Source of the DNA: a plasmid
Assembly (NCBI RefSeq): GCF_057098645.1
Contig: NZ_JBXSPU010000004.1
Length of the DNA stretch: 11,304 bases
Direction: 5' to 3' (one strand)
In this document: positions 1 to 11,304 of the stretch, piece by piece
Numbering within the stretch: position 1 is the first letter of the stretch
Layout of the letters: every line of letters starts with the position of its first letter
The notes under the pieces: generated by a model
What the model saw: the letters and a program-made list of their open reading frames with translations, nothing else
What the model was told of the DNA's origin: nothing
The model's database searches: none
Made by a program: the position numbers and the translations under genes

Positions 1-5
1 GATTC

Positions 6-14
6 TGTGGATAA
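6..14 (+). promoter_or_regulatory. DnaA box (TGTGGATAA) of the ColE1-type origin-distal region
   Basis: Exact tgtggataa inside a stretch (1-190) that closely matches, from memory, the pMB1/pBR322 sequence just downstream of ori (gattctgtggataac...cgctcgccgcagccgaacgaccgagcg...agtcagtgagcgaggaagcgga). Confidence 0.55.
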
Positions 15-189
15 CACTATCACCGCTTTTGAGTGGGCAGACACCGCTCGCCGCAGCCGAACGACCGAGCGTAGCGAGTCAGTGAGCGAGGAAGCGGAAA
101 AGCGCCTGGACGCGCATTTTCTCCTTACGCATCTGTGCGGCATTTCACACCCGGAACGGTGCACTTTTCATACAACTCGCACTGTTGCC

Positions 190-300
190 ACATAAGTAAG
201 CCAGTATACACTCCGCTATCGCTACGTGACTGGGTCATGGCTGCGCCCCGACACCCGCTAAAACCCGCTGACGCGCCCTGACGAGCTTGTCTGCTGGCGA
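190..300. other. bom / oriT-like nick region of ColE1-type plasmids
   Basis: taagccagtatacactccgctatcgctacgtgactgggtcatggctgcgccccgacacccgc matches the pBR322 bom segment as I recall it; the nic-type motif TATACTGGCTTA is on the minus strand at about 197-209. Confidence 0.55.
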
Positions 301-341
301 AAACACTCACGGACAAGCCGCGACCGCTTTCGCCAGCCCCT

Positions 342-536
342 TTATGGTTCCGTGCCGTACTGCGCTTCAAAGTGTGTCTGTATGCTGTTACCGAGTTCTT
401 CCGCCAGTTCGTGCAGTCGTTCGCACATGGCGGCCTGTTCGTCTGCATCCAGTGCATCCAGTTTTTCGAGCAACGTCAGGCTCTGGCTTTTGATAAATCG
501 CGCCATGTTGAGCGCGGTCTGCTGCTGTTTGTTCAC
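342..536 (-). CDS. rop: Rop/Rom, RNA I-RNA II pairing modulator
   Basis: 64-aa ORF MNKQQQTALNMARFIKSQSLTLLEKLDALDADEQA... aligns along its length with the 63-aa ColE1/pMB1 Rop (MTKQEKTALNMARFIRSQTLTLLEKLNELDADEQA...); it sits at the expected place beside bom. Confidence 0.9.
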   Translation of the reverse strand: MNKQQQTALNMARFIKSQSLTLLEKLDALDADEQAAMCERLHELAEELGNSIQTHFEAQYGTEP

Positions 537-756
537 GTTCTCCCTTCTCCGTTACTGGTGTTTACGTCCGGCTGTGCGTCACCTGGTCATCACGCTAGGT
601 GACGTCACTGAAAATTATCACACAAGCCCCGTCGTGTGTGGGCTGCGCGACATTAACACCCCGTGACGCTTATTTTTTGCTGAATATGTGCGCGATTTTC
701 TGTCTGCGTTGTGTGCAGTTGTCGTCATAAACATGAACGTTCCGCCGGTTCCTGAT

Positions 757-791
757 GTGCGTCACTTTGACGTTTTGACAAAGTGACGCAC
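757..791. repeat. Perfect 13-bp inverted repeat with 9-bp spacer (operator-like palindrome)
   Basis: gtgcgtcactttg-acgttttga-caaagtgacgcac read directly; contains TTGACG and TTGACA hexamers. Related GTGACG palindromes at 575-582 and 599-608 (gtgacgtcac). Confidence 0.45.
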
Positions 792-1158
792 GGGAGGTGC
801 TTGCGCAAACCCGCGAATAACGGCGTTTACCGCGTGATTTTTTTACATCTGACAACGTGACCCGGCGTGATGGCCAGTTCTGGCCAGAGACGTTCGCGGG
901 GTGTCGGGGCGCAGCCATGACCGGGTGGCGTTTGTCCGGTCGTGTGTGCGCGGTCCGACAAATGCACATCCTGTCCCGTCCCGTTTTTCGCTCGGTTTTT
1001 ATTGATTACCGGACAGACGAACCCGGATTGCCATATTGCGAAAATCACGTTAAAACGATTACGAGCGTGCAGTTGGGCTGATATATCAACAGTCATGCCA
1101 ATATGTATTAACCCGACAGGCCGCTCTTTTTAATTCCAATAAAAATATAAATACGAGT

Positions 1159-1353
1159 ATGAATCAGGACAAAGCAATTTATTTAGAAAATAAATATTTT
1201 TCACCCGCAAACGAAGCTGTCAGACTGGAGCGTGAAGGCGATTACATTGGAGCATGGAAAAAATGGAATGATGCGCTTCATTATGCCAAAGGAGAAAATA
1301 TAGGTTGGTGTATAGCCAGAGCTGAATATTGTAAAAAGACAGGCCGGTTTTAA
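1159..1353 (+). CDS. Hypothetical small protein (64 aa), possibly a helical TPR-like fold
   Basis: ORF with AT-rich upstream region and A/T-rich codon usage unlike the flanking GC-rich DNA; only a weak Shine-Dalgarno. No family recognised. Confidence 0.35.
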   Translation: MNQDKAIYLENKYFSPANEAVRLEREGDYIGAWKKWNDALHYAKGENIGWCIARAEYCKKTGRF

Positions 1354-1367
1354 TTCTGGCGGGGTTT

Positions 1368-1386
1368 CAAAGGGGCGCCCCCTTTG
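1368..1386. other. GC-rich stem-loop just after the 64-aa ORF stop
   Basis: caaagggg-cgc-cccctttg, an 8-bp perfect stem with 3-nt loop; no following T-tract, so not a canonical intrinsic terminator. Confidence 0.3.
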
Positions 1387-1489
1387 GCACCTCGACGTAT
1401 CAAAATGCACCAGCATTTTGTATACAGTCGGTCATGTGCCTCCAGGATTTACCATCAAAAACGCCCCTGTAGTTAATCCTGAATCAAGG

Positions 1490-1584
1490 TATAACTAAGA
1501 TATAATTAGCGTATAACTAAGGCATAACTAAAGTATAACTAACTTGGTGTGCATATAATTAACATATAACTAATGTATAACTAA
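1490..1584 (+). repeat. Array of about eight direct repeats of TATAACTAA phased at 11 bp (iteron-like)
   Basis: Copies start at 1490, 1501 (tataattag), 1512, 1523 (cataactaa), 1534, 1554 (tataattaa), 1565 and 1576; one degenerate slot near 1545. Confidence 0.7.
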
Positions 1585-1770
1585 CGGTTCACCAACGGAT
1601 CGCATGTAGTAGACGCTACATAAAAAATCCTGAAATGGAGGATTCGTCATAAAGAGATTCTTTTTTTTAGCGTTCTGATGCAGAACAGGGCAAACACCGC
1701 AAAAATGATGAAAAACTGATTAACCATACTGTCTGTATTCTGAATGAATTACGAAGCATAGCGATAAATT

Positions 1771-1797
1771 AAAAAATCCCCCTGGATTACAGGGGGA
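1771..1797 (-). terminator. Intrinsic-terminator-like hairpin plus U-tract (minus strand)
   Basis: Plus strand aaaaaa-tccccctg-gatta-caggggga: 8-bp perfect stem; on the minus strand the hairpin is followed by TTTTTT. Confidence 0.4.
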
Positions 1798-1904
1798 AGC
1801 TATCAGAGTTTGAGTAATGAGAAATATTATTTTGGAGAGAGCATCACAAATGCGCTCTTTTCCAATCTGCCGTAACCATCGGCAAAAGACAATCAGGACA
1901 GGCG

Positions 1905-1931
1905 AAAAAATCCCCCTATATGGCAAGGGGG
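1905..1931 (-). terminator. Intrinsic-terminator-like hairpin plus U-tract (minus strand)
   Basis: Plus strand aaaaaa-t-ccccct-atatggca-aggggg: 6-bp GC stem; minus-strand T6 follows. Confidence 0.4.
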
Positions 1932-2028
1932 TGTCAATGAGGACATGGCAATTGTGAGTTTTGTGTGTGTTTTATGTGTTGCAGTTTGCAACGTCAGAAA
2001 TTTGCCGTAGTTCGTCATGAGAGACAAC

Positions 2029-2070
2029 AAAAAAATCCCCCGTGACTGGTGGAGGCCAGGGCAAGGGGGG
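2029..2070 (-). terminator. Intrinsic-terminator-like imperfect hairpin plus U-tract (minus strand)
   Basis: Plus strand aaaaaaa-tcccccgtgactgg...ccagggcaagggggg; CCCCC/GGGGG and CTGG/CCAG arms; minus-strand T7 follows. Confidence 0.3.
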
Positions 2071-2279
2071 TAGCAAATGCCTGAATAATTTTCGTAGTTT
2101 TGATATACCCATCGTTGCAACCGCAACGGGATGAATTTGCCGCAGTTGTGCGCGAAAAACAATCCTGATTCCGGGACAGGATGTGTAATCGTATAACCGC
2201 GCACGCACGGCTATGCGATTACCACCTGGTCAGGGCTTTGCCCCGACACCCTCGACACCGTTCCCGCGATACGATAGAA

Positions 2280-2483
2280 GGGGTTCTAAGCCGGAAACCC
2301 AGAAAATTCCGTCACCAAAGCTAGTAATCGACAGATTTGCATGACGTTGAATAGGTGACGGGTTATGTGACGATATTTGGTGTCGAAATCGTTGTTTCAG
2401 TGACAGTCACTCAATCGATCGTTTGTGTGACACTCCCGTAAAAACTTGTCGCAGAAAAATCCAGGTTTCCGGCCGGGAACCCC
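2280..2483. mobile_element. 204-bp miniature element with Tn3-family-like terminal inverted repeats and 5-bp target duplication (TIME-like, non-autonomous)
   Basis: Left end GGGGTTCTAAGCCGGAAACCCAGAAAATTCCG; right end read inward GGGGTTCCCGGCCGGAAACCTGGATTTTTCTGCG. Both start GGGGTTC like the transposon IRs at 7516 and 11303. Flanked by identical TAGAA at 2275-2279 and 2484-2488. No ORF inside. Confidence 0.6.
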
Positions 2484-2571
2484 TAGAACATCAGGGCGCG
2501 TTTCCGGGTAAACGCATGTTAATGACCGGGAATTCATTGATCAGGGACCGGAGACGCGCTACAAAACTCCT

Positions 2572-2713
2572 GCGCGTTTCTGGCATCAACTGACCATGGG
2601 GATGGTTTGGCAGTAGCAGCAAGCGCCAGAAACGCGCTCAAAACGCCTCTGGCGGCAAAACCATTGCCCGATGCAAAAAAGTGCGTTACAAAGCCTCTGA
2701 GCGCGTTTCTGGC
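2572..2713. repeat. Nested inverted copies of GCGCGTTTCTGGC forming long-range hairpins, followed by a T-tract
   Basis: gcgcgtttctggc at 2572-2584 and 2701-2713; its reverse complement at 2624-2636. The pair 2624-2639 / 2698-2713 is a perfect 16-bp inverted repeat. T6 at 2716-2721. The 15-mer CTGAGCGCGTTTCTG recurs at 3466-3480 inside cer. Confidence 0.5.
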
Positions 2714-3097
2714 GTCTTTTTTGTTGCTGTGTCGCTATACTCGTTGTCAGATTCGCGCTCAATCATCACTGATTAATCTGCGCTTATCCTTCGACTGATC
2801 ACGCTGGTATTTTTTGACAACCGGTTCCCATGAAAACGCCAGACGGGAACCGTCATCCGCACCCTCTGACATGCTGGGGATTAAAAATCCCTGTGCCGCA
2901 CAGCCGGCGTTGCATAAAATTCCGCTCTGCGATGAGTATTGTTTAATCAAAAATCCCCTCGTTTTCTCCAGAAAAACGCGAGTCTGTTCTCATGCCCCGG
3001 ATGCCCACACCCCACGCAAAACCAACTTTTTTCTGATTTGCTTTTTAAATCATGTTGTTATGGTTTGAAAAATATATTTTCTTATTCAGATTTATAC

Positions 3098-3270
3098 AAA
3101 AGCGAGTCGTCGGCGACTACTGGATGATTCGGCAACGAGTCGTCGGTGATTTATCGATGACTCAACACACTGTCTCCCTGGTGTTCAGAAAAAGCGAGTC
3201 GCCAGAGAGTCGCGAGGAAAAATACTGGATGACTCGCTGATGGCTCCCGGGGTGAATCGCTCACGACTCG
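3098..3270. repeat. Cluster of GAGTCG / CGACTC-containing direct and inverted repeats
   Basis: (G/A)CGAGTCGTCGG at 3101-3113 and 3134-3146; ACTGGATGA(T/C)TCG at 3118-3130 and 3224-3236; GAGTCGCC and GAGTCGCG at 3196-3213; CGACTCG at 3264-3270. Confidence 0.5.
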
Positions 3271-3299
3271 TCTGTAACTACTGTCTGATTTCTTCTCAT

Positions 3300-3516
3300 C
3301 AGGGCTGAAAACGTCCGAAAATGCGCCTTATGGGAATCAGGCGCGCCCAAACCGATCGCCATTCAGTTTCATGCATAGTCATGCAGTGCCATGAAAACAA
3401 TCCTGACGTATTTTTCCGGTTTACCCGGGGGGAAAACATCTCTTTTTGCGGTTTTTGCGTCAGAATCGCGCTGAGCGCGTTTCTGCGGTGCGTACAATTA
3501 AGGGATTATGGTAAAT
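3300..3516 (+). other. cer-type multimer resolution site (accessory sequences plus XerC/XerD core)
   Basis: Core at 3487-3516 reads GGTGCGTACAA-TTAAGGGA-TTATGGTAAAT, which is the ColE1 cer XerC arm, 8-bp central region and XerD arm as I recall them. About 190 bp of upstream accessory sequence includes an ARG-box-like segment near 3360-3385. Left boundary approximate. Confidence 0.8.
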
Positions 3517-3524
3517 GTCTCCCT

Positions 3525-3947
3525 TTACTGCCTGCCCTCGTAGCCATCAAGATAAACCGCAGAAATCGTGTCAGCCAGCAGCTTCATTTTTTCCGGTGAT
3601 GGCATATCACCGTTCGTGTATTTTCTGCCAGCAAAGGTTGTTGTGCTCCGGAGTGAGTGAAAAAATTTTTCTGAGTGGAATTCTTTTACACGTTGCTGTG
3701 CCGTTTCTGCTGATACTCCGGCTGCTTTGTCTTTCATCCCCATATCCCGGAACTGCTGAAAGAACGGGTGCATCATACGTATGGTGTCTGCTTTCTGGGT
3801 GTGGAAGTTAGGATCAAATCCATCATCTGAAGCATAAACATAATGCCGGGTATGTCGTTCCAGGCTGGTCTTTGGTGTGCATCCTGTAAGAGCTATTGTT
3901 GCTGTTATCAGAGGTATCAGAAGCAGCCTGACAGCGGCAGATCTCAT
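3525..3947 (-). CDS. Putative lipoprotein (140 aa), function unknown
   Basis: N-terminus MRSAAVRLLLIPLITATIALTGC has a signal peptide and lipobox L-T-G-C; AGGAG Shine-Dalgarno 7 nt upstream on the minus strand. No family recognised. Confidence 0.6.
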   Translation of the reverse strand: MRSAAVRLLLIPLITATIALTGCTPKTSLERHTRHYVYASDDGFDPNFHTQKADTIRMMHPFFQQFRDMGMKDKAAGVSAETAQQRVKEFHSEKFFHSLRSTTTFAGRKYTNGDMPSPEKMKLLADTISAVYLDGYEGRQ

Positions 3948-4068
3948 AAAAATCTCCTTGCGTTTTTAATCTTGATACTCAGGGAGTTATATCTCCGAAG
4001 AGTATCTCTTATCATACGTCGGTTTACTCCCAATGTGATTTGATGGTCAATGAGTCAGGAATAATCCC

Positions 4069-4347
4069 GTGAAAAAATGTGTGCCAGTCCTGCTTTTTAG
4101 TGTTCTTTCTGCTTCGGTTGCCAGTCATGCGGACAGCAATGTTTTTCAACAAAAGGCCGAGAAGACAAAAAACGGCATTGTTGCGGATGTTAATGCCAGA
4201 CAGAAAATGTTCAGTAACAGACTGAAGATACAACTTCAGATCGATGAGTTGAGAGCAGAGCTGGCTGGCACCAGAGATGCCCAAAAAAGAGAGGATTTGC
4301 GTAAAAAACTGGAGTCTCTGGAGCGGCAAAAGAAATCCTTACGCTGA
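4069..4347 (+). CDS. Putative secreted/periplasmic coiled-coil protein (92 aa, GTG start)
   Basis: MKKCVPVLLFSVLSASVASHA has a signal peptide with an AxA-like cleavage motif (SHA-D); the mature part is highly charged with heptad-like K/E/L/R pattern. AGGAA 7 nt upstream of the GTG. Confidence 0.5.
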   Translation: MKKCVPVLLFSVLSASVASHADSNVFQQKAEKTKNGIVADVNARQKMFSNRLKIQLQIDELRAELAGTRDAQKREDLRKKLESLERQKKSLR

Positions 4348-4656
4348 TGGGGGCGTATTTTCCCCGGTTTCTTCCATAACCTTTTTACCGTTCAGATATT
4401 TACGGGCGAGGCGAATGCGTCTTGCCTGGTATACCGCCGAGTAAGCCTGGGTGGGATTCACACCGTTACTGATTTCACTGACCACATGACGCTGATCAGC
4501 CAGTGTCAGCGTGTAAACCTGTTTCTGGATGAGGTCACGGGCTTTGTCATGCTCATATCCGGCAGCAACCAGGGTGTCGAGAAGTCGCTTGTCTGTTTTG
4601 TTCAGTTTATGGCGGGGAGATTTGCTCACATCGTTCTCCGTTTTTTCATGATCCAA
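4339..4656 (-). CDS. Hypothetical small basic protein (105 aa) with a possible helix-turn-helix
   Basis: ORF divergent from the colicin promoter; the segment VVSEISNGVNPTQAYSAVYQARRIR looks like an HTH (turn at NG, then a recognition helix). No family recognised. Confidence 0.45.
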   Translation of the reverse strand: MDHEKTENDVSKSPRHKLNKTDKRLLDTLVAAGYEHDKARDLIQKQVYTLTLADQRHVVSEISNGVNPTQAYSAVYQARRIRLARKYLNGKKVMEETGENTPPSA

Positions 4657-4761
4657 CAGTTTTATATCTCATCCTGATTTGCTCCGGTGTTCTGTTTCGA
4701 CGTTCTCAATGTCTGCCTCCTTGTAGTGTGATCTTTATTGCAAAAATGAAAATCCATGTTC

Positions 4762-4825
4762 TTGACATGGGCAATGCTGAGTAGTAGGTTTTCACTGTAC
4801 ATAAAACCAGTGGTTATATGTACAG
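4762..4825 (+). promoter_or_regulatory. SOS-regulated colicin promoter with two overlapping LexA boxes
   Basis: -35 TTGACA at 4762-4767; overlapping LexA boxes CTGTACATAAAACCAG (4795-4810) and its partner tggttatatgtacag (4811-4825), each CTG-N10-CAG, in the classic colicin arrangement. Confidence 0.8.
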
Positions 4826-4873
4826 TATATTGTTTTTAATTTATTGTTTTAATTATCAAAGAGGAATTTCTTT

Positions 4874-6346
4874 ATGGATAAAGTCACTGATAATTCTCCA
4901 GATGTGGAGAGCACAGAATCTACTGAGGGGTCATTCCCAACCGTTGGGGTTGATACTGGCGATACGATTACAGCGACGCTTGCAACTGGAACTGAAAATG
5001 TTGGTGGAGGCGGTGGAGCATTTGGTGGGGCCAGTGAAAGTTCTGCTGCGATACATGCAACCGCTAAATGGTCTACCGCGCAGTTGAAAAAACATCAGGC
5101 TGAACAGGCTGCCCGTGCTGCTGCGGCTGAGGCAGCATTGGCAAAAGCGAAATCTCAGCGTGATGCCCTGACTCAACGTCTCAAAGATATTGTTAATGAC
5201 GCTTTACGTGCTAATGCCGCCCGTAGTCCATCAGTAACTGACCTTGCTCATGCCAATAATATGGCAATGCAGGCAGAGGCTGAGCGTTTGCGCCTTGCGA
5301 AGGCAGAGCAAAAAGCCCGTGAAGAAGCTGAAGCAGCAGAAAAAGCGCTCCGGGAAGCAGAACGCCAACGTGATGAGATTGCCCGCCAACAGGCTGAAAC
5401 CGAGCATTTGTTAGCTATGGCTGAGGCTGCTGAGGCTGAAAAAAATCGACAGGATTCTCTTGATGAAGAGCATCGGGCTGTGGAAGTGGCGGAGAAGAAT
5501 CTGGCTGAGGCTAAAGCTGAACTGGCGAAGGCTGAAAGCGATGTACAGAGTAAGCAAGCGATTGTTTCCAGAGTTGCAGGGGAGCTTGAAAACGCTCAAA
5601 AAAGTGTTGATGTGAAGGTTACCGGATTTCCTGGATGGCGTGATGTTCAGAAAAAACTAGAGAGACAATTGCAGGATAAGAAGAATGAATATTCGTCAGT
5701 GACAAATGCTCTTAATTCTGCTGTTAGCATTAGAGATGCTAAAAAAACAGAAGTTCAGAATGCTGAGACAAAATTAAAAGAAGCTCAGGATGCGCTTGAG
5801 AAGAGTCAGGTAAAAGATTCTGTTGATACTATGGTTGGGTTTTATCAATATATAACCGAACAATATGGAGAAAAATACGCAAGAATTGCTCAGGATTTAG
5901 CGGAAAAGTCTAAAGGAAAGAAAATTAAAGGTGTTGATGAAGCTTTAGCTGCATTTGAACAGTATAAAAATGTACTGGATAAGAAATTCAGTAAGGTTGA
6001 TAGGGATGCTATTTTTAATTCTTTAGAGTCTGTTAATTATGATGAGTTATCTAAGAATTTAACGAAGATATCAAAGTCGCTTAAAATCACTAGTCGAGTA
6101 TCTTTTCTATATGATGTTGGTTCTGATTTTAAAAATGCAATAGAAACTGGTAACTGGCGTCCTTTATTTGTCACGCTGGAGAAAAGTGCGGTAGATGTAG
6201 GTGTTGCAAAAATTGTGGCATTAATGTTTAGTTTTATTGTCGGCGTGCCTCTTGGTTTCTGGGGGATTGCTATTATCACAGGTATTGTTTCTTCTTACAT
6301 AGGGGATGATGAGTTGAACAAGCTTAATGAATTGCTAGGTATTTAA
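4874..6346 (+). CDS. cta: Pore-forming colicin of the E1 family, colicin 10-like (490 aa)
   Basis: Gly-rich N-terminal region, then [20 protein letters not shown]...[13 protein letters not shown]...LAHANN...ERLRLAKAE matching colicin E1 as I recall it. C-terminal channel domain ends [21 protein letters not shown]...LGI (E1: GIWGIAIVTGILCSYI...EVLGI). The length and the TonB-box-like DTITATL at residues 30-36 fit colicin 10; the symbol is tentative. Confidence 0.9.
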
Positions 6347-6633
6347 TTTCTCTTTAGAGAGTAATATATGAAACTTGGCAATCCTACTGGGATTGCCATT
6401 AATAAATAAAACAATGCAGATAACTTGCATAAATACCAGGGCTCTTTTTTAAATTTTGTATTTTCTTTGATATATCTAGATATGGTTAATTTAGAGTATG
6501 GATATAGCAATACATGTATTGACGATATAAAGACAAATAACAAAGGAGTGTTATCATGGTCGTTAAATATTAAAATAAGAATCCAGGGTATAAGTGATTC
6601 AGGTAAATTATGTAGGTAGTATTTTAAATGCAT
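6343..6633 (-). CDS. cti: Colicin immunity protein, E1-type integral membrane protein (96 aa)
   Basis: Convergent with the colicin gene and overlapping its stop. [10 protein letters not shown]...[22 protein letters not shown]...[14 protein letters not shown] parallels the colicin E1 Imm protein (MSLRYYIKNI...[22 protein letters not shown]...LVLAIPFGLLGLFI). Confidence 0.85.
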
Positions 6634-6662
6634 AAGTATTTTTACTTTTGTTGGAGAGGGAT

Positions 6663-6794
6663 ATGAAAATAATAATTTTTCTAATTACAATATTATTCTT
6701 GTCAGGATGTCAAGCAAACTATATTCGTGATGTACAAGGAGGAACCGTTGCGCCATCTTCGTCTTCTGAACTGACGGGGATCGCGGTTCAGTAG
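6663..6794 (+). CDS. ctl: Colicin lysis (bacteriocin release) lipoprotein, 43 aa
   Basis: Not in the ORF track. Translates to [43 protein letters not shown] with lipobox LSGC; the mature part is essentially identical to the ColE1 Kil mature sequence as I recall it. GGAGAGGG Shine-Dalgarno upstream. Confidence 0.85.
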
Positions 6795-6802
6795 AAAAGA
6801 TC

Positions 6803-6828
6803 AAAGGATCTCTTGAGATCCTTTTTTT
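6803..6828 (+). terminator. Intrinsic terminator after the lysis gene, overlapping the RNA II promoter -35
   Basis: aaaggatct-cttg-agatccttt: 9-bp perfect stem followed by TTTTTTT; same arrangement as in pMB1/ColE1. Confidence 0.7.
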
Positions 6829-6841
6829 CTGCGCGTAATCT
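6813..6841 (+). promoter_or_regulatory. RNA II (replication primer) promoter
   Basis: TTGAGA at 6813-6818 and TAATCT at 6836-6841 with 17-bp spacing, positionally equivalent to the pBR322 RNA II promoter. Confidence 0.55.
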
Positions 6842-6848
6842 GCTGCCT

Positions 6849-6957
6849 GTAAACGAAAAAACCGCCTGGGGAGGCGGTTTAGTCAAAGGTTAAGTCAGTT
6901 GGGGAACAGCTTAACCGGGTAACTGGCTTCAGCAGAGCGCAGATACCAAAAACTTGT
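6849..6957 (-). ncRNA. RNA I antisense copy-number regulator
   Basis: Antisense to the 5' ~110 nt of RNA II; its 5' end corresponds to the complement of cagataccaaaaacttgt (pBR322 RNA I begins ACAGTATTTGGTATCTG); three-stem-loop region. Ends approximate. Confidence 0.65.
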
Positions 6958-7478
6958 CCTTCTAGTGTAGTCAAAATCAGGCTGATACTTCAAGAACTCT
7001 GTTACTAACTTATAAATCTCGCTCTGCTAACCCGGTTACCAATGGCTGCTGCCAGTGGCGTTAAGTCGTGTCCTTTCCGGGTTGGACCCAAGAGAACAGT
7101 TACCGGAGAAGGCGCAGCAGTCGGGCTGAACGGGGGGTTCCTGCATACAGCCCGGCCCGGAGCGAACTGCCTAAGTCGCCCCGAGATACCAGAAGACGTG
7201 AGCTATGAGAAAGCGCCACGTGTCCCGCAAGGGAGAAAGGCGGAAAAGGTATCCGGCAATCGATATGGCGGGAACGTGGGGGCGCAGGAGGGAGCGATTC
7301 ACCGGAAACGGTGATGATCTTTAAGCCACGTCGGGTTTCGCCACCGCTGGCGGATTTCATGGTTGAGTCGGAAGACTCCCACAGATGCACCTAAAAAGTG
7401 TCTGTTTTGTGAAGTCCGTCAGGGGGGCGGAGCCTATGGAAAAAGCGCCTCCGGCGCGGCCTTTCGGGGTTTTCGTTT
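6849..7478 (+). ncRNA. RNA II primer precursor through the replication origin of a ColE1-type replicon
   Basis: Collinear with pBR322 RNA II/ori as recalled (ggtaactggcttcagcagagcgcagatacc..., gctatgagaaagcgccacg..., gtcaggggggcggagcctatggaaaaa..., ctcacatgttctttcc), but with many substitutions and an extra segment near 7330-7410. Ends approximate. Confidence 0.7.
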
Positions 7479-7515
7479 CTTGCTCACATGTTCTTTCCGG
7501 CGTTATCCCCTGATT

Positions 7516-7553
7516 GGGGTTCCGTGGGAATTTCTGCGATAACACCCGCTAAG
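7516..7553 (+). repeat. Left 38-bp terminal inverted repeat (IRL)
   Basis: GGGGTTCCGTGGGAATTTCTGCGATAACACCCGCTAAG. Confidence 0.85.
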
Positions 7554-7699
7554 CGATTCCTCCCTGACGGAAATCACTTGTTTTCCGTCAGGTCCTGCAG
7601 TTGAAGAAAATTGAATCCATAAATCTGTGATTTTTTGCGTGACAAACCCTGTCGGAATGAGAAACTGTACGGAAACTTCAATTTTAAGGTTTGTCGTAC
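7554..7699 (+). promoter_or_regulatory. res site (resolvase binding subsites) and tnpR promoter region
   Basis: 30-bp palindrome cctgacggaaa-tcacttgt-tttccgtcagg at 7563-7592, plus further TGTCGGAA / TGTACGGAA / TGTCGTACA half-sites at 7648-7700, between IRL and tnpR. Confidence 0.55.
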
Positions 7700-8323
7700 A
7701 TGTTGATTGGTTATATGCGGGTATCAAGCAATGATGAACGTCAGTCAGTTTCTTTGCAGCGTGATGCGTTGATTGCTGCTGGAGTGGATCCCCGGCATTT
7801 ACATCAGGATCATGCTTCAGGTGCTCGTGATAATCGCCCGGGACTTAAGTCCTGTCTCGCTGAACTTCGCGAAGGTGATGTACTGATAGTCTGGAAACTG
7901 GATCGACTTGGTCGTTCACTCTCACATTTGCTCCGAATTATTGAAGACCTGAAAATTCGTGGTATTGCTTTCCGATCATTGACTGAATCTATTGATACAA
8001 CAACGCCACACGGCTCGTTCCTCTTTAACCTTTTTGGCACGCTCGCGGAGTACGAAAGAACACTTATCACAGAACGCGTTAATGCTGGTCTGGCTGCTGC
8101 TCTCCGGCGGGGGAGAAAAGGCGGAAGGCCACCGGCGATAGATGCTGAAAAGGTTGATCAAATCCTCGCAGCTCTGGAAGGAGGTGCCAGTAAAGCGTCA
8201 GTATGTCGCGCATTCAGTGTGCCACGCTCAACGCTCACCGATACTCTACGACGAATTGGCTGGGCCGGACCTGGGGGGCGTAATCTGACAACGGATCAGA
8301 GCAATGTCATTTCTCGACTCTAA
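7700..8323 (+). CDS. tnpR: Serine recombinase (resolvase), Hin/Gin invertase-like
   Basis: MLIGYMRVSSNDERQ...RPGLK...GDVLIVWKLDRLGRS...GIAFRSLTESIDTTTP...GRKGGRPPA parallels Gin (MLIGYVRVSTNDQ...GDTLVVWKLDRLGRSM...GINFRSLTDSIDTSSP...GRIGGRPPK) as recalled. I place the start at ATG 7700 (AAGG about 10 nt upstream); the ORF track starts at an upstream TTG, 7691. Confidence 0.85.
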   Translation: MLIGYMRVSSNDERQSVSLQRDALIAAGVDPRHLHQDHASGARDNRPGLKSCLAELREGDVLIVWKLDRLGRSLSHLLRIIEDLKIRGIAFRSLTESIDTTTPHGSFLFNLFGTLAEYERTLITERVNAGLAAALRRGRKGGRPPAIDAEKVDQILAALEGGASKASVCRAFSVPRSTLTDTLRRIGWAGPGGRNLTTDQSNVISRL

Positions 8324-11270
8324 ATCGTACGATACGCTTTTTGGATTACCTGAACTTTATGAGGATGCACTTCCCCGGTTTTCGCTCTCCTGCGAGGATA
8401 TTGCATTCGCCAGAACTCATCGTCGATCTCATAACCGTCTGGGTTTTGCCATTCAGCTTGCACTTGTCCGTGATCTCGGTCGTACACTGCGTGCAGGAGA
8501 GATTCCCCCGGAGGCTGTTATCACCGTTGTTGCGGAACAACTGGATATTGACCCTGCTGTTTTTACACTTTACGCACAACGTGAGGAAACCCGCCGGGAA
8601 CATGCCCGCGAAATAGTTTCGGCTTTGGAGCTTCGTTCCGTCCGGAGTAGCGATTACAGAATGCTCATTATCGCGGCTACACGCGAAGCAGCAACCACCG
8701 AAAAAGGACTGCCGATCACCAGAGCAGTTATCAATAAGCTGAAGGACCAGAAGTTACTTGCCCCTGCTCCGGCACAACTCATCCGTCTGGCAATGGCGGG
8801 CCGGGCGGCTGCCCGTCGCCTTTCTTATCGGGAACTCATCAGGGATCTGAAACCTTCATCCATTAGCGCTCTCGAGCAGTTGCTTACCGAACGAGTCGGA
8901 GAAAAGAGCATTTTAGGCTGGATAGCTGAAGCGCCGGAAGGCGTGAAACTCAAGAATCTTAAGGGGTTAATTGCCAGGCTGGAGGTATTACGAACAGCGG
9001 CAATCTCCGATGAGCAACGTAAACGGATTCATGTAAACCGTTACGGTATTATTGCCCGGGATTCTCGCGTTTTACATGCGCGTGAAATACAACGAATGGC
9101 ATCCGAACGCTGTCATGCCACGCTGGTAGCCTTTGTTATTGAAAAGCAGGCAGCAATTACAGATCTGGCAATTGATATGTTCTGCAAATTGATTGGCAGC
9201 ACGAGGCGCAGAGCAGAGATAAGCCAGAAAGAGCGTCGTCTGAAAGCCGCTGAAGTACTTGAAGTCGTAGCTCAGGATCATATTAAGTTGGGACGGGCTC
9301 TCCTGGCAGCACGTGACGGTAATACTGATATTGAATCTGTAATAACAGCATCACTCGGCTGGGAAGGTTTGATTGCCAGTATGGAGGCTGCAGCTTCGGT
9401 GGCATCTTCCCATCACTGTTCTGAACTGGATGAACTTATCGGACGACAAAAATCATTACGTAAGCTTGGACGACTCATTTTCAGCGCTTTTTCTTTCAGA
9501 GCTTTTCGCCCGGATGATAGCGTTTTGTTGGCGATTGGGTATTTGCAGGCGTTCTATCATGGCCGAAAATTACCCAAACAAATTCCGCTCGATTTTATGT
9601 CCCATAAATGGCGACGTCGTGTCATCCATGGAGAAAATACCGATCTGCAGGCGTGGGAAGTCGCCGTATTCGTTCATTTGCGGGAACGCCTGAAAACAGG
9701 TGACATATGGGTTGATGGTAGTCGGGCCTGGCGTAGTTTTGAGGACTACCTTCTTCCTCACCATGTTTTCGGGCAGATGCGGGCAGAATCCCGGCTGGGA
9801 CTTGCCATTCCGGACAACTTTGCTGAATGGCGGGCTGAGCGAACCACCACACTCAACGCAAAACTGAAAGCGCTGGCAAAAGCTGCTTCGGAGAATGCCA
9901 TACCCGATGCAGAACTTTCCAGCAGAGGGTTGTCTGTGTCTCCGATTCGCGAAGAAGAGAGCGACAAAATTAAGGCTCTCAGCCGTAAACTCTACATGCT
10001 GGTACCACGCATCAGAATTACCAGTTTGCTGGCAGAAGTTCATAGCTGGACCAGTTTTCTTGATTGTTTCACCCATTATCGCACCGGGGAACAGGCGGAA
10101 GATGAAGCTGCACTTATGGCTGCGATCCTTGCCGATGCGACGAATGCGGGAGCAGAACGGATGGCGCAGAGTTCCCGGGGTGTCACCATTCACCAGATGA
10201 TGGTAATGATGGATCGTCATTTACGCACTGAAACCTATGCGTCTGCCACATCAGTTCTGGTCGATGCGCAACAGGAACATCCTTTTGCTGCTATATGGGG
10301 GGATGGGCATGTGTCATCCTCGGACGGGCAGTTTTTTCCTGCGGGTGGACGAGGAGAAGCCAGCCTCGAATATAACGCCAAATACGGCAAACGACCTGGC
10401 GCGTCGATTTATGGTTTTTTATCGAACCGTTTTGCATCCTTTTTTTCCAGAATGATTCAGGCCTCTGAAAGCGAGGCTCCCTACGTACTTGACGGCTTAC
10501 TTCATAACGAAAGTTCTGTGGTAATTCATGAGCATGCCACCGATACAGCCGGTGCGACTGAAACAACATTTTCAATGTTTCACTCTTTTGGTTACAGACT
10601 CATACCCCGTATTCGCAACCTCGGCAGTCGCAGGTTGTACGTTATTTCCCCCTCAGAGGAATATAAACCACTTGATGCCCTGATCGCCGGAAAGGCCAAA
10701 ATGGAAGTAATAGAACAGCACTGGGATGAAGTTCTGCGGCTTAAGGCCTCGATCGGCGCTGGTCTGGTACCACCATCGGTAATACTGAAAAAGCTGGCAG
10801 CATCTCCGAGACAAAACAGGCTCAATCTGGCCCTGCGTGAAATGGGACGTATTGAACGCTCAATTTTTATCTGTGACTGGTTGCTTGACACTCGGTTACG
10901 TCGCAGATCACACGCAATCCTCAACAAAGGCGAAAGCCGCCATGCACTTGCCCGCGCTATTTTTCTTCACCAACTGGGCGAATTCCGGAACAGGGCTGCC
11001 GAGACAATGGCTCACAGGGCATCGGGCCTCAACCTTGTTGTTAATGCAATAATTCTGTGGAACACGGTCTATCTCAGTCGGGCTGTTGATTACATTCGCA
11101 GCCAGGGGATCATTATACCGGAAGAGCTCTTGTCCAGTGTATCACCACTACCATGGGGTCATATCTCGCTCACTGGAGATTACCTGTGGAACGAAATTGA
11201 CCATCCCCTTGAACGATACAGGCCACTTCGTACTAATCGCTTCAATCCAAAGAACTTCACTTTTCCTTAG
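8304..11270 (+). CDS. tnpA: Tn3-family DDE transposase (988 aa)
   Basis: HNRLGFAIQLALVRDLG, NKGESRHALARAIFLHQLGEFRNR and NAIILWNTVYLSRAVDYIRSQG mirror Tn3 TnpA motifs (HNRLGIALQIGCVRFLG, NRGESRHAVARAICHGQKGEIRKR, NAVVLWNTIYMQAALDHLRAQG). Overlaps the tnpR 3' end by 20 nt. Confidence 0.93.
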   Translation: MSFLDSKSYDTLFGLPELYEDALPRFSLSCEDIAFARTHRRSHNRLGFAIQLALVRDLGRTLRAGEIPPEAVITVVAEQLDIDPAVFTLYAQREETRREHAREIVSALELRSVRSSDYRMLIIAATREAATTEKGLPITRAVINKLKDQKLLAPAPAQLIRLAMAGRAAARRLSYRELIRDLKPSSISALEQLLTERVGEKSILGWIAEAPEGVKLKNLKGLIARLEVLRTAAISDEQRKRIHVNRYGIIARDSRVLHAREIQRMASERCHATLVAFVIEKQAAITDLAIDMFCKLIGSTRRRAEISQKERRLKAAEVLEVVAQDHIKLGRALLAARDGNTDIESVITASLGWEGLIASMEAAASVASSHHCSELDELIGRQKSLRKLGRLIFSAFSFRAFRPDDSVLLAIGYLQAFYHGRKLPKQIPLDFMSHKWRRRVIHGENTDLQAWEVAVFVHLRERLKTGDIWVDGSRAWRSFEDYLLPHHVFGQMRAESRLGLAIPDNFAEWRAERTTTLNAKLKALAKAASENAIPDAELSSRGLSVSPIREEESDKIKALSRKLYMLVPRIRITSLLAEVHSWTSFLDCFTHYRTGEQAEDEAALMAAILADATNAGAERMAQSSRGVTIHQMMVMMDRHLRTETYASATSVLVDAQQEHPFAAIWGDGHVSSSDGQFFPAGGRGEASLEYNAKYGKRPGASIYGFLSNRFASFFSRMIQASESEAPYVLDGLLHNESSVVIHEHATDTAGATETTFSMFHSFGYRLIPRIRNLGSRRLYVISPSEEYKPLDALIAGKAKMEVIEQHWDEVLRLKASIGAGLVPPSVILKKLAASPRQNRLNLALREMGRIERSIFICDWLLDTRLRRRSHAILNKGESRHALARAIFLHQLGEFRNRAAETMAHRASGLNLVVNAIILWNTVYLSRAVDYIRSQGIIIPEELLSSVSPLPWGHISLTGDYLWNEIDHPLERYRPLRTNRFNPKNFTFP

Positions 11271-11303
11271 CGTGTGTTATCGCAGAAATGCCCACGGAAC
11301 CCC
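11266..11303 (-). repeat. Right 38-bp terminal inverted repeat (IRR)
   Basis: Reverse complement reads GGGGTTCCGTGGGCATTTCTGCGATAACACACGCTAAG; differs from IRL at positions 14 and 31. Confidence 0.85.
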
Positions 11304-11304
11304 T

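Follow-up and report, generated by a model that had tools for sequence, protein, structure and literature searches.

Carrying an array of transfer origins (oriTs) without transfer genes is an already known strategy, by which a plasmid rides whichever helper is present. The plasmid pBuzz, which Moran & Hall reportedly described in 2019 (Plasmid 101:10), is said to be a rolling-circle plasmid of 1,982 bp that lacks a relaxase and has two oriTs in inverse orientation. Papers that cite this work (PMC9282650, PMC11389934) state that a B/O plasmid mobilises pBuzz. In pEC156, a ColE1 plasmid without mob genes, F-type and R64-type loci give mobilisation by F (0.55) and R64 (0.24), and mobilisation is lost once both loci are deleted (PMC4743918). 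F also mobilises pSe-Kan (PMC9282650). Of the oriT-bearing plasmids of E. coli, about 88% contain a single oriT, and the few with up to five oriTs tend to encode several relaxases (PMC10123127).

We analysed a stretch of 11,304 nucleotides of plasmid DNA (RefSeq assembly GCF_057098645.1, contig NZ_JBXSPU010000004.1), hereafter the window, and its features are listed in Table 1. The closest precedent is pEC156. Like the window, pEC156, pKPN2, pColG, pSe-Kan and Shigella 2-mD possess a ColE1 replicon, rom/rop and cer and lack a relaxase (PMC4743918; PMC9282650), and they share with it F-type and R64-type oriTs in the rop-cer interval, pEC156 and pSe-Kan being compared by description. Unlike this group, the window contains a second, inverted I-type oriT with another nick-proximal repeat and an extra candidate oriT accompanied by an stbS-like array; F-type TraM sites give way to a GANTC array, and an ANR gene is present, as is a module derived from rolling-circle plasmids. 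It resembles the pOriT class of oriT-only hitchers in its small size, its lack of a relaxase and its oriTs that mimic those of conjugative plasmids (PMC10123127, PMC11389934), but unlike most oriT-bearing E. coli plasmids it combines oriT-like loci of four types, four or five in number, with the lack of any relaxase. We consider it very probable that the rop-cer interval is a mosaic of cis-acting transfer origins, which would let a mob-less plasmid use the relaxosomes of several unrelated helpers. Homology to known sites shows two IncI/R64-type oriTs, an F-type nic adjoining cer and a ColE1 bom beyond rop.

Table 1. Features of the window and the evidence for each (period, no strand assigned)
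Feature	Coordinates	Strand	Evidence or remarks
ColE1-type bom/oriT	~190..262	-	alignment with ColE1 bom; beyond 540-3300
rop gene, left island border	342..536	-	Pfam Rop, E = 1.2e-33
Backbone segment with GTGCGTCAC palindromes	537..886	.	found only in related small ColE1-like plasmids
Module common to 3.4-3.6-kb rolling-circle (Rep_1, Col(MP18)) plasmids	887..2874	.	blastn vs L010, L011
IncI/R64-type oriT, left copy (oriT-L)	899..978	+	alignment, inverted repeats
ANR (AraC negative regulator, Aar-like) family gene, 64 aa	1159..1353	+	NCBIfam NF033650, E = 1.1e-14, above cutoff
Candidate fifth oriT core	1360..1446	+	homology to p96A/pEU30/pA506-type MOBP/MPF_T plasmids
stbS-like array, eight 9-bp repeats, consensus TATAACTAA, 2-bp spacers	1490..1584	+	11-bp period
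Two-hairpin element with AAAAAATCCTG	1602..1660	.	invariant in family; also in Yersinia pestis pPCP1
C-terminal 27-codon remnant of 75-aa ORF	1689..1769	+	tblastn E = 4e-11; ORF intact in rolling-circle L010
Three diverged tandem units, ~130 bp each	1771..2170	-	every unit closes with a minus-strand GC hairpin and T-run
IncI/R64-type oriT, right copy (oriT-R), IncIgamma/K subtype	2172..2251	-	identity to nikA-upstream sites
204-bp Tn3-family-type miniature inverted-repeat element (MITE)	2280..2483	.	empty site in relative L002
cer-like accessory-sequence remnant	2557..2768	.	perfect 17-bp inverted repeat 2624-2640 / 2698-2714
3' remnant of rolling-circle rep gene	2762..2974	-	Rep_1 residues 257-332 of 332; tblastn E = 8e-17
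F-type oriT nic region	about 2995..3117	-	matches IncF oriT; published F nic sequence
Nine GANTC motifs	3104..3269	.	spacings 22, 11, 22, 37, 11, 24, 23, 11 bp
cer multimer-resolution site, right island border	3300..3516	+	core GGTGCGTACAATTAAGGGATTATGGTAAAT at 3487-3516, single exact match

The initial annotation had described positions 540-3300 as an island poor in open reading frames, and the coding share was indeed 7.1% in this island versus 78.3% in the remainder of the plasmid. The ANR gene, which deposited records annotate identically, is the sole contributor to this fraction; it is the one plausible 64-aa ORF noticed earlier, and no other gene of the island is intact. At 103 aa, the island's longest complete ORF is of chance-level length, since Markov-1 simulated sequences of the same composition had a longest ORF of 125 +/- 31 aa on average and 78% of the simulations reached at least 103 aa. 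Pfam gave a weak, sub-threshold DUF5332 match on the minus strand at 597-807, and the segment 537-886 presumably contains the rop promoter. Low coding density had been judged abnormal for small plasmids, which does not hold for this class, as the precedent of pEC156 illustrates (PMC4743918). Its proposed cause, functional non-coding elements, was supported by the identification of oriTs of other plasmid families.

The island takes the place that the mbe operon has in ColE1: there, the mob operon begins directly past rop and heads toward exc2 and cer, and in the window ColE1 DNA homology ends at the rop start codon (536) and restarts at 3465, confirming that the island stands in place of a mob region. 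This exact position, together with the retained bom site, would fit a decayed mbe operon with frameshifted remnants of a ColE1-type relaxase and its accessory genes, and recent mob decay had been proposed. A translated search of the interval detected no such remnant. Pfam found no match to Relaxase, MobA/MobL, MbeB, MbeD or MobC in six stop-masked frames of 500-3560, and tblastn of ColE1 MbeA, MbeB, MbeC and MbeD against the window gave a best E of at least 0.15, although Rop (1.5e-20) and Exc2 (6.6e-64) were readily detected in the same comparison. At the DNA level, no ColE1 homology was found between 537 and 3464 except two 24-bp oriT motifs, and ~2 kb of the interval is common to rolling-circle plasmids that never carried mbe genes. 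Within the sensitivity that tblastn and Pfam offer, decay of an mbe operon is thus refuted, and we regard it as extremely unlikely. The decayed gene actually present is a rolling-circle rep. The large ORFs outside the island encode a colicin, Cki immunity, a resolvase, Exc2 and a Tn3-family transposase (the last according to the deposited annotation), and with all large ORFs accounted for, no relaxase was found anywhere in the window, as had been claimed. Transfer would consequently depend on proteins given in trans.

The bom site that the initial annotation recognised exists, but it lies outside the 540-3300 interval to which it had been assigned. It has the GGGTGTCGGGGCGCAGCC.TGACC hairpin in common with ColE1 bom. 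Its nick region is TGTATACTGG/CTTA (here and below, a slash within a nick region marks the predicted nick), with the minus-strand nick predicted between positions 201 and 200; CTGG/CTTA is the nick position that Varsaki et al. 2003 reportedly described.

The two IncI/R64-type oriTs point inward and bracket a 1.2-kb segment; therefore, a NikB-type relaxase could nick either strand. Three elements are preserved in both copies: the nick region CACATCCTG/TCCCG, an inverted repeat close to the nick, and a distal hairpin. The nick-proximal repeat of oriT-R is CGGTTATACGATTAC and its nick region extends to CACATCCTG/TCCCGG, with the predicted nick between 2177 and 2176 on the minus strand. In the IncIgamma/K1 plasmid L005, a site that ends 17 bp before mobA(nikA)-relaxase (nikA-nikB) is 97.5% identical to this copy. 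The copy is 84% identical to a site upstream of nikA-nikB in the IncI1-like plasmid L006, and it matches ~3,400 plasmids, 1,907 of them conjugative. In oriT-L the nick-proximal inverted repeat is formed by GCGTTTGTCCGGTCG and CGGTCCGACAAATGC, and the nick is predicted between 973 and 974. Because oriT-L had no match above 81% in any conjugative plasmid, where its repeat allele also lacked a close match, it may be an orphan or decaying copy. Every family member, on ColE1 and rolling-circle replicons alike, retained the two I-type copies, whose nick region was invariant, and the nick-proximal repeat of oriT-L occurred as at least four alleles with dyad symmetry kept in each, which we read as signs of selection. 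pBuzz, as known from its description, likewise has two inversely oriented I-complex-type oriTs and no relaxase, and the module of the window that is common to the Rep_1 rolling-circle plasmids L010 and L011 ends in a Rep_1 gene stump. Unlike pBuzz as described, the window carries this module in a ColE1 replicon with rep truncated, and its two oriT copies are 75% complementary with different nick-proximal repeats.

The F-type nic region reads TTTGCGTGGGGTGT/GG on the minus strand (predicted nick between 3007 and 3006), and 16 of 16 positions are identical to the published F nic sequence (PMC2504302). The AT-rich DNA that comes after it can be aligned with IncF oriT. The site matches ~2,700 plasmids, of which 1,957 are conjugative. 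In IncF plasmids it is located in the gene X-traM intergenic region, and in the IncF plasmid L013 between the SLT transglycosylase gene and traM. The closest match outside the family is the pSe-Kan-like plasmid L015 (88.7%), in which the order is rop, I-type oriT, F-type oriT. Neither F-type TraM motifs nor a strict IHF consensus was found in the locus. The nine GANTC motifs, which are strongly clustered (Poisson P = 9e-8; reached by 0 of 20,000 random placements), follow the nic region where F-like oriTs have TraY and TraM sites. GANTC is the TraM motif of pED208 (PMC3159463), and a TraM-like protein supplied by an F-like helper would bind to the array. This array had no homolog among the conjugative plasmids matched and is missing, by an indel, from the relatives L009 and L020, indicating that it is dispensable in relatives.

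In the candidate fifth oriT core, CAAAGGGG nnn CCCCTTTG forms a hairpin that does not vary, a second hairpin is also present, and the motif ACAGTCGGTCATGTGCCTC is conserved. The core has its homologue in p96A/pEU30/pA506-type plasmids, in the core of the intergenic region that separates the nikA-like/relaxase operon from the stbB operon. Six plasmid types share this core, and in each it stands between a nikA-like/relaxase operon and another operon; the latter encodes StbB in four of these types and a TraL-family protein in pA506. Compensatory changes were present in four of the eight pairs of the second hairpin, and 0-1 of 500 shuffles matched the observed values. Judged from sequence, the core would represent a fifth oriT of the p96A/pEU30 (MOBP, MPF_T) type. 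The relaxase of this type can be assigned only weakly, with a Pfam Relaxase E of 5.6e-4, below the cutoff, and no PDB match.

The repeats that follow the core form two blocks of five and three, spanning 1490-1542 (starts 1490, 1501, 1512, 1523, 1534) and 1554-1584 (starts 1554, 1565, 1576). Arrays of other motifs occupy the equivalent position in L010, L016, L017, L023 and L120; arrays after this core have a period of 10-12 bp and plasmid-specific motifs, and the 11-bp phasing and two-block layout persist despite motif replacement. In R388, stbS likewise adjoins the oriT and is made of 9-bp direct repeats in two blocks, spaced by 2 bp to give an 11-bp period (PMC3098194; bioRxiv 10.1101/2022.04.29.490116). 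As in R388, the conjugative plasmids L017, L022 and L024 have the array or intergenic region before an stbB-containing operon, and the L017 and L023 motifs (TTGCAC/TT) resemble R388 TTGCATCAT. The window resembles R388 stbS in layout but differs from it in other respects: it has 5+3 repeats, not 5+5, with the differing motif TATAACTAA, it lacks stbA, stbB and stbC genes, and the relaxase family tied to its array is MOBP (nikA-like plus LPD7 protein) versus the MOBF TrwC of R388. StbA acts in trans on stbDRs (PMC3098194), and the array of the window would bind a helper-encoded StbA/TraK-like protein. The TATAACTAA repeat was not found in any conjugative plasmid searched, and this orphan StbA-like array may be the only lead of possible novelty.

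Iteron origins typically have direct-repeat arrays, the module stems from plasmids that encode a Rep protein and the remnant of a rep gene is found at a distance of 1.2 kb, so the 11-bp phased repeats might instead be iterons of a defunct second origin (rolling-circle or other Rep), unrelated to transfer or segregation. We find this highly improbable. The Rep proteins of L010 and L011 are 97% identical, yet their repeat motifs are different, and Rep_1 rolling-circle initiators act at a nick site and are not known to use iteron arrays. Furthermore, like arrays adjoin the same conserved core in conjugative plasmids, between relaxase and stb operons, and the placement of the array fits the description of R388 stbS (PMC3098194).

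The initial annotation had listed palindromes, phased repeats, hairpin/T-run units and a miniature transposable element, and each is present; of the transfer origins it saw the ColE1 bom alone, missing the two IncI/R64-type oriTs, the F-type oriT and the p96A/pEU30-type candidate. Since these palindromes and repeats correspond to oriTs of other plasmid families, the helpers would mainly be entire conjugative plasmids with their own relaxosomes, beyond a ColE1-type Mob plasmid. In a cell shared with a helper, the helper's accessory protein (NikA, TraY/TraM or StbA/TraK-like) would assemble at the matching site together with the helper's relaxase, for which the candidates are NikB, TraI, the LPD7 protein-containing type and the MbeA of a ColE1-type Mob plasmid. 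The relaxosome would nick the site and pilot a single strand through the type IV secretion system of the helper. A strain with a near-identical deposited plasmid also holds two IncFII plasmids and one MPF_T plasmid, which are possible helpers; the MPF_T plasmid has another repeat and another hairpin.

The island was probably built by recombination among small ColE1-like plasmids, pBuzz-like rolling-circle plasmids and conjugative plasmids, some of it taking place right at nick and Xer sites, with the rep stump, the cer-like remnant (in which the Xer core is absent) and a later MITE insertion as leftovers of this history. The module holds the parts from 899 to 2768, overlaps the rep remnant and makes up about 60% of the 3.4-kb rolling-circle plasmids, in which the Rep_1 homolog is intact (Pfam E = 6e-83). 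The large IncF plasmid L012 shares homology with the window from ~8 bp upstream of the predicted oriT-L nick to the cer core. Some of the island, namely the rep stump, the MITE and the cer-like remnant, is clearly debris, and not all of its DNA need be functional.

Taken further, most of the island could be non-functional debris of cointegrate formation and resolution between small and conjugative plasmids, with at most one oriT still active and the repeats and hairpins neutral. The ORF tail adds to the remnants just named, tandem unit number and several blocks differ between relatives, no cognate helper is identifiable for oriT-L or the repeat array, and the hairpin units yielded neither a promoter nor an Rfam family. 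Nevertheless, we consider this reading distinctly unlikely. The nick regions are invariant in all copies in two replicon types, with flanking repeats that vary yet remain symmetric, and the repeat array holds its phasing and layout even with the motif replaced. Homologous loci work in pEC156 (PMC4743918), and high-copy small plasmids would be expected to shed 2 kb of useless DNA, yet the module accounts for about 60% of the 3.4-kb rolling-circle plasmids.

Compatible with a mosaic of transfer origins is the proposal that the hairpin/T-run units (1623-2170, 2883-2975) are small minus-strand transcription units or terminators, which would encode regulatory RNAs or shield the ANR gene and the oriTs from read-through. 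We counted 11 terminator-like sites (hairpin plus T-run) versus 4.3 expected, mostly on the minus strand, and seven occurrences of AAAAATCC, all in the same orientation, versus 0.98 expected; folding z-scores were -1 to -3.9. However, the units contained no promoter-like site and no Rfam match, both strands were equally structured, unit copy number varied among relatives and the sequence between hairpins was poorly conserved from unit to unit. This proposal seems rather unlikely.

Tn3-derived miniature inverted-repeat elements (TIMEs) were reportedly described by Szuplewska et al. in 2014. The MITE resembles them in its 204-bp length, its lack of an ORF, its 21-nt terminal inverted repeats that start with GGGG, its 5-bp target duplication (TAGAA, at 2275-2279 and 2484-2488) and its dispersed identical copies. 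Copies covering at least 80% of the element were found in 158 plasmid records, and 30 records matched at 99% identity or higher. Its ends are similar to an ISPsy30-family Tn3-like element, whereas its inverted repeats and those of the resident Tn3-family transposon have just GGGGTTC in common.

The plasmid is a complete ColE1-type colicin plasmid of 11,304 bp, whose colicin operon comprises a pore-forming colicin (490 aa), a Cki-type immunity gene and a lysis gene. Only 7.1% of the island between rop and cer (540-3300) was coding, against 78.3% of the remainder of the plasmid, and the longest ORF of the island (103 aa) was shorter than the mean of 125 ± 31 aa obtained in simulated sequence of equal composition. 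The initial annotation had described a gene-poor interval in place of the mob region with one plausible ORF of 64 aa, and both points were borne out, the ORF encoding an ANR-family regulator and being the only real gene of the island. In ColE1 the mbe operon begins directly after rop and heads toward exc2 and cer. DNA homology to ColE1 ended at position 536, the rop start codon, and restarted at 3465, indicating that the island sits at the position of the mob operon. The coordinates of the features are collected in the table.

We searched for remnants of a mob operon, whose recent decay had been suggested as one possible reason for the low coding density. In tblastn against the window, ColE1 MbeA, MbeB, MbeC and MbeD gave best E values of at least 0.15, and the positive controls Rop and Exc2 gave 1.5e-20 and 6.6e-64, respectively. 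No mobilisation domain was found by Pfam in six stop-masked frames, and DNA comparison with ColE1 revealed no homology over 537-3464. At the sensitivity of tblastn and Pfam, these results rule out a decayed mob operon, and the failure of the translated search to recognise a disrupted operon favours a non-coding island. No relaxase gene was present in the window, the remaining ORFs being identified as other functions, so that transfer would depend on proteins supplied in trans, as initially proposed. Lacking a relaxase gene and carrying one or more oriTs with homology to those of conjugative plasmids, the window qualifies as a pOriT plasmid. Rfam at the gathering threshold detected RNAI only, which lies outside the island, and a permissive scan gave chance-level matches. 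A DUF5332 match at 597-807 on the minus strand was weak (E = 0.0039, below the cutoff). The segment 537-886 is backbone common only to related small ColE1 plasmids; within this rop-proximal part, 62 bp (788-849) are missing from the relative L002, and the indel is flanked by a 12-bp alignment overlap.

Features of the plasmid, in order of position (a slash marks a nick)
Feature	Position	Strand	Basis or description
ColE1-type bom/oriT	~190-262	minus	aligns with ColE1 bom; between ori and rop
rop	342-536	minus	Pfam Rop, E = 1.2e-33
oriT-L, predicted IncI/R64-type	899-978	plus	
ANR-family regulator gene, 64 aa	1159-1353		NCBIfam, E = 1.1e-14
Candidate StbA-type array, eight 9-mers in 5+3 blocks	1490, 1501, 1512, 1523, 1534; 1554, 1565, 1576		TATAACTAA consensus, 2-bp spacers
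Tail of 75-aa ORF	1689-1769		
Three diverged ~130-bp units	1771-2170		each ending in a minus-strand GC hairpin and T-run
oriT-R, predicted IncI/R64-type	2172-2251	minus	
MITE, Tn3-family-derived, 204 bp	2280-2483		GGGG-terminal inverted repeats, no transposase
cer-like accessory sequence	2557-2768		without Xer core
rep gene stump, last 76 codons (residues 257-332)	2974-2762	minus	E = 8e-17
Predicted F-type nick	3007/3006	minus	
cer core, single	3487-3516		
Exc2 lipoprotein gene	3525-3947		
RNAI	6853-6954	minus	Rfam at gathering threshold
Tn3-family transposon, 3.8 kb (3,788 bp)	7516-11303		resolvase and transposase; between ori and bom

The bom site that had been reported for the interval is present and lies outside it. 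It contains the conserved hairpin and the nick region ...GTATACTGG/CTTA (sequence at 190-215, minus strand), and its nick is predicted at 201/200 on the minus strand. A repeat search detected an 80-nt inverted repeat, the arms of which, oriT-L and oriT-R, are 75% complementary and share the motif GGGTGTCGGGGC with bom. oriT-R matched ~3,400 plasmids, 1,907 of them conjugative. It was 97.5% identical to a site 17 bp upstream of a mobA/nikA-type gene and a relaxase gene in an IncIgamma/K1 plasmid (L005), and 84% identical to the site upstream of nikA-nikB in an IncI1-like plasmid (L006). For oriT-L the identity was 75-77%, and it had no conjugative-plasmid match above 81%; its repeat, CGGTCCGACAAATGC, is a distinct allele. 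In the alignment both copies keep the distal hairpin, the nick-proximal inverted repeat and the nick region CACATCCTG/TCCCG, whereas bom keeps the ColE1 nick region. Judged by sequence homology, both copies are thus predicted oriTs of the IncI/R64 type. They face inward, with nicks that we place, by analogy with RP4 and R64, at 973/974 on the plus strand and 2177/2176 on the minus strand, so that the 1.2 kb in between would be the leading region for either copy. NikA binds repeat A of the R64 oriT, the inverted repeat adjoining the nick region (Furuya & Komano 1997, as cited in PMC4743918).

The F-type site was identified by a segment (3005-3116) that matched ~2,700 plasmids, 1,957 of which are conjugative. 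In an IncF plasmid (L013) the matching segment lies between an SLT transglycosylase gene and traM, and the IncF homology as a whole corresponds to the gene X-traM intergenic region. The recognition and nic sequence of F TraI is TTTGCGTGGGGTGT/GGT (PMC2504302); positions 3020-2999 on the minus strand read TTTGCGTGGGGTGT/GG, with 16 of 16 positions identical to published F through the nick and 17 of 22 overall. Neither the F-type TraM motif A(G/C)CG(G/C)T nor a strict IHF consensus was found in 2991-3310. The position of the TraM and IHF sites, downstream of the F-type nic, is occupied by nine copies of GANTC in 166 bp (0.73 expected, P = 9e-8), with spacings of mostly 11 or ~22 bp. TraM motifs are GANTC in pED208 and A(G/C)CG(G/C)T in F (PMC3159463), and the array may accordingly represent putative pED208-type TraM sites. 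It is missing from the relatives L009 and L020 and had no homolog among the conjugative-plasmid matches. In L020 and another relative, L019, rop and 537-878 are kept and the bom region (compared over window 100-267) is missing, and MOB-suite types both as non-mobilisable. Since L020 keeps the F-type oriT, this typing probably underestimates its mobility.

A further candidate oriT was found in a two-hairpin core at 1360-1444, which showed ~81% identity over 85 bp to two plasmids (L016 and L017). Homologs were intergenic and occurred in p96A-type Salmonella plasmids, 39-41-kb Klebsiella plasmids, pEU30 (Erwinia), pA506 (Pseudomonas) and a Pantoea plasmid. The core was always located between a nikA-like gene with a large LPD7 protein and a second operon, a context also seen in L022, L023 and L024; the second operon encodes StbB in L016, L017, L022 and L024, and a TraL-family protein in pA506. 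In pA506 the annotation of the LPD7 protein is "relaxase, NikB family"; it gave a sub-threshold match to Pfam Relaxase (E = 5.6e-4), and the N-terminus of this putative relaxase had no match among PDB sequences. Hairpin 1 of the core is invariant, and hairpin 2 carries compensatory changes in four of its eight pairs. For seven sequences and a structure drawn by eye, the observed pairing of hairpin 2 was reached by 0-1 of 500 shuffles, and in a control with the pairing partner shifted by 1-3 columns, pairing fell to 58-62% or less. We know of no formally described oriT family for p96A/pEU30/pA506-type plasmids (MOBP, MPF_T); from its position, we infer that the core is their oriT.

The core is followed by short direct repeats with a 10-12-bp period and a plasmid-specific motif. 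In the window these repeats form the array of eight 9-mers, ~45 bp from the core. In R388 the stbS locus adjoins oriT and comprises two sets of five repeats, each 9 bp long, with spacers of 2 bp (PMC3098194); the layout of the window array is alike, with blocks of 5+3 against 5+5 in R388. StbA, a homolog of RP4 TraK, binds stbS in trans (PMC3098194; bioRxiv 10.1101/2022.04.29.490116). Neither a stbA-like nor a stbB gene was found in the window, indicating that the array is an orphan. Across the small-plasmid family the core and its right flank are nearly invariant and the array is variable: L009 has 4+3 repeats, L002 has four, and the rolling-circle relative L010 has another motif, TCCATCTAA, in 5+4 blocks with unchanged phasing. 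The repeats might alternatively be Rep iterons of a replication origin, an explanation ruled out because the Rep proteins of L010 and L011, a second rolling-circle relative, are 97% identical and their array motifs differ. The 44.7-kb MPF_T plasmid L120 (NZ_CP062881.1) has an oriT region of like architecture with a different hairpin and the repeat motif AACCCACA. No helper with a TATAACTAA array was detected by blastn against PLSDB, and a pattern scan of genome contigs for such an array gave 92 unrelated loci (Bacteroidales, archaea, marine bacteria), none of them enterobacterial. Some rumen Bacteroidales/Paludibacteraceae MAGs contain many ATAACTAA arrays with an 11-bp period, often as inverted pairs 45 bp apart, which look like an unrelated dispersed repeat family. 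Overall, we slightly favour a fifth oriT with its own StbA-type array as the reading of this region.

A mechanism can be proposed in which a StbA-like protein of the helper would be recruited in trans by the orphan array (1490-1584) and would link to that helper both the positioning of the hitcher and its access to the transfer machinery. Replacement of the array motif, TATAACTAA in the window against TCCATCTAA in L010, would then track different helpers, as would the alleles of the nick-proximal repeat of oriT-L. That small relaxase-less plasmids copy the helper's centromere-like StbA/TraK-binding array besides its nick site, and switch the specificity of that array, is a speculative idea to which we give rather little weight. 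If true, the plasmid would parasitise the segregation/conjugation control system of its helper in addition to the relaxase.

Much of the island is shared with plasmids of another replication mode. The segment 887-2874 is common to 3.4-3.6-kb Col(MP18) plasmids, which encode a Rep_1 protein (E = 6e-83) and are rolling-circle plasmids of the pBuzz kind. The window holds only the rep stump and no intact initiator gene, and hence is not itself a Rep_1 rolling-circle replicon. The miniature transposable element noticed initially was confirmed as a MITE, with a 5-bp target duplication (TAGAA) and an empty site in L002; copies with at least 80% coverage occur in 158 plasmid records, and 30 records match at ≥99% identity. 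No second Xer site was found in the cer-like block with 3 mismatches allowed. The motif AAAAATCC occurs seven times on the plus strand of 1623-2956, all in one orientation (0.98 expected; none of 200 shuffles reached 7), each copy being the tail of a minus-strand hairpin and T-run. The number of hairpin units varies among relatives. No promoters for the units were found, the regional promoter count being below the shuffle mean, and the units had no Rfam match; as single-stranded DNA they folded equally on both strands, without strand preference. Units u2 and u4 start with the nick-like CCTGTCC. In Yersinia pestis pPCP1 (L018), one inverted hairpin unit (cf. 2028-2170) followed by the 1602-1660 element is located at 2348-2559, just past rop; such small modules are therefore exchanged among ColE1-like plasmids from different genera.

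Both I-type copies, with identical nick regions, are kept in every family member examined, whether the replicon is of ColE1 type, a rolling-circle plasmid or a cointegrate with a 112-kb IncF plasmid. At oriT-R the family shows no variation; at oriT-L there are four or more alleles of the nick-proximal repeat, all symmetric. The constant nick regions and symmetric repeat alleles are signs that the transfer sites may be under selection. The 112-kb IncF plasmid L012 holds the window from ~966 to 3516, with junctions at L012 5950-6010 and 8440-8490. Its left junction precedes the predicted nick of oriT-L by ~8 bp; upstream of this junction, the repeat of the window gives way to an unrelated inverted repeat of 20 bp that is perfect. 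Its right junction is at the cer core. These breakpoints would fit relaxase-mediated and Xer-mediated recombination, and suggest that recombination in or close to nick and Xer sites contributed to the assembly of the mosaic.

The closest precedent for the window, as compared by published description, is pEC156, which is of ColE1 type, lacks mob genes, and carries rom, cer, an F-type oriT and an R64-type oriT (PMC4743918). Its mobilisation was 0.55 with F and 0.24 with R64, and none was seen with both loci deleted; the same loci were noted in pKPN2, pColG, pSe-Kan and a Shigella plasmid (PMC4743918). Both F and IncI1 plasmids mobilise pSe-Kan (PMC9282650), and for pBuzz mobilisation with a B/O plasmid as helper has been reported (as cited in PMC9282650). 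In the Salmonella relative L015 the order is rop, I-type oriT, F-type oriT. About 88% of E. coli oriT-bearing plasmids have one oriT, and the few with up to five usually have several relaxases (PMC10123127), whereas the window has no relaxase and four to five oriT-like loci, which belong to four types. From these precedents and counts, the window would belong to a known class, as a member unusually rich in oriTs; without any relaxase, it reaches the upper end of the oriT multiplicity reported for E. coli. As far as we found, repeat alleles that differ between inverted copies are undescribed (pEC156, pSe-Kan and pBuzz being compared by description), as is an orphan stbS-like array with motif switching.

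Taken together, the homologies make it highly probable that the island contains multiple oriTs. The functional non-coding elements postulated in the initial annotation are supported by this reading, although its palindromes and repeats had not been recognised there as oriTs of other plasmid families. Helpers could plausibly be IncI-complex, IncF and MPF_T plasmids, as far as sequence indicates. What looks like an empty quarter of a plasmid this small can be rich in function: annotation pipelines report one gene in 2.8 kb, against four or five putative docking sites for different conjugation systems. This bears on mobility prediction for colicin, virulence-regulator (ANR) and resistance plasmids, and the oriT-L allelic series, the array motif swap and the nick/Xer breakpoints offer material on the evolution of oriT specificity and the assembly of hitchers.

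A near-identical deposited plasmid, NZ_CP062882.1, from a pig-faeces E. coli O157:H16, is 99.9% identical and of equal length. The Tn3-family insertion in the window is flanked by a 5-bp duplication, TGATT (7511-11304 joined to 1-4), and leaves the colicin ORF intact; in NZ_CP062882.1 the transposon is at 1468-5258, inside the colicin gene. The Tn3-family element inserted independently in these two sister plasmids. The NZ_CP062882.1 strain also holds two IncFII plasmids (131 and 77 kb) and L120, which carries the same Tn3-family element at 5543-9330 (99.95% identity, identical protein accessions). This accounts for two insertion sites in the small plasmid, and L120 is likely the source or sink for transposition into it. 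Two ORFs of 92 and 105 aa between exc2 and the colicin gene (4069-4347, plus; 4339-4656, minus) matched nothing in Pfam or NCBIfam, and every relative lists them as hypothetical. PGAP calls a frameshifted "replication initiation protein" within the RNAII/ori region of NZ_CP062882.1 (6952-7093, window ~7005-7146) and likewise in ColE1 records, probably as an artefact of annotating ColE1-type origins.

Follow-up and report, generated by a model that had tools for sequence, protein, structure and literature searches.

The window, by which we mean the whole 11,304-nt stretch of plasmid DNA that was analyzed (contig NZ_JBXSPU010000004.1 of assembly GCF_057098645.1), carries in its left part a leftward rop gene, a non-coding module containing two inverted repeats, an orphan origin of transfer (oriT), a rightward 64-codon gene of the ANR family, a second and inverted orphan oriT and a miniature transposon-derived element (Table 1). 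The rop gene is the immediate left neighbor of the palindrome-bearing module, and farther to the left lies a region that we take to resemble the bom region of pBR322. A preliminary description of this DNA had joined the palindromes, the 64-codon frame and more distant copies of the GTGACG motif into a single possible system, a small regulator with its operators.

Table 1. Features in the left part of the window, with positions counted from its first nucleotide
Feature	Position	Strand	Remarks
ColE1-type bom/oriT region	170–262	−	GGGTGTCGGGGCGCAGCCATGACC box common to both R64-type oriTs
rop (Rom/Rop RNA-binding copy-number modulator)	342–536	−	Pfam Rop, E = 1.2e-33; Rop family in matching record
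Conserved 318-bp non-coding module	561–878		Contains all local GTGAC[G/C] sites; shared with Col156 plasmid L016
IR-1, GTGCGTCAC-CTGGT-loop-CTAGG-GTGACG(T)CAC	574–608		Contains GTGACGTCAC; 37 nt upstream of rop start codon
Leftward terminator-like hairpin (616–652), then AUAAUUUUCA	609–652	−	RNA fold; inner hairpin 638–619 from terminator scan
Extended −10-like TGTGATAAT	622–614	−	Overlaps terminator-like hairpin; putative promoter
Solitary GTGACGC site	663–669	+	Within the longest invariant run of the module (660–702)
IR-2, perfect 13-bp inverted repeat	757–791		Left edge of sub-block 757–878
GTGACCC site	857–863	+	In second TGACAA(A/C)GTGAC copy; kept even in relatives just 75% identical
Left orphan oriT, I-complex (R64/IncK) type	897–985	+	Alignment with oriT of IncK2/Z plasmid pH2332-107
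Nearly invariant 185-nt leader	974–1158	+	Predicted nick to ANR start codon; alignment
ANR-family anti-activator gene	1159–1353	+	64 aa; NF033650 match; RefSeq WP_001367294.1; three predicted helices
GC-rich stem-loop 3′ of ANR stop codon	1361–1393	+	RNA fold; without U-tract
Right orphan oriT, inverted relative to left	2172–2251	−	80-nt inverted repeat, 75% complementary; alignment with IncK oriT
Tn3-family-derived miniature element	2280–2484		TAGAA target duplications 2275–2279 and 2485–2489; holds distant GTGACG copies

Both palindromes of the preliminary description are present: GTGACGTCAC, a 10-bp palindrome at 599–608, and GTGCGTCACTTTG-N9-CAAAGTGACGCAC, the perfect inverted repeat that we call IR-2. 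The latter is the sole perfect inverted repeat of at least 13 bp in the window, and simulated sequences contain a mean of 0.3 inverted repeats of at least 10 bp. By itself GTGACGTCAC is not unusual, since 14 palindromes of 10 bp are observed in the window and 11.6 ± 3.6 are expected. It forms one arm, the right one, of a longer imperfect repeat that we call IR-1 and whose outer 9 bp are the same as the outer 9 bp of IR-2; the inner stems of the two repeats differ in sequence yet stay complementary. The GTGACG motif occurs 10 times in the window where 4.5 copies are expected (at least 10 in one of 200 shuffles), and GTGAC[G/C] is concentrated in the module, with seven sites or 22 per kb as compared with 0.46 per kb elsewhere (Poisson probability 2e-10).

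The module recurs in 42 plasmid records and 43 metagenome contigs. In the Col156 plasmid L016, the only segments in common with the window are the module (89.7% identity) and cer, of which a bona fide core lies at 3487–3516 of the window, and the two plasmids have no protein in common. Open reading frames at 599–730 (plus strand) and 670–969 (minus strand) are broken by 1–2-nt indels between relatives, and the latter also runs into the oriT, which varies among plasmids; neither is considered a gene. No covariance model of Rfam 15 matches within 561–1400, and the only family above threshold in the window is RNAI at 6853–6954. A consensus scan found no sigma-70 promoter on either strand of 561–878. 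Both strands of the module fold better than shuffled sequences (z about −4). Tandem duplication of a 183-bp unit was also considered and is unconvincing, with a local alignment score outside the inverted repeats of 33, compared with 22 ± 4 (maximum 45) for shuffles.

IR-2 is identical in 35 of the 42 plasmid records and, when used alone as a BLAST query, retrieves only those same 42 plasmids. When 100,044 species-representative genomes were scanned for GTGCGTCAC-N14-20-GTGACGCAC, 63 hits were returned, roughly the number that we estimate for chance, with no Enterobacterales among them. Homology to three other, unrelated left-hand backbone contexts starts exactly at the left arm of IR-2, and in plasmid L015 the interval between IR-1 and IR-2 is exactly deleted. 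Of the metagenome contigs, 40 are informative on this point, and in 38 of these IR-2 and the sub-block that it begins lie no more than 30 nt from an orphan oriT. Note that in the lineage of the window, the oriT beside the module is oriented oppositely to that of most relatives.

The rop-proximal half of the module contains two conserved hairpins. Over 23 distinct variants, 98.3% of the cells in the IR-1 stem are paired, including one C–G to U–A double change, and the right inner stem reads ACCAG in relatives of the window. The loop of IR-1 is found in both orientations across lineages and the repeat has no strand preference, which would also fit a symmetric site for a protein that binds double-stranded DNA. 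The terminator-like hairpin at 616–652 is paired in 90.3% of cells over 23 variants, and two of its G–U pairs are kept in 22–23 of the 23; because these would be mispaired on the plus strand, only the minus strand preserves an intact stem. Covariation is thin, with double changes at two pairs among closely related sequences, a level matched in 65 of 500 shuffles. In plasmid L012, the counterpart of this hairpin begins about 15 nt past the stop codon of a minus-strand gene, and an inverted repeat of the IR-1/IR-2 kind is found 19–38 nt upstream of the start codon of a leftward gene in four different backbones. The extended −10 candidate TGTGATAAT could act as a promoter, judging from its sequence.

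The 64-codon frame, already present in the RefSeq annotation, is a known gene that, by its sequence, encodes an ANR-family (Aar-like) anti-activator. The profile HMM search and structure prediction suggested in the preliminary description gave a match to NCBIfam NF033650 at 54 bits (cut-off 32, E = 1.1e-14) covering residues 13–60, and an AlphaFold model (pLDDT 87.7) with helices at 3–25, 29–42 and 46–61. A word search for close homologues yielded only near-identical ANR alleles, and a diverse set was obtained by an exhaustive search. Among 13 diverse homologues, there is no variation at residues A20, E24, A32, W36, A39, W50 and C58 and hardly any at R54. The residues published as conserved in the family are A, E, A, W, A, W, R and a C-terminal Cys (PMC4983702, PMC4038620), and the length of 64 aa falls inside the 39–80 aa reported for ANR proteins (PMC4038620). 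The frame is conserved under purifying selection (dN/dS 0.36 relative to a 73%-identical allele), and its description as AT-rich and foreign in character is borne out by a GC content of 37.9% (29.2% at third positions), compared with 47.3% for the window and 53% for rop. The immunity gene cki, at 27.5%, is more AT-rich still.

The predicted protein has the appearance of a protein-binding module. The closest folds to the ANR model are MIT/TPR protein-binding helical modules, all of them weak matches with E values above 0.1, and neither a helix-turn-helix nor a ribbon-helix-helix DNA-binding fold emerged from the fold search of the predicted model. No DNA-binding domain was found in a Pfam scan, and sequence searches retrieved no solved structure of an ANR protein. 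The GC-rich stem-loop noted in the preliminary description does follow the gene: the segment 1340–1400 that holds it folds at −28.6 kcal/mol (z = −3.3), and relatives keep it with one loop change. It does not qualify as a rho-independent terminator, as the stem is followed by GGCACCUCGACG and not by a U-tract, and it is not listed by the terminator scan. Upstream of the gene, the leader presumably contains the ANR promoter, for which TTGCCA-17-TAAAAC at 1029–1057 is a candidate on sequence grounds. A Frpo-like single-strand promoter in this position was also considered and dropped, since the minus strand of 973–1165 folds no better as a single strand than shuffled sequences do (z = 0).

Comparison with characterized family members (Aar of EAEC 042, p948_0450 and p948_1070 of ETEC and ROD_02851 of C. 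rodentium) shows agreement in size, in the HMM score above the cut-off, in all of the invariant residues including the conserved Cys, in the three predicted helices and in being an AT-rich, horizontally acquired gene found in pathogenic E. coli; the record of the ETEC p948_0450 gene gives 195 nt, a length equal to that of the gene in the window. Aar, the archetype, binds the central region of AraC-type activators, with AggR among its targets, as well as H-NS (PMC4983702, PMC5570504), and binding to an AraC/XylS activator and/or H-NS with lowered activity of the target has been demonstrated for Aar and some homologues (PMC4983702, PMC4038620, PMC5570504). By homology, the 64-aa protein would bind the dimerization region of AraC/XylS-type activators and H-NS. 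The setting of the gene differs, however. EAEC and ETEC members of the family lie near a cognate AraC-family gene, which is not a family requirement, whereas neither the ORF list nor the Pfam scans reveal such a gene in the 11.3-kb plasmid, and neither a fimbrial operon nor a dispersin/Aat system is present nearby or elsewhere. The ANR gene is instead housed in an orphan-oriT cassette of a colicin plasmid.

The segments 897–985 and 2172–2251 can be identified from sequence as I-complex (R64-type) oriTs. In both copies, CACATCCTGTCCCG is preceded by an inverted repeat, and TCCCG is duplicated at 974–983 in the left one. The core of the I-complex nick region is, we assume, ACATCCTG/TCCCG (with the slash marking the nick), the exact position being taken from work on RP4 and R64; by the same reasoning, the predicted nick of the left oriT is presumably ATCCTG/T, between positions 973 and 974. 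The sequence of an IncF cointegrate switches at position 974, which is its junction. In pH2332-107, the match to the left oriT directly precedes mobA(nikA) and the relaxase gene. The strain that contains the sister plasmid L004 also contains a candidate helper plasmid, whose oriT matches at 84%. The possibility that the module derives from the oriT flank of such a helper was rejected, as this co-resident IncI-type plasmid contains no GTGACGC within 7 kb of its oriT.

The two inverted oriTs flank a 1.4-kb cassette (887–2279) whose cargo comprises the ANR gene, an array of 11-bp repeats and hairpin units, with ANR as the first gene past the predicted nick of the left oriT. The whole cassette is also present in rolling-circle Col(MP18) plasmids of 3.3–3.6 kb. 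Its hosts are colicin plasmids, rolling-circle plasmids of small size and IncF cointegrates, and many of these come from STEC and other E. coli of human stool or livestock. By analogy, a cassette with two oriTs would let small plasmids that lack a relaxase hitch-hike on conjugative plasmids of the IncI/K/B/O type. A precedent for mobilization in trans is pBuzz (Moran and Hall 2019, as cited in PMC9282650), which, according to that secondary account, lacks a relaxase and carries two inversely oriented I-complex oriTs. The likeness to pBuzz, within the scope of the same account, extends to two inverted R64/B/O-like oriT copies and the absence of relaxase and accessory genes; the differences are that the oriTs in the window bracket cargo and that the host replicon is of the ColE1 type with a bom site of its own.

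Two questions for the interpretation of this locus are (i) whether the palindromes belong to the ANR gene and (ii) what the module does if they do not. The first is largely answered by the distribution of the two elements, which are inherited independently. In plasmid records the module occurs 42 times and ANR 33 times, with both in ~18, the module only in ~24 and ANR only in ~14; among the 43 metagenome contigs that contain IR-2, 10 have ANR and another 13 have a ProQ/FinO gene in its place. The palindromes are accordingly most unlikely to be ANR operators. For the second question, the reading that we favor, at a probability of about 60%, is that the locus contains three independent features: the ANR gene, a hairpin module that acts in cis and a miniature element that was inserted later. 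IR-1 and IR-2 would act as hairpin-forming signals of the backbone module. As we read it, the leftward hairpin followed by IR-1 upstream of rop would form an insulator and 5′-leader cassette, the insulator shielding rop and replication control from transcription arriving from the oriT/cargo side. The right part of the module, starting with IR-2, moves together with the orphan oriT, whose function it probably assists or accompanies, but the adjacency could also reflect shared ancestry and not function. Intrinsic terminator or insulator hairpins are a fitting comparison for the minus-strand structure, given its U-rich tail and its position, which is just past a gene in L012 and ahead of rop in the window, and IR-1, where the rop leader is predicted to begin, resembles 5′-terminal stabilizing stem-loops. 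The comparison is imperfect, in that the U-tract AUAAUUUUCA is interrupted, IR-2 has no U-tract at all and such hairpins do not account for the stem base GTGCGTCAC common to both repeats.

The system proposed in the preliminary description, in which the 64-aa product would bind DNA as an autoregulator or repressor, with operators at 599–608 and 757–791 and further copies near 2340–2430, resembles classical small repressors in that a small protein is encoded close to conserved palindromes. The palindromes do exist and are both clustered and conserved, the gene product is a regulator by family name, and the two lie 370–560 bp apart on one plasmid. The regulator portion of the proposal is upheld, but the operator portion is not. 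In addition to the separate inheritance described above, an oriT is located between the palindromes and the gene, no DNA-binding fold is predicted, and the family works by protein–protein contacts; DNA binding was not detected in EMSA for Aar, the one member so assayed and a different allele from the one in the window (PMC4983702, PMC5570504). By homology, the ANR protein of the window would act without recognizing DNA and would therefore have no operators. The distant GTGACG copies, moreover, belong to an independent element. A repressor–operator arrangement is thus highly improbable. A different protein acting on the motif has better prospects, and we consider it possible, if unlikely, that the GTGAC[G/C] sites form an array for a trans-acting protein that the plasmid does not encode and that boosts mobilization or maintenance of the hitch-hiker; this could be a relaxosome accessory, partition-like or regulatory protein of a helper plasmid, or a host factor. 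The density of sites within 318 bp, some of them without a partner arm, looks like a protein-binding array and speaks against hairpin signals. Such an array would also be consistent with the outer 9 bp common to IR-1 and IR-2, the solitary sites, the lack of a plasmid protein common to module carriers, the constant adjacency to an orphan oriT and the orientation-free loop of IR-1. On the other hand, a protein that binds double-stranded DNA has no need of inner stems that stay complementary despite differing sequence, the candidate helper found alongside L004 lacks GTGACGC within 7 kb around its oriT, the motif and hairpin are confined to ~42 small plasmids and cointegrates of Escherichia or Salmonella, and the genome scan did not rise above chance.

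It is also conceivable, though doubtful, that the hairpins act in the transferred single strand as an ssi priming signal or a Frpo-like promoter that helps turn the incoming strand into duplex in the recipient. Promoters that work in single-stranded DNA are established for the leading regions of F and ColIb (PMC9849209). The module of most relatives sits immediately on the leading side of a reverse-oriented oriT and would be the first DNA to enter, both of its strands fold better than shuffles, and a role of this kind requires no protein from the plasmid and does not depend on the type of replicon. However, the module has no sequence similarity to the leading regions of F or IncI plasmids, stems of 13–14 bp are not long enough to reconstitute both a −35 and a −10 element, and in the lineage of the window the oriT points the other way, such that transfer from that origin would reach the module last. 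ColE1-type plasmids, furthermore, already have primosome sites near bom. We give very little weight to the remaining alternative, in which IR-2, the sub-block and oriT make up a recombining or mobile unit with IR-2 at its end and the palindromes as recombination sites. The abrupt start of homology at IR-2 in three unrelated left contexts, the exact deletion in L015, the inverted IR-1 loop of some lineages and the exchange of oriT modules at the nick would all fit such a unit, but no recombinase is associated with it, the loop or spacer of different variants is of unequal length and sequence, a cer site is already present on the plasmid, and short-homology or hairpin-mediated rearrangement explains the deletion and inversion equally well. 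A more specific assignment of IR-2 as an Xer, lox-like or resolvase site was rejected; its likeness to the cer arms is weak and by eye.

With the favored reading of three independent features, the locus offers no new repressor–operator system, and the ANR gene is a known and unremarkable one whose setting is of modest interest. No paper in the literature searched mentions both ANR and an oriT cassette, and the placement of an ANR gene between two inverted orphan oriTs was likewise not found there. The cassette offers a concrete means for an anti-activator that also modulates H-NS to spread without its usual AraC partner, and the position of ANR as the first gene after the predicted nick raises the testable question of whether that position matters. 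A bolder proposal, which we regard as speculative and rather improbable, is that ANR is the payload of a portable double-oriT cassette and, being the first gene into the recipient upon mobilization of the small plasmid by an I-complex plasmid, serves as an establishment factor, with the GTGCGTCAC module as a new oriT-linked cis element. If this were true, the payload would neutralize H-NS silencing or the AraC-type regulators of the new host or helper plasmid, and the hairpin module would be a cis element carried by relaxase-less hitch-hiker plasmids. The 318-bp module is in any case a conserved and uncharacterized piece of small-plasmid backbone tied to orphan oriTs, although it may be only a terminator and leader cassette.

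The miniature element accounts for the remaining GTGACG copies. The motif does recur there as the preliminary description had indicated, at 2310, 2355 and 2367, but these copies are not part of the same system: the element is a later insertion of a Tn3-family MITE, with an empty site in three sister plasmids (L013, L014 and L002). Its terminal inverted repeats resemble those of the resident Tn3-family transposon. It is like the TIME-type MITEs in its 205-bp length, GGGG-starting ends, 5-bp target duplication, lack of an ORF or transposase and many copies in other plasmids, and no named element was identified for it. The GTGAC cluster that it contains may, and this is only an idea, represent resolvase-type half-sites. 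The element is present in at least 158 other plasmids.

The sequence observations of the preliminary description all hold. The GTGACGTCAC palindrome is present at positions 599–608, where it makes up the right arm of IR-1, a larger imperfect repeat, and the perfect 13-bp inverted repeat (IR-2) is the sole repeat of such size in the window; simulated sequences contain a mean of 0.3 inverted repeats of ≥10 bp. Palindromes of 10 bp are unremarkable alone (14 observed, 11.6 ± 3.6 expected). IR-1 and IR-2 have their outer 9 bp in common (GTGCGTCAC/GTGACGCAC), and both lie in a 318-bp module with seven copies of GTGAC(G/C), or 22 per kb versus 0.46 per kb elsewhere (Poisson 2e-10).

Features of the plasmid around the palindromes and the ANR gene
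Feature	Position	Strand	Remarks
ColE1 bom region	~170–262
rop	342–536	minus	Pfam Rop 1e-33
Gene-poor long stretch	540–3500		holds ORF and palindromes
Module	561–878
IR-1	574–608
IR-2	757–791
Cassette unit	887–2279		forward oriT, 185-nt invariant leader, ANR, 11-bp repeat array, hairpin units, reverse oriT
Left orphan oriT	897–985	plus	I-complex/R64 type
ANR gene	1159–1353
Right orphan oriT	2172–2251	minus	I-complex/R64 type
Miniature element	2280–2484
cer core	3487–3516
Other genes			exc2, pore-forming colicin, cki immunity gene, lysis gene, Tn3-family transposon

The ORF is AT-rich, as had been noted (GC 37.9% and GC3 29.2%, against 47.3% GC for the window), and the GC stem-loop on its 3′ side is stable and has no U-tract. 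A profile HMM search places the 64-aa protein in the AraC Negative Regulator (ANR) family (NF033650; 54 bits, curated cut-off 32), in agreement with the public annotation (WP_001367294.1). In an alignment of diverse small homologues from an exhaustive search, A20, E24, A32, W36, A39, W50 and C58 are invariant and R54 nearly so, matching the published ANR signature of A, E, A, W, A, W, R and a conserved Cys (PMC4983702; PMC4038620). AlphaFold, run with the homologue alignment, predicts three helices (pLDDT 87.7); among solved structures its closest matches, all weak, are to protein-binding modules of the MIT and TPR kind, and none is to a DNA-binding fold. Relative to a 73%-identical allele (L082), dN/dS is 0.36. 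The 33 nucleotide differences between that allele (567–761) and ours all fall within codons 6–49 and the flanks are near-identical, so the L082 allele is a recombinant mosaic; it keeps every family-invariant residue. Lack of conservation had been named as an argument against the proposed small regulator, and the retained residues and dN/dS value indicate that the gene is conserved and constrained. Judged by these comparisons, the ORF is a new allele of a known, already-annotated family.

The ANR gene bears out one half of the earlier proposal, a small regulator with its own operators, and the other half fails. The module and the ANR gene occur apart, an oriT separates them, and Aar, the family archetype, gave no detectable DNA binding by EMSA and works through binding to H-NS and to the central region of AggR (PMC4983702; PMC5570504). 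The module or IR-2 occurs in 42 records of the plasmid collection and the window's ANR allele in 33 (tblastn); by accession, ∼18 have both, ∼24 the module alone and ∼14 ANR alone. Scanning metagenomes for IR-2 yielded 43 genuine contigs, of which 10 have ANR and 13 a ProQ/FinO-family gene in its place. The Col156 plasmid L016 has a different replicon and no protein in common with the window plasmid, and the only common DNA is the module (89.7%) and cer. The palindromes are therefore not operators of the ANR gene; they are conserved hairpin signals of a backbone module.

The module is non-coding, because its relatives differ by 1–2 nt indels, and it matches no Rfam family. Its longest runs without variation are 660–702, IR-2 and 610–628. 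The inner stems of IR-1 and IR-2 differ in sequence, yet each stays complementary; IR-1 is 98.3% paired over 23 distinct variants, with one C-G pair changed to U-A in two of them. The IR-1 loop is TCATCAC(A/G) or its reverse complement, by lineage, and on this alignment the two mirror forms are explained by inversion between the palindrome arms. Between IR-1 and position 652 lies a 13-pair hairpin on the minus strand, followed by AUAAUUUUCA. Its G-U pairs are kept in 22–23 of 23 variants, where the plus strand would have C-A mismatches, and a terminator scan finds a smaller hairpin (638–619) inside it. On L012, an E. albertii IncF plasmid, the hairpin sub-block starts ∼15 nt past the stop codon of a minus-strand gene. 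Four different backbones have an IR-1/IR-2-type repeat 19–38 nt before the start codon of a leftward gene; the gene concerned is rop in the window and again in L010 and L089, is unrelated in the L093 class, and is a 44-aa ORF in L011. The 757–878 sub-block, from IR-2 rightward, is followed by an orphan oriT within 30 nt in 38 of the 40 contigs where sequence continues.

The exact role of the module could only be narrowed down. Our model is of a cis-acting hairpin cassette with rop on one side and oriT plus cargo on the other. Its left part would be both the rop leader and a terminator or insulator in the leftward direction, and an extended −10-like element, TGTGATAAT at 622–614, would let transcription begin at the GTGACGTCAC palindrome; its right part would travel with, and perhaps assist, the orphan oriT. 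Given the density of GTGAC(G/C), an array bound by a protein of the host or helper plasmid is conceivable, if rather unlikely, and a single-strand priming signal strikes us as improbable. Homology to other contexts begins exactly at the left arm of IR-2; that IR-2 is a recombination end we consider very improbable.

Two further observations concern relatives of the module. In L015 (Col156/rop lineage, 1551–1720), the exact IR-1 to IR-2 interval is lost (window equivalent 605–749), leaving a hybrid inverted repeat; the endpoints of the deletion are 16-nt repeats, TCC(G/T)G(C/A)TGTGCGTCAC. In plasmids of E. marmotae and E. albertii, including a 3.85-kb Col156 plasmid, the module lies next to orphan cargo of type VI secretion comprising tssD/Hcp, Rhs, an immunity lipoprotein and DUF4150/PAAR-like genes (L008/L016 77–610, L009 1–1383, L012 1619–3109).

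The oriTs contain an 80-nt inverted repeat (899–978 and 2172–2251) that matches ∼990 plasmids, from cryptic 1.5–2.5 kb to large conjugative ones. Both copies align, including CACATCCTG|TCCCG, with the oriT of the IncK2/Z plasmid pH2332-107, in which mobA(nikA) and the relaxase gene come directly after the match. The 887–2279 unit is found intact on 3.3–3.6 kb Col(MP18) rolling-circle plasmids. The nick position is presumed from RP4 and R64 work. In the IncF cointegrate L002 (5985–6010), the ANR leader follows another oriT inverted repeat, and the junction coincides exactly with the predicted nick, ACATCCTG|TCCCG (window 973|974), which suggests that modules are exchanged there or that a relaxase recombines them; TCCCG is duplicated in the window copy (974–983). 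ANR is thus the first gene past the nick predicted for the left oriT. It has the same sense as the strand transferred from there, as does ygfA of F, whose expression has to await second-strand synthesis (PMC9849209); transfer from the right oriT would deliver the ANR template strand. A search for a special single-strand fold in the ANR leader found none. The cassette, with two inverted oriTs and no relaxase, resembles pBuzz, cited in PMC9282650 as having two oriTs in inverse orientation, lacking a relaxase and being mobilized by a B/O plasmid. The double-oriT setting is the only mildly novel element; our literature search found no paper linking ANR genes to oriT cassettes.

Just 3′ of ANR (1486–1585) lies a (T/C)ATAA(C/T)TAA array of 11-bp period, five then three copies, which varies in length between sister plasmids and is limited to ANR-cassette plasmids; one Col(MP18) plasmid has another sequence of similar length in its place. 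Four minus-strand hairpins followed by T-runs (1611–1637, 1771–1797, 1905–1930 and 2030–2060; spacing ∼125–135 bp), three of which are AAAAAATCCCCC...GGGGG in plus-strand sequence, resemble terminators of small minus-strand RNAs. The minus strand of 1354–2178 has a folding z of −4.9, and L011 carries the same T-run hairpin type 3′ of its ProQ/FinO gene.

ANR-less sisters (L004 1885–2095, L016 1085–1290 and many metagenome contigs) have one or two tandem variant oriTs, CATATCCTG|TCCC, in reverse orientation, then the ProQ/FinO-family gene. A 55-kb IncI-type plasmid from the same strain as L004, L128, has an 84%-matching oriT between mobC and the relaxase operon, so the two are likely a helper and hitch-hiker pair. 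GTGACGC is absent within 7 kb around the L128 oriT, which rules out simple copying of the module from this candidate helper.

The distant GTGACG copies had been proposed as part of the same system. They lie in the miniature element, which is bordered by TAGAA duplications and has inverted ends that start GGGG and resemble those of the resident Tn3-family transposon. It is present in at least 158 other plasmids and absent, with the empty site intact, from the related plasmids L013, L014 and L002. The element is an independent, later insertion, so its GTGAC sites are unrelated by descent to the module. Judged by eye only, the sequences GTGACAAACCCTGTCGG in the transposon res region (7555–7690) and TGTCGAAATCG...CAGTGACAGTCAC in the element (2340–2430) suggest that this GTGAC cluster may be resolvase-type half-sites.

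At 11,304 bp, the window spans an entire ColE1-type colicin plasmid, in which the ORF list and Pfam scans reveal no mobilization genes and no AraC-family gene. Nearly the same plasmid is NZ_CP062882.1 (E. coli O157:H16, pig), and the only difference is the 3.79-kb Tn3-family transposon (window 7514–11304 and 5309–5315). It interrupts the colicin gene in NZ_CP062882.1; the window has an uninterrupted colicin ORF of 490 aa, with the transposon in inverted orientation and flanked by the replication region and the window start. A GAGTCG/CGACTC repeat cluster (gagtcgtcggcgac..., gagtcgccagagagtcgcgagg...) occupies 3100–3260, upstream of the cer region, and a 17-nt perfect inverted repeat, CGCCAGAAACGCGCTCA/TGAGCGCGTTTCTGGCG, with arms 57 nt apart, lies at 2572–2716, accompanied by further GCGCGTTTCTGGC copies.

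What the first reader, a model, noticed from the sequence alone, without database searches (positions are those of the whole stretch)
1622..2200. Tandem array of paralogous hairpin/U-tract units: candidate cluster of small RNA genes on the minus strand
The 9-mer AAAAATCCC recurs six times on the plus strand (1622, 1772, 1906, 2031, 2883, 2950). At least four are followed by a GC hairpin, which on the minus strand reads as stem-loop plus U-tract. The three units between 1771 and 2200 are spaced about 125-134 bp apart and share internal motifs in the same order (TACGGCAAATT-like, a GTTGCA..TGCAAC hairpin, CAAAACT). The only ORFs crossing them run through the hairpins and look non-protein-like. 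Each unit has a plausible -35/-10 about 60-80 nt upstream of its hairpin, so three or four short structured transcripts are possible. I do not recognise this from ColE1-family plasmids.
Basis: seen in the sequence. Interest (0 to 1): 0.7.

Follow-up and report, generated by a model that had tools for sequence, protein, structure and literature searches.

The report
Small-RNA-like units behind a transfer origin
Three tandem 135-bp units, each a promoter-like box pair, a short structured body and a terminator, lie directly behind the nick site of a borrowed IncI-type transfer origin on a small E. coli colicin plasmid; they look like an undescribed family of small RNA genes, but nobody has shown that they are transcribed.

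Summary
Units A (1892-1771), B (2027-1905) and C (2162-2029) lie on the minus strand, exactly 135 bp apart. Each has TTGTYT, 17 bp, cGG-CARATT, a G seven bases on, usually a 5' hairpin, an A/C-rich single-stranded stretch, then a GC hairpin with a T6-7 run.

Position 2172-2253 is an IncI/R64-type origin of transfer with no relaxase gene. Its nick lies at 2177|2176 on the minus strand, 14 nt upstream of unit C. The array is therefore the first DNA to enter a recipient.

The same nick-plus-unit module occurs on ColE1-type, Col(MP18) and IncF/X mosaic plasmids and in gut metagenomes, in 1-3 copies and at least nine body types. Two units sit on Yersinia pestis pPCP1. Box hexamers and spacing are conserved while bodies differ. 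Terminator stems show compensatory and wobble changes that fit only the minus sense.

There is no Rfam match and no paper. The promoter is weak (6/12), a pPCP1 sRNA catalogue lists no RNA at the two unit positions, and a unit-less R64-type oriT plasmid is mobilised well.

Site 1622 is a different module. Sites 2883 and 2949 flank a second, F-type oriT. Best reading: a new oriT-linked sRNA gene family of unknown target.

The parts
2172..2253 (-). IncI/R64-type origin of transfer with no relaxase gene on the plasmid. Nick inferred between 2177 and 2176 in ACACATCCTG|TCCCGG on the minus strand, an 18-nt inverted repeat at 2185-2222 and a second imperfect repeat at about 2229-2251. The transferred strand is the minus strand and the leading side is towards lower coordinates.
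   Evidence: Window 2172-2210 is 100% identical to the site 58 bp upstream of nikA-like mobA and the MOBP relaxase on IncI-gamma/K plasmid pRM9872-1. The oriT is present in 559 of 5426 complete E. coli genomes. The nick position and polarity come from my recollection of the R64/RP4 nick consensus, and are consistent with nikAB lying on the high-coordinate side.
2029..2162 (-). Unit C: -35-like TTGTTT 2162-2157, 17-bp spacer, -10-like CAAATT 2139-2134, predicted start G at about 2127, 5' hairpin GUUGC-GGUU-GCAAC 2127-2114, single-stranded linker containing UCAAAACUACGAAAAUUAUU, terminator hairpin 2069-2037 and T7 run 2035-2029. Predicted RNA of about 98 nt.
   Evidence: In the terminator stem, pair 65-85 is GC in 4 sequences and UA in 3, with U.G wobbles. 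An orthologue on pPCP1 is 80% identical.
1905..2027 (-). Unit B: TTGTCT 2027-2022, CAAATT 2004-1999, predicted start G at about 1992, 5' hairpin GUUGCA-AAC-UGCAAC 1992-1978, CA-rich linker, terminator 1931-1912 and T6 run 1910-1905. Predicted RNA of about 87 nt.
   Evidence: L193 carries a symmetric loss of one U-A pair in the terminator stem.
1771..1892 (-). Unit A: TTGTCT 1892-1887, CAGATT 1869-1864, predicted start G at about 1857, 5' hairpin within 1863-1834, linker AAAAUAAUAUUUCUCAUUACUCAAACUC, terminator 1797-1777 and T6 run 1776-1771. Predicted RNA of about 86 nt. It is preceded by CGCCTGTCCTGA, a copy of the nick core.
   Evidence: (z = -3.3).
1600..1660 (-). It has no box pair and is not a member of the A/B/C family.
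   Evidence: 90% identical to pPCP1 2720-2662 in the inverted orientation. It is inverted relative to the transferred strand in L163, L156 and L183. No box match was found.
1703..1771 (+). 3' remnant of a 75-aa gene of unknown function (..DEKLINHTVCILNELRSIAIN*). The gene is intact on Col(MP18) relatives and converges on unit A.
2883..2975 (-). Two further hairpin/T-tract elements (hairpin 2903-2891 with a T5 run at 2887-2883; the second lies within about 2975-2949). They lie 20-110 nt behind the F-type nick and are not members of the A/B/C family.
   Evidence: Degenerate copies sit at the same place in pSL26_ColRNAI.
2985..3120 (-). Second oriT with no relaxase gene on the plasmid, of F type. 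Nick inferred at 2997|2996 in TTTGCGTGGGGTGT|GGGC on the minus strand, with the same polarity as the IncI-type oriT.
   Evidence: Window 3005-3116 matches about 2000 IncF plasmids between the SLT transglycosylase gene and traM. Alignment.
2557..2720 (.). Region carrying three GCGCGTTTCTGGC repeats, which travels with the IncI-type oriT on unrelated backbones.
   Evidence: Conserved upstream of the oriT in Col(MP18) plasmid L011 and on pPCP1.

Best explanation
Units A, B and C are three independently promoted and terminated non-coding transcription units, that is, small RNA genes giving RNAs of about 86, 87 and 98 nt. They are read on the minus strand, away from the nick site of an IncI/R64-type oriT that has no relaxase gene of its own. 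They belong to a portable 'oriT plus unit(s)' module that relaxase-less plasmids use to be moved by IncI-complex conjugative plasmids.

Shown: the anatomy, the position 14 nt behind the nick, the spread of the module across backbones, the variable copy number, and selection on the terminator hairpin in the minus sense.

Inferred: a weak sigma-70 promoter (TTGTYT, 17 bp, cGG-CARATT) starts transcription at the conserved G. The RNA carries a protective 5' hairpin, an A/C-rich single-stranded region and an Hfq/ProQ-style terminator with a U-tail. The RNA has the sense of the transferred strand, so it cannot be made from the incoming single strand. It would be made in the donor and, in a new host, as soon as the leading end becomes double-stranded. 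I think the RNAs most likely act in trans on host or helper-plasmid transcripts during establishment or hitch-hiking. They are not needed for nicking or transfer itself. The target is unknown.
For: The box pair occurs three times with an exact 135-bp period, against 0.00 expected. Across nine unit types from several backbones, pPCP1 and metagenomes, the bodies are unrelated. TTG of the first box, A2 and T6 of the second, the G two bases before it and the 17-bp spacing are invariant, and seven types have G exactly 7 nt after the second box. Between the window and the most diverged full array (L193), all six hexamers are 100% identical while spacers and bodies vary. Each unit ends in a GC hairpin plus a run of 5-10 T (6-7 in the window), and the scan finds 8 terminator-like sites against 2.1 expected. 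Seven of nine types have a hairpin at or within a few nt of the predicted 5' end, built from different sequences. In the C terminator, pair 65-85 is GC in 4 sequences and UA in 3, and the U.G and G.U substitutions would be A.C mismatches on the other strand. In type G an A-to-G change keeps a pair as G.U. Recombinants join units precisely at the box (L134) or at the terminator (L002), giving 1-3 copies. The module lies behind the nick on ColE1-type, Col(MP18) and IncF/X mosaic plasmids. An oriT-adjacent sRNA needed for mobilisation has a precedent in SGI1 (PMC9299015).
Against: There is no expression evidence. The RNA-seq sRNA catalogue of Y. pestis 201 lists only RNAI, sR084 and sR104 on the high-copy pPCP1 and nothing at the two units. 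The box pair matches the sigma-70 consensus at only 6 of 12 positions, and the promoter scan (9/12 or better) found none in 1300-3300. No complementarity of 12 nt or more was found to the rest of the plasmid or to 8 kb around an IncK oriT/nikAB. The CA-rich linker of B varies in length, which is odd for a seed. IncI/K conjugative plasmids have the oriT without units. A pEC156-type plasmid with a unit-less R64-type oriT (L195) belongs to a type that R64drd11 mobilises at 0.24-0.52 (PMC4743918), so the units are dispensable for transfer as such. Much of the conservation comes from closely related sequences.
Confidence: 0.5

Rival explanations
1. The units act in cis through the act of transcription and the RNA is irrelevant. 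A promoter firing away from the nick, closed off by a terminator, keeps the neighbouring oriT negatively supercoiled or open for the helper's relaxosome. It would replace the divergent nikA promoter that these plasmids lack, or shield the oriT from converging transcription.
For: Only the boxes, spacing and terminators are shared by all types, while the bodies are unrelated. The first unit always starts 14 nt (11-12 nt from CCTGTCC to TTGT) after the nick. In L134 and L193 a 75-aa gene converges on the array from the other side. In F the gene next to oriT (the SLT transglycosylase) is likewise read away from the nick.
Against: 5' hairpins are kept across types with different sequences, and the linker is conserved between C orthologues (window and pPCP1), which points to selection on the RNA. 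pPCP1 keeps two units where the oriT core is missing. Unit-less R64-type oriTs work well. The supercoiling mechanism itself is pure inference.
Confidence: 0.15
2. The units are signals on the transferred single strand: priming sites (ssi or sso-like) or protective hairpins for complementary-strand synthesis in the recipient. They would not be genes.
For: They occupy the first 400 nt of the strand that enters the recipient. The structured sense is that of the transferred strand. The strand folds better than shuffles as DNA (z = -4.6).
Against: The DNA fold shows only local hairpins, and the two boxes are not paired into a duplex promoter as in Frpo. The conserved positions and the 17-bp spacing fit a double-stranded promoter. 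A GC hairpin followed by a T-run is a terminator signature with no known role in priming. CTG, the DnaG start triplet (from memory), is not invariant in the second box. Primers made this close to the 5' end would copy little.
Confidence: 0.1
3. The units are decaying relics. An ancestral leading-region promoter plus terminator was duplicated together with part of the nick region by unequal crossing-over, and now has no function.
For: Unit A is preceded by a copy of the nick core, CCTGTCC. Copy number changes easily by recombination. The promoter is weak. The units are absent from many working oriTs. They are rare, in 29 of 5426 E. coli genomes.
Against: At least nine diverged types all keep the boxes, spacing and terminator, and seven keep the start G. 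There are compensatory changes in a terminator stem. The module is retained on unrelated backbones and in metagenomes.
Confidence: 0.15
4. The region encodes small proteins, namely the ORFs at 1893-2204 and 1720-1926 on the minus strand.
For: Open reading frames of 103 and 68 codons exist, and some records annotate a 'hypothetical protein' there.
Against: Homologues carry indels that are not multiples of three inside these ORFs. The frames run through terminator hairpins. RefSeq annotates nothing in this record. I saw no ribosome-binding sites in the sequence.
Confidence: 0.02

Closest known systems
sgm-sRNA of Salmonella Genomic Island 1 (PMC9299015)
   Same: A small RNA encoded next to the oriT of an element that cannot transfer by itself and depends on a helper plasmid.
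   Different: There is no sequence relation. sgm-sRNA is processed from the 3' end of a longer primary transcript, lies between mpsA and the oriT, works with a tyrosine-recombinase-type relaxase and an IncC helper, and is essential for transfer. Here there are three autonomous promoter-terminator units behind an IncI-type nick, and a unit-less oriT of the same type is mobilised well.
FinP antisense RNA of F-like plasmids
   Same: A short, stem-loop-rich RNA with a terminator and U-tail, encoded close to an oriT on an enterobacterial plasmid. It is the ligand type of FinO/ProQ-family proteins.
   Different: FinP is antisense to the traJ leader on the tra side of the oriT. These units have no gene on the opposite strand in the window, lie on the leading side and come as a tandem array. 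There is no Rfam match.
Frpo / single-stranded-DNA promoters of F and IncI1 leading regions (Masai and Arai 1997; Bates et al. 1999, as cited in PMC3817090)
   Same: Repeated non-coding elements in a leading region with -35/-10-like boxes.
   Different: Frpo works because the transferred strand folds into a long hairpin that rebuilds a duplex promoter and serves as the template. Here the transferred strand has the RNA sense, the boxes are unpaired in the DNA fold, and each unit ends in a terminator after about 90 nt.
Orphan R64-type and F-type oriTs on small ColE1-like plasmids (pEC156, pColG, pKPN2, pSe-Kan; PMC4743918, PMC9282650)
   Same: The host element is of this kind: a ColE1-type plasmid with no relaxase gene, an R64-like and an F-like oriT, and cer.
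   Different: In the pEC156-type plasmid I examined (L195) the two oriTs face each other and no units follow the R64-type nick. In the window the two oriTs are in tandem and the IncI-type nick is followed by three units.
Tandem paralogous sRNA loci of enterobacteria (for example sibA-E, rdlA-D, omrA/B; from general knowledge)
   Same: Head-to-tail paralogues, each with its own promoter and intrinsic terminator, whose copy number changes by recombination.
   Different: Those are chromosomal, and Sib and Rdl are antitoxins paired with a toxin ORF. Here the units are on plasmids and linked to an oriT, and no toxin partner was found. The 26-codon hydrophobic ORF at 1722-1642 shows no complementarity to the units.

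Membership tests
IncI/R64-type (MOBP) origin of transfer | Nick-region core ...CATCCTG|T... preceded by the NikA-binding inverted repeat about 8 nt away | tested here: met
   ACACATCCTG|TCCCGG at 2186-2171 on the minus strand, and an 18-nt inverted repeat at 2185-2222. 39 bp are 100% identical and about 80 bp 97.5% identical to the IncK plasmid oriT.
IncI/R64-type (MOBP) origin of transfer | Lies immediately upstream of nikA-nikB in conjugative relatives | tested here: met
   In pRM9872-1 the matching site is 58 bp upstream of nikA-like mobA and the MOBP relaxase gene.
IncI/R64-type (MOBP) origin of transfer | Nicked and mobilised by an IncI-complex helper | not testable with these tools
   Only indirect evidence exists: pEC156, with a related R64-type oriT, is mobilised by R64drd11 (PMC4743918).
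Bacterial small RNA gene (independent transcription unit) | Own promoter | tested here: inconclusive
   TTGTYT-17 bp-CARATT, with G two bases before the second box in all nine types and G at +7 in seven. Only 6 of 12 consensus positions match, below the scan threshold.
Bacterial small RNA gene (independent transcription unit) | Rho-independent terminator | tested here: met
   GC hairpin plus a run of 5-10 T (6-7 in the window) in every unit, with compensatory and wobble changes in the stem.
Bacterial small RNA gene (independent transcription unit) | Detected discrete transcript | not testable with these tools
   No data exist for this plasmid. The pPCP1 units are absent from the Yan et al. 2013 sRNA list.
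Bacterial small RNA gene (independent transcription unit) | Non-coding | tested here: met
   Frame-breaking indels among homologues and no annotated CDS.
Any Rfam 15 family (including RNAI, FinP, MicA) | Covariance-model score at or above the gathering threshold | tested here: not met
   Nothing in 1590-2270 comes near a gathering score. The best hits score 18-21 bits against thresholds of 41-175.
Frpo-type single-stranded-DNA promoter | The transferred strand folds into a long hairpin that pairs the -35 and -10 boxes and serves as the template | tested here: not met
   The DNA fold of the transferred strand gives only short local hairpins with the boxes unpaired. The transferred strand has the sense of the predicted RNA.
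HmsA/sR084 sRNA of pPCP1 | Homology to pPCP1 9434-9498 (minus strand) | tested here: not met
   The window matches pPCP1 only at 2314-2873 and 8785-8839. sR084 coordinates come from the PMC3770706 supplement.

The most novel reading that the evidence does not exclude
The units are a family of oriT-linked small RNAs that relaxase-less hitch-hiker plasmids carry at the very front of the transferred strand. The RNAs would manipulate the helper plasmid or the new host, for example by raising helper transfer, damping a host response or defence, or competing with rival hitchers. The unrelated RNA bodies of the nine types would then be different specificities.
Probability: 0.2. Interest if true: 0.8.

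Novelty: new variant of a known kind. Interest (0 to 1): 0.55.

Why it matters
Most plasmids cannot transfer on their own, and many are now thought to move by carrying only an oriT. What else such minimal hitch-hikers need is an open question. The module described here is a conserved, duplicating non-coding unit fixed to the leading edge of a widespread oriT type. That oriT type is present in about 10% of complete E. coli genomes, although the units themselves are in only about 0.5%.

If the RNAs are real and act on the helper or the recipient, they would be an RNA counterpart of the protein anti-defence and establishment genes found in the leading regions of large plasmids. They would also be a second example, after SGI1, of an sRNA tied to mobilisation.

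Two copies sit on pPCP1, a virulence plasmid of Yersinia pestis. Public plague RNA-seq data could therefore test the idea at once.

Tried and rejected
1. HmsA/sR084 of pPCP1 as the identity of the units: it lies in a different, non-homologous locus.

2. Rfam: a whole-window scan and a permissive scan of 1590-2270 gave only RNAI elsewhere and chance-level hits.

3. Frpo-like single-stranded promoter: the fold and the strand sense do not fit.

4. Coding ORFs and a type I toxin idea. The 21-codon ORF in unit B is not conserved in C. The 26-codon hydrophobic ORF at 1722-1642 lies outside the units and has no complementary partner.

5. CRISPR-repeat mimicry: I considered it by eye against the I-E and I-F repeats as I recall them. 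There is only a 9-10-nt resemblance and no hairpin arms, so I dropped it.

6. The genome-contig scan with CGGCARATT-N63-93-GGGGATTTTTT was almost all noise. Only two pPCP1-type loci passed the -35 filter.

7. Metagenome hits L154 and L177 looked at first like the promoter driving a protein gene. They have no oriT repeat upstream and sit in chromosomal contexts, so they are chance matches.

8. A duplex-energy target scan of the plasmid timed out. Exact-complement searches found nothing beyond chance.

9. A full-text search for the box sequences in papers returned only unrelated primers.

10. Furuya and Komano 1991 (the R64 nick site) is not held, so the nick position rests on memory plus context.

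11. pEC156 itself is not in the plasmid collection. A pEC156-like 4315-bp Salmonella plasmid was used instead.

Full report
**What the window is.** The window is essentially the complete 11,304-bp plasmid NZ_CP062882.1 of E. coli O157:H16 from pig faeces. It is ColE1-type: RNAI lies at 6853-6954 on the minus strand, rop at 342-536, and a perfect ColE1 cer core at 3487-3516. It carries a colicin operon and a Tn3-family transposon. RefSeq annotates nothing between the ANR regulator gene (1159-1353) and the Exc2 lipoprotein gene (3525-3947). The finding lies inside this 2-kb stretch.

**Check of the observation.** AAAAATCCC occurs five times exactly, against 0.2 expected. Site 1622 has one mismatch. 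On the minus strand the sites read as a GC hairpin plus a T-run. Three of them belong to true paralogues. The pattern TTGTYT-N14-CGGCARATT matches only at 1864-1892, 1999-2027 and 2134-2162 on the minus strand, exactly 135 bp apart, with 0.00 expected. The 1622 element has no such boxes. It is a separate 59-nt module that is inverted on pPCP1 and in other contigs. Sites 2883 and 2949 also lack the boxes.

**The missed context: two transfer origins.**
- Window 2172-2210 is 100% identical to a site 58 bp upstream of nikA-like mobA and the MOBP relaxase gene on an IncI-gamma/K plasmid. The similarity runs on to about 2253.
- The minus strand reads IR - ACACATCCTG|TCCCGG. This is the R64/RP4-type nick region as I recall it; the primary paper was not available.
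- nikAB lie on the high-coordinate side in the relative. The transferred strand is therefore the minus strand, and DNA at lower coordinates enters the recipient first.
- Unit C's first box starts 14 nt after the nick, so the array is the leading edge of an IncI-type oriT. No relaxase is annotated on the plasmid.
- A second oriT, of F type, lies at about 2985-3120 with the same polarity. Window 3005-3116 matches about 2000 IncF plasmids between the SLT gene and traM. The 2883 and 2949 hairpins lie just behind its nick.
- Small ColE1-like plasmids with both oriT types are known, and pEC156 is mobilised by both F and R64 (PMC4743918).

**Anatomy of a unit on the minus strand.**
- Boxes: TTGTYT, a 17-bp spacer ending in YRCGG, CARATT, six bases, then G.
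- Body: in A, B and C a hairpin starts at or next to that G, followed by 35-45 nt predicted to be unpaired and rich in A and C, with a CAAAACU-like motif.
- End: a GC-rich hairpin and T6-7.
- Predicted RNAs: about 86 nt for A, 87 nt for B and 98 nt for C.

**Relatives.**
- Plasmid searches and a metagenome scan for nick plus boxes (53 true loci and 2 chance matches) gave at least nine unit types, A, B, C, P2, M, K, G and H plus variants.
- The bodies are largely unrelated. TTG, the 17-bp spacing, G two bases before the second box, and A2 and T6 of that box are invariant, and G at +7 holds in seven types.
- All have the sense of the transferred strand.
- Apart from the pPCP1 copies they lie within about 20-420 nt behind an IncI-type nick, on ColE1-type, Col(MP18) and IncF/X mosaic backbones.
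- Copy number is 1-3. L134 joins the C promoter to the B body exactly at CGGCAAATT, and L002 joins C to A at the terminator.
- pPCP1 of Y. pestis has a C orthologue (80% identical) and a further unit, P2. P2 follows the usual upstream oriT sequences, but the oriT core is missing.
- IncI/K conjugative plasmids share only the oriT.
- The oriT is in 559 of 5426 complete E. coli genomes, and the A-C array is in 29, always on plasmids.

**Evidence on structure.**
- In seven C variants the 5' hairpin stem is invariant while its loop varies.
- In the terminator, pair 65-85 is GC in four sequences and UA in three. Three other pairs show C-G to U-G or G-C to G-U changes. On the plus sense these would be mismatches, so selection acts on the minus sense.
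- In L193 the B terminator has lost one U-A pair symmetrically. In type G an A-to-G change keeps a pair as G.U.
- Between the window and L193, all six hexamers are identical while spacers and bodies differ.

**What it is not.**
- No Rfam family matches.
- It is not HmsA/sR084.
- It is not coding, because homologues carry frame-breaking indels.
- It is not Frpo-like. The transferred strand folds only into local hairpins with the boxes unpaired, and it has the RNA sense, so it cannot be the template.

**Weaknesses.**
- The box pair matches only 6 of 12 consensus positions, and the scan at 9/12 or better finds no promoter.
- The only pPCP1 sRNA catalogue I could read lists RNAI, sR084 and sR104 but nothing at the units, although pPCP1 is high-copy from my own knowledge.
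- I found no target: no complement of 12 nt or more on the plasmid or in 8 kb around an IncK oriT.
- A pEC156-type plasmid has an R64-type oriT with no unit, and that plasmid type is mobilised by R64drd11 at 0.24-0.52. The units are therefore not required for transfer as such.

**Mechanism.** I rank the explanations as follows.
- Three autonomous sRNA genes whose products act in trans: 0.5.
- Cis-acting transcription that conditions or shields the oriT: 0.15.
- Relics of duplication: 0.15.
- Single-strand signals: 0.1.
- Coding: 0.02.

The RNA has the sense of the transferred strand, so expression in a recipient must wait for complementary-strand synthesis. The leading end would be among the first DNA to become duplex; this last point is inference.

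**Novelty.** I found no description in Rfam or in the searched literature. The nearest precedent is the oriT-adjacent sgm-sRNA of SGI1, which differs in origin, processing and essentiality. I class the finding as a new variant of a known kind. It is of moderate interest and is quickly testable with existing plague RNA-seq data.

Noticed in passing
window 7516-11303 versus RefSeq NZ_CP062882.1 1468-5258: The window is not collinear with the RefSeq record. The Tn3-family transposon (resolvase plus 988-aa transposase) interrupts the colicin gene in the record. In the window it sits inverted between the replication origin and rop, flanked by a 5-bp duplication TGATT, and the colicin ORF (4874-6346, 490 aa) is intact.
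   Followed up: partly
window 2280-2483: A 204-bp miniature inverted-repeat element with GGGGTTC... terminal repeats and a 5-bp target duplication TAGAA is inserted about 30 bp upstream of the IncI-type oriT repeats. The site is empty in L134 and L160. The ends resemble, but are not identical to, those of the plasmid's Tn3-family transposon.
   Followed up: partly
window 2985-3120: A second oriT with no relaxase gene, of F type (nick motif TTTGCGTGGGGTGT|GG on the minus strand), lies in tandem with the IncI-type oriT and has the same polarity. In the pEC156-like plasmid L195 the two oriT types face each other instead.
   Followed up: yes
window 1490-1600: Eight direct repeats of TATAACTAA-like sequence with an 11-bp period, arranged 5 + 3 around a 20-bp gap, lie between the ANR gene and the unit array. 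The layout recalls a centromere or iteron set, but no partition or Rep gene is next to it. Function unknown.
   Followed up: no
window 1722-1642 (minus strand): A 26-codon ORF encodes a very hydrophobic peptide with a basic tail (MVNQFFIIFAVFALFCIRTLKKRISL) and ends at the 1622 hairpin/T-tract. It is kept, with amino-acid changes, in L160. It has no obvious ribosome-binding site and may be an artefact of a recombination joint with the 75-aa gene remnant on the other strand.
   Followed up: partly
L136, L137, L138, L156 (small E. coli plasmids and a gut contig): Several small plasmids carry two IncI-type oriTs facing each other 200-450 bp apart, so each lies in the other's leading region. One 11-kb contig (L156) holds four oriT copies of three repeat variants.
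   Followed up: no
window 2557-2720; L011 1030-1150; pPCP1 (L004) 2314-2488: Three copies of GCGCGTTTCTGGC, two direct and one inverted, around CCATCCCCATGG travel with the IncI-type oriT on unrelated backbones and remain on pPCP1, where the oriT core is gone. They may be an accessory protein-binding region.
   Followed up: no
L005 4143-4154 versus window unit B (1946-1935): Unit B shares a 12-nt identity (ATGTCCTCATTG) with the sense strand of nikA on an IncK plasmid. About 0.07 such matches are expected by chance. The sequences are identical rather than complementary, so this is not a pairing site.
   Followed up: no
L010 versus L004 (pPCP1-type plasmids): An E. coli pesticin plasmid has the P2 terminator as CCGGGGGAATTTTTTT. 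Y. pestis pPCP1 has CCGGGTGAATTTTTTT, a change that weakens the stem in the plague lineage.
   Followed up: no

Follow-up and report, generated by a model that had tools for sequence, protein, structure and literature searches.

The 11,304-nucleotide window, the whole stretch of DNA analysed here, represents an entire 11.3-kb colicin plasmid of the ColE1 type (RNAI at 6853-6954 is its sole Rfam match), and it carries a 204-bp element whose sequence features identify it as a Tn3-derived inverted-repeat miniature element (TIME) bearing a res site. The element, which occupies positions 2280-2483, opening with GGGGTTCTAAGCC and closing with GGCCGGGAACCCC (Table 1), is geneless, is bounded by inverted repeats of about 38 bp homologous to those of the Tn3 family, is flanked by a 5-bp duplication and is polymorphic for presence and absence among plasmids. 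Every cis-acting part of a Tn3-family transposon is kept in it, and none of the genes. The class itself is already known but this member is new, an uncatalogued and unnamed enterobacterial TIME: a literature search found no published name for the 204-bp element or for the larger transposon resident on the same plasmid, and copies of the element are unannotated or labelled hypothetical protein in every record seen. The overall explanation that we favour, and consider very probably correct, is that a res-bearing TIME with ISPsy30-type ends transposed into a ColK-type plasmid.

Table 1 Coordinates of the 204-bp element, its parts and the co-resident transposon in the window
Feature	Position	Strand	Remark
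Target-site duplication, left copy TAGAA	2275..2279	.	single TAGAA in sister plasmids
IRL, ISPsy30 type, GGGGTTCTAAGCCGGAAACCCAGAAAATTCCGTCACCA	2280..2317	+	35/38 to ISPsy30 IR
Putative res region, element positions 31-153	2310..2432	+	overlaps inner end of IRL; ends where tnpR would start
Res block GGTGACGGGTTATGTGAC with two direct GTGAC half-site-like motifs	2354..2371	+	nearly invariant in aligned res relatives
28-bp palindrome AGTCAC-N16-GTGACA, consensus TGTCACATAATCGAACGTATATGTGACA	2405..2432	+	most conserved block of the res alignment
Putative tnpA 3' remnant CTCCCGTAAAAAC	2433..2445	+	resembles last tnpA codons beside the IR in L024 and L026
IRR, GGGGTTCCCGGCCGGAAACCTGGATTTTTCTGCGACAA read inward	2446..2483	-	26/38 to IRL
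Target-site duplication, right copy TAGAA	2484..2488	.	single TAGAA in sister plasmids
Co-resident Tn3-family transposon, 3788 bp	7516..11303	+	context, outside the 204-bp element
Resident transposon IRL	7516-7553
Resident transposon res	~7554-7699
Resident transposon tnpR	7700-8323
Resident transposon tnpA	8304-11270
Resident transposon IRR	11266-11303

The insertion is real and recent and occurred by transposition. When the first 38 nt of the element are compared with the reverse complement of its last 38, 26 positions agree (binomial P = 2.3e-8), the top value among equally spaced pairs in the window (runner-up 20/38, mean 9.6), and identical 5-mers at the spacing of the element occur at only 6 of 11,090 window positions. 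The description given in the first-pass annotation, a 204-bp element with Tn3-type ends and a perfect TAGAA duplication, thus stands at its coordinates, with a repeat similarity well above background. The same annotation had predicted that related plasmids would carry the empty site, and a query made of the left flank, one TAGAA and the right flank, searched in PLSDB, is indeed present uninterrupted in at least 29 other plasmids at 96.5-99.6% identity; in all, at least 32 sister colicin plasmids have the unbroken site with one TAGAA. In one of these sister plasmids, NZ_CP053237.1, the flanks overlap by exactly one TAGAA (...cgcgatacgaTAGAAcatcagggcgcg...). Only NZ_CP062882.1, the window's own record, splits the query into two pieces; it is about 99.95% identical to the window and comes from Escherichia coli O157:H16 strain Res13-Lact-PEA12-26, isolated from a pig in Quebec (hereafter the host strain). 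Because the TAGAA is duplicated and the empty site exists, the element must have entered this site by transposition, as expected of a non-autonomous miniature member of the Tn3 family. The small size of the 204 bp and the absence of annotation are all that speaks for a chance palindrome or an ordinary, immobile feature of the ColE1-type backbone. Such a reading has practically no chance of being right and is refuted by the repeat statistics (P = 2.3e-8) together with the duplication, by sister plasmids in which the element is missing at exactly this point, and by the occurrence of the element in unrelated plasmid contexts. Neither a ColE1 cer site near the insertion nor a sigma-70-like promoter or terminator within 2150-2650 was found.

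Comparison of the termini with Tn3-family inverted repeats, a check proposed in the first-pass annotation, places the element's ends in the ISPsy30-type group. Specifically, IRL agrees at 35 of 38 positions with the repeat of ISPsy30 from a Pseudomonas syringae plasmid and at 30-31 of 38 with the repeats of full-length transposons in Providencia (L024, 1869-7311; 5.4 kb, duplication TTCTT) and in E. coli (L026, 3944-8059; 4.1 kb, duplication GATCA); a third transposon of ISPsy30-like type, about 5.7 kb long, lies on a plasmid of E. coli from pig (L030). IRR is more divergent, with only 23-27/38 against the full-length transposons found, the repeats of the Providencia transposon scoring 26-27/38. 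Most differences between IRL and IRR fall at positions 21-27, where IRR resembles the Providencia repeat variant, and the likeness of 26/38 between the two ends is low for a Tn3-family pair. It had also been claimed that the right terminus resembles the repeat of the transposon resident in the window. This is true of the first 8 nt, beyond which the agreement consists of a 9-mer, TTTCTGCGA, displaced 11 nt out of register; the ungapped comparison gives 15/38, and positions 13-38, with 6/26, are at chance level. For IRL the corresponding value is 16/38, and similarity to the resident repeat stops after 7 nt. That the element is a miniature derivative of the resident transposon was likewise considered and rejected, given repeats matching at 15-16/38 and alignments of only 11-26 nt in the interior. 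The Providencia transposon, on plasmid NZ_CP096295.1, carries as cargo a TIR-domain protein and a caspase-family protein, a pair that looks like a transposon-borne anti-phage defence module.

The interior of the element points to a complete res region. Aligned directly with the res region of ISPsy30 and with the IRL-res segment of the resident transposon, it gives only matches of 11-26 nt; the res relationship was found through tnpR-linked relatives, starting from an Edwardsiella copy. The most informative relative, L014 (E. coli CP057809.1, 5593-6413), is an 821-bp IR-res-tnpR-IR unit with an intact tnpR, and its plasmid has the 204-bp element too. Positions 1-127 of the window element are identical in L014, homology continues to position 153, and the ATG of tnpR follows 6-8 nt beyond. 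In L012, from an Edwardsiella tarda plasmid (1501-2457), IRL plus 115 bp is homologous and is followed by a decayed tnpR and a second IR, and L015 has an IRL-res-tnpR arrangement like that of L014 and L012. Since homology in L014 and L012 runs up to the start of tnpR, element positions 31-153 would represent the res region upstream of that gene. They align with the DNA directly upstream of tnpR or tniR in six elements, sharing, in order, TGTCAC, ATGACGGGTTAWGTGAC and the 28-bp palindrome TGTCAC-N16-GTGACA, and the same blocks lie upstream of a Tn5053-type tniR (in the tniQ-tniR gap), of an Aeromonas plasmid resolvase gene beside parA and of a Providencia Tn3-family tnpR. The L014 TnpR is 83% identical to the Tn5053-type TniR, and tniABQ-res-tniR is a documented organisation (PMC7765201). 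The element holds 6 GTGAC/GTCAC motifs in 204 nt where 0.36 would be expected (P = 1.4e-6), and the alignment identifies these motifs as conserved resolvase half-sites. An earlier suggestion that the GTGAC-rich interior might be a res-like cargo is therefore borne out by its homology to DNA directly upstream of tnpR and tniR.

Within this region the palindrome at 2405-2432 is a candidate resolvase dimer site and possibly the crossover site. Two mosaic copies, L014 and L021 (n = 2), switch parent within it, which gives a hint that crossing-over takes place there. Seven copies that lack tnpR, phylogenetically related and 74-100% identical, were compared column by column: 9 of 49 columns vary where the distant tnpR-linked res sequences are invariant, against 39 of 74 elsewhere (Fisher P = 1.4e-4), a pattern that fits continued selection on res in the absence of a linked tnpR. 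We infer that the site works with the TnpR of the related 0.8-kb IR-res-tnpR-IR elements. The resident transposon differs in this respect, as its res half-sites are of the TGACGGAAA type and those of the element of the TGTCAC type, and identity between its TnpR and that of L014 is 52%. Between res and IRR lie 13 nt that would be the 3' end of a lost tnpA, the tnpA genes of L024 and L026 ending beside the IR in ...ATAAAACTAGGATAACGG.... The element has no coding capacity, with stops in all six frames.

Taken together, these features suggest a simple path of origin. The parent would have been a co-linear IRL-res-tnpR-tnpA-IRR transposon ending in ...CCCGTAAAAACTTGTCGCAG-IRR, from which an internal deletion of tnpR-tnpA left 204 bp consisting of IRL, the complete res, about 13 bp of the tnpA 3' end and IRR. 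An exact co-linear parent was not found. Entry into the ColK-type plasmid would have proceeded by transposase-mediated, most probably replicative, transposition with duplication of TAGAA, and the cointegrate so formed could then have been resolved either by a trans-acting resolvase at res or by RecA.

Two candidate sources of the transposase can be weighed, and the end sequences and the distribution data pull in opposite directions. We consider it probable, with some reserve, that the helper is a TnpA of the ISPsy30-like clade found on plasmids of E. coli and other enterobacteria. Of 5426 E. coli genomes, 342 contain ISPsy30-like tnpA DNA, which is also found on many enterobacterial plasmids. 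The other candidate, proposed in the first-pass annotation, is the TnpA (988 aa, NF033527) of the co-resident transposon, which would have to act on the element despite dissimilar repeats. This transposon is demonstrably active, occupying three sites in ColK backbones with a duplication at each, and it is otherwise rare, being found over at least 80% of its length in 33 of 5426 E. coli genomes and 56 of 20,395 records. Yet in 12 of the 30 PLSDB records of the element clade with at least 98.5% identity, the transposon, or a large part of it, lies on the same replicon. It is also present in all three RefSeq genomes seen with 2-4 copies of the element (Res13, ES5 and 1604D011). In the host strain it sits on the chromosome and five plasmids, and the element is on three plasmids, two of the three copies looking lineage-specific. 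Megablast found no tnpA of the L026, L030 or L024 type on the chromosome and four plasmids of this strain (a further replicon, NZ_CP062879, gave an ambiguous result). In NZ_CP062880.1, local tblastn detected nothing besides the resident TnpA and, next to a solo IR, a fossil consisting of 31 codons of an L026-type tnpA. Both types of end start with GGGGTTC(C), and a gapped alignment of IRR with the resident repeat nominally beats shuffled sequences (P = 0.0085).

Against this association stands the specificity of the ends. Tn3-family transposases bind the inner part of their ends (positions 13-38) and generally do not act on one another's ends even at about 70% end identity, as with Tn3 and gamma-delta or Tn21 and Tn1721. 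Between element and resident transposon the repeats agree at only 15-16/38, with 6-8/26 over positions 13-38, a chance value, and IRL shows no likeness to the resident repeat past its seventh nucleotide; the TnpAs whose ends do match, those of ISPsy30 and of the Providencia transposon, share only about 23-25% identity with the resident TnpA. The association is itself confounded by shared pig-associated IncF lineages and amounts to roughly 5-7 independent cases. The transposon-burst strains Z1323HEC0422 and Z1323HEC0399 are not among the element matches, and in NZ_CP053237.1 the transposon is present and the site of the element is empty. As the ColK plasmid is mobilisable, the insertion could also have occurred in another host. 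Weighing the generally strict end specificity of the family against co-occurrence, we rank the ISPsy30-like helper above the resident one. The proposal of the co-resident TnpA as helper thus keeps its co-occurrence and the negative search for an ISPsy30-type tnpA on five host-strain replicons, loses on the repeats and on transposase identity, and is on balance rather unlikely; whatever weight these two sources leave falls to a parent as yet unseen. The disagreement between end sequences and co-occurrence raises a simple, testable question about the specificity of Tn3-family transposases. Were the resident transposon the helper after all, end recognition in this branch of the family would be far more permissive than the textbook view, and a single small transposon would be responsible for its own bursts and also for spreading a portable res site among plasmids of pig-associated E. 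coli.

Near-identical ColK backbones carry the resident transposon at three separate sites, each flanked by a distinct 5-bp duplication. The window copy lies beside the origin with duplication TGATT (7511-7515, and 11304 plus 1-4), that of NZ_CP062882.1 (1469-5256) lies within the colicin gene with duplication AAAAA, and that of NZ_CP053237.1 (pSCU-106-3; 7116-10894) lies near window position 1918 with duplication ATATA. As the site differs between the window and NZ_CP062882.1, the window plasmid is a sibling with an independent transposon insertion. In some strains the transposon is present on 6-7 replicons.

Several catalogued TIMEs provide points of comparison. TIME244, IMU, MITESen1 and TIME1-4 (Szuplewska 2014, Gomi & Yano 2026) belong to the same class as the element, with which they have in common a length below 300 bp, 38-bp Tn3-family repeats, 5-6-bp duplications and an almost exclusive location on plasmids. 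The element is none of TIME244, IMU and MITESen1, whose published repeats agree with its own at 9-12/38, and it is absent from the 2026 survey of Enterobacteriaceae TIMEs. A res site is also present in IS101 and, putatively, in TIME244 (PMC4133298, PMC13367494). The closest parallel in design is IS101, a 209-bp TIME of pSC101, which resembles the element in size, in having two Tn3-family repeats around a res site and in lacking any gene. IS101 forms cointegrates with the help of the Tn1000 transposase acting in trans, and the resolvases of Tn3 and Tn1000 act on its res (PMC4133298, PMC13367494). The two are nevertheless unrelated in sequence, with repeats agreeing at 11-16/38: IS101 belongs to the Tn3/gamma-delta lineage, whereas the element has ISPsy30-type ends and the TGTCAC half-sites of the clade of TniR and the L014 TnpR.

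By the type of its ends, the nearest relative is MITEPsy2 (228 nt) of P. syringae, whose presumed parent is ISPsy30 and whose repeat agrees at 29/34 (PMC3189936). MITEPsy2 and ISPsy30 differ from the element in their interior: the ISPsy30 res region does not align with it, Pseudomonas plasmids match only element positions 1-37/44, and the hosts of the element are Enterobacterales. An identification of the element with MITEPsy2, which was compared through its published repeat, was rejected on the ground that Pseudomonas plasmids cover its left end only. L014 (821 bp) and L012 (957 bp) have exactly the architecture of TIME-RES, the IR-res-tnpR-IR unit of Pseudomonas (Szuplewska 2014). Their IRL-res portion is common with the 204-bp element, from which tnpR is missing as well, whereas TIME-RES of the Tn5563 type is unrelated in sequence to all three.

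The element is almost exclusively plasmid-borne. At least 80% of its length is found in 158 PLSDB records, mostly from Escherichia, with others from Salmonella, Yersinia and Edwardsiella. Among complete E. coli genomes it occurs in 153 of 5426, the median copy number being one; plasmids account for 164 of its 166 places. Five independent insertions with 5-6-bp duplications were recovered, namely the window copy and those flanked by ATTGA (L003/L016), TATAT (L018), AACAT (L020) and the 6-bp AGGATG (L021).

Conversely, about eight of the thirteen contexts examined show no duplication, and flanks are exchanged in several: L002 and L003 have the right flank in common and not the left, the stretch of NZ_CP062880.1 that is homologous to 118 other genomes begins precisely at the right end of the element, and in ColE9-J (NC_011977.1) a copy of 88.8% identity lies between a truncated lysis gene and the 3' remnant of colicin E5. 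Recombination at the element, or intramolecular replicative transposition, is the probable source of copies with mismatched flanks. Read together with the constrained res motifs and with the mosaics that change parent inside the 28-bp palindrome, these one-sided flanks and junctions would also accord with an element that is mainly a portable recombination site, spread by resolvase or by homologous recombination, its transposition being rare or extinct. This is a minority reading to which we give some credence; the five clean 5-6-bp duplications and the precise empty site could not be produced by recombination, and recombination at the element complements rather than replaces transposition. The transposed, ISPsy30-ended TIME thus remains the preferred account, and its well-conserved res would make it both a substrate for transposition and a portable recombination hot spot. 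Judging by its location and by the title of their report, the 'degenerate transposon-like structure' that Lau & Condie described in ColE9-J (1989, Mol Gen Genet 217:269) is very probably this copy.

TIMEs are easily overlooked, and the 2026 survey describes others that bound and move resistance genes (Gomi & Yano 2026); no pairs of the present element bounding resistance genes were seen here. The element does lie where mosaic plasmids of the colicin and IncF types are joined, such as the E9/E5 junction of ColE9-J, and once given a name and an entry in annotation libraries it would account for several plasmid breakpoints.

Further arrangements were observed around individual copies. An 80-bp right-end fossil, comprising the palindromic res site and a degenerate IRR (L013 2500-2580), is present in about 500 IncF plasmids in PLSDB, where it lies near a colicin E1-type microcin immunity gene and is fixed in a large plasmid group. 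Clusters of Tn3-family ends also occur. A further IR of the family, MITESen1-like, Tn21-like, Tn3-like or ISPsy30-like in type, precedes the IRL of the element at a distance of 0-19 nt in 5 of about 13 contexts. Loci with clustered ends are L002 1258-1500, L004/L019 (37 nt before the element), L008 675-713, L010 1456-1500 and 1692-1944, and L011 ~1420-1481, and none of the clustered-end copies has a duplication. One copy of the element substitutes for the last 13 nt of a MITESen1, and a 253-bp TIME whose repeats are Tn1000-like interrupts the copy in ColV plasmids of APEC at its position 193.

On NZ_CP062880.1, a 77-kb plasmid of the host strain (L028, 12118-20122), the element lies 88 bp upstream of a gene annotated as 'anti-phage transmembrane ATPase', directly downstream of which follows the 3788-bp transposon; the solo IR with its 31 codons of L026-type tnpA is located 1.1 kb further on. 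Neither the element nor the transposon copy has matching flanks there, and a composite unit of the two was rejected for this reason.

The backbone of the window offers two further observations. A second GTGAC/GTCAC cluster, of the form GCGTCAC/GTGACGC, lies at 570-800 and includes, at ~758-790 downstream of rop, the palindrome TGCGTCACTTTG-N9-CAAAGTGACGCA; this cluster may be a backbone protein-binding site unrelated to the element. Nothing in pSCU-106-3, a colicin K plasmid, matches the N-terminal part of the colicin gene (4869-5457), the remainder being 87-97% identical, and the open reading frame encodes 490 aa in the window and 548 aa in pSCU-106-3, which suggests that the window colicin pairs a different receptor/translocation domain with a K-type immunity gene.

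Follow-up and report, generated by a model that had tools for sequence, protein, structure and literature searches.

What is the segment near position 2,200 of a small Escherichia coli plasmid that so closely resembles the bom of ColE1-type plasmids, and which transfer system would recognise it? The window (the whole 11,304-bp stretch of DNA analysed here) is a rotated copy of a complete plasmid, NZ_CP062882.1, from E. coli O157:H16 isolated from pig faeces. This is a ColK-type, ColE1-like replicon, carrying rop as well as RNAI (6853-6954), which is the sole Rfam match in the whole plasmid at a permissive E-value. PLSDB classes the plasmid as ‘mobilizable’, although mobilisation genes are absent from its annotation. 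The original prediction placed a second, diverged bom-like segment at 2190-2260, and suggested that the two bom-like regions, together with a cer-like duplicate word, reflect the assembly of this plasmid from two ColE1-type ancestors. The landmarks outside the transfer region are as follows:

342-536, minus strand: rop, the end of the ColE1-like backbone (annotation and ORF; homology to a mob+ ColK plasmid covers 1-541)
3487-3516, plus strand: a single exact match to a motif that we take to be the cer XerC/D core; right edge of a module shared with IncF plasmids
4874-6346: cka, which with cki and the lysis gene constitutes the colicin K operon (annotation)
7516-11303, plus strand: a Tn3-family transposon of 3,788 bp (resolvase and transposase, 38-bp inverted repeats, 5-bp target duplication TGATT)

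A gene encoding an Exc2 lipoprotein is also annotated. The Tn3-family transposon, inserted immediately downstream of ori, has 99.9% identical copies, with the same transposase and resolvase accessions, on two more plasmids of the strain: a 44.7-kb IncI2-typed plasmid with annotated VirB-type T4SS genes (copy at 5543-9330) and a 77-kb IncF plasmid (copy at 16335-20122). The presence of such copies on three plasmids of one strain suggests recent within-strain transposition.

The resemblance to bom is real. The sequence acctggtcagggctttgccccgacaccc, located at 2224-2251, matches its partner actgggtcatggctgcgccccgacaccc at 229-256 (slightly offset from the 225-253 originally proposed) in 23 of 28 positions, and a self-repeat search identifies a direct pair, 233-256 and 2228-2251, of 88% identity. 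The 12-mer GGGTGTCGGGGC is found exactly three times in the window, at 245-256 (minus strand), 899-910 (plus strand) and 2240-2251 (minus strand), where 0.59 matches would be expected even with two mismatches permitted. Because this word is invariant in the oriTs of R64, IncK2/Z plasmids and pOP-I, its sharing is not a matter of chance. The third copy of the word, at 899, and an 80-nt inverted repeat (899-978 and 2172-2251, 75% identical) had not figured in the original prediction. The three copies fall within three orphan transfer origins, belonging to two families, on a single 11-kb plasmid:

197-256, minus strand: oriT-A, a ColE1/pMB1-type bom (word 256-233, nic core 208-197, nick 201|200)
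899-978, plus strand: oriT-B, a second, more divergent I-complex-type oriT, facing oriT-C
899-922, plus strand: word of oriT-B, in a ColE1-like spelling, GCGCAGCCATGACC
928-942 and 951-965, plus strand: arms of the large, imperfect inverted repeat of oriT-B
968-973, plus strand: nick core of oriT-B, ATCCTG, with the predicted nick at 973|974
2172-2251, minus strand: oriT-C, probably an orphan I-complex (IncK2/Z-like) oriT, as judged by homology, hairpins and nick motif
2247-2229, minus strand: small hairpin of oriT-C, within the shared word (GTCGGGGC AAA GCCCTGAC, an 8-bp inverted repeat)
2222-2208 and 2199-2185, minus strand: arms of the large, 15-bp inverted repeat of oriT-C, which ends 8 nt before the nick
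2182-2177, minus strand: nick core of oriT-C, ATCCTG, with the predicted nick at 2177|2176

The closest counterparts of oriT-C are found on conjugative plasmids of the I-complex. Its 80-nt core exhibits 97.5-98.8% identity (over 80-81 nt) to the oriTs of IncK2/Z plasmids; in pDETEC45, 80 of 81 positions are identical, and comparison with IncK2/Z yields 27 of 28 identical positions within the word and 51 of 54 after it. Among conjugative plasmids from E. coli, Salmonella and Shigella, approximately 1,900 also match the core. On these potential helpers, the counterpart of oriT-C lies 16 bp upstream of a nikA homologue (mobA), which is followed by a gene encoding a NikB-type relaxase, a position read in R64 (IncI1), in p50579417_2, pDETEC45 and CP060058 (all IncK2/Z), in pRM8426 (IncI-gamma/K1 plus FIB) and in pOP-I. 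The minimal oriT of R64 has been described as sitting immediately upstream of nikA and containing 8-bp and 17-bp repeats, the latter being part of the NikA site; among oriTs, conservation is seen in the 8-bp repeats, and variation with the cognate NikA in the 17-bp repeats (PMC3817090).

OriT-A, in comparison, is a bom of the expected ColE1 type. It lies between ori and rop, the same place as in the mob+ ColK relative NZ_CP010159.1, and matches the bom of that plasmid at all 28 positions of the word and at 91% thereafter. Its nic region, GTATACTGG|CTTA, is located at 208-197 (minus strand); the nick position within this core (201|200 here) is one that we take from the ColE1 MbeA literature (Varsaki et al. 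2003). The single TATACTGGCTTA in the window is also in oriT-A. ColE1/pMB1 bom sequences (MOBHEN/MOBP5 oriTs) have a 24-28-nt word, GGGTGTCGGGGC(G/A)(C/A)AGCC(A/C)TGACC, in common with oriT-C, but differ from it in nick core and nick position, lack a long inverted repeat, and show no likeness past the word.

These differences bear directly on the proposal that oriT-C is a second, diverged ColE1-type bom, the contribution of another ColE1-type ancestor and the substrate of an MbeA-type relaxase. Such an origin would account for the 23/28 identity within the word, on a ColE1-like replicon that already possesses a genuine bom at 197-256, but we consider it very unlikely. Over the 54 nt after the word, oriT-C and oriT-A are 52% identical, as against 48.7 ± 3.5% for shuffled sequences; the ColE1 nic core, TATACTGG|CTTA, is absent from 2150-2265 and found at 197-208 only; word and nick are separated by 76 nt, not 56 nt; and the segment is nearly identical (80/81) to an I-complex oriT. 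The likeness is thus limited to a shared word of ~28 nt, with no nic core, which refutes the original prediction on its own terms. Two ColE1-type ancestors are likewise unsupported: there is only one cer core, a search for a second cer site in the window found none, the surrounding module occurs on non-ColE1 replicons too, and the supposed cer duplicate is merely a 14-nt motif, TGAGCGCGTTTCTG. What stands is a second oriT-like segment, with a real shared word, that is not a ColE1-type bom.

This ‘cer-like duplicate word’, as the motif GAGCGCGTTTCTG(G), recurs at 2572-2583, 2624-2640, 2698-2714 and 3469-3482, the last copy abutting the cer core, and a perfect 17-nt inverted repeat (2624-2640 / 2698-2714) lies within these copies. 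Between mbeD and cer, mob+ ColK has a sequence to which positions 2683-2768 are 77% similar.

To judge from the sequences compared, the ‘bom-like’ word is a real element common to ColE1-type and I-complex oriTs. As GGGTGTCGGGG (245-256, 899-910, 2240-2251), it also nearly equals the nic region of CloDF13, quoted as 5'-GGGTG/GTCGGG-3' in a passage of PMC5935869 that cites Nunez & de la Cruz 2001. Given this near-identity, one short element may be present in three mechanistically different oriT families. A full-text literature search with the word sequence returned vector-derived primers only, and no paper on the sharing of this word between ColE1 and I-complex plasmids was found.

Both sets of inverted repeats that characterize R64-type oriTs are present in oriT-C. 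Its nick motif, CATCCTGT (CATCCTG|T; 2183-2176, minus strand), fits the MOBP nick consensus (C/T)ATCCTG(C/T) (PMC3772185) and is spaced as in R64 and IncK2/Z plasmids; the motif, at 2177-2185, falls just outside the interval flagged by the original prediction. When folded as single-stranded DNA, oriT-C forms two hairpins, as do the R64 and IncK2/Z oriTs (-21.3 kcal/mol, z -3.4), while oriT-A displays no I-type folding (z +0.3). Relative to IncK2/Z, the large repeat has lost one base pair through a single T-to-C substitution in its distal arm, at 2215, which leaves a C-A mismatch. Across 11 distinct I-type oriTs, compensatory changes are seen in 8 of the 15 pairs of the large repeat, and the small repeat is essentially invariant. 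In the large repeat of these variants, 93% of cells are paired (vs. 83% for shuffles and 28-46% for slid controls), a covariation signal that is supportive rather than decisive, as it comes from few, related sequences that were also the source of the structure. The contrast between a constant small repeat and a varying large one agrees with the description in PMC3817090. Overall, the oriTs of I-complex conjugative plasmids share with oriT-C the 80-nt architecture, the 8-bp repeat, the large repeat and the sequence CATCCTG|TCCCG. In contrast to oriT-C, which is detached, on an 11-kb ColE1-like plasmid, the helper oriTs are joined to nikA-nikB and T4SS genes.

No corresponding genes were detected in cis. 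A tblastn search of the whole plasmid identified no homologs of R64 or IncK2/Z NikA and NikB, nor of the ColK MobC, relaxase, MbeB or MbeD (best E-value 0.064), and Pfam found no RHH/NikA/MobC or relaxase domain in ten ORFs around both sites. With neither nikA nor nikB in cis, oriT-C counts as an orphan oriT rather than part of a complete MOB module, and its carrier resembles the pOriT plasmids of PMC10123127; the same paper treats R64-like and ColE1-like oriTs as separate families, and reports more than one oriT on ~12% of oriT-bearing E. coli plasmids (PMC10123127). The homology of oriT-C to helper plasmids starts at the word and stops five bases past the nick, with no nikA remnant, indicating that only the minimal oriT was captured.

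We consider it probable (roughly 85%) that 2172-2251 (minus strand) is an orphan I-complex oriT, closest to those of IncK2/Z plasmids, on a relaxase-less plasmid that would be mobilised in trans. This reading best explains the observed identity, architecture, helper position, lack of mob genes and recurrence on other plasmids; nicking, transfer and the identity of the helper are what it would predict. NikA, NikB and the MPF_I secretion system would all come from an I-complex helper: NikA would bind the large inverted repeat beside the nick, NikB would cut the minus strand after ATCCTG (2177|2176), and this strand would leave through the type IV secretion system of the helper, with 2176 downward leading. 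OriT-A would be usable when a co-resident ColE1-type plasmid provides Mbe proteins in trans; the bom of pBR322 is used with Mbe proteins supplied in this manner.

Small mob-less or relaxase-less plasmids mobilised via an R64-type oriT include pEC156 and the pCERC7/NTP16/pU302S group (PMC4743918, PMC9282650). R64drd11 mobilises pEC156, a ColE1-type plasmid without mob genes, by way of a 93-bp R64-type oriT, and mobilisation is lost once its F-type and R64-type oriT loci are removed together (PMC4743918); NTP16 is mobilised by R64 (PMC9282650). The present ColK-type plasmid differs from both, as members of the pCERC7 group encode their own NikA and carry a 20-bp repeat (PMC9282650), whereas it lacks NikA, and pEC156 combines an R64-type with an F-type oriT, whereas it combines two I-types with a ColE1-type.

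It could nonetheless be argued that oriT-C is a non-functional fossil, the scar of a cointegrate or recombination event with an I-complex plasmid, hitch-hiking on its present replicon and unused for transfer. Similarity of sequence is no guarantee of function, since pKPN2 possesses an R64-like oriT yet is not mobilised by R64drd11 (PMC4743918). Moreover, typing of the four co-resident plasmids of the host strain points to no I-complex helper (types IncI2, with an annotated VirB-type T4SS, IncF twice, and MPF_T); a scan of two of them, novel_2 and novel_3, found no I-type oriT, and the other two, novel_0 and novel_1, were judged from MOB-suite typing alone. One arm of the large repeat contains a mismatch. 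Conservation of oriT-C together with both flanks reaches 98-100% among ColK-type relatives, and on Col(MP18) and IncF plasmids it is 94-99%, but the flanks are as well conserved as the site in close relatives, so conservation alone is no proof of selection. A fossil would, however, hardly be expected to have been pared down to a minimal oriT running from the word to nick +5 while its functional motifs all stayed intact, to be kept on three replicon types and ~30 plasmids, and to resemble orphan oriTs that are active in experiments. We therefore regard this alternative as unlikely, and an orphan oriT served in trans as the preferred interpretation of oriT-C.

OriT-B is the more divergent of the two I-type sites. 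Over the 54 nt that follow the word, it shares 83% identity with the oriT of pOP-I, 72% with that of R64 and 67% with oriT-C, and among PLSDB conjugative plasmids it has no match above 85%. Its hairpin is weaker than that of oriT-C (z -1.95). The poorer hairpin and the lack of a close match on conjugative plasmids indicate that oriT-B may be weak or inactive. Directly 3' of its predicted nick, TCCCG is doubled (974-978 and 979-983; TCCCGTCCCG), while only one TCCCG is present in the oriT-B of pSTEC17_190-b, which is identical in all other respects; the duplication may represent a slippage or rejoining scar at nic.

The two I-complex-type oriTs, neither accompanied by a relaxase, are opposed, with their predicted nicks (973|974 on the plus strand, 2177|2176 on the minus strand) ~1.2 kb apart. 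The plus strand would be the one exported after nicking at 973|974, and as oriT-B and oriT-C point in opposite directions, the 1.2-kb segment 974-2176 would enter the recipient first from either origin. Being on opposite strands, initiation at one could not terminate at the other, which suggests a reason why such pairs occur inverted rather than direct. The same convergent layout is found in 8 relatives, among them pMS10860D, a ColpVC plasmid of 1,982 bp, which we take to be the length of pBuzz as well. In pMS10860D, which has an annotated rep gene, the two oriT copies are identical and ~270 bp apart, whereas those of the ColK-type plasmid are of different subtypes (75%), lie 1.2 kb apart with cargo between them, and are accompanied by a ColE1-type bom. 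The pBuzz-like arrangement comprises two inverse I-complex-type oriTs and no relaxase; two inverse oriTs are named for pBuzz itself in the title of Moran & Hall 2019 (Plasmid 101:10), as cited in PMC11389934. Published examples already exist of R64-type oriTs on mob-less Col plasmids and of convergent oriT pairs alike.

The segment that would lead transfer, and the sequence immediately beyond oriT-C, contain the following features:

974-2176: segment between the predicted nicks, with an ANR-family gene, 11-bp iterons and three ~130-bp repeats
1159-1353, plus strand: small gene of the ANR (AraC negative regulator) family, WP_001367294.1, without a Pfam match
about 1490-1600: approximately eight 11-bp iterons, TATAACTAAG-like, in two clusters ~31 bp apart
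1690-2085: three direct repeats of ~130 bp, diverged from one another, two with a minus-strand terminator-like hairpin at the end
2280-2483: a TIME, a Tn3-derived miniature element of 204 bp, with Tn3-type terminal inverted repeats

The ANR-family protein WP_001367294.1 is shared by most of the relatives checked and by the IncF plasmids, and its gene would be read from the strand sent by oriT-C. Only 33 PLSDB records, all from E. coli, contain the iteron block; it measures 186 nt here and ~132 nt in most relatives, and is missing in pFHI_NMBU_10_05. Its two clusters are laid out like the parC centromere of plasmid R1, and no par or rep gene was found near the iterons. A terminator scan called a G+C-rich hairpin followed by a T-run at 1797-1777 and at 1930-1912 (minus strand), and left uncalled a similar motif in the third ~130-bp repeat (~2055-2030). 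These repeats, which have no Rfam match, may encode small RNAs or act as single-strand signals within the segment predicted to enter first.

The TIME was correctly placed just beyond the bom-like segment by the original prediction. It is flanked by a 5-bp target duplication, TAGAA (2275-2279 / 2484-2488), and is absent in all seven relatives compared, in which the empty site contains a single TAGAA and the alignments resume with a 5-bp overlap. Its termini have only GGGGTTC in common with those of the resident Tn3-family transposon.

The oriT pair is part of a larger module. Homology to mob+ ColK extends over 1-541 (through rop) and begins again at 3465, ~22 bp ahead of the cer core; the intervening sequence, 542-3464, thus fills the slot of the mob operon. 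The module found in place of the ColK mob operon is also present on Col(MP18) and IncF plasmids, and a convergent pair of I-type nick motifs recurs, on three replicon types, among the relatives. It was identified in every relative retrieved: three plasmids of ColK type, two of Col(MP18) type, two IncF plasmids from STEC, a cryptic plasmid of 5.9 kb, and pMS10860D (ColpVC). At the position of oriT-B, at least four different recognition halves are found upstream of the nick, with the post-nick sequence constant; one of these halves contains a 20-bp perfect repeat, like that reported for pEC34A/pU302S-type oriTs (PMC9282650). In near-identical ColK relatives, flanks of 98-100% identity enclose a patch within 900-975 in which identity falls to 70-85%. 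In the relatives, TCCCGGAATCAGG is invariably linked to the C-type half, and the B position to the ANR side.

Two large IncF virulence plasmids from STEC, p_STEC435_1 (4950-7493 of the retrieved stretch) and pSTEC17_183-a (4950-7485), carry window positions 974-3516. The left edge of this shared stretch is the predicted nick of oriT-B (974), and its right edge is the last base of the cer core (3516). In these plasmids the left border is a nick motif that belongs to another I-type oriT, one whose perfect repeat is 20 bp long; upstream of it, neither an annotated nikA nor an ORF of ~110 amino acids was found, the sole candidate being an unannotated ORF of 155 amino acids. Such junctions would be consistent with exchange at both nic and cer.

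Junctions of this kind also invite the view that the main role of the convergent pair is in relaxase-dependent recombination or inversion, or in module exchange as a set of swap points, and not in transfer of this plasmid. The start of the IncF homology at the oriT-B nick and its end at the cer core, the variety of recognition halves preceding an identical post-nick sequence, and the divergent patch between near-identical flanks are all in keeping with such a role. However, exchange at nic is an expected by-product of the initiation and termination of transfer, rather than an alternative to it, and no inversion of the 974-2176 segment was seen in the relatives compared. We consider a role primarily in recombination extremely improbable, and retain transfer in trans as the likely function of oriT-C.

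It is conceivable, though on balance doubtful, that the oriT pair and the 1.2-kb segment it brackets constitute a portable mobilisation and establishment cassette, which moves among ColE1-like, Col(MP18) and IncF replicons via relaxase exchange at nic and Xer exchange at cer. In such a cassette, the oriT-B half, bounded by the invariant word and the nick motif, would be swappable for helper specificity, and the word would perhaps be read by a shared factor.

The presence of three orphan transfer origins, from two families, explains how a plasmid lacking a relaxase comes to be classed as ‘mobilizable’. With these origins, the spread of the plasmid should be governed by its companions in the cell: the two I-type origins would need a helper of the IncK/Z/B/O/I1 type, and the bom a ColE1-type mob+ plasmid. 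The junctions at nic and cer, and a divergent patch limited to the recognition half of oriT-B, provide examples of how small plasmids might change helpers.

What the first reader, a model, noticed from the sequence alone, without database searches (positions are those of the whole stretch)
2496..2721. Nested long-range inverted repeats sharing a 15-mer with the cer accessory region
GCGCGTTTCTGGC occurs forward, inverted, then forward; the outer pair is a perfect 16-bp inverted repeat about 58 bp apart, followed by a T-tract. The same CTGAGCGCGTTTCTG word lies immediately upstream of the cer XerC arm at 3466-3480. This may be a degenerate second cer-like accessory region, a relic of a cointegrate between two ColE1-like plasmids, or a structured terminator or RNA element.
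Basis: seen in the sequence. Interest (0 to 1): 0.4.

Follow-up and report, generated by a model that had tools for sequence, protein, structure and literature searches.

The report
Stem-loop array from a captured rolling-circle plasmid
The repeated 13-mer is real: it forms the stems of three tandem ~65-base stem-loops that this colicin plasmid picked up, with the tail end of a replication gene, from a tiny rolling-circle plasmid. It is not a second cer site, and its function is still unproven.

Summary
GCGCGTTTCTGG(C) occurs at 2572(+), 2625(-) and 2701(+), with one-mismatch copies at 2496 and 3475: 5 hits against 0.04 expected.

The stop codon of a 37-codon remnant of a Rep_1 rolling-circle rep gene (2759-2875, minus strand) lies inside the last arm. 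Window 2134-2874 is collinear with a 2.3-kb Shigella rolling-circle plasmid. So this is a captured fragment lying between an I-type and an F-type orphan oriT.

The same units (64-66 nt, conserved 12-13-bp stem, diverged loops) occur in ColE1-like, rolling-circle, RepL/NikA and pKL1-like plasmids and in Y. pestis pPCP1. In E. coli they are almost only on plasmids.

It is not a cer site. It has no Xer core and no ARG box, and similarity to cer stops at about 36 nt. The shared 15-mer belongs to a palindrome that ColK-type cer sites carry next to the XerC arm.

Function is unproven. Stem mismatches are G·T on the + strand 7 times and A·C never, which suggests a strand-specific single-stranded fold. 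My best guess, at low confidence, is a single-strand DNA priming signal. A small RNA or an inert relic are real rivals.

The parts
2484..2495 (+). Remnant of the conserved leader (TAGAACATCAGG). Homology to related plasmids begins at 2484, just after a 204-bp insertion (2280-2483).
   Evidence: In relatives the leader reads CTCGACA-N17-TA(A/G)AAC-N6-7 before the first stem.
2496..2560 (+). Stem-loop unit A: arms GCGCGTTTCCGG and CCGGAGACGCGC (one T·G pair), 41-nt loop.
2572..2637 (+). Stem-loop unit B: perfect 13-bp stem GCGCGTTTCTGGC/GCCAGAAACGCGC, 40-nt loop with an inner hairpin ACCAT-GGGG-ATGGT (2593-2606). This is the most widely conserved unit.
   Evidence: 95.5% of stem cells paired, against 30-48% for the whole structure when the 3' partners are slid.
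2638..2697 (+). A-rich 'tail' between units B and C. It starts with TCAAAACG, holds the small hairpin GGCAAAACCATTGCC (2654-2668) and a promoter-like pair TTGCCC (2664-2669) - 17 nt - TACAAA (2687-2692).
   Evidence: In rolling-circle relatives the minus strand of this tail carries a terminator-like hairpin plus T-run after rep.
2698..2761 (+). Stem-loop unit C: arms TGAGCGCGTTTCTG and CAGATTCGCGCTCA (12 of 14 paired). Its left arm also pairs perfectly over 17 bp with 2624-2640. The T-tract 2717-2722 lies in its loop. The last three bases (2759-2761, TCA) are the rep stop codon on the minus strand.
   Evidence: (I2, I11).
2759..2875 (-). Remnant of the 3' end (about 37 codons plus stop) of a Rep_1-family rolling-circle replication gene: ...SEGADDGSRLAFSWEPVVKKYQRDQSKDKRRLISDD*
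   Evidence: tblastn finds the peptide at the C-terminus of 'protein rep' in 245 small plasmids. Pfam Rep_1 matches a full-length relative at E = 2.6e-73.
2173..2189 (-). I-complex (R64-like) oriT nick motif. It belongs to the captured fragment: window 2134-2279 is 82% identical to the oriT of the Shigella rolling-circle plasmid.
3005..3116 (-). F-type oriT core. The nick-like TTTGCGTGGGGTGTGG lies on the minus strand at 3005-3020. The SLT (orf169) side of true F plasmids corresponds to lower window coordinates, so the stem-loops sit on the leading side of this oriT.
   Evidence: (about 2700 IncF-type records).
3461..3485 (+). Palindrome CAGAATCGCGC-TGA-GCGCGTTTCTG at the XerC-proximal edge of cer. 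It contains the second copy of the 15-mer (3471-3485).
   Evidence: (D4, D5, I1).
3487..3516 (+). cer core GGTGCGTACAA-TTAAGGGA-TTATGGTAAAT, the only Xer core in the window. An ARG-box-like palindrome lies at 3372-3385.

Best explanation
What it is (about 0.85 on its own): the repeats are the stems of three tandem stem-loop units, part of the non-coding region that follows the rep gene in pBuzz-like Rep_1 rolling-circle plasmids. A ColK/Col10-type ColE1 plasmid captured that region together with an I-type oriT and the last 37 codons of rep. It now lies between that oriT and an F-type oriT, 0.8 kb from cer. The 15-mer shared with cer is the family's stem motif. ColK-type cer sites carry the same motif as a tight palindrome beside the XerC arm, and the two copies behave as recombination junctions.

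How it works (inferred, about 0.35): the units act as folded single strands, not as a Xer site. The plus strand is the one under selection to pair. My most likely mechanism is that, when the plasmid is single-stranded after conjugative entry from an oriT on the same strand, the stem-loops stay free of SSB and serve as an entry point for priming the complementary strand. That would make it work like an ssi or sso signal.

What is shown: the anatomy, the origin, the distribution and the strand bias. What is inferred: single-strand folding in vivo and any priming role.
For: Origin: the stop codon of a Rep_1 C-terminal remnant lies in the last arm. Window 2134-2279 and 2548-2874 are collinear with Shigella plasmid pSO87_sm014, in the order oriT(I), leader, unit, tail, unit, rep end. 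The same order is seen in L011, L012 and L142.

Family: units are found in 114 PLSDB records, 52 of them Y. pestis pPCP1 copies, and on gut metagenome contigs. Hosts include ColE1-like, Rep_1, RepL/NikA and pKL1-like replicons. 23 of 27 distinct units are 64-66 nt long although 52-74 nt was allowed. Stems are nearly invariant while loops have diverged.

Plasmid-restricted: 70 of 71 places in 49 of 5426 complete E. coli genomes are on plasmids.

Strand bias: within stem positions 1-12 there are 7 independent G·T pairs on the plus strand and 0 A·C pairs (with pPCP1 unit C re-oriented by hand). The changes are both C>T and A>G.

Link to transfer: across five plasmid lineages an I-type nick motif on the same strand as the plus form is almost always present. 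In several it lies 475-585 nt 5' of the first unit.

No rival identity was found: no ORF is conserved across the variable loops, there is no Rfam family, and there is no consensus promoter.

Recombination junctions: indels between the window and its relatives end inside the arms.
Against: There is no experimental evidence and no similarity to any ssi or sso I could compare with. A phage search was negative, and plasmid G-sites were not compared.

In the rolling-circle hosts the dso-like sequence TCCTTGTATTTATAC lies on the rep-sense strand. The displaced strand would then carry the minus form, which conflicts with the plus-strand bias if the element were their sso.

Orientation relative to RNAII, cer and the ColE1-type or F-type oriTs is not constant. 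In this window the F-type oriT and the nearest I-type oriT would transfer the minus form.

Formal covariation is weak: 8 of 13 stem pairs never vary and only one pair shows compensatory change.

The strand bias rests on only 7 events.
Confidence: 0.4

Rival explanations
1. Small structured plus-strand RNA(s). Each unit would be transcribed from a weak promoter-like leader (TCGACA or TTGCCC, 17 nt, TAAAAC/TACAAA-type box, then 6-8 nt to the first stem base). In rolling-circle plasmids the RNA would run antisense into the rep 3' end. In this window the long-range 2624-2640/2698-2714 pairing plus T-tract would end a ~150-nt transcript.
For: The plus-strand G·T bias fits G·U pairs or a plus-sense transcription unit. 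The bipartite leader keeps exact 17-nt spacing in front of units B, D and E and of the unit that follows the tail, while the spacers differ. The element's orientation is independent of ori, cer and several oriTs, as expected for a self-contained gene. The middle arm can pair with either neighbour, which is attenuator-like.
Against: None of the seven variants of the -10-like box ends in T, and the promoter scan finds nothing. The spacers contain degenerate right arms, so the 'promoter' may simply be a decayed upstream unit. The T-tract occurs only in the ColK-like lineage. There is no Rfam hit even though pPCP1 sRNAs such as sR084 are in Rfam. The known pPCP1 sRNA HmsA maps elsewhere.
Confidence: 0.25
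2. Inert relic in this plasmid. In rolling-circle plasmids the region serves rep (3'-UTR hairpin, terminator and/or single-strand origin on the rep-sense strand). In the ColK-like plasmid it only hitch-hiked with the I-type oriT. It persists because the inverted and direct repeats recombine, which produces the variable number of units.
For: rep is reduced to 37 codons. The minus-strand terminator seen in L011 (GGCAAGGATTTGCC + CGTTTTTTCG) has decayed in the window. Relatives differ by whole units, with breakpoints in the arms. Location directly after rep is the classical place for an sso or terminator (established knowledge of rolling-circle plasmids).
Against: Stems stay almost perfect in plasmids that have no rep at all (pPCP1, RepL/NikA and pKL1-like plasmids). 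The stem mismatches favour the strand antisense to rep.
Confidence: 0.2
3. Double-stranded DNA site: the arms would be half-sites for a host protein or a gyrase/partition-type locus, working like pSC101 par. As I recall it, par has related segments arranged forward, inverted, forward.
For: Stem sequence is conserved rather than covarying. Arm spacing is constant (12 + about 41 bp, roughly 5 helical turns). The arrangement is forward-inverted-forward. The same motif sits at the protein-covered edge of cer.
Against: A duplex site predicts equal numbers of G·T and A·C differences between arms, but 7:0 is seen. No candidate protein or known motif was identified. The resemblance to pSC101 par is from memory and was not tested.
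Confidence: 0.1
4. One reading: a degenerate second cer-type accessory region that can still synapse or recombine with cer.
For: An exact 15-mer in direct orientation, a 36-nt stretch at 78% on the opposite strand, and tail-to-cer similarity of 25/27 in other plasmids, plus a weaker 20/24 block at a collinear position.
Against: There is no XerC/XerD core and no ARG box. For the part of the tail more than 35 nt from the 15-mer, alignment to cer barely exceeds shuffles (best score 16.5 against a shuffle maximum of 14 over 561 pairs). The units also occur far from, and inverted relative to, cer.
Confidence: 0.05

Closest known systems
Single-strand origins (sso) of rolling-circle plasmids
   Same: A non-coding, strongly folded region lying immediately after the rep gene of very small Rep_1 plasmids, which otherwise hold only rep, a dso-like site and oriTs.
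   Different: No sequence relation to sso types was shown. The strand favoured by stem mismatches is antisense to rep, not the strand expected to be displaced. It also occurs in theta-replicating plasmids.
Leading-region single-strand initiation signals of conjugative plasmids (ssi, Frpo of F and ColIb-P9; primase G-sites)
   Same: Stem-loops located a few hundred nucleotides from an oriT nick on a strand that is transferred. For plasmid G-sites I recall conserved outer blocks around a dispensable middle, which resembles conserved stems with free loops.
   Different: No promoter-like -35/-10 inside the stem as in Frpo. No homology to F-like plasmids beyond the oriT core. Activity is untested.
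cer / ckr Xer multimer-resolution sites and the Pcer region
   Same: The 11-13-nt motif GCGCGTTTCTG and its complement form a palindrome one base from the XerC arm. That zone should hold the Pcer -35/spacer, an inference from PMC2831885, which states that rcd is transcribed in the same direction as RNAII. There is up to 25/27 identity between the module tail and some cer edges.
   Different: No recombinase core and no ARG box, and similarity stops at about 36 nt.
Orphan-oriT small plasmids (pBuzz, pSe-Kan/pKPN2, pCERC7 group)
   Same: The surroundings match this type: two inverted I-type oriTs, an F-type oriT next to cer, and no relaxase. PMC9282650 reports efficient F-mediated mobilisation of such a plasmid and describes pBuzz.
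   Different: The papers I could read do not mention the stem-loop units. The pBuzz paper itself was not available.
Intrinsic terminator / attenuator
   Same: Mutually exclusive pairings of a middle arm with an upstream or a downstream arm, the latter followed by TTTTTT.
   Different: The loop is 57 nt, the T-run is absent in most relatives, and there is no upstream promoter or leader peptide.

Membership tests
cer/psi/ckr-type Xer site | XerC arm - 6-8-bp spacer - XerD arm core | tested here: not met
   The pattern with up to 3 mismatches finds only 3487-3516.
cer/psi/ckr-type Xer site | ARG box about 100 bp upstream of the core within ~180 bp of accessory sequence | tested here: not met
   TGMATNNNNATKCA matches exactly only at 3372-3385, which belongs to the true cer. 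Nothing lies in 2484-2770.
cer/psi/ckr-type Xer site | Extended sequence similarity to cer accessory DNA | tested here: not met
   The best local alignments are 15 nt exact and 36 nt at 78%. Further from the 15-mer, similarity is near shuffle level.
cer/psi/ckr-type Xer site | XerCD/ArgR/PepA-dependent recombination | not testable with these tools
   Needs an in vivo resolution assay.
Intrinsic (Rho-independent) terminator | G+C-rich stem, short loop, then a U-run, conserved in relatives | tested here: not met
   No plus-strand site at 2496-2721 in the scan. The 17-bp stem has a 57-nt loop. The T-run is limited to the ColK-like lineage.
Rolling-circle plasmid single-strand origin (sso) | Extensive secondary structure in non-coding DNA of a rolling-circle plasmid | tested here: met
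   Fold z = -3.6 to -4.6. Located after rep in L011, L012, L142 and L192.
Rolling-circle plasmid single-strand origin (sso) | Active form lies on the displaced (nicked, rep-sense) strand | tested here: inconclusive
   The dso-like motif is on the rep-sense strand, but stem mismatches favour the opposite strand.
Rolling-circle plasmid single-strand origin (sso) | Orientation-dependent conversion of ssDNA to dsDNA | not testable with these tools
   Needs an ssDNA accumulation or M13 origin-deletion assay.
ssi / G-site / primosome assembly site | Primase- or PriA-dependent priming on SSB-coated ssDNA | not testable with these tools
   No sequence consensus was available to test. There is no similarity to phage records.
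Described RNA families (Rfam 15) | Covariance-model match at the gathering score | tested here: not met
   Only RNAI (6853-6954) matches in the window. Nothing credible at E up to 5 in 2400-3560. Nothing on the homologous pPCP1 region.
Mobile palindromic element (MITE/REP/PATE-like) | Dispersed copies in unrelated chromosomal contexts | tested here: not met
   70 of 71 places in 5426 E. coli genomes are on plasmids. Units always occur in arrays beside oriT, rep or cer.
Rep_1 rolling-circle rep gene (for the 2759-2875 remnant) | Protein homology to Rep_1 initiators | tested here: met
   The remnant aligns to Rep C-termini. A full-length relative hits Pfam PF01446 at E = 2.6e-73. Only about 37 codons remain, so the gene is dead.

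The most novel reading that the evidence does not exclude
The ~65-nt units (invariant 12-13-bp stem GCGCGTTTCYGG, free ~40-nt loop, conserved linker TCAAAAC) are an undescribed, portable, strand-specific cis element. It would be either a new class of single-strand priming signal or a family of small hairpin RNAs. Small enterobacterial plasmids of at least four replicon types, including Y. pestis pPCP1, would exchange it together with orphan oriTs and cer.
Probability: 0.3. Interest if true: 0.6.

Novelty: new member of a known kind. Interest (0 to 1): 0.35.

Why it matters
Relaxase-less small plasmids that carry only oriTs are now recognised as a large share of enterobacterial plasmids. How their transferred single strand is converted to duplex DNA is largely unstudied.

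A conserved stem-loop module that travels with orphan oriTs across replicon types, and sits in the plague plasmid pPCP1, would be a concrete and testable candidate for that step. If it is transcribed, it would instead be a new plasmid RNA.

For annotation, the result shows that this stretch is a scar of fusion between a rolling-circle plasmid and a ColE1-type plasmid, not a second Xer site. It also shows that the repeated arms act as recombination junctions that reshuffle oriT, rep and cer modules.

Tried and rejected
1. A genome-contig scan with the 16-base loop pattern returned almost only chance hits. Only Y. pestis was real, and the scan was wasted.

2. The pPCP1 sRNA HmsA/sR084 maps elsewhere on pPCP1. 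Rfam finds nothing on the module.

3. No similarity to phage origins in 50,697 phage records.

4. A lagging-strand primosome site for ColE1 replication is rejected. The plus form has the same sense as RNAII in the window and pPCP1 lineages but the opposite sense in the unit-D lineage.

5. A sigma-70 promoter is not supported: there are no scan hits, and the -10-like boxes never end in T.

6. A mobile MITE-like element is rejected because the units are restricted to plasmids.

7. Comparison of local versus long-range pairing energies by constrained folding and eval gave inconsistent numbers and was discarded. I cite only the unconstrained folds.

8. Literature searches for the loop sequence, pBuzz, pKL1, ssi and G-sites found no description of the units. 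The pBuzz paper is not held.

9. The first ARG-box pattern had the wrong spacing and was redone.

Full report
**Setting.** The window is a whole 11,304-bp plasmid. It matches E. coli O157:H16 plasmid NZ_CP062882.1, except that a Tn3-family transposon sits at a different place. It is a ColK/Col10-type ColE1 replicon:
- RNAI at 6853-6954
- rop at 342-536
- colicin, immunity and lysis genes
- exc2 at 3525-3947
- a cer core at 3487-3516, with an ARG-box-like palindrome at 3372-3385

It encodes no relaxase but carries several orphan transfer origins:
- a ColE1 bom-like nick motif at 188 (-)
- I-complex-type nick motifs at 961 (+) and 2173 (-)
- an F-type oriT at 3005-3116, which matches about 2700 mostly IncF plasmids

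In a true F-like plasmid oriented like the window, the SLT/orf169 gene lies to the left of the match and traM to the right. The finding therefore lies on the leading side of the F-type oriT.

**The observation.**
- GCGCGTTTCTGGC lies at 2572 (+), 2625 (-) and 2701 (+).
- A one-mismatch copy lies at 2496.
- A perfect 17-bp inverted repeat joins 2624-2640 and 2698-2714, 57 nt apart, and is followed by TTTTTT at 2717-2722.
- The 15-mer CTGAGCGCGTTTCTG recurs at 3471-3485, one base before the XerC arm.

The 12-mer with up to one mismatch occurs 5 times against 0.04 expected. The region folds far better than shuffles on both strands (z = -3.6 to -4.6).

Two more arms complete the picture. 2549-2560 pairs with 2496-2507, and 2748-2761 pairs with 2698-2711. 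The region is therefore three tandem stem-loop units:
- A, 2496-2560
- B, 2572-2637
- C, 2698-2761

Units A and B are joined by the linker TACAAAACTCCT. Units B and C are separated by a 60-nt A-rich tail. Because all stems share one sequence, the middle arms can also pair long-range. The unconstrained fold prefers that pairing in this particular plasmid.

**Where it comes from.** On the minus strand an open frame ends with TGA inside the right arm of unit C (2759-2761). It reads ...SEGADDGSRLAFSWEPVVKKYQRDQSKDKRRLISDD*. This matches the C-terminus of Rep proteins of small enterobacterial plasmids:
- L142...AEGTDDGSRLAFSWVPVVKKYQRNRAKDKRQLSGED*
- 245 PLSDB records by tblastn
- full-length relatives are Rep_1 rolling-circle initiators (Pfam E = 2.6e-73)

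Window 2134-2279 (I-type oriT) and 2548-2874 (units, tail, rep end) are collinear with the 2330-bp Shigella sonnei plasmid pSO87_sm014. That plasmid has two inverted I-type oriTs like pBuzz. L011, L012 and L142 have the same order.

The finding is therefore the non-coding region that follows rep in pBuzz-like rolling-circle plasmids. The ColK-like plasmid captured it with an oriT and a dead stub of rep. Close relatives of the window carry one or two extra units, and the indel breakpoints fall inside the arms.

**The family.** Homologues of the region occur in:
- 114 PLSDB records, 52 of them Y. pestis pPCP1 copies at about 70% identity
- 49 of 5426 complete E. coli genomes, with 70 of 71 places on plasmids
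- gut metagenome contigs

The host replicons are ColE1-like, Rep_1 rolling-circle, RepL-like with NikA, and pKL1-like 1.6-kb plasmids.

At least seven loop types share the same 12-13-bp stem. Each unit is followed by T(C/T)AAAAC. In arrays the next stem starts 6-8 nt later.

A conserved leader, CTCGACA-N17-TA(A/G)AAC, precedes the first unit. The tail carries TTGCC(C/T)-N17-TA(C/G)AA(A/C) before the next stem.

On an alignment of 12 B-type units the stem is 95.5% paired, and the whole structure 94.4%. Slid controls give 30-48%. However, 8 of 13 stem pairs never vary and only one shows compensatory change. The support for structure is therefore the inverted repeat itself rather than covariation.

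**Relation to cer.** There is no second Xer core and no ARG box. Local alignment to the window's cer gives only the 15-mer and, on the opposite strand, 36 nt at 78%.

The cer copy of the motif is part of a tight palindrome, CAGAATCGCGC-TGA-GCGCGTTTCTG, that abuts the XerC arm. Related cer sites have the same feature. Some (L158, L173) match the module tail at 25 of 27 positions. Beyond that stretch, similarity is close to shuffle level.

PMC2831885 states that rcd is transcribed in the same direction as RNAII and that Pcer is repressed by nearby XerCD. On that basis I infer that the cer copy lies in the Pcer -35/spacer zone.

The two 15-mers are direct repeats that bracket the 759 bp holding unit C, the rep stub, the F-type oriT and the cer accessory DNA. 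Recombination between them would produce the hybrid cer edges seen elsewhere. So the shared word reflects a common motif and probably exchange between the sites, not a second cer.

**Function.** Several ideas were tested and failed.
- The element matches no Rfam family.
- It is not the pPCP1 sRNA HmsA.
- It has no phage relatives.
- It has no consensus promoter.
- Its plus-strand T-tract is lineage-specific.
- It is not dispersed like a MITE.

Its orientation relative to RNAII and cer differs between lineages. That argues against a lagging-strand primosome site for ColE1 replication.

The most informative signal is in the stems. Where the two arms differ within positions 1-12, the pair is G·T on the plus strand in 7 independent cases and A·C in none (with one unit re-oriented by hand). 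Both C>T and A>G changes contribute. This points to selection for pairing of the plus strand as a single strand.

In the rolling-circle hosts the plus strand is antisense to rep. The dso-like TCCTTGTATTTATAC, which from memory resembles the phiX174 and pC194 nick regions, lies on the rep-sense strand. The displaced strand should then carry the minus form, which sits badly with a classical sso.

By contrast, an I-type nick motif on the same strand as the plus form is present in nearly all complete plasmids of five lineages. In several it lies 475-585 nt upstream of the first unit. The transferred strand from that oriT would carry the plus form early.

I therefore commit, at low confidence, to a stem-loop signal on transferred single-stranded DNA that helps start complementary-strand synthesis. 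Two real rivals remain: a plus-strand small RNA driven by the promoter-like leaders, and an inert relic. In this window only the distant I-type oriT at 961 would transfer the plus form. The F-type oriT and the nearer I-type oriT would transfer the minus form.

**Verdict.** The cer interpretation is not supported. The plasmid-fusion idea is right, but the partner was a rolling-circle plasmid. The stem-loop family seems unannotated and was not described in the literature I could read. It belongs to a familiar kind of small-plasmid cis element, and its function needs simple bench tests.

Noticed in passing
window 7514-11304 versus 4874-6346: The window and RefSeq record NZ_CP062882.1 have the same length. 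In the window the Tn3-family transposon (resolvase 7691-8323, transposase 8304-11270) lies just downstream of the ColE1-type ori and the colicin ORF is intact. In the record the transposon interrupts the colicin gene, in the opposite orientation. Short duplications flank both positions.
   Followed up: partly
window 188, 961, 2173, 3005: The plasmid has four orphan oriT-type nick motifs of three kinds and no relaxase gene: ColE1 bom-like (-), two inverted I-complex-type motifs flanking the 64-aa ANR-family gene at 1159-1353, and an F-type motif (-).
   Followed up: partly
window 2280-2483: A 204-bp insertion relative to the closest relatives, rich in GTGAC repeats. Pieces of it match about 1200 mostly conjugative plasmids of several genera. 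It could be yet another oriT or iteron fragment.
   Followed up: no
window 3098-3291: Direct and inverted repeats of (A)CGAGTCGTCGG... lie on the traM side of the F-type nick (families D1, D2, I3, I12). They are candidate TraM/TraY-type binding repeats of the orphan oriT.
   Followed up: no
L156 5418-5495, L157 6318-6395, L165 5031-5108, L186 2616-2693: The sRNA sR084/HmsA (Rfam RF02761), described from Y. pestis pPCP1, is present at full score on ColE1-like contigs from metagenomes (at least L156 and L186 are from gut samples). These contigs also carry a unit-D stem-loop.
   Followed up: no
window 2697-2711 and 3471-3485: The two 15-mers are direct repeats that bracket the 759-bp segment holding unit C, the rep stub, the F-type oriT and the cer accessory DNA. 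Hybrid cer edges in L158 and L173 look like products of recombination between such repeats.
   Followed up: partly
L013 609-700 (also L007, L014): Two further hairpins follow unit B in RepL/pKL1-like plasmids: ACGGTTTCCGG...CCGGAAACCGT and TCTGGGG-AGAA-CCCCAGA. They are conserved in most of the ~700 matching records, many of them 1.5-kb pKL1-size plasmids that lack unit B, so they probably belong to that replicon.
   Followed up: partly
L011/L012/L142, upstream of rep (rep-sense strand): Two conserved features lie about 250-430 nt upstream of rep in the rolling-circle plasmids: the hairpin GGTGGTTGG...CCAACCACC followed by a T-run, and a phiX174/pC194-like nick motif TCCTTGTATTTATAC. The hairpin is an alternative candidate for their single-strand origin.
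   Followed up: partly

Follow-up and report, generated by a model that had tools for sequence, protein, structure and literature searches.

What is the function of a dense cluster of short repeats directly upstream of the cer site of a small colicin plasmid, and does the cluster belong to cer at all? The stretch of DNA analysed here, referred to as the window, is a complete ColE1-type colicin plasmid of 11,304 bp, to which the record NZ_CP062882.1 (L001) from a pig E. coli O157:H16 is near-identical, with the same length and ~99.95% identity. The window carries rop (342-536, minus strand), a gene for an ANR-family regulator (1159-1353), exc2 (3525-3947, minus strand), the colicin 10 gene with its immunity and lysis genes (4874-6794) and a Tn3-family transposon (~7515-11304). 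The replicon is of the RNAI/RNAII type without an intact rep gene, and an Rfam scan of the window returned RNAI (6853-6954) as the sole match. Neither mob genes nor a relaxase are found among the annotations of the near-identical record NZ_CP062882.1. The cer site is located on the plus strand at 3297-3517 and is composed of an accessory region (~3297-3487) and the XerC/XerD core (3488-3517), which reads GGTGCGTACAA-TTAAGGGA-TTATGGTAAAT. The original prediction placed the repeat cluster at 3098-3270, and these coordinates are correct, as are the longer repeated words described within it, namely CGAGTCGTCGG at 3103-3113 and 3136-3146 and ACTGGATGA(T/C)TCG at 3119-3131 and 3224-3236. Its position just upstream of cer is likewise confirmed, the last repeat ending 219 bp before the XerC/XerD core.

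The cluster had been described as containing about eight copies of GAGTCG. The repetition itself is borne out, but the number is too high, as 3098-3270 holds five exact GAGTCG/CGACTC hexamers, four on the plus strand (3104, 3137, 3196 and 3207) and one on the minus strand (3264-3269). The remaining GAGTCG-like copies vary at the central base, and the shared core is therefore the pseudo-palindrome GANTC and not GAGTCG, as had been assumed. GANTC is present nine times in the cluster, with starts at 3104, 3126, 3137, 3159, 3196, 3207, 3231, 3254 and 3265, and eight of the nine copies read GANTCG. The start-to-start spacings are 22, 11, 22, 37, 11, 24, 23 and 11 bp, and the sites form two phased groups, the first of which consists of two tandem 33-bp units. 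From the window-wide density only 0.77 GANTC would be expected in a stretch of this length (173 bp), and the count of the cluster is not surpassed by any other such stretch in the window. When the cluster's own 173 bp were shuffled 5000 times with the dinucleotide composition preserved, GANTC occurred 1.90 times on average (sd 1.25, maximum 7) and the hexamer 0.41 times; nine GANTC were reached in 0/5000 shuffles and five hexamers likewise in 0/5000, which upholds the earlier claim that such a density is improbable by chance.

A nic site that was overlooked in the original prediction is located ~95 bp upstream of the cluster. The minus strand, predicted to be the transferred strand, reads 5'-TTTGCGTGGGGTGT|GGGCAT-3' at 3001-3020, with cleavage predicted between 3007 and 3006. 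The 16 bases CCACACCCCACGCAAA (window 3005-3020) are shared at 16/16 positions by F (NC_002483) and four other native F-like plasmids, in which they adjoin the SLT transglycosylase gene (gene X), and with this core identity the nic sequence recognised by TraI is present in the window. A query consisting of 2960-3100 matches at least 4901 plasmids, with 3982 conjugative plasmids among the matches listed, again adjoining the SLT/gene X end. The substrate of F TraI has been reported as TTTGCGTGGGGTGT|GGTGCTTT (PMC2504302), and beyond the nick the window agrees with it for two bases only, with G for T at the third base and further differences after that. Immediately 5' of nic, the transferred strand of F can form a hairpin (GCAAAAAC-TT-GTTTTTGC), where the window has CAGAAAAAAGTTGGTTTTGC, with weak A/T pairing. 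Between nic and the first repeat lies an AT-rich segment (3021-3097, boundaries approximate and putative) that aligns with F and other F-like oriTs (CTGATTTGCTTTTTAAATCATG...) up to the cluster and is the equivalent of the IHF-A and TraY (sbyA) region of F, these names following the published accounts of the oriTs of pEC156 and F (PMC4743918). The IHF and TraY sites in this segment are thus predicted by alignment. On the leading-strand side of nic, the left arm of the conserved module (2876-3000) shows patchy similarity to F. The left edge of the module at 2876/2879 is sharp and coincides to the base in many plasmids that are otherwise unlike each other; no recombination site could be recognised at this edge.

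The bases of nic that separate F-type from R100-type TraI recognition read GGGG in the window, and the F-type nic is found in most other members of the GANTC lineage as well. Three members (L006, L008 and L011) have the R100-type two-base version (TTTGCGTAGTGTGT, AGTG) at window positions 3011 and 3013 and have kept the GANTC array; the R100 nic sequence is that given in PMC3074121. L002 has a point change at window position 3009 (GGGGGGT), which may inactivate its nic.

In F-like oriTs, the IHF/TraY segment is followed by sbmC, sbmB and sbmA and then by traM (PMC3159463; PMC4743918). The TraM proteins of R1 and pED208 are ribbon-helix-helix tetramers that read GANTC via Lys3, Gln5 and Tyr7, whereas the TraM motif of F is A(G/C)CG(G/C)T, and the plasmid specificity is set by the TraM-DNA interaction (Wong et al. 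2011, PMC3159463). For pED208 TraM, two GANTC motifs 11 bp apart are markedly better than two motifs 12 bp apart, and a spacing of 10 bp abolishes binding (PMC3159463).

Equivalents of all three sbm regions can be recognised in the window. The sbmC-equivalent (3098-3165) contains the four GANTC sites at 3104, 3126, 3137 and 3159, and each of its two tandem 33-bp units is an imperfect inverted repeat. It is followed by a spacer (3166-3189) at the position of IHF-B in F; according to the alignment, the AT-rich stretch found there in native oriTs is absent in the window. The sbmB-equivalent (3190-3215) has two GANTC sites 11 bp apart (3196 and 3207). The sbmA-equivalent (3224-3272) has sites at 3231, 3254 and 3265 and a degenerate site at 3242, which reads GGCTC in the window and GACTC in most sister plasmids; the family consensus of this part is four sites with spacings of 11, 12 and 11 bp. 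Next comes the junction between oriT and cer (3273-3296), the point at which the traM promoter and gene would be expected in native plasmids.

The positions of these sites were compared with those in two native plasmids by counting GANTC offsets from the nic motif. L024 encodes an R1-type TraM, with an N-domain 100% identical to that of R1 TraM (PDB 1DP3), and the TraM of L022 has the N-terminus MAKIQVY. Given in the order sbmC-, sbmB- and sbmA-equivalent, the offsets are +100, 122, 133, 155; +192, 203; and +227, 250, 261 in the window, where cer follows at ~+293. They are +100, 111, 122, 155; +192, 199; and +228, 256, 261 in L024, with traM at +335, and +100, 111, 122, 144; +193, 205; and +227, 239, 260, 272 in L022, with traM at +344. 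The window and the native plasmids nearly coincide at +100, 122, 155, 192/193, 227/228 and 260/261, so that the cluster presents the motif of a Lys3/Gln5/Tyr7-type TraM (nine GANTC in 173 bp) at the sbmC, sbmB and sbmA offsets from nic. F has no GANTC between nic and traM and carries its own motif at +99, +227 and +245; the F-type motif is absent from the nic-to-cer interval of the window.

The array thus resembles the sbmA/sbmB/sbmC regions of R1 and pED208 (PMC3159463) in its motif, in its place between nic and the traM side and in having one group of sites close to nic (+100 to +155) and a second farther away (+192 to +265). The pair spacings of 11-12 bp match as well, with GANTC pairs exactly 11 bp apart at 3126/3137, 3196/3207 and 3254/3265. 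The crystallised sbmA of pED208 has four adjacent motifs, alternate ones 12 bp apart, whereas the sites of the window are 11 or 22-24 bp apart, and no run of four contiguous GANTC in 6-bp phase occurs in the cluster; native R1-type and L022 arrays are likewise mostly without such a run. The flanking bases in the window favour the words CGAGTCG and GATGAYTCG, which are not seen in the two native oriTs examined. Where the array of a native plasmid would overlap the traM promoter and lead into traM, cer begins instead (~3297). No promoter-like site is found in 2500-3700, the annotation of the near-identical RefSeq record contains no traM and nothing TraM-like is present among the ORFs near the cluster. 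With neither the gene nor its promoter downstream, the autoregulatory role of sbmA and sbmB is therefore gone. Compared with the F oriT as a whole (nic, IHF-A, sbyA, sbmC, IHF-B, sbmB, sbmA), the window has an identical nic core (TTTGCGTGGGGTGT|GG), the same order of parts and a homologous AT-rich IHF/TraY segment, but it has diverged on the leading side of nic, carries GANTC in place of A(G/C)CG(G/C)T and is not AT-rich at the IHF-B position.

Based on these comparisons, the region ~2990-3295, which can be aligned with F-like plasmids from nic to traM, appears to be an F-like oriT, the cognate traM, traY and traI genes of which are absent from the plasmid, and the cluster at 3098-3270 is very probably the TraM-binding array of this orphan oriT, in a GANTC allele with equivalents of sbmC, sbmB and sbmA. 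Homology, motif, positional match and an allelic series among relatives are the observations behind this assignment, and from them we infer TraM binding and mobilisation. The full explanation, in which TraM is predicted to bind and an F-like helper to mobilise the plasmid, is considered likely, though it is held a little less firmly than the identity of the array because current functionality is rated below identity. The original proposal, a region with several protein-binding sites that acts in its own right, is thus supported by the homology to the TraM sites of F-like oriTs. The segment is also a known conserved part of another described element, an outcome that the proposal had itself named as speaking against it.

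Thanks to the cluster, the small plasmid can probably be mobilised by a large conjugative one. TraI would be supplied by an F-like conjugative plasmid in the same cell and would nick the minus strand at TTTGCGTGGGGTGT|GG (3007/3006), aided by IHF and TraY on the AT-rich segment. The helper would need a TraM of the Lys3/Gln5/Tyr7 type, as in R1 and pED208, the ribbon-helix-helix tetramers of which would occupy the GANTC sites at their intervals of 11 bp or roughly two helical turns. Docking of the TraM C-terminal domains on the coupling protein TraD would then deliver the small plasmid to the secretion channel of the helper. The array would therefore decide which helpers move the plasmid.

A closely related arrangement has been described for pEC156, a ColE1-type plasmid without mob genes, which carries a 93-bp R64-type oriT, ~138 bp of intervening sequence and a 274-bp F-type oriT with annotated sbmA, sbmB and sbmC, as well as cer (PMC4743918). 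Both F (0.55) and R64 (0.24) mobilise this plasmid, and no mobilisation is seen when both oriTs are deleted (PMC4743918). The plasmids pSe-Kan and pKPN2 behave like pEC156 (PMC9282650), an orphan F-type oriT is also present in pColG (PMC4743918, PMC9282650), and 'pOriT' plasmids have been described at scale by Ares-Arroyo et al. (PMC10123127). In the window, as in pEC156, pKPN2, pSe-Kan and pColG, a ColE1 replicon without mob genes bears an R64-type oriT, an F-like oriT and cer and follows the logic of a relaxase acting in trans, and the flanks are homologous, as L026 and L017 show. The TraM sites of the pEC156 group, however, are of the F type (86-90% identity with the F oriT), and F served as the helper in their tests, whereas the window combines GANTC-type sites with an F-type nic and should therefore need a different helper. 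The array lies next to cer because, in this plasmid lineage, the R64-type oriT, the F-like oriT and cer together form a conserved block that stands in the place of the ColE1 mob genes, and not through a role in Xer recombination. ColE1 itself aligns only over the last ~50 bp of cer and exc2, and the cluster is absent from it.

The window has two copies of the IncI1/R64-type oriT (899-984 and 2172-2257) in inverse orientation and 75% identical over 80 bp, which contain GGGTGTCGGGGC...CACATCCTGTCCCG and flank a segment of ~1.2 kb with the gene for the ANR-family regulator (1159-1353). Their identity was assigned through a homologue directly upstream of nikA/nikB in the IncI1-type plasmid NZ_CP062887.1; the R64 oriT coordinates published with pEC156 could not be placed on NC_005014.1 53000-55000. 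In small relatives, only one R64-type oriT is found, ~145 bp from the F-like oriT, as in pEC156. With two R64-type oriTs, one F-like oriT and no relaxase, the plasmid therefore has three relaxase-less oriTs.

The cluster was found in 42 PLSDB plasmids, all of them ColE1-type plasmids or cointegrates, and in 32/5426 complete E. coli genomes, where it is always plasmid-borne; the region is unannotated in 34/34 RefSeq E. coli records that contain it. MOB-suite types 25 of the 42 carriers as 'mobilizable', several of those inspected being without an annotated relaxase, and 10 of the 42 are typed as non-mobilizable. The block conserved across carriers extends from 2876/2879 to the cer core at 3516/3517, the latter being the right edge of the module. 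Sister plasmids have other arrays in the same frame. The 2.7-kb plasmid L026 (CP098982.1) has 2879-3050 and 3305-3492 of the window in common and an F-type array between them, while L017, the ColE1 segment of pUTAK-3, shares 2900-3117 and 3305-3500 and has R100-like GACCC/GGGTC sites between them. Homology to these plasmids with other sbm alleles resumes at ~3297-3305. What varies within the conserved oriT-cer block is therefore the cluster, the part that determines specificity. With F-type, R100-like and R1/GANTC-type versions seen, we tentatively suggest that mob-less ColE1-type plasmids retain a fixed scaffold of nic-proximal segment and cer, exchange the TraM region as a cassette and, in the GANTC lineage, also switch the two nic bases that distinguish F-type from R100-type recognition, an idea that we regard as possible but rather doubtful. 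If such swapping is adaptive, recombination would re-tune which conjugative helpers move these plasmids, and an F-type nic combined with R1-type TraM sites would mark out one specific class of helpers.

The whole oriT-cer module is also present at 98.5% identity in seven large conjugative IncF plasmids of 108-133 kb, including CP027674.1 (L018) and NZ_CP075653.1. Typing of CP027674.1 finds a ColRNAI replicon too, suggesting that in the seven plasmids the small plasmid is joined with an F-like one as a cointegrate.

The array could be a decaying, non-functional relic of the TraM region of an F-like oriT that is kept through its linkage to cer and a high copy number, which we consider improbable but clearly ahead of the other alternatives. 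Across 15 family members, 6/36 columns of the GANTC core and 18/128 columns of the spacers are variable, so that the core is no better conserved than the spacers, a comparison that is not decisive among 15 close relatives. Sites have been lost in L007 (seven GANTC), in L015 (eight) and in the window (3242), the nic is mutated in L002 and its core damaged in L017, the IHF-B position is not AT-rich, and no closely similar array is found in native plasmids, nor is a helper found in the inspected parts of the plasmids of the host strain. However, 12/15 members keep 9-10 GANTC with spacings of 11 bp and about two helical turns even though the module differs by up to 13% elsewhere, and four of the nine sites are substituted at the N position (3106, 3128, 3161 and 3198) with the motif left intact. 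The nic core is also intact in the window and most members, the R100-type base pair in three members is an alternative recognised sequence and not random damage, and the close analogue pEC156 works.

That the cluster might influence the recombination synapse of cer had been raised in the original prediction. An extension of the accessory region, or a separate array for a host protein that shapes the Xer synapse, would be in keeping with the helical phasing of the sites and with the adjacency of cluster and cer in all 42 carriers. Yet a cer-containing query (3000-3520) matches 737 PLSDB plasmids, only 42 of which have the cluster and 695 of which do not, and sister plasmids have unrelated F-type or R100-type arrays at the same spot. 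The 219 bp between the end of the cluster and the core extend beyond the accessory region of ~180-190 bp, and the same motif array is found in native oriTs without an adjacent cer. To our knowledge, no ArgR, PepA or Fis motif resembles GANTC, which also counts against such a role. The suggestion is thus left without support and is very unlikely to be correct; the cluster is independent of cer, a neighbour and no part of it.

Equally slight is the chance that the cluster encodes a structured RNA or a structured single-stranded DNA element. The plus strand does fold better than its shuffles (z = -4.63, compared with z = -2.08 for the minus strand), but the unusually good folding arises because the palindromic motif occurs in both orientations. 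Among 12 distinct homologues the covariation term is unfavourable (+0.64), with a compensatory change in 1/54 pairs, and the lack of an Rfam match at the cluster and of a promoter-like site around it also argues against a structured element. A small protein gene or a set of iterons for a plasmid replication protein can practically be dismissed: an ATG-initiated ORF (3052-3240, 62 aa) covers most of the cluster, one record annotates a 42-aa hypothetical protein in the region and the tandem 33-bp units are iteron-like, but the frame is broken by 1-bp indels at 3202 (L004) and 3218 (L006 and L011) and by an 11-bp deletion (L006), RefSeq E. coli records leave the region unannotated and the RNAI/RNAII-type replicon has no intact rep gene.

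Several other candidates were rejected. ORFs in 2876-3300 are at most 84 aa long, and the one in the cluster is disrupted by indels in homologues. Terminator-like hairpins are the repeats themselves, and the one on the minus strand at 2903-2891 is not conserved; a phage origin or pac site was discarded for want of a meaningful phage match. None of the host transcription-factor motifs considered fitted (PaaX TGATTC, SlmA, LexA, DnaA, C-protein boxes and ParG ACTC boxes).

For the TraM-binding array of an F-like oriT, candidate helpers are common. PLSDB contains 671 records with a TraM N-domain at least 95% identical to that of R1 and 634 records with one at least 90% identical to that of L022. 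At the level of blastn, no match of the cluster to a native F-like plasmid is found in PLSDB, and no exact cognate helper is therefore identified. Besides plasmids of 46, 77 and 110 kb, the host strain of NZ_CP062882.1 has NZ_CP062881.1, which the search covered in full, and NZ_CP062879.1, of which it covered positions 1-50000 and 82000-131388; no helper TraM was present in the inspected sequence of these two co-resident plasmids. NZ_CP062881.1 (44.7 kb), which we take to be IncX-like, has a VirB-type T4SS. The 99 kb covered of the 131-kb IncFII plasmid NZ_CP062879.1 contain traD, traI and traX but neither traM, traY, pilus genes nor a nic. In the part 82000-131388 (L030), its transfer region is seen to be truncated, with a leading region (ssb, psiB, hok) and IS1 followed only by traD, traI, traX and finO, and the plasmid also bears colicin V genes and a gene cluster for type VI secretion.

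If the region is an F-like oriT with R1-type TraM sites, the colicin plasmid should be transferable with the help of a defined subset of IncF plasmids, and the same prediction extends to small relatives with restriction-modification systems, pesticin or TEM-1. The plasmid would also illustrate, in a natural setting, how TraM sites and nic bases together encode helper specificity in cis. Reports of orphan oriTs on ColE1-type plasmids already exist, so the value of the assignment lies mainly in better annotation and better prediction of mobility.

Outside the oriT-cer block, the window and NZ_CP062882.1 differ in the placement of the Tn3-family transposon, the segments concerned being 5309-7515 and 7514-11304 of the window. 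The colicin 10 gene is split by the transposon in NZ_CP062882.1. In the window this gene (4874-6346) is uninterrupted, and the transposon is found in inverted orientation between the replication origin and rop, which may reflect either a genuine rearrangement or a difference in assembly. The same transposase and resolvase proteins (WP_000008826.1 and WP_000904945.1) are encoded on the co-resident 44.7-kb plasmid NZ_CP062881.1.

Follow-up and report, generated by a model that had tools for sequence, protein, structure and literature searches.

Three separable small genes between cer and the colicin promoter of a ColE1-type plasmid: Exc2, a predicted exported protein, and a candidate regulator divergent from exchanged toxin operons

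What do three small open reading frames lying between the cer crossover core and the colicin promoter contribute to a colicin plasmid? The window analyzed here, the whole stretch of 11,304 nucleotides, is a ColE1-type colicin plasmid that carries a pore-forming colicin with its immunity and lysis genes, RNAI, rop, and a Tn3-family transposon (Table 1). The original prediction reported three frames in the interval, and the ORF list holds all of them at the same positions: 3525-3947 (minus strand), 4069-4347 (plus), and 4339-4656 (minus), referred to here as ORF-A, ORF-B, and ORF-C. Plasmid NZ_CP062882.1, from Escherichia coli O157:H16 in pig faeces, has the backbone and transposon in common with the window at 99.9% identity. 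The transposon sites differ, since the element interrupts the colicin gene in NZ_CP062882.1 and lies between the origin and rop in the window, flanked there by a 5-bp duplication (TGATT). Neither Mbe genes nor a mob operon could be detected on this plasmid. The feature is real and largely ordinary, and corresponds to the exc region found on classical colicin-plasmid backbones. Exc2 already has a name, ORF-B and ORF-C are already deposited as hypothetical proteins, and the trio occurs in about 100 plasmids, including those of the pColK type, which bears out the expectation that it would be conserved across related plasmids.

Table 1. Features of the window that bear on the interval between cer and the colicin gene
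Feature	Position	Strand	Description
rop	342-536	minus	
cer crossover core	3487-3516	plus	Exact 30-mer match, GGTGCGTACAATTAAGGGATTATGGTAAAT, none expected by chance; XerC site, 8-bp central region, XerD site (halves presumed from the ColE1 cer site)
exc2 (ORF-A)	3525-3947	minus	Exc2-family lipoprotein, 140 aa; lipobox LTGC with Cys23, Thr at +2
exc2/ORF-B divergent intergenic region	3948-4068		AT-rich (38% GC); ColE1 homology stops at 4015; from blastn breakpoints and GC content
ORF-B	4069-4347	plus	92-aa precursor; GTG start, AGGA 8 nt upstream
ORF-C	4339-4629	minus	96 aa from GTG 4629; GGAG at 4636-4639 on the complementary strand, 6 nt upstream
GC hairpin	4348-4366	plus	Short hairpin followed by T-rich run, just after the ORF-B stop and inside the ORF-C 3' end; from a scan for terminator-like sites
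ORF-C-specific 5' region	4630-4728		Absent from ColE1, common to other ORF-C contexts; from blastn breakpoints and a six-context alignment
Bacteriocin control region	4729-4873	plus	80% identical to ColE1 4996-5136
CRP-like site (presumed)	4727-4742		TGTGA-N6-TTGCA; counted with the bacteriocin control region
-35 element	4762-4767		TTGACA; within the bacteriocin control region
Overlapping LexA boxes (presumed)	4795-4825		CTG-N10-CAG box found; within the bacteriocin control region
SD and colicin start codon	ATG at 4874		SD ahead of the ATG
Pore-forming colicin	4874-6346		490 aa
Immunity gene	6343-6633	opposite to colicin gene	
Lysis gene	6648-6794		
RNAI	6853-6954	minus	
Tn3-family transposon	7514-11304		

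The original prediction stated that ColE1 has no equivalent genes in this interval, and a comparison with ColE1 (NC_001371) contradicts it. Between cer and the colicin promoter, ColE1 carries genes for an Exc2 family lipoprotein (3943-4362, minus strand) and for "entry exclusion protein 1" (4443-4880, minus strand). In blastn searches, window positions 3465-4015 match ColE1 3887-4426, comprising the cer core, exc2, and the exc2 upstream region, and positions 4729-4869 match ColE1 4996-5136, the colicin promoter, with no ColE1 counterpart found for the 713 bp at 4016-4728. Because the match is present on both sides and missing in the middle, ORF-B and ORF-C together form a cassette that takes the place of the ColE1 exc1 segment. 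In ColE1, exc1 (145 aa) likewise stands between exc2 and the SOS promoter, with the strand and divergent orientation of ORF-C. However, Exc1 is the product of a single gene and shows a weak excisionase/MerR-like N-terminus and a coiled-coil-like tail, whereas the slot in the window holds two convergent genes, one of them for a product with an export signal. Comparison of ORF-B and ORF-C with Exc1 gave no alignment or E = 6 in BLASTP and probabilities of 0.1 to 0.7% in hhalign, and Exc1 itself has no match in Pfam.

Judged by its sequence, ORF-A is the orthologue of ColE1 exc2. The protein scores 172.1 bits on the NCBIfam model NF033828, "Exc2 family lipoprotein," whose cutoff is 35, with profile positions 6-131 of 131 covered, and its full-length identity to ColE1 Exc2 is 68%. 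Lipobox, strand, and position beside the cer core are alike in the two genes, and we found no difference of substance between them. The statement that none of the three products could be assigned to a family is thus overturned for ORF-A and upheld for ORF-B and ORF-C, for which Pfam, NCBIfam, and PADLOC contain no family. Inspection of the translation places the lipobox at residues I-A-L-T-G-C23, and C23 is nearly invariant in 28 homologues. With Thr at +2, Exc2 is a predicted lipoprotein that would probably be directed to the outer membrane. Pfam yields no match for Exc2, no fold is assignable, and a PDB search with the Exc2 profile was empty. "Entry exclusion protein 2" is the historical name of Exc2, for which no demonstration of an exclusion function was found in the accessible literature, and the names exc1 and exc2 reportedly originate in the 1985 ColE1 sequence paper. 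The exclusion role guessed at in the original prediction coincides with this historical name.

The geometry at cer agrees with what had been predicted. Between the exc2 stop and the last base of the cer core the distance is 9 bp, and exc2 of ColE1 likewise abuts the core, ending 5 bp from it; the core 30-mer recurs both in ColE1 (L002, 3909-3938) and in pColK-type loci. RNAII belongs to the plus strand here because RNAI belongs to the minus strand. Transcription of rcd always runs parallel to that of RNAII (PMC2831885), and Pcer transcription is therefore directed at the exc2 3' end. ColE1 has this arrangement as well, so that it is not special to this plasmid. Upstream of exc2, the divergent intergenic region contains a single promoter-like site (minus strand, 4039 to 4011), which is no more than shuffled sequences give.

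ORF-B has the features of a small exported protein. By inspection, its signal peptide consists of n, h, and c regions reading MKK, CVPVLLFSVLSASVA, and SHA before D, with A-x-A-type cleavage after A21. The cleavage motif (S or A, then H-A, with D or E after the cut) is kept in homologues at 64 to 83% identity, with H20 nearly invariant, and P0062 and P0055 likewise preserve the site; the signal peptide persists in homologues down to about 63% identity. The GTG start and AGGA are conserved in loci L008 and L009. The mature protein has 71 aa and a pI of 10.2 and is rich in K, R, E, Q, and L. These features suggest Sec-dependent export of ORF-B, whose basic mature form of 71 aa, expected to be helical, would reside in the periplasm. 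The lipobox of ORF-A and the signal peptide of ORF-B are the export signals expected of two envelope-targeted products, as originally proposed, and both localizations are predictions from sequence rules.

The role of ORF-B is wholly unaccounted for by the explanation that we favor. No Pfam, NCBIfam, PADLOC, or PHROGs family and no PDB sequence match was found for it. A 2024 paper (PMC11493245) attributes an exclusion phenotype to MbeD of ColE1, a small helical plasmid protein that is a conceivable functional analogue of ORF-B. However, MbeD is part of the mob operon that this plasmid lacks, and ORF-B and MbeD gave no alignment in BLASTP and a probability of 3% in hhalign. ORF-B follows the window-type clade of ORF-C nearly one to one. 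The two pPCP1-type loci examined, L003 and L004, showed no ORF-B, and no Yersinia record in PLSDB contains it. It stands alone in L008, downstream of an AdeS/BaeS-like kinase, and is a pseudogene in L005, on an IncF plasmid. The hairpin directly after its stop codon is a possible terminator for the convergent ORF-B/ORF-C pair; the count of such sites exceeds the shuffle mean by a small margin.

The start codon of ORF-C is most likely GTG 4629, which yields 96 aa, because the 105-aa form (from TTG 4656) begins with 9 residues that are not conserved in the alignment, PGAP calls the 96-aa form, and a GGAG precedes GTG 4629; the longer form is unsupported. The last 9 bp of the gene overlap ORF-B convergently. 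The protein is basic (pI 9.9), and its AF2 model has pLDDT above 90 for 71 residues, with helices at residues 20-31, 36-47, 52-63, and 68-88; the alignment core spans K20 to K93. A conserved G-V-x-P turn connects helices 3 and 4, and the invariant residues are concentrated in helix 3, at the G65 turn, and in the arginine-rich helix 4, YQARRIRLARKYL. From the basic four-helix architecture, this turn, and the conserved arginine-rich helix 4, we infer that ORF-C is a cytoplasmic protein that binds nucleic acid, and its conserved residues are compatible with a helix-turn-helix (HTH) or other nucleic-acid-binding module.

Database searches place ORF-C in a very narrow family. An exhaustive profile search among 1.84 billion representatives returned 21 matches, none of them annotated, and the relatives in AFDB are all uncharacterised Vibrionaceae proteins. 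ORF-C matches phrog_36305 (unknown function) with E = 1e-38; a search of the phage collection gave no match, and the membership of that PHROG is not traceable. No Pfam, NCBIfam, or PADLOC family and no convincing fold match was found. No HTH profile matches the protein either, the nearest results being Cas_Csa5 in Pfam (E = 0.16) and a PHROG "transcriptional repressor" (E = 0.079), with nothing relevant in NCBIfam. In the literature on pColK, pColJs, pPCP1, and BipA, ORF-B and ORF-C appear only as "hypothetical protein," and we found no study of the ORF-C family. The gene YPPCP1.06 (YP_pPCP07) of Yersinia pestis pPCP1 encodes a true ORF-C homologue with 76% identity over the core. Like ORF-C in the window, it is divergent from an SOS-type bacteriocin promoter, there that of pesticin, and it differs in its surroundings, which lack exc2 and ORF-B and have pla on the other side. 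It has been described only as a hypothetical protein sharing its promoter region with pst (PMC3010648).

The position of ORF-C relative to toxin genes is the most consistent property of the family. In the toxin contexts, each bacteriocin or toxin operon has a divergently oriented ORF-C homologue on its upstream side, on plasmids that carry rop or RNAI, and RNAI always follows directly after the toxin operon. Eleven toxin types were found in this divergent position. Seven of them are colicin 10-like (the window), colicin K, a ColA_N-type (A-like) pore former, colicin S4, pesticin (Y. pestis pPCP1 and two other contigs), a colicin Js/Z-C-terminal-like toxin, and PAAR with Pyocin_S and CdiI_5. 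The other four are VgrG3_C with TsiV3, PAAR with DUF3289 and DUF943, DUF3289 with DUF943 without a PAAR gene, and a 714-aa glucosaminidase. These four belong to distant homologues that are translationally coupled to rop, with a 4-bp same-strand overlap between ORF-C and the rop stop codon (L011 to L014, L016, and L017), and in all four rop lies between the toxin and ORF-C. The most distant homologue has the overlap as well, and its contig ends upstream of rop, so that its toxin side falls outside the sequence.

Within the E. coli/Yersinia lineage, homology is unbroken from the ORF-C core to the toxin ATG (window 4382-4876, about 71%), and ORF-C and the CRP/LexA-controlled promoter are passed on together as a single block. 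In a six-context alignment, the blocks that stay invariant across the colicin 10, K, A-like, pesticin, and Js-like contexts are a CRP-like site, the -35 TTGACA, and overlapping LexA boxes; the CRP and LexA sites are ones that we take to be such from consensus sequences and familiar colicin promoters. The simplest reading is an association by descent, in which a fixed slot between the RNAII promoter and ORF-C (or rop-ORF-C) has had its cargo exchanged, and the eleven toxin contexts are therefore not independent events. ORF-C marks one border of this toxin-exchange slot, which in all cases runs from ORF-C, or rop-ORF-C, through the divergent toxin operon and RNAI to the origin.

A gene that stands back-to-back with a tightly regulated promoter and is inherited with it plausibly represents, by analogy, the classic arrangement of a regulator. 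We read the locus as three separable small genes in a variable interval of the ColE1-type backbone, reaching from the cer core to the SOS-controlled bacteriocin promoter, in which ORF-C most likely acts at the divergent control region, where it would regulate its own expression and perhaps adjust that of the toxin. Taken as a whole, this explanation is the probable one on balance. Separability, synteny, and coding constraint are direct observations, the structural and evolutionary reading is well supported, and a nucleic-acid-binding regulator is a plausible identity for ORF-C. Neither a promoter of ORF-C nor a shared operator was definable from a scan, which stayed at the shuffle level, from a six-way alignment, or in the nonhomologous intergenic regions of L019 and of the rop-linked loci. 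A bolder version makes the ORF-C family a dedicated plasmid-encoded regulator of SOS-inducible bacteriocin promoters, inherited along with the promoter cassette and redeployed with at least 11 unrelated toxin cargos, which would take in YPPCP1.06 of pPCP1 together with genes on pColK, pCol10, pColS4, and pColJs-like plasmids. We hold this version to be doubtful.

The coupling to rop in the distant relatives points instead to a role in replication or maintenance. ORF-C might be an accessory of Rop, a small RNA-binding protein acting on RNAI/RNAII or on Rcd, and its adjacency to toxins would then be incidental. The 4-bp overlap with rop, the presence of rop or RNAI on the plasmids of all contexts examined, the abutment of the ORF-C 3' end on the cer core in L004, L019, and L023, and the conserved arginine-rich helix are all consistent with such a function. 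However, kilobases separate the gene from rop in the E. coli and Yersinia clades, where ORF-C and the toxin promoter are passed on together as a block; the protein resembles neither Rop nor any RNA-binding family, and ColE1 replicates normally without ORF-C. We consider an accessory role in replication or maintenance unlikely.

The reading of the three genes as separable rests on their occurrence apart from one another in other plasmids, which also speaks against the single three-gene unit with an HTH regulator that was originally proposed; there is no obligate three-gene system. The interval from cer to the bacteriocin promoter takes at least four forms. ColE1 has cer, exc2, exc1, and the promoter, and a Klebsiella ColRNAI plasmid has cer, exc2, and the promoter with no slot gene. 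ORF-C alone separates cer from the promoter in L004 (pColJs-like), L019 (PAAR/pyocin-S type), and L023 (pesticin). The order cer, exc2, convergent ORF-B and ORF-C, promoter is that of the window, of pColK-type plasmids, and of a plasmid with a ColA-like pore former. ORF-C is present without Exc2 or ORF-B on pPCP1 and on pColJs-like, colicin S4, and pyocin-S-type plasmids. On one plasmid the trio is kept beside a truncated colicin of 365 aa.

This distribution also bears on the proposal that the trio is one envelope-directed module, serving to protect against the colicin or lysis protein that the plasmid itself encodes, to bring about entry or surface exclusion, or as a second toxin-immunity pair, with ORF-C as its regulator. 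Two of the three products carry export signals, Exc2 has its historical name, the trio is intact beside colicins K, 10, and A-like, and the numbers of PLSDB records at at least 95% identity are near-equal for window-type ORF-C (about 106 of 200 records with ORF-C) and ORF-B (about 102 of 114). However, the genes are found separately, and Exc2 occurs in 928 PLSDB plasmid records across many genera, mostly without ORF-B and ORF-C. The proposed protection or toxin-immunity role gained no support from PADLOC, none of whose models matches any of the three proteins at E values up to 1, and ORF-B and Exc2 resemble no toxin or immunity family. As for exclusion, the literature attributes the mild ColE1 phenotype to mbeD (PMC11493245, citing Yamada 1995; PMC2831885) and describes the function of ExcI as unknown (PMC2831885), and this plasmid has no detectable Mbe genes. 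A single module for envelope protection or toxin immunity is quite unlikely.

The reading of ORF-B and ORF-C as backbone genes also presupposes that they are genes. With 89 ORFs of at least 40 aa in the 11-kb window, an open frame alone is little evidence of a gene. ORF-A exceeds chance by its match to a curated HMM, NF033828. For ORF-B, the in-frame dN/dS is 0.18 to 0.29 among copies with dS of 0.3 to 1.1, and for ORF-C it is 0.34 to 0.36 against the copies of pPCP1 and a 5.2-kb plasmid. Other frames of the two genes give 0.6 to 2.6, with the exception of the wobble-sharing antisense frame (0.24 to 0.54), in which no ORF of at least 40 aa is listed for either gene. The opposite-strand ORF at 4024-4329 is in the exact reverse-complement frame of ORF-B and gives a ratio of 0.6 to 1.15. 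ORF-B and ORF-C are genuine genes under purifying selection. That either is a chance frame spread by automatic annotation, as the many ORFs, the bare "hypothetical protein" labels, and a promoter scan with nothing above shuffle expectation might suggest, is hardly credible and already largely refuted by these ratios together with the conserved start codons and SD sequences, the conserved cleavage motif of ORF-B, and the confident AF2 model of ORF-C.

Two consequences follow for colicin plasmids and their relatives. The names "entry exclusion protein 1" and "entry exclusion protein 2" rest on an assignment that was later moved to mbeD, and annotators should infer no function from them. The pairing of ORF-C with every bacteriocin or toxin promoter examined, including that of pesticin on pPCP1, is a modest lead that is cheaply testable. 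If ORF-C does prove to be a regulator, it would add a plasmid-borne layer to the control of colicins and pesticin, which is now explained by host proteins, LexA and CRP among them.

All three genes of the cluster, encoding the Exc2-family lipoprotein, the ORF-B product with its predicted Sec signal peptide and the small basic ORF-C protein, are intact in NZ_CP050864.1 (L036). The colicin gene in that record (5575-6672) is shortened to 365 aa and has lost the pore-forming domain, and the record's annotation contains neither an immunity gene nor a lysis gene. The Tn3-family transposon of the window is bounded by terminal inverted repeats of ∼38 bp and flanked by a 5-bp target duplication (TGATT), and the same element is found in NZ_CP062882.1 (1469-5257), which has the same backbone, but within the colicin gene. 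A transposon of equal gene content (a 207-aa resolvase and a 988-aa Tn3-type transposase) replaces either ORF-C and the colicin gene, or these two plus ORF-B, in L025 and L032.

Feature coordinates in the window and in the comparison loci
Feature	Location	Strand	Description
Tn3-family transposon	window 7514-11304		resolvase 7691-8323, transposase 8304-11270
CRP-like site	window 4727-4742; aligned positions in L003, L004 and L023		a short distance upstream of bacteriocin -35
ANR-type ORF	window 1159-1353	+	64 aa; annotated in relatives as "ANR family transcriptional regulator" (AraC negative regulator type)
rop/ORF-C 4-bp overlap	L011, L012, L014, L016: 5001-5004; L013: 4155-4158; L017: 457-460

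The CRP-like site best fits the consensus in the pesticin and Js-like contexts, where it reads GTGA-N6-TCACA, and with the CAAAAATGAAA run that follows it ranks among the best-conserved stretches of the divergent ORF-C/bacteriocin region. Beyond the ANR-type ORF lies a stretch of ∼1.9 kb (1401-3300) that lacks gene annotation in all related records and in which no Mbe (mobilization) homologues were detectable; an 80-bp piece of it, at roughly 2172-2251, is shared with many other plasmid records, some of them of large conjugative plasmids.

The sole ORF-B homologue found outside colicin plasmids (L008, 1127-1399) is adjoined by RelE/ParE and PemK toxin-antitoxin genes and lies 345 bp downstream of a kinase gene (24-782) of the AdeS/BaeS-like envelope-stress or efflux sensor type.

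In L011-L016 and L018-L022, which are small plasmids of the ColE1 type (rop/RNAI) originating from Lelliottia and from metagenomes, the position held by the colicin in E. coli plasmids is occupied by T6SS-effector-like toxins, with cargo such as PAAR, VgrG3_C with TsiV3, DUF3289 with DUF943, and Pyocin_S with CdiI_5. The ORF-C homologue overlaps rop by 4 bp at the rop stop codon in six distant relatives, and this overlap suggests that ORF-C is translationally coupled to the copy-number protein Rop in these plasmids.

Follow-up and report, generated by a model that had tools for sequence, protein, structure and literature searches.

The window, meaning the whole stretch of DNA analysed (11,304 bp), is a whole circular plasmid. 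Positions 4874-6346 on its plus strand hold an intact open reading frame with an ATG start, encoding 490 aa and a stop codon, and the N-terminus of the product is the one transcribed in the initial annotation. The gene order colicin-immunity (opposite strand)-lysis was confirmed, the immunity gene lying between the other two, convergent with the colicin gene and overlapping its stop codon by 4 nt. The features of the locus and of the surrounding plasmid are the following.

342-536, minus strand: Rop.
4762-4790, plus strand: promoter-like region as read from the sequence, with TTGACA at 4762-4767, a 17-nt spacer and TAGGTT at 4785-4790.
4795-4825, plus strand: predicted LexA (SOS) boxes, CTGTACATAAAACCAG at 4795-4810 and GTGGTTATATGTACAG at 4810-4825, overlapping by one base.
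4860-4865, plus strand: ribosome-binding site AGAGGA.
4874-5029, plus strand: N-terminus of the colicin, residues 1-52, rich in Gly, Ser, Thr and acidic residues, predicted to be disordered and shared only with colicins 5 and 10.
4961-4975, plus strand: TonB-box candidate DTITA, residues 30-34.
5030-5488, plus strand: putative TolC-binding helical hairpin, residues 53-205, by homology to colicin E1 and klebicin C.
5198-5260, plus strand: equivalent of the 'TolC box' (colicin E1 residues 100-120), residues 109-129, with Pro119 at the apex.
5489-5788, plus strand: putative receptor-binding helical hairpin, residues 206-305, with Tsx as the inferred partner.
5789-6343, plus strand: pore-forming domain, residues 306-490 (PF01024).
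6086-6145, plus strand: residues 405-424 of the pore domain.
6203-6301, plus strand: hydrophobic hairpin, residues ~444-476.
6343-6633, minus strand: immunity gene of the colicin K/5 type, 96 aa, matching PF17500 (CKI) end to end (E 1.4e-55).
6663-6794, plus strand: gene of a lysis (release) lipoprotein, 43 aa in its annotated form, with the lipobox LSGC, matching PF02402 (E 2.3e-24).
6803-6824, plus strand: stem-loop with a T run behind it, probably the terminator of the operon, bordering on the ColE1-type origin region.
6853-6954, minus strand: RNAI (RF00106, 74 bits) of a ColE1-type replicon.
7514-11303: cargo-less Tn3-family transposon of 3,790 bp, flanked by a 5-bp duplication, TGATT.

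In ColE1-type colicin operons the promoter lies just upstream of the LexA boxes, as it does in the window. The -10 hexamer TAGGTT is weak, and because of this the promoter is missing from a consensus scan. Compared with CTG-N10-CAG, the two predicted LexA boxes have no mismatch (the upstream box) and one mismatch (the downstream box), and dual overlapping boxes are the arrangement of colicin promoters. The lysis protein is 100% identical to that encoded by a colicin 5 plasmid (L001) and 98% identical to that of pColK-K235. NCBIfam offers no named equivalog for the colicin, the immunity protein or the lysis protein.

In Pfam, the colicin matches the pore domain family PF01024 over residues ~306-490 (E 2.7e-30, 106 bits, with a cut-off of 23.4 bits). 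Over its whole length it is 97% identical (475/490, 15 substitutions) to colicin 5 (CE05_ECOLX, WP_000362089.1; sequence P0121), 92% to colicin 10, 62-63% to colicin K and 55% to colicin E1. A megablast search of plasmids and of complete genomes of E. coli retrieved related operons of three types: one with a 'colicin-like pore-forming protein' beside a colicin K immunity gene (96.5% identity over 2.3 kb), the operon annotated as that of colicin 10, cta-cti-ctl (~90% identical), and the colicin K operon, which matches in its 3' part only. By exact-sequence look-up the first type encodes colicin 5, its source names being 'colicin 5' and Colicin-5, RepID CE05_ECOLX. With a probability that we put at about 0.9, 4874-6346 is a colicin activity gene of the colicin 5 type, part of an ordinary SOS-regulated operon (colicin, immunity, lysis) carried by a ColE1-type plasmid, its function being read from homology. 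No observation speaks against this reading. Colicin 5 is a well-studied pore-forming toxin of E. coli, and the window gene is an intact natural variant of it. The assignment to the colicin 5 type and not to colicin 10 was made because of the pore domain, residues 405-424, and the identities of the immunity and lysis proteins. The initial annotation had left it undecided whether this was colicin 10 or some new variant; the mosaic that it described is real, and the answer to its question is a colicin 5-type allele.

The window protein shares with colicin 5 (Cfa) the length of 490 aa, the four-part architecture, the operon layout with an immunity protein of the Cfi/Cki type, and the ColE1-type plasmid. 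Residues 1-205 are identical save for A177E, and so are the pore residues 384-467. The remaining differences are K209N, D293E, I299T, K305Q, S336A, A346S, S349K, F351I, S352K, S353G, K363Q, I372F, A383S and V468I, the window residue being given last. Identities by domain, for which the colicin E1 reference (522 aa) was taken from NC_001371 (ColE1), a record whose start the gene spans, and aligned domain by domain, are these:

Residues 1-52: colicin 5, 100%; colicin 10, 100%; colicin K, 25%; colicin E1, 27%.
Residues 53-180: colicin 5, 99%; colicin 10, 99%; colicin K, 19%; colicin E1, 79% (101/128).
Residues 206-305: colicin 5, 96%; colicin 10, 97%; colicin K, 81%; colicin E1, 30%.
Residues 306-490: colicin 5, 95%; colicin 10, 81%; colicin K, 96%; colicin E1, 61%.

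These values bear out much of the initial annotation, which had recognized an E1-like stretch at about residues 55-180 behind an N-terminus and before a central part unlike those of colicin E1, and which had given the lengths of the two proteins (490 and 522 aa) correctly. Its statement that the channel domain follows colicin E1 closely holds for the type of the domain (the E1 channel domain, 2i88, is matched with E 9e-71) but not for the closeness, the identity to colicin E1 being far below that to colicins K and 5. As judged from the alignments, the mosaic is an architecture already known for colicins 5 and 10, and the protein is neither colicin 10 nor a new kind of colicin; Pilsl and Braun are said to have published this architecture in 1995.

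Residues 1-57 have pLDDT values below 50 and no secondary structure in an AlphaFold model, which was built from a shallow alignment of 10 sequences (pTM 0.37, pore domain pLDDT below 50) and is used here only in support of a disordered N-terminus and of the pair of hairpins. The initial annotation had suggested that DTITATL fits a TonB box. This is plausible for DTITA at residues 30-34, because it resembles canonical boxes and sits in the disordered region, and DTITA is probably the TonB box by which the colicin would engage TonB-ExbBD. The DTITV of FhuA is a canonical TonB box. The last residue of DTITA is Ala, where canonical boxes have Val. A full-text literature search with TonB-box strings including DTITA returned no box for colicins 5 and 10, and the klebicin E paper gives other boxes. 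Pfam, in which PF01024 is the sole match of the window protein, reports no Tol-type ColA_N domain (PF22348) in it, whereas colicin K matches PF22348; over residues 1-180 the two proteins are 19-25% identical. Colicin K (Cka, pColK-K235), of 548 aa, differs from the window colicin in its length and in an unrelated N-terminal translocation region with ColA_N (Tol/OmpF route); the identities are 81% for the receptor domain, 96% for the pore domain, 96% for the immunity protein and 98% for the lysis protein.

The putative TolC-binding hairpin has two structurally characterized homologues. By phmmer, residues 29-204 match the ColE1-T chain of the ColE1-T:TolC cryo-EM structure (6wxh_D, E 7.4e-57) and residues 54-222 match klebicin C (7nna, E 3.5e-16). 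In colicin E1, TolC is contacted by T113, A116, H117, N119, N120, R129 and R131, and the hinge is P110 (PMC9020818). All of these are kept in the alignment with a shift of +9, as T122, A125, H126, N128, N129, R138 and R140 and the hinge P119, and the helix is interrupted at residues 116-120 of the AlphaFold model. The N-terminal hairpin of klebicin C opens and lies along the TolC channel, while its disordered N-terminus shows the periplasm a TonB box (Housden et al. 2021, PMC8324772), and this TolC-binding domain is common to colicins E1, 5 and 10 as well (PMC8324772). Klebicin C, a TolC- and TonB-dependent rRNase (PDB 7nna, 7ng8), resembles the window colicin in having a homologous hairpin after a disordered N-terminus with a TonB box; it differs in having no separate receptor, an rRNase instead of a pore, and MVSLG at residues 16-20 as its TonB box.

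The second hairpin is the most confident part of the AlphaFold model (pLDDT 91-96 at residues 201-240 and 261-300, and 83-85 across the apex). Its apex loop, residues 247-254, lies inside KVTGFPGWR, a motif invariant in colicins K, 5 and 10, and residues 210-262 are nearly invariant among these three colicins. Tsx is their common receptor (PMC9558359 Table 2; PMC11658791), and colicins 5 and 10 bind Tsx, require TolC and TonB, and contain a TonB box (Braun 2024, PMC11658791; PMC9558359). For colicin 5 the literature (PMC11658791, PMC9558359) also gives TonB-ExbBD as a requirement for killing, and cross-immunity with colicin K. The KVTGFPGWR loop is therefore likely, judging from its conservation and from the model, to be the tip that binds Tsx.

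Residues 405-424 of the pore domain are the same as in colicins 5 and K, and 15 of these 20 positions are different in colicin 10. This stretch was reportedly mapped by Pilsl and Braun in 1995 as the determinant that separates colicin 5 from colicin 10 in immunity specificity. The immunity protein points in the same direction as these residues: it is identical to Cki (IMMK_ECOLX) at 92 of 96 positions (96%; substitutions N26H, I34V, L61F and T92S), against 67% for Cti of colicin 10, and the plasmids of colicins K and 5 both carry an identical immunity protein. With the immunity protein of colicin E1 (Cei) it shares 29% identity (E 0.13), and the best Pfam families differ, Cei matching PF03526 and the window protein PF17500. 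The initial annotation had noticed that the immunity protein is unlike that of colicin E1 and had guessed that the specificity may differ too, which we judge to be right.

From characterized homologues, on which every step is modelled, the following course of action may be proposed. Upon DNA damage, LexA would leave its pair of overlapping boxes, allowing transcription of the genes for the colicin and the lysis lipoprotein, the latter then serving in the release of the toxin. The central hairpin (206-305) would bind with its tip to the nucleoside porin Tsx of an E. coli target cell, and the hairpin resembling those of colicin E1 and klebicin C (53-205) would open at Pro119 and thread through TolC. 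The disordered N-terminus would thereby reach the periplasm, where the TonB box (probably DTITA, 30-34) would engage TonB-ExbBD and import would be energized. The C-terminal ten-helix domain would enter the inner membrane and form a voltage-gated pore by which the cell is depolarized. The immunity protein, a membrane protein of 96 aa that belongs to the specificity group of colicins K and 5, would shield the producer.

The allele is not new: it is of a known kind, colicin 5, and its sequence is already public. The exact 490-aa protein (P0124) occurs as EFA4762928.1, EFD9247071.1, EFN5621766.1 and EHS1279771.1 and in UniRef as UPI0006A60123, on 91 contigs, and the exact immunity protein (P0136) on 129 contigs. 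A gene index holds the exact colicin in 175 blocks, mostly on contigs of 5-10 kb that come from genomes of E. coli and from metagenomes of the human gut. A sister allele of 493 aa (P0001), with an extra AEA repeat, is found on a transposon-free plasmid contig of 7.5 kb, which shares 99.8% identity with the backbone of the window. The source names of these proteins are 'colicin-10' or 'colicin-like pore-forming protein'. The initial annotation had held that near-identity to the published colicin 10 operon would make the locus known and not novel; such identity to colicin 10 was not found, but with the exact protein already public the locus is known all the same.

The operon was compared with those of colicins 5, 10 and K by a sliding window and by informative sites, which gave the following map of patches.

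Up to ~5840: colicin 5/10-like.
5869-5930: matching colicin K only (region of residues 336-353), accounting for S336A, A346S, S349K, F351I and S353G.
6032-6265: colicin 5/K-like.
6275-6360: matching colicin 10 only, which explains the colicin substitution V468I and the immunity substitution T92S.
From 6401: colicin 5/K-like again.

The substitution S352K, within the K-only patch, matches none of the references of colicins 5, 10 and K. The G+C content, 0.52 at 5001-5500, is down to 0.33-0.38 where the pore domain and the immunity protein are encoded. The patches are consistent with recombination within the family of colicins 5, 10 and K; together with the G+C drop they agree with the usual view that recombination assembles colicin genes and patches them anew. 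The small putative conversion patches, K-like and colicin 10-like, are the only distinctive features of the allele.

It may be asked whether such patches, or drift, have carried a colicin 5/K-derived allele into a new immunity subtype, in which the toxin would escape Cki/Cfi or the immunity protein would fail against colicins K and 5. This is improbable. The ten pore-domain substitutions relative to colicin 5, including the K-like block 336-353 and V468I in the hydrophobic hairpin, are what would suggest it, but most of them restore colicin K residues, and the stretch 384-467, with 405-424 inside it, is that of colicins 5 and K. Of the four changes in the immunity protein, L61F affects a position at which every immunity type of the family has another residue (L in Cki, F in the window, M in Cti, T in the L003 type); the substitutions are nevertheless conservative, and the immunity protein that the plasmids of colicins K and 5 have in common also speaks against this reading. 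That the colicin and immunity variants travel together on the same backbones counts in its favour. If the reading were true, a diverging K/5 immunity subtype would be a case of colicin-immunity diversification by small recombination patches caught in the act.

That the locus is colicin 10 itself, a cta-cti-ctl operon with the immunity specificity of colicin 10, is very improbable. Colicin 10 (Cta) has the same 490 aa, and the first ~300 residues, with the TonB-box N-terminus and the TolC-binding and Tsx-assigned receptor domains, are 97-100% identical, but the pore domain, at 81% compared with 95-96% for colicins 5 and K, and the immunity protein exclude this reading. The nucleotide identity to the colicin 10 operon also drops to 58-72% at 6040-6220 and 6400-6640. 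Several database entries do label the protein cluster 'colicin-10'; these labels are automatic names in a cluster formed at 90% identity, which also holds the true colicin 5.

A function like that of colicin E1, with BtuB as the receptor and Tol-dependent uptake through TolC, can be set aside as the least probable reading of all, since, for all the E1-like TolC-binding segment and E1-type pore domain, it is excluded by a receptor domain that is near that of colicin K (receptor Tsx) and remote from that of E1, and by 52 N-terminal residues unrelated to E1 and identical to those of colicins 5 and 10, which depend on TonB. The type of the immunity protein speaks against it as well. What colicin E1 and the window colicin have in common is the hairpin with its TolC-box contacts, the type of the pore, the dual LexA boxes and the ColE1-type replicon. 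They differ in length, in the extreme N-terminus (E1 uses Tol and not TonB), in the receptor domain (E1 uses BtuB) and in the type of immunity.

As a colicin 5-type gene, the locus has its main value in correct annotation, by which 'colicin-10' and 'colicin-like pore-forming protein' would become a colicin of type 5 with K/5 immunity. Nothing here is surprising to a specialist, and beyond annotation the locus matters little. It shows once more how domains are shuffled, and short patches exchanged by gene conversion, among colicins 5, 10, K and E1. The family of colicins 5 and 10 currently attracts interest as a TonB-driven toxin that is thought to cross the efflux channel TolC, and a small set of tolerated substitutions can be read from natural alleles like the window colicin.

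Besides the colicin operon and the replicon, the plasmid carries a regulator of the ANR family and an Exc2 lipoprotein; the region 1350-3550 gave neither mob genes nor RNA families. The nearest complete public record is NZ_CP062882.1 (E. coli O157:H16, pig faeces, Quebec), of equal length and with a backbone 99.95% identical to that of the window. Its transposon is placed inside the colicin gene, at window position 5311-5315, with the duplication AAAAA, and therefore this plasmid is without an intact colicin. In a metagenome contig (L008), every segment of which is 100% identical to the window, the transposon is found at ~4719-4726, just upstream of the colicin promoter. The window as an artificial rearrangement of NZ_CP062882.1 was considered and rejected: each of the two insertion sites has a proper target duplication of 5 bp, and the metagenome contig shows a third arrangement, which together argue for independent natural insertions.

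The colicin gene shows a sharp step in G+C, from 0.52 at 5001-5500, in the translocation part, to 0.33-0.38 at 5501-7000, a stretch that holds the colicin's receptor/pore part together with the immunity gene. Such a step is consistent with colicin modules of separate origins. A sister allele is present in the transposon-free plasmid contig L006 (GCA_002006965.1, contig MTPL01000152.1):

4465-5946 of the contig: P0001, colicin sister allele, 493 aa

Near residue 183, the colicin has an Ala/Glu-rich repeat, and P0001 differs from the window colicin solely by one added AEA unit there, which suggests that slippage occurred within the repeat. The colicin 5/10/K family includes additional, apparently uncharacterised colicin/immunity types, among them that of L003 (NZ_CP077651.1, positions 1275-3034) and those of proteins P0123, P0005, and P0013. 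The L003 colicin shares 77% identity with the window colicin in the pore domain, and its immunity protein ("Cki family") shares only 60% with its window counterpart; the L003 type is therefore neither colicin 5/K nor colicin 10.

The interval that separates the colicin promoter from the gene for the Exc2 lipoprotein holds two small conserved ORFs:

4069-4347 (+): small conserved ORF, 92 aa
4339-4656 (-): small conserved ORF, 96-105 aa

Both are annotated as "hypothetical" in every colicin 5, 10, and K plasmid examined, and neither has a match in Pfam or NCBIfam. The region 1400-3500 (approximately 2.1 kb) contains no ORF longer than 103 aa, has no similarity to ColE1 mob genes (tblastn with MbeA, zero matches), and gave zero matches in Rfam; hardly any genes are annotated in its counterparts in related records.

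The plasmid also carries a cargo-less transposon of the Tn3 family, inserted just past the origin:

7514-11303: Tn3-family transposon, cargo-less, 3,790 bp
7691-8323: tnpR
8304-11270: tnpA
7509-7513 and 11304 plus 1-4: flanking target duplication, TGATT

Comparison of the window with L005 (NZ_CP062882.1) and L008 (metagenome contig ERZ27263663 k141_119203) showed three distinct insertion sites for the identical 3,790-bp transposon in an essentially identical backbone (7.5 kb). In NZ_CP062882.1, the transposon lies within the colicin gene (equivalent to window 5311-5315), with the duplication AAAAA, and the colicin gene is thus disrupted; in the metagenome contig, it is found upstream of the colicin promoter, at approximately 4719-4726 in window numbering. 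Backbones without the transposon were also found (L006 and the compared loci L010, L011, and L012). Copies of the transposon with 100% identity occur on many other E. coli plasmids, one of which is an IncI1 plasmid.

Follow-up and report, generated by a model that had tools for sequence, protein, structure and literature searches.

A short open reading frame identified as the catalogued lysis lipoprotein gene of a colicin-5/K-type cluster on a ColE1-type plasmid

The open reading frame (ORF) at positions 6663-6794 of the window, which is the whole 11,304-nucleotide plasmid stretch analysed here, is with a probability of about 95% a known and already catalogued colicin lysis (release) lipoprotein gene belonging to a colicin-5/K-type cluster of a small ColE1-type colicin plasmid of E. 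coli. Judged by its sequence, the gene is real, functional-looking and fully known. Nothing in it is biologically new, the exact protein being present in RefSeq and on about 1,000 public contigs and the family and its mechanism having long been studied. A 60-codon ORF threshold nevertheless hides a functionally essential, lethal gene of a classic toxin system, and plasmids therefore need small-gene-aware calling.

Structure of the lysis gene

Elements of the gene, in window coordinates:
6653-6659, + strand, lysis-gene Shine-Dalgarno sequence GGAGAGG, with GGAG 6 nt before the ATG
6663-6794, + strand, lysis (colicin release) lipoprotein gene, supported by Pfam PF02402, RefSeq WP_077521118.1 and selection
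6663-6707, + strand, signal peptide codons (15 residues)
6708-6710, + strand, Cys16 codon of the lipobox LSGC
6708-6791, + strand, mature lipopeptide of 28 aa (Cys16-Gln43), with the stop at 6792-6794
6803-6831, + strand, predicted intrinsic terminator of the lysis gene (with its stem at 6803-6811/6816-6824 and T7 at 6825-6831)

The ORF extends from an ATG at 6663-6665 to a TAG at 6792-6794, comprising 132 nt that encode 43 aa plus stop. The ORF track available at the outset, with its cut-off of 60 aa, lists nothing at 6663-6794, and the shortness of the gene relative to the 60-codon limit is the sole cause of its absence. At a threshold of 20 aa the mechanical ORF becomes 6648-6794, a 48-aa frame opened by a TTG with the ATG five codons inside. 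An earlier note had described at this place a 43-codon lysis lipoprotein gene, below the track threshold and provided with a ribosome-binding site (RBS), a lipobox and a terminator, and each of these elements was recovered. The RBS is the Shine-Dalgarno (SD) sequence GGAGAGG, properly placed through its GGAG. The lipobox is formed by L13-S14-G15-C16, in agreement with the PROSITE-PS51257-style pattern, with the Cys at position 16; it follows an n-region that carries Lys2 and an uncharged hydrophobic core made up of residues 3-13. Small release-protein precursors measure about 43-52 aa and have a signal peptide ending [LVI][ASTVI][GAS]C, which corresponds here to 43 aa and LSGC. The residue at position +2 after the lipidated Cys16 is Gln17 and not Asp; under the Lol sorting rule, lipoproteins whose +2 residue is not Asp are directed to the outer membrane.

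The predicted terminator starts 9 nt past the lysis stop and consists of a 9-bp stem, a 4-nt loop and the T7 tract. Its folding free energy is -17.4 kcal/mol (z = -3.5), and only one of 200 shuffled sequences folded as well. The terminator is kept in seven of the nine compared loci, including those of ColK, Col10, ColE1-like, cloacin-type and ColD plasmids, the copy described here differing from the compared loci by a one-base deletion in the hairpin loop.

Family assignment and conservation of the lysis protein

The 43-aa product matches Pfam PF02402 (Lysis_col) with 84.7 bits against a gathering cut-off of 27 bits (E = 3.9e-24). Residues 4-43 align with model positions 10-49 of 49, through the last position, and the unmatched start of the model corresponds to the variable signal peptide. 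This match, together with identity at 42 of 43 residues (98%) to the lysis protein of pColK-K235, bears out the assignment as a lysis lipoprotein. The protein is 86% identical to Ctl, the lysis protein of colicin 10, and 58-74% identical to the ColE1-like, ColD, ColE7, ColN and Klebsiella cloacin-type lysis proteins, while over the mature peptide it shows 100% identity to its colicin K and Klebsiella cloacin-type counterparts. The nearly invariant columns of the alignment are C16, Q17, N19, D23, V24, G26, G27, T28, P31, S32, S33 and G39. An identical protein is recorded in RefSeq as WP_077521118.1, "colicin release lysis protein", located at 6610-6741 of NZ_CP062882.1, the equivalent position, and also annotated at the equivalent position of pO104:H7_S1. 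At least 993 public contigs carry exactly this protein, and tblastn retrieves a relative from 1,397 plasmid records. A PDB sequence search returned no solved-structure relative. The NCBIfam search gave no match for the lysis or the immunity protein, the library having no model that recognises them, whereas Pfam settled both; for the lysis gene this gap does not count against the identification.

The lysis protein of pColK-K235 (WP_011264162.1; NC_006881.1 4490-4621) is likewise 43 aa long and has an identical mature lipopeptide. Gene order in that plasmid is the same (colicin +, cki -, lysis +), as is the downstream block of terminator and RNAII promoter. At residue 13 the pColK-K235 protein has Cys where the present one has Leu, and therefore the lipobox of the present protein is the canonical LSGC, whereas the CSGC of pColK-K235 fails the PROSITE-style rule. 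The SD sequences differ as well, GGAGAGGGAT here being stronger than GGAAAGAAAT in pColK-K235. Similarly, Ctl is a 43-aa protein of the same architecture, encoded alongside a 490-aa colicin with a Tsx/TonB-type N-terminus. The lysis proteins of ColE1 (Kil/CelA), ColE7 (Cel), ColD, ColN and the Klebsiella cloacin-type plasmids are also small prolipoproteins of PF02402 that share the mature core, which in the release-protein family ends with (A/S)PSS, and their genes too stand at the end of an SOS-induced colicin unit. In contrast, their signal peptides have 17-21 residues as compared with the 15 found here, and differ in sequence.

Substitution patterns were compared along the same gene. In the mature region (29 codons, Cys16 to stop), 95 of the 122 nucleotide differences from eight homologues fall at codon position 3, and against two Klebsiella genes these codons show 12-13 synonymous and 0 non-synonymous changes. 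Across the ORF, comparison with nine related plasmids gives 24 synonymous versus 11 non-synonymous codon changes, the latter clustering in the signal peptide and the upstream extension. Such counts indicate that the lysis gene is under strong purifying selection.

Two other readings of the frame were weighed. Translation could begin at the TTG at 6648, giving the 48-aa precursor reported by a mechanical ORF caller: this codon is in frame, no stop stands ahead of ATG 6663, and the same TTG is kept in the pColK-K235 and pO104:H7_S1 loci. This start is nevertheless very improbable. The TTG has no SD-like core 3-10 nt upstream, whereas GGAG lies downstream of it at the correct spacing for the ATG; initiation there would add L-E-R-D, and thus two acidic residues, to the n-region of the signal peptide; a conserved in-frame 5' extension is lacking from the colicin 10 and other lysis loci; and RefSeq calls the ATG start, with the family alignment beginning at M-K/R. 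It is likewise very improbable that the frame is a chance ORF or an inactive lysis-gene relic, like the 3' fragments found beside ColE1-type origins in some plasmids. The region is indeed AT-rich (GC 0.31 at 6401-6800), a composition in which stop-free stretches can arise, and at its 3' end the gene runs directly into a replicon-conserved block, so that fragments could travel with the origin. However, the gene is full length, with start codon, SD, lipobox and stop all intact, purifying selection on it is strong, and the exact protein, carried by at least 993 contigs, is encoded here beside an intact colicin gene.

Colicin gene and candidate SOS promoter

Features upstream of the lysis gene:
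4762-4790, + strand, candidate SOS promoter for the colicin and lysis genes (-35 TTGACA 4762-4767, 17-nt spacer, -10 TAGGTT 4785-4790)
4795-4825, + strand, two LexA (SOS) boxes with a one-base overlap (CTGTACATAAAACCAG 4795-4810 and GTGGTTATATGTACAG 4810-4825)
4874-6346, + strand, pore-forming colicin gene of 490 aa (Pfam PF01024, residues 306-487)
6343-6633, - strand, colicin K-type immunity gene (cki family) of 96 aa (Pfam PF17500 CKI, 186 bits)
6376-6398, + strand, 10-bp G+C-rich hairpin with no U-tract, 30 nt after the colicin stop

The lysis lipoprotein gene read from ATG 6663 lies on the colicin strand, 317 nt past the colicin stop, behind the promoter with two overlapping LexA boxes. 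These boxes are the sole CTGT-N8-ACAG-type match in the window. The segment 4542-4883 is 95% identical to the pColK-K235 region upstream of cka and into its first codons. In the cka promoter the LexA operators are arranged in tandem just 3' of the -10 element, and the boxes described here occupy the same position (PMC4482635). A search for a separate + strand promoter of the lysis gene gave 5 promoter-like matches against 5.7 expected, none of them convincing.

Over its whole length the colicin shares 92% identity with colicin 10; almost all of the differences lie past residue 300, residues 1 to ~300 having four substitutions. Over residues 168-490 it is 84% identical to colicin K, with four differences after residue 335. 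The last ~155 residues, which include the segment of divergence from colicin 10, match colicin K almost completely. Colicin K of pColK-K235 has 548 aa, whereas the colicin found here has 490 aa and a colicin-10-like N-terminus. The exact protein is present on 91 public contigs. These alignments show a protein that combines a colicin-10-like N-terminal two thirds with a colicin-K-like pore and immunity-specificity region. The fusion of an uptake region of colicin 10 type with a pore and an immunity of colicin K type is the pattern published for colicin 5, and we therefore infer a colicin of the colicin-5 type, this label deriving from published descriptions and the domain pattern. The primary paper for the colicin 5 cluster cfa-cfi-cfl is that of Pilsl & Braun 1995. 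Colicin 5 is dependent on Tsx, TolC and TonB and its immunity protein is Cfi (PMC9558359), and primers for colicin 5 cross-detect colicin 10 (PMC2995468).

Immunity gene and layout of the cluster

The immunity protein is 96% identical to Cki of pColK-K235 and 67% identical to Cti of colicin 10, and the counterpart gene of a sibling plasmid is annotated cki in RefSeq. The cluster had been termed a colicin-immunity-lysis operon in the earlier note. This description holds in that all three genes are adjacent, but not as regards the operon: in the three-gene nuclease-type operon the immunity gene shares the strand of the colicin and lysis genes, whereas 6343-6633 is encoded on the minus strand. 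The arrangement is therefore a colicin and lysis transcription unit with an embedded antisense gene. The same antisense layout is displayed by the pColK-K235, Col10, ColE1 and ColN loci, as is typical of pore-forming colicins, in contrast to the nuclease-type clusters (ColE7, ColD and cloacin-type), in which the immunity gene lies on the shared strand.

The segments ahead of the lysis gene were also folded. A T1 stem-loop stands ahead of the lysis gene in ColE7 (PMC2896534), whereas the lysis gene described here is preceded only by the U-tract-less hairpin at 6376-6398. The surrounding segment 6340-6425 folds with -18.1 kcal/mol (z = -3.0). This hairpin may act as a pause or attenuator site before transcription reaches the lysis gene; it falls within the 3' portion of the antisense immunity gene and may be no more than coding sequence. 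The lysis leader at 6590-6700 shows no significant fold (z = -1.6), and no ColE7-like T1 stem-loop is claimed directly 5' of the SD. Together with the GGGA that follows it, GGAGAGG provides two GGA motifs at the lysis SD, which by analogy could constitute a possible CsrA site; repression by CsrA at the SD has been demonstrated for cel of ColE7 (PMC2896534).

The start codons of the divergent immunity and lysis genes are 29 nt apart, and the immunity promoter must therefore overlap the lysis gene. A near-consensus minus-strand promoter-like site is present in the lysis coding region, consisting of TTGACA at 6713-6708, an 18-nt spacer and TGTAAT at 6689-6684. Its TTGACA is the reverse complement of the lysis Cys16-Gln17 codons, and the ColK and Col10 loci retain both hexamers. 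The TGTAAT element carries G at the second position of the -10, which is normally invariant.

Proposed mechanism of colicin release

By analogy with the characterised family, DNA damage would lift LexA from the colicin promoter, and transcription of the colicin gene would read across the antisense immunity gene into the lysis gene. At cka, IscR co-represses besides LexA (PMC4482635), and a similar co-repression may operate at the present colicin promoter. CsrA bound at the GGA-containing SD may damp translation of the lysis gene, as in ColE7. The precursor would be exported through Sec, lipid-modified at Cys16, cut by signal peptidase II and directed through Lol to the outer membrane, where the mature lipopeptide would activate phospholipase A (OmpLA), leading to a leaky envelope, release of the colicin and death of the producer. 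Acylation, globomycin-sensitive processing, OmpLA activation, quasi-lysis and colicin release are ascribed to this protein because it is nearly identical to characterised family members. The family mechanism (SOS induction, export, acylation, phospholipase A and release) and the Lol sorting rule are both summarised in PMC2896534.

Predicted terminator and possible link to replication

Features downstream of the lysis gene:
6813-6841, + strand, inferred RNAII primer promoter of the ColE1-type replicon (-35 TTGAGA 6813-6818, 17-nt spacer, -10 TAATCT 6836-6841)
6853-6954, - strand, RNAI antisense copy-number control RNA (Rfam RF00106, 74.3 bits against a gathering threshold of 47, full length)

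The hexamers TTGAGA and TAATCT are those that we take, from general ColE1/pMB1 knowledge, to form the RNAII promoter. The position of RNAI (6954-6853) places the RNAII start near 6849, and with this placement of the promoter its -35 element sits inside the lysis terminator hairpin. A block comprising the terminal ~25 codons of the lysis gene, the terminator and the sequence as far as the RNAII promoter is nearly identical in the ColK, Col10, ColE1-like, cloacin-type and ColD plasmids. The terminator would limit read-through into the adjacent RNAII promoter. We regard as tentative and rather doubtful the wider proposal that the lysis gene is more than a passenger at the cluster edge and is built into two other control circuits, through an immunity promoter on its complement and the RNAII -35 in its terminator, and that the conserved block could serve as a joint for swapping colicin modules between replicons. 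In that event, the lipobox codons and the expression of the immunity gene would impose mutual constraints, with convergent transcription damping expression of the lysis gene, and the copy number of the plasmid could respond, during colicin induction, to SOS-induced read-through or to folding of the terminator.

RefSeq annotates a "replication initiation protein" of ~47-52 aa in the RNAII primer region of ColE1-type plasmids, and in the present backbone this frame is flagged as frameshifted (record 6952-7093). With tblastn it is recovered here in two minus-strand frames, 7146-7063 and 7070-7020, within 7005-7146. The annotation at 7005-7146 is probably an artefact over a non-coding primer RNA region.

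ORF-poor island and search for further small genes

Features of the island:
1159-1353, intact ANR-family regulator gene within a small-plasmid remnant
1689-1769, + strand, remnant of a 75-aa gene (last 27 codons only)
2974-2762, - strand, remnant of a Rep gene (C-terminal ~70 codons only)

The ORF-poor island spans about 540-3465, and its segment 887-2974 is homologous to Rep-type plasmids of 3.3-3.9 kb (NZ_CP053243.1, NZ_JBUXMJ010000006.1 and NZ_CP046544.1). By this homology, the island is a decayed small Rep-type plasmid remnant fused into the Col backbone, together with cis-acting sites. Pfam gave no match for ten island ORFs of at least 60 aa, and an Rfam search of 500-4800 (E <= 1) returned one sub-threshold snoRNA match only, attributable to chance.

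That other genes of fewer than 60 codons might be hidden in this island had been suggested in the earlier note, with ORF calling at 20 codons and RBS scoring as the check. The small-gene scan covered all ORFs of 20-59 aa on both strands and scored SD cores 3-10 nt upstream of the start, with shuffled sequences as controls. An RBS score built on the duplex energy with the anti-SD RNA favoured G-rich stretches and discriminated poorly, and was replaced by SD-core motifs with a spacing rule. The scan gave 16 SD-supported ORFs, five of them with ATG, as compared with 23.4 +/- 5.3 (ATG 7.8 +/- 3.0) in composition-matched shuffles, a yield at or below chance. The suggestion finds no RBS, family, database or conservation support, and it is unlikely that the lysis gene has several unannotated companions of fewer than 60 codons, located chiefly in the island. 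Such a view could draw on the fact that one real gene was hidden by the 60-aa threshold, on PGAP annotating nothing across 1354-3524 in sibling plasmids, and on three minus-strand terminator-like hairpins at 1771-2055 that hint at short transcription units. However, the lysis gene alone has a family, Pfam giving no match for six SD-supported small ORFs; five of the six candidates are absent from a collection of 15 billion proteins, and the sixth was called once, as "hypothetical"; Rfam places no family in the island; and the island is the decayed remnant described above, with truncated genes. Comparison of 127 small ORFs across nine related plasmids singled out the lysis gene alone, the others outside annotated genes showing no synonymous excess, a test that is weak in the island, where relatives are 87-98% identical. 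The few further ORFs whose synonymous counts resemble those of the lysis gene all lie across annotated genes, read in a different frame or from the complementary strand. Rop and ANR, the two other short genes, are encoded by ORFs of 64 codons (63 and 64 aa when read from ATG) and were already over the 60-aa threshold. The lack of any sign of further small genes in the ORF-poor island is a useful negative result.

The hairpins at 1771-1797, 1905-1930 and 2030-2055 (minus strand) have the form CCCCC...GGGGG followed by T6-7. They are spaced 125-134 nt apart in repeated units of ~130 nt, one unit more than in related small plasmids. At 1771-2055 they are accompanied by no credible ORF or promoter and match no Rfam family, and they may be short non-coding transcription units or an origin-related structure.

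An array of 11-bp direct repeats (minus-strand consensus TTAGTTATAYN) lies at 1468-1600, just downstream of the ANR gene. It comprises two blocks of about 3 and 5-7 copies with 9 nt between them, and is absent from one related small plasmid that still carries Rep. The spacing of one helical turn per repeat suggests a putative phased protein-binding site, iteron- or centromere-like.

Three oriT/bom-like sequences at 224-256, 899-978 and 2172-2251 share the core GGGTGTCGGGGC..GCC.TGACC. Those at 899-978 and 2172-2251 form an 80-nt inverted pair, 75% complementary, that flanks the ANR gene. The copy at 2172-2251, which we take to resemble an IncI1/R64-type nick region, has matches in over 3,000 plasmid records, among them conjugative plasmids of ~90-110 kb. 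A tblastn search with MbeA, MbeB, MbeD and MobC revealed no mobilisation genes in the window, and the oriT/bom-like sequences probably explain its typing as "mobilizable" despite the absence of mob genes.

Convergent gene pair upstream of the colicin promoter

4069-4347, + strand, hypothetical gene of 92 aa, in convergent overlap with 4339-4629
4339-4629, - strand, hypothetical gene of 96 aa, in convergent overlap with 4069-4347

The two genes are located between exc2 and the colicin promoter and are conserved in ColK-, Col5- and Col10-type plasmids (WP_000710675.1 and WP_000047032.1). Neither product belongs to a Pfam or NCBIfam family.

Whole plasmid and position of the transposon

7515-11304, Tn3-family transposon of 3.79 kb (tnpR 7691-8323, tnpA 8304-11270)

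Except for the transposon site, the window corresponds to NZ_CP062882.1 (E. coli O157:H16, pig faeces; both 11,304 bp), from which it differs by 6 SNPs. The transposon is inserted here ~100 bp downstream of the ColE1-type origin, with the target duplication TGATT at the junctions 7510-7514 and 1-5. In NZ_CP062882.1 it interrupts the colicin gene, with the duplication AAAAA (compare 5311-5315 of the window). Thus, the colicin gene is intact here and a split pseudogene in NZ_CP062882.1. The window might be an artificial rearrangement of that record, as its origin-transposon junction occurs in no complete E. coli genome record; against this, each of the two transposon sites shows a proper target duplication of 5 bp, and 91 contigs carry the intact colicin protein.

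Follow-up and report, generated by a model that had tools for sequence, protein, structure and literature searches.

The interval at positions 6813–7444 of the window, by which we mean the whole 11,304-bp stretch of DNA analysed here, is very probably the control region and origin of a ColE1-family replicon that is primed by RNA II, regulated by RNA I and assisted by Rop, and that belongs to a CloDF13-like branch, carries a 41-nt apical insertion in its last RNA II hairpin and consists of recombined modules. The origin is an ordinary one of the RNA-primed colicin-plasmid type and represents the long-known CloDF13 sub-type, not the pBR322 sub-type, which accounts both for its different control-RNA hairpins and for its 41 extra bases. 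A scan of the window against Rfam at E≤1 returned RNAI (RF00106) as the sole match, at 6954–6853 on the minus strand, with a score of 74.3 bits (gathering threshold 47; E=1.7e-12) and covering positions 1–102 of the 102-position model. The origin region matched 3,880 plasmids in PLSDB, and either the origin or RNA I was matched at all in about 3,900–4,000. In view of the Rfam E value and these PLSDB matches, the homology is not due to chance.

The window is a complete small colicin plasmid. Pfam searches identified its cargo as a pore-forming colicin of 490 amino acids, a Cki-type immunity gene, a lysis gene and rop, and a Tn3-family transposon is also present; an NCBIfam scan of the cargo proteins was uninformative for the colicin, Rop and lysis proteins, all three of which were identified by Pfam. 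The lysis gene ends at 6791 and is directly followed by the interval under study, which is the same place that the ColE1-type origin occupies in ColE1 and pColK-K235. The nearest deposited record, NZ_CP062882.1 from an E. coli O157:H16 of pig faeces, is essentially the same plasmid and has been typed as ColRNAI_rep_cluster_1857; no Rep protein is found among its eight annotated CDS.

The transposon has its own history in this backbone. In NZ_CP062882.1 the 3,788-bp element interrupts the colicin gene and is flanked by a target duplication (AAAAA); the window has an uninterrupted colicin ORF, and its transposon lies inverted at 7516–11303 with a TGATT duplication, 71 bp beyond the RNA-DNA switch and between the origin and a DnaA box (6–14). 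The origin–transposon junction of the window was absent from the 5,426 RefSeq complete E. coli genomes searched, and two matches that seemed to reach upstream of the inverted repeat proved to be chance similarity at different insertion sites. Related plasmids carry the same transposon at still other positions. The two arrangements have the look of genuine insertions that occurred independently in one backbone.

The landmarks of a ColE1-type origin could be placed along the interval by homology (Table 1). A strict consensus promoter scan of 6760–7560 flagged no promoters, neither that of RNA II nor that of RNA I, so the promoter calls rest on alignment to ColE1: we take the RNA II hexamers to be the counterparts of the mapped ColE1 promoter, and the RNA I promoter is likewise presumed homologous to that of ColE1. 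Within the latter, CTTCAAGAAC and AGTGTAG are kept across 57 distinct ColE1-family sequences. The exact origin motif is common to ColE1, pMB1, the p15A type and 90 genome contigs. RNA II length was counted from +1 to the end of the origin A-run, with positions calibrated on ColE1, and by this measure it comes to 596 nt in the window, 595 nt in CloDF13 and 557 nt in ColE1, for which the published length is 555 nt. The penultimate RNA II hairpin has a stem that is compensated relative to ColE1.

Table 1. Features of the replicon; coordinates refer to the window, and transcripts and folds are predictions.
Feature	Coordinates	Strand	Basis or remark
rop (Rom), stabiliser of the RNA I–RNA II kissing complex	345–536	-	Pfam PF01815 Rop, E=1.2e-33, full length; Rop annotation in NZ_CP062882.1
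Putative RNA II promoter: -35 TTGAGA (6813–6818), 18-nt spacer, -10 TAATCT (6837–6842)	6813–6842	+	Invariant against ColE1 and pColK-K235 in alignment
RNA II primer precursor, from +1 G6849 (GTAAACGAAAAAACC) to the RNA-DNA switch in the A-run 7440–7444; about 594–596 nt	6849–7444	+	Calibrated on ColE1
Antisense RNA I, about 108 nt; 5' end ACAAGUUUUUGG at 6957	6850–6957	-	Rfam RF00106 RNAI
Stem-loop 3 of RNA I, first stem-loop of RNA II: AAACCGCC-TGGGGA-GGCGGTTT	6859–6880	+	
Stem-loop 2: GGTTAAGTCAGTTGGGGAACAGCTTAACC	6888–6916	+	
Stem-loop 1: GGTAACTGGCTTCAGCAGAGCGCAGATACC	6918–6947	+	
Putative RNA I promoter: -35 TTGAAG (6993–6988), 17-nt spacer, -10 CTACAC (6970–6965)	6965–6993	-	Homology to ColE1
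Upstream G6 run, equivalent of the ColE1 -265 G-run	7132–7137	+	CTGAACGGGGGGTT kept in 123 origins examined
Penultimate RNA II hairpin TCACCG-GAAA-CGGTGA (in ColE1 CCAGG-GGGAAACG-CCTGG)	7299–7314	+	Alignments and hairpin scan
Pre-origin RNA II hairpin; basal stem 7333–7360 with 7409–7435	7333–7435	+	Predicted fold; basal stem as in ColE1
Extra segment: hairpins A and B, giving a three-way junction	7361–7405	+	Fold and alignment; also in CloDF13
Hairpin A, GAGUC-GGAA-GACUC	7361–7380	+	Predicted fold
Hairpin B, ACAGAUGC-ACCUAAAAA-GUGUCUGU; 8 bp, A-rich 9-nt loop	7381–7405	+	Predicted fold
-20 G6 run within the origin motif GTCAGGGGGGCGGAGCCTATGGAAAAA (7418–7444)	7422–7427	+	Exact motif match
A-run at the RNA-DNA switch (oriV)	7440–7444	+	Homology to the ColE1 origin motif

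The ColE1 mechanism combines priming by RNA II with RNase H, Pol I and control by RNA I (review, PMC5043065). On this model, RNA II of the window would be transcribed from 6849 over about 595 nt to the origin motif, where it would enter a persistent hybrid and, after RNase H cleavage in the A-run, prime DNA polymerase I. RNA I, running from 6957 to 6850, would bind the first ~108 nt of RNA II by three loop–loop contacts, and primer maturation would then be blocked; its binding would divert the folding of RNA II, and Rop would be expected to stabilise the complex. The transcript ends, the priming chemistry, the dependence on RNase H and Pol I and the switch point we infer by homology, the position of the switch being one that we presume from work on ColE1 and pBR322. 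Masukata and Tomizawa are said to have proposed in 1990 that an upstream G-run of RNA II contacts the template C-run at -20. If the run at 7132–7137 plays this role, as we assume from their model, it would contact the complement of 7422–7427. The three-way junction described below would form just before the polymerase reaches the -20 G-run. In seven of eight loci of the CloDF13/Klebsiella lineage, GGGGAG at the -265 run goes together with GGAGGG at the -20 run; no inference is drawn from this co-variation because it concerns a single lineage and because, in the register in which RNA and DNA would pair, the changes do not clearly compensate one another.

The original prediction that about 40 extra nucleotides precede GTCAGGGGGG was borne out, the distance from TTTCGCCA to GTCAGGGGGG being 74 nt in the window versus 33 nt in the ColE1, pMB1 and p15A types, and MAFFT alignment left ColE1 and pColK-K235 with a gap of 41 nt opposite positions 7364–7404 or so of the window. 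In ColE1 the last ~75 nt before the switch form one long hairpin, with the -20 G-run in its descending arm and an apex made of a 7-bp stem and a 9-nt loop. In the window the G-run is paired in the basal stem with CCACC upstream, and the 41 nt lie as an insertion in the apical loop of this last RNA II hairpin, by which a simple hairpin would become a three-way junction.

A discrete insertion relative to ColE1 might be expected of a mobile-element remnant lodged in a ColE1-type origin. This origin for the segment is scarcely credible, and it was rejected on the finding that each of the 72 copies from genomes and metagenomes occupies one and the same position within a ColE1-type origin; moreover, the segment has neither flanking direct repeats nor terminal inverted repeats, and it is internally paired and built into the host hairpin.

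The predicted fold of the pre-origin hairpin (7333–7435) has a minimum free energy of -59.9 kcal/mol (z -7.1), and the antisense strand of the region folds far worse, at -36.6 kcal/mol. Because of this poor antisense fold and of many invariant G.U pairs, the modelled structure is assigned to RNA II in its sense orientation. Folded as DNA, the sense strand gives a comparable but weak structure (-23.7 kcal/mol, z -3.9), and in ColE1 the displaced strand serves for helicase loading (PMC5043065), so that the segment could be thought to act at the DNA level, whether by binding a protein or, on the displaced non-template strand, as an ssi signal for primosome assembly. We regard such an action as very unlikely: in DNA the many G.U pairs would become weak G.T pairs, the complementary strand could not form them at all, the segment precedes the switch point and hence falls outside the region expected to be displaced, and the consensus scan found no promoter-like site in it.

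To what extent the junction is conserved as a structure was judged from variants collected in PLSDB, species-representative genomes and metagenomes, which gave 21 distinct sequences. Standard pairs occupy 98.6% of the pair cells in these variants, versus 38–50% when the partners are slid by one to three columns, and the covariation score is 0.115 versus 0.02–0.035 in the slid controls. Both partners have changed in four of the pairs: 16-97 (CG/UA), 21-92 (GU/UG/AU/CG), 23-90 (GC/GU/AU/UA) and 39-46 (CG/UA). RNAalifold gives the same three-way junction as the consensus, and the divergent Klebsiella versions, which are ~80% identical here, individually fold to the same junction. The compensatory support lies mostly in the basal stem; hairpin A contributes a single pair and hairpin B none, and since the sequences are closely related (mean column identity 92%) we consider the covariation evidence to be moderate. 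The metagenome search pattern held TTCATGGTTGAG and CTCCCACAGATGCAC, which are parts of hairpins A and B, fixed, and the invariance of these columns is therefore uninformative. Of the unpaired positions that the pattern left free, AAAAG in the loop of hairpin B and the greater part of the U-rich junction are invariant in the 21 variants. Neither the open-access PubMed Central papers nor the bioRxiv preprints searched yielded a structural description of the three-way junction, and Rfam holds no family for this pre-origin region.

Besides the short (33 nt) and long (74 nt) classes, contigs of Tatumella, Pantoea, Edwardsiella and Cedecea have a medium class of 43–44 nt that folds as a longer simple hairpin. 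Given these three classes, the hairpin apex is a general site of length variation. An alignment of Klebsiella ColE1-type replication regions described a variable sector at nt 565–609 (Ramirez et al., PMC6764390), which may be this same pre-origin apex. Conceivably, the tip of this hairpin tolerates extra length and the 41-nt segment is a neutral expansion there, without any role itself and folded only to spare the essential basal stem; we hold this to be possible if somewhat doubtful. Such an expansion would fit an apex that is the most length-variable spot of the origin, each class being a stem extension, as well as the variable sector of that alignment and the abundance in nature of both short-form and long-form replicons. 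It fits less well with the invariance of the AAAAG loop and of most of the U-rich junction, which the search pattern did not impose, or with the 84–100% identity that the segment retains across plasmids of Klebsiella, Escherichia, Salmonella and Citrobacter. With the basal stem unchanged, the most likely role of the segment is that of a structural variant of the RNA II 3' domain, one that has to preserve, and may tune, folding before the R-loop. We infer accordingly that the junction is a variant of the last folding step of RNA II, either tuning that step or merely tolerated by it.

The long form is widespread. A 72-nt query over the extra segment matched 1,073 PLSDB plasmids, of which 822 were from Klebsiella and 181 from Escherichia, with others from Citrobacter, Salmonella and Enterobacter; roughly one in four of the ColE1-like plasmids in PLSDB thus has it, the common Klebsiella ColRNAI plasmids among them. 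Compared in 50-nt bins, positions 7060–7460 of the window are 96–100% identical to several E. coli and Salmonella plasmids of 5.6–7.7 kb, and in three of four such plasmids (L098, L099 and L163) the RNA I region is just 34–74% identical. Small ColE1-like plasmids of E. coli and Salmonella (5.3–7.7 kb), such as NZ_CP075857 (L098), NZ_CP046541 (L163) and NZ_CP017722 (L164), share the 3' two-thirds of RNA II, junction included, at 96–100% identity. NZ_CP075857, NZ_CP046541 and NZ_AP027261 (L099) have unrelated RNA I with 26–51 differences in 108 nt, and the Salmonella plasmid NZ_CP017722 has a close one with 9. The converse is seen in the ColK, ColN and pSS046_spB plasmids, where the RNA I region is 92–98% identical to that of the window, the insertion bin is 12–16% identical and the 3' domain is ColE1-like. 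Across the origins collected, at least 15 combinations of stem-loops 3 and 1 accompany the long form, with ColE1's own RNA I (L114, L123 and L135) among them, and the combination present in the window is found with long and short forms alike. By sequence comparison the replicon is a mosaic: across plasmids, the module of RNA I and that of the 3' part of the primer are combined independently of each other, from which we conclude that the divergence of RNA I and the extra segment are independent modules shuffled by recombination.

RNA I is predicted to fold into three stem-loops, and a terminator-like site at 6880–6859 corresponds to its terminator hairpin followed by a U-tract. The comparators were ColE1, pMB1, a p15A type (L040, which we take to be p15A), CloDF13 and the ColK and ColN types. 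Over the 108 nt of the RNA I region, 41 positions of the window differ from pMB1, 42 from ColE1, 32 from the p15A type and 16 from CloDF13, in agreement with the prediction of a ColE1-type control region that has diverged from pMB1 and pBR322 at many positions. The string cited as an example of this divergence, ccgcctggggaggcgg, is present at 6862–6877, where it aligns with CCACCGCTACCAGCGGTGG of pMB1-type origins. The pBR322 version cited with it is accurate, since CCACCGCTACCAGCGGTGG recurs identically as vector contamination in seven unrelated genome assemblies, all from among the genomes fetched with the origin motif.

Taken one by one, the stem-loops differ in their affinities. Stem-loop 3 shows none of 22 possible differences from pColK-K235, ColN-6812, pSS046_spB and Sal7665 (a Salmonella plasmid), two compensated stem differences with the same loop in CloDF13, and 10–11 differences from pMB1/ColE1. 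Stem-loop 2 is one difference in 29 away from CloDF13, pSS046_spB and the Klebsiella ColRNAI plasmids, versus 18 in 29 from ColE1/pMB1; the lineage-specific A6908, which is T in CloDF13 and pSS046_spB, gives an A.A mismatch in the upper stem. Stem-loop 1 matches ColE1 and pMB1 at 30 of 30 positions and has five differences from CloDF13 and four from pColK-K235. As judged from these sequences, RNA I is a recombinant of established specificities and has no novel loop. By its RNA I the window falls outside the ColE1/pMB1 and p15A groups and lacks the three-loop specificity of CloDF13.

These results bear on the proposal that the plasmid represents a distinct compatibility type by virtue of novel RNA I loops and would coexist with pBR322-type and p15A-type plasmids. 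The comparison behind it was with pBR322 alone. That the loops matter for incompatibility was a sound premise, and several observations would favour the proposal, namely the 41 and 32 differences from pMB1 and the p15A type, stem-loops 2 and 3 that are wholly unlike those of pMB1, the rarity of the exact 113-nt RNA I allele, which three of 72,556 PLSDB plasmids and a few contigs of human-gut metagenomes contain, and the acceptance of the ColE1/pMB1, p15A, CloDF13 and RSF1030 origins as separate incompatibility groups (PMC9458437). However, comparing the folded RNA I with the known groups, as had been suggested as a check, returned for the most part the loops of established groups. Loops 3 and 2 recur in CloDF13, ColK and ColN, stem-loop 1 recurs in ColE1/pMB1 together with a near-identical 5' tail, and ColN-6812 and pSS046_spB have the same three loops; compatibility, moreover, cannot be predicted from loop sequence differences alone (PMC9458437). 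Since loops 3 and 2 and stem-loop 1 all have known counterparts, the RNA I of the window is not a new specificity; a distinct type, as it was put forward, is unsupported, and we consider it doubtful.

Coexistence with pMB1/pBR322-type and p15A-type vectors is plausible from the sequence. The two loops in common may allow cross-talk with CloDF13-type replicons, and the one common stem-loop together with the similar 5' tail may allow a weaker cross-talk with ColE1/pMB1. A further reading in two parts is possible but unlikely. On the one hand, the conserved junction just before the -20 G-run may be a functional RNA II module of the CloDF13-like branch that tunes folding during transcription, the R-loop or RNase H action and thereby copy number or host adaptation; on the other, the RNA I, as a natural hybrid, could make the plasmid partially incompatible with both the CloDF13 and the ColE1/pMB1 vector groups.

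The window thus holds a natural allele, already deposited and typed, and a mosaic member of a thoroughly known replicon family and a known sub-branch, and its scientific weight is small, being that of one more allele of a replicon that ranks among the best studied. For practical purposes, orthogonality to CDF-origin vectors should not be assumed, since RNA I has two of its three loops in common with theirs, and orthogonality to pMB1-origin vectors is uncertain, stem-loop 1 being identical; this caution applies to the plasmid and its relatives when they reside together with laboratory vectors. The covariation-supported junction, situated where RNA II switches to the persistent hybrid, fills a modest descriptive gap and is not a surprise. 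What triggers that switch was still speculative according to a 2016 review (PMC5043065), and a comparison of the short, medium and long apices would offer a cheap natural handle on the trigger.

Among the named systems, ColE1 and pMB1 (pBR322, pUC) are like the window in having both promoters (putative in the window), the three stem-loops, the upstream G-run, the origin motif and Rop; unlike the window, they have a simple pre-origin hairpin and an RNA II that is ~39 nt shorter, and overall identity is 75–78%. The nearest RNA I alleles, with 7–8 differences in 108 nt, are those of ColN-6812 (a 6.8-kb ColN-type plasmid, NZ_CP027259) and pSS046_spB (NC_009346): their stem-loops 3 and 1 are identical to those of the window, stem-loop 2 is 1–2 nt off, all three loops are the same and the other differences lie in the linkers and the 5' tail. 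In pColK-K235 (NC_006881) stem-loop 3 is identical and stem-loop 2 near-identical. These three plasmids carry colicin K/10-type cargo related to that of the window, but they have a short, ColE1-like pre-origin hairpin that lacks the insertion, and identity over the whole origin is ~78–80%.

CloDF13 (NC_002119), the source of the 'CDF' origin of pCDF vectors, is a more fitting comparator for this origin than pBR322 and is collinear with the window over the whole of RNA II at 82% identity. Stuitje et al. reportedly published on the CloDF13 origin in 1979–81, and Selzer et al. are said to have compared the ColE1, p15A, RSF1030 and CloDF13 origins in 1983; the extra segment has presumably been on record ever since the CloDF13 origin sequence appeared. 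The two plasmids differ at five of the 30 positions of stem-loop 1 and in the G-runs, which are GGAGGG at -20 and GGGGAG at the upstream run in CloDF13 and G6 at both in the window; rop is present in the window plasmid, and none is listed for CloDF13 in the PLSDB table, which is incomplete. They share the loops of stem-loops 3 and 2, the type of penultimate hairpin, the 41-nt pre-origin insertion with its three-way junction and the MOB-suite cluster, ColRNAI_rep_cluster_1857. Because CloDF13 has the same segment and an RNA II of 595 nt against 596 nt, the extra segment of the window is an element of CloDF13-type architecture.

In the origins of three human-gut metagenome contigs (L114, L123 and L135), stem-loops 3 and 1 of ColE1's own RNA I are joined to a long pre-origin junction of the CloDF13 type, which is direct evidence of recombination between the RNA I control module and the primer module at the 3' side. 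A third, "medium" apex class of the pre-origin hairpin, with 43–44 nt between the same anchors and a fold corresponding to a longer simple hairpin, was found in L016, L020, L026, L063, L070 and L071, which represent Tatumella, Edwardsiella, Cedecea, Pantoea and one MAG. In L158, a 512-kb metagenome contig (Ga0308156_1000039, approximately positions 87–170), the long-form hairpin stops after ...TTTATGT and is followed by unrelated sequence; the contig may be chimeric, or the origin may have been integrated into a chromosome or interrupted by an insertion.

The G-run upstream of the pre-origin hairpin, equivalent to the ColE1 run at -265, reads GGGGAG in seven of the eight loci that carry GGAGGG at -20, all belonging to a single lineage that includes CloDF13 (L167) and the Klebsiella-type loci L094, L104, L120–L122 and L160. 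At column 16 of the hairpin alignment, the base that pairs with the A of the -20 GGAGGG is U in place of C. Within stem-loop 2, the common CloDF13/pSS046_spB sequence has T where the window has A6908, and this single substitution creates an A·A mismatch (U·U in RNA I) adjoining the GGGG loop, resulting in a larger effective loop. This base is confined to the small clade of the window, comprising three PLSDB plasmids and the gut metagenome contigs L110, L126, L128 and L130.

Exact pUC/pMB1- and p15A-type origins were also observed in assemblies from Streptomyces, Paracoccus, Pseudoalteromonas, Nitrospira and Hymenobacter, among others (genome contigs L004, L010, L011, L014, L032, L034, L040, L041 and others); in these public genomes they are evidently cloning-vector contamination.

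Features of the window and of the deposited plasmid record NZ_CP062882.1 (L001)
Feature	Position	Remarks
DnaA box	6-14	TGTGGATAA (reverse complement TTATCCACA)
Pore-forming colicin ORF	4874-6343	490 aa; Pfam Colicin domain; colicin 10/5/K-like length
Tn3-family transposon	7516-11303	3,788 bp
tnpR	7691-8320	
tnpA	8304-11267	
Transposon IRs		38 bp; GGGGTTCCGTGGG(A/C)ATTTCTGCGATAACAC...
Transposon junctions	7511-7515 and 11304 plus 1-4	
Region of L001 compared	1468-5258	

A consensus DnaA box usually lies immediately downstream of ColE1-type origins. In the window, the transposon stands between the origin (7440–7444) and this box, and the plasmid sequence implies that such a separation is tolerated. 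The junction between the origin and the IR was present in none of the 5,426 RefSeq E. coli genomes searched. Comparison with NZ_CP062882.1 revealed the same plasmid with the transposon elsewhere and in reversed orientation, proper 5-bp target duplications flanking the element at both sites: (i) in the window it lies 71 bp beyond the origin switch, with the duplication TGATT, and the colicin ORF is unbroken, whereas (ii) in NZ_CP062882.1 the colicin gene is split by the element, whose target duplication there is AAAAA.
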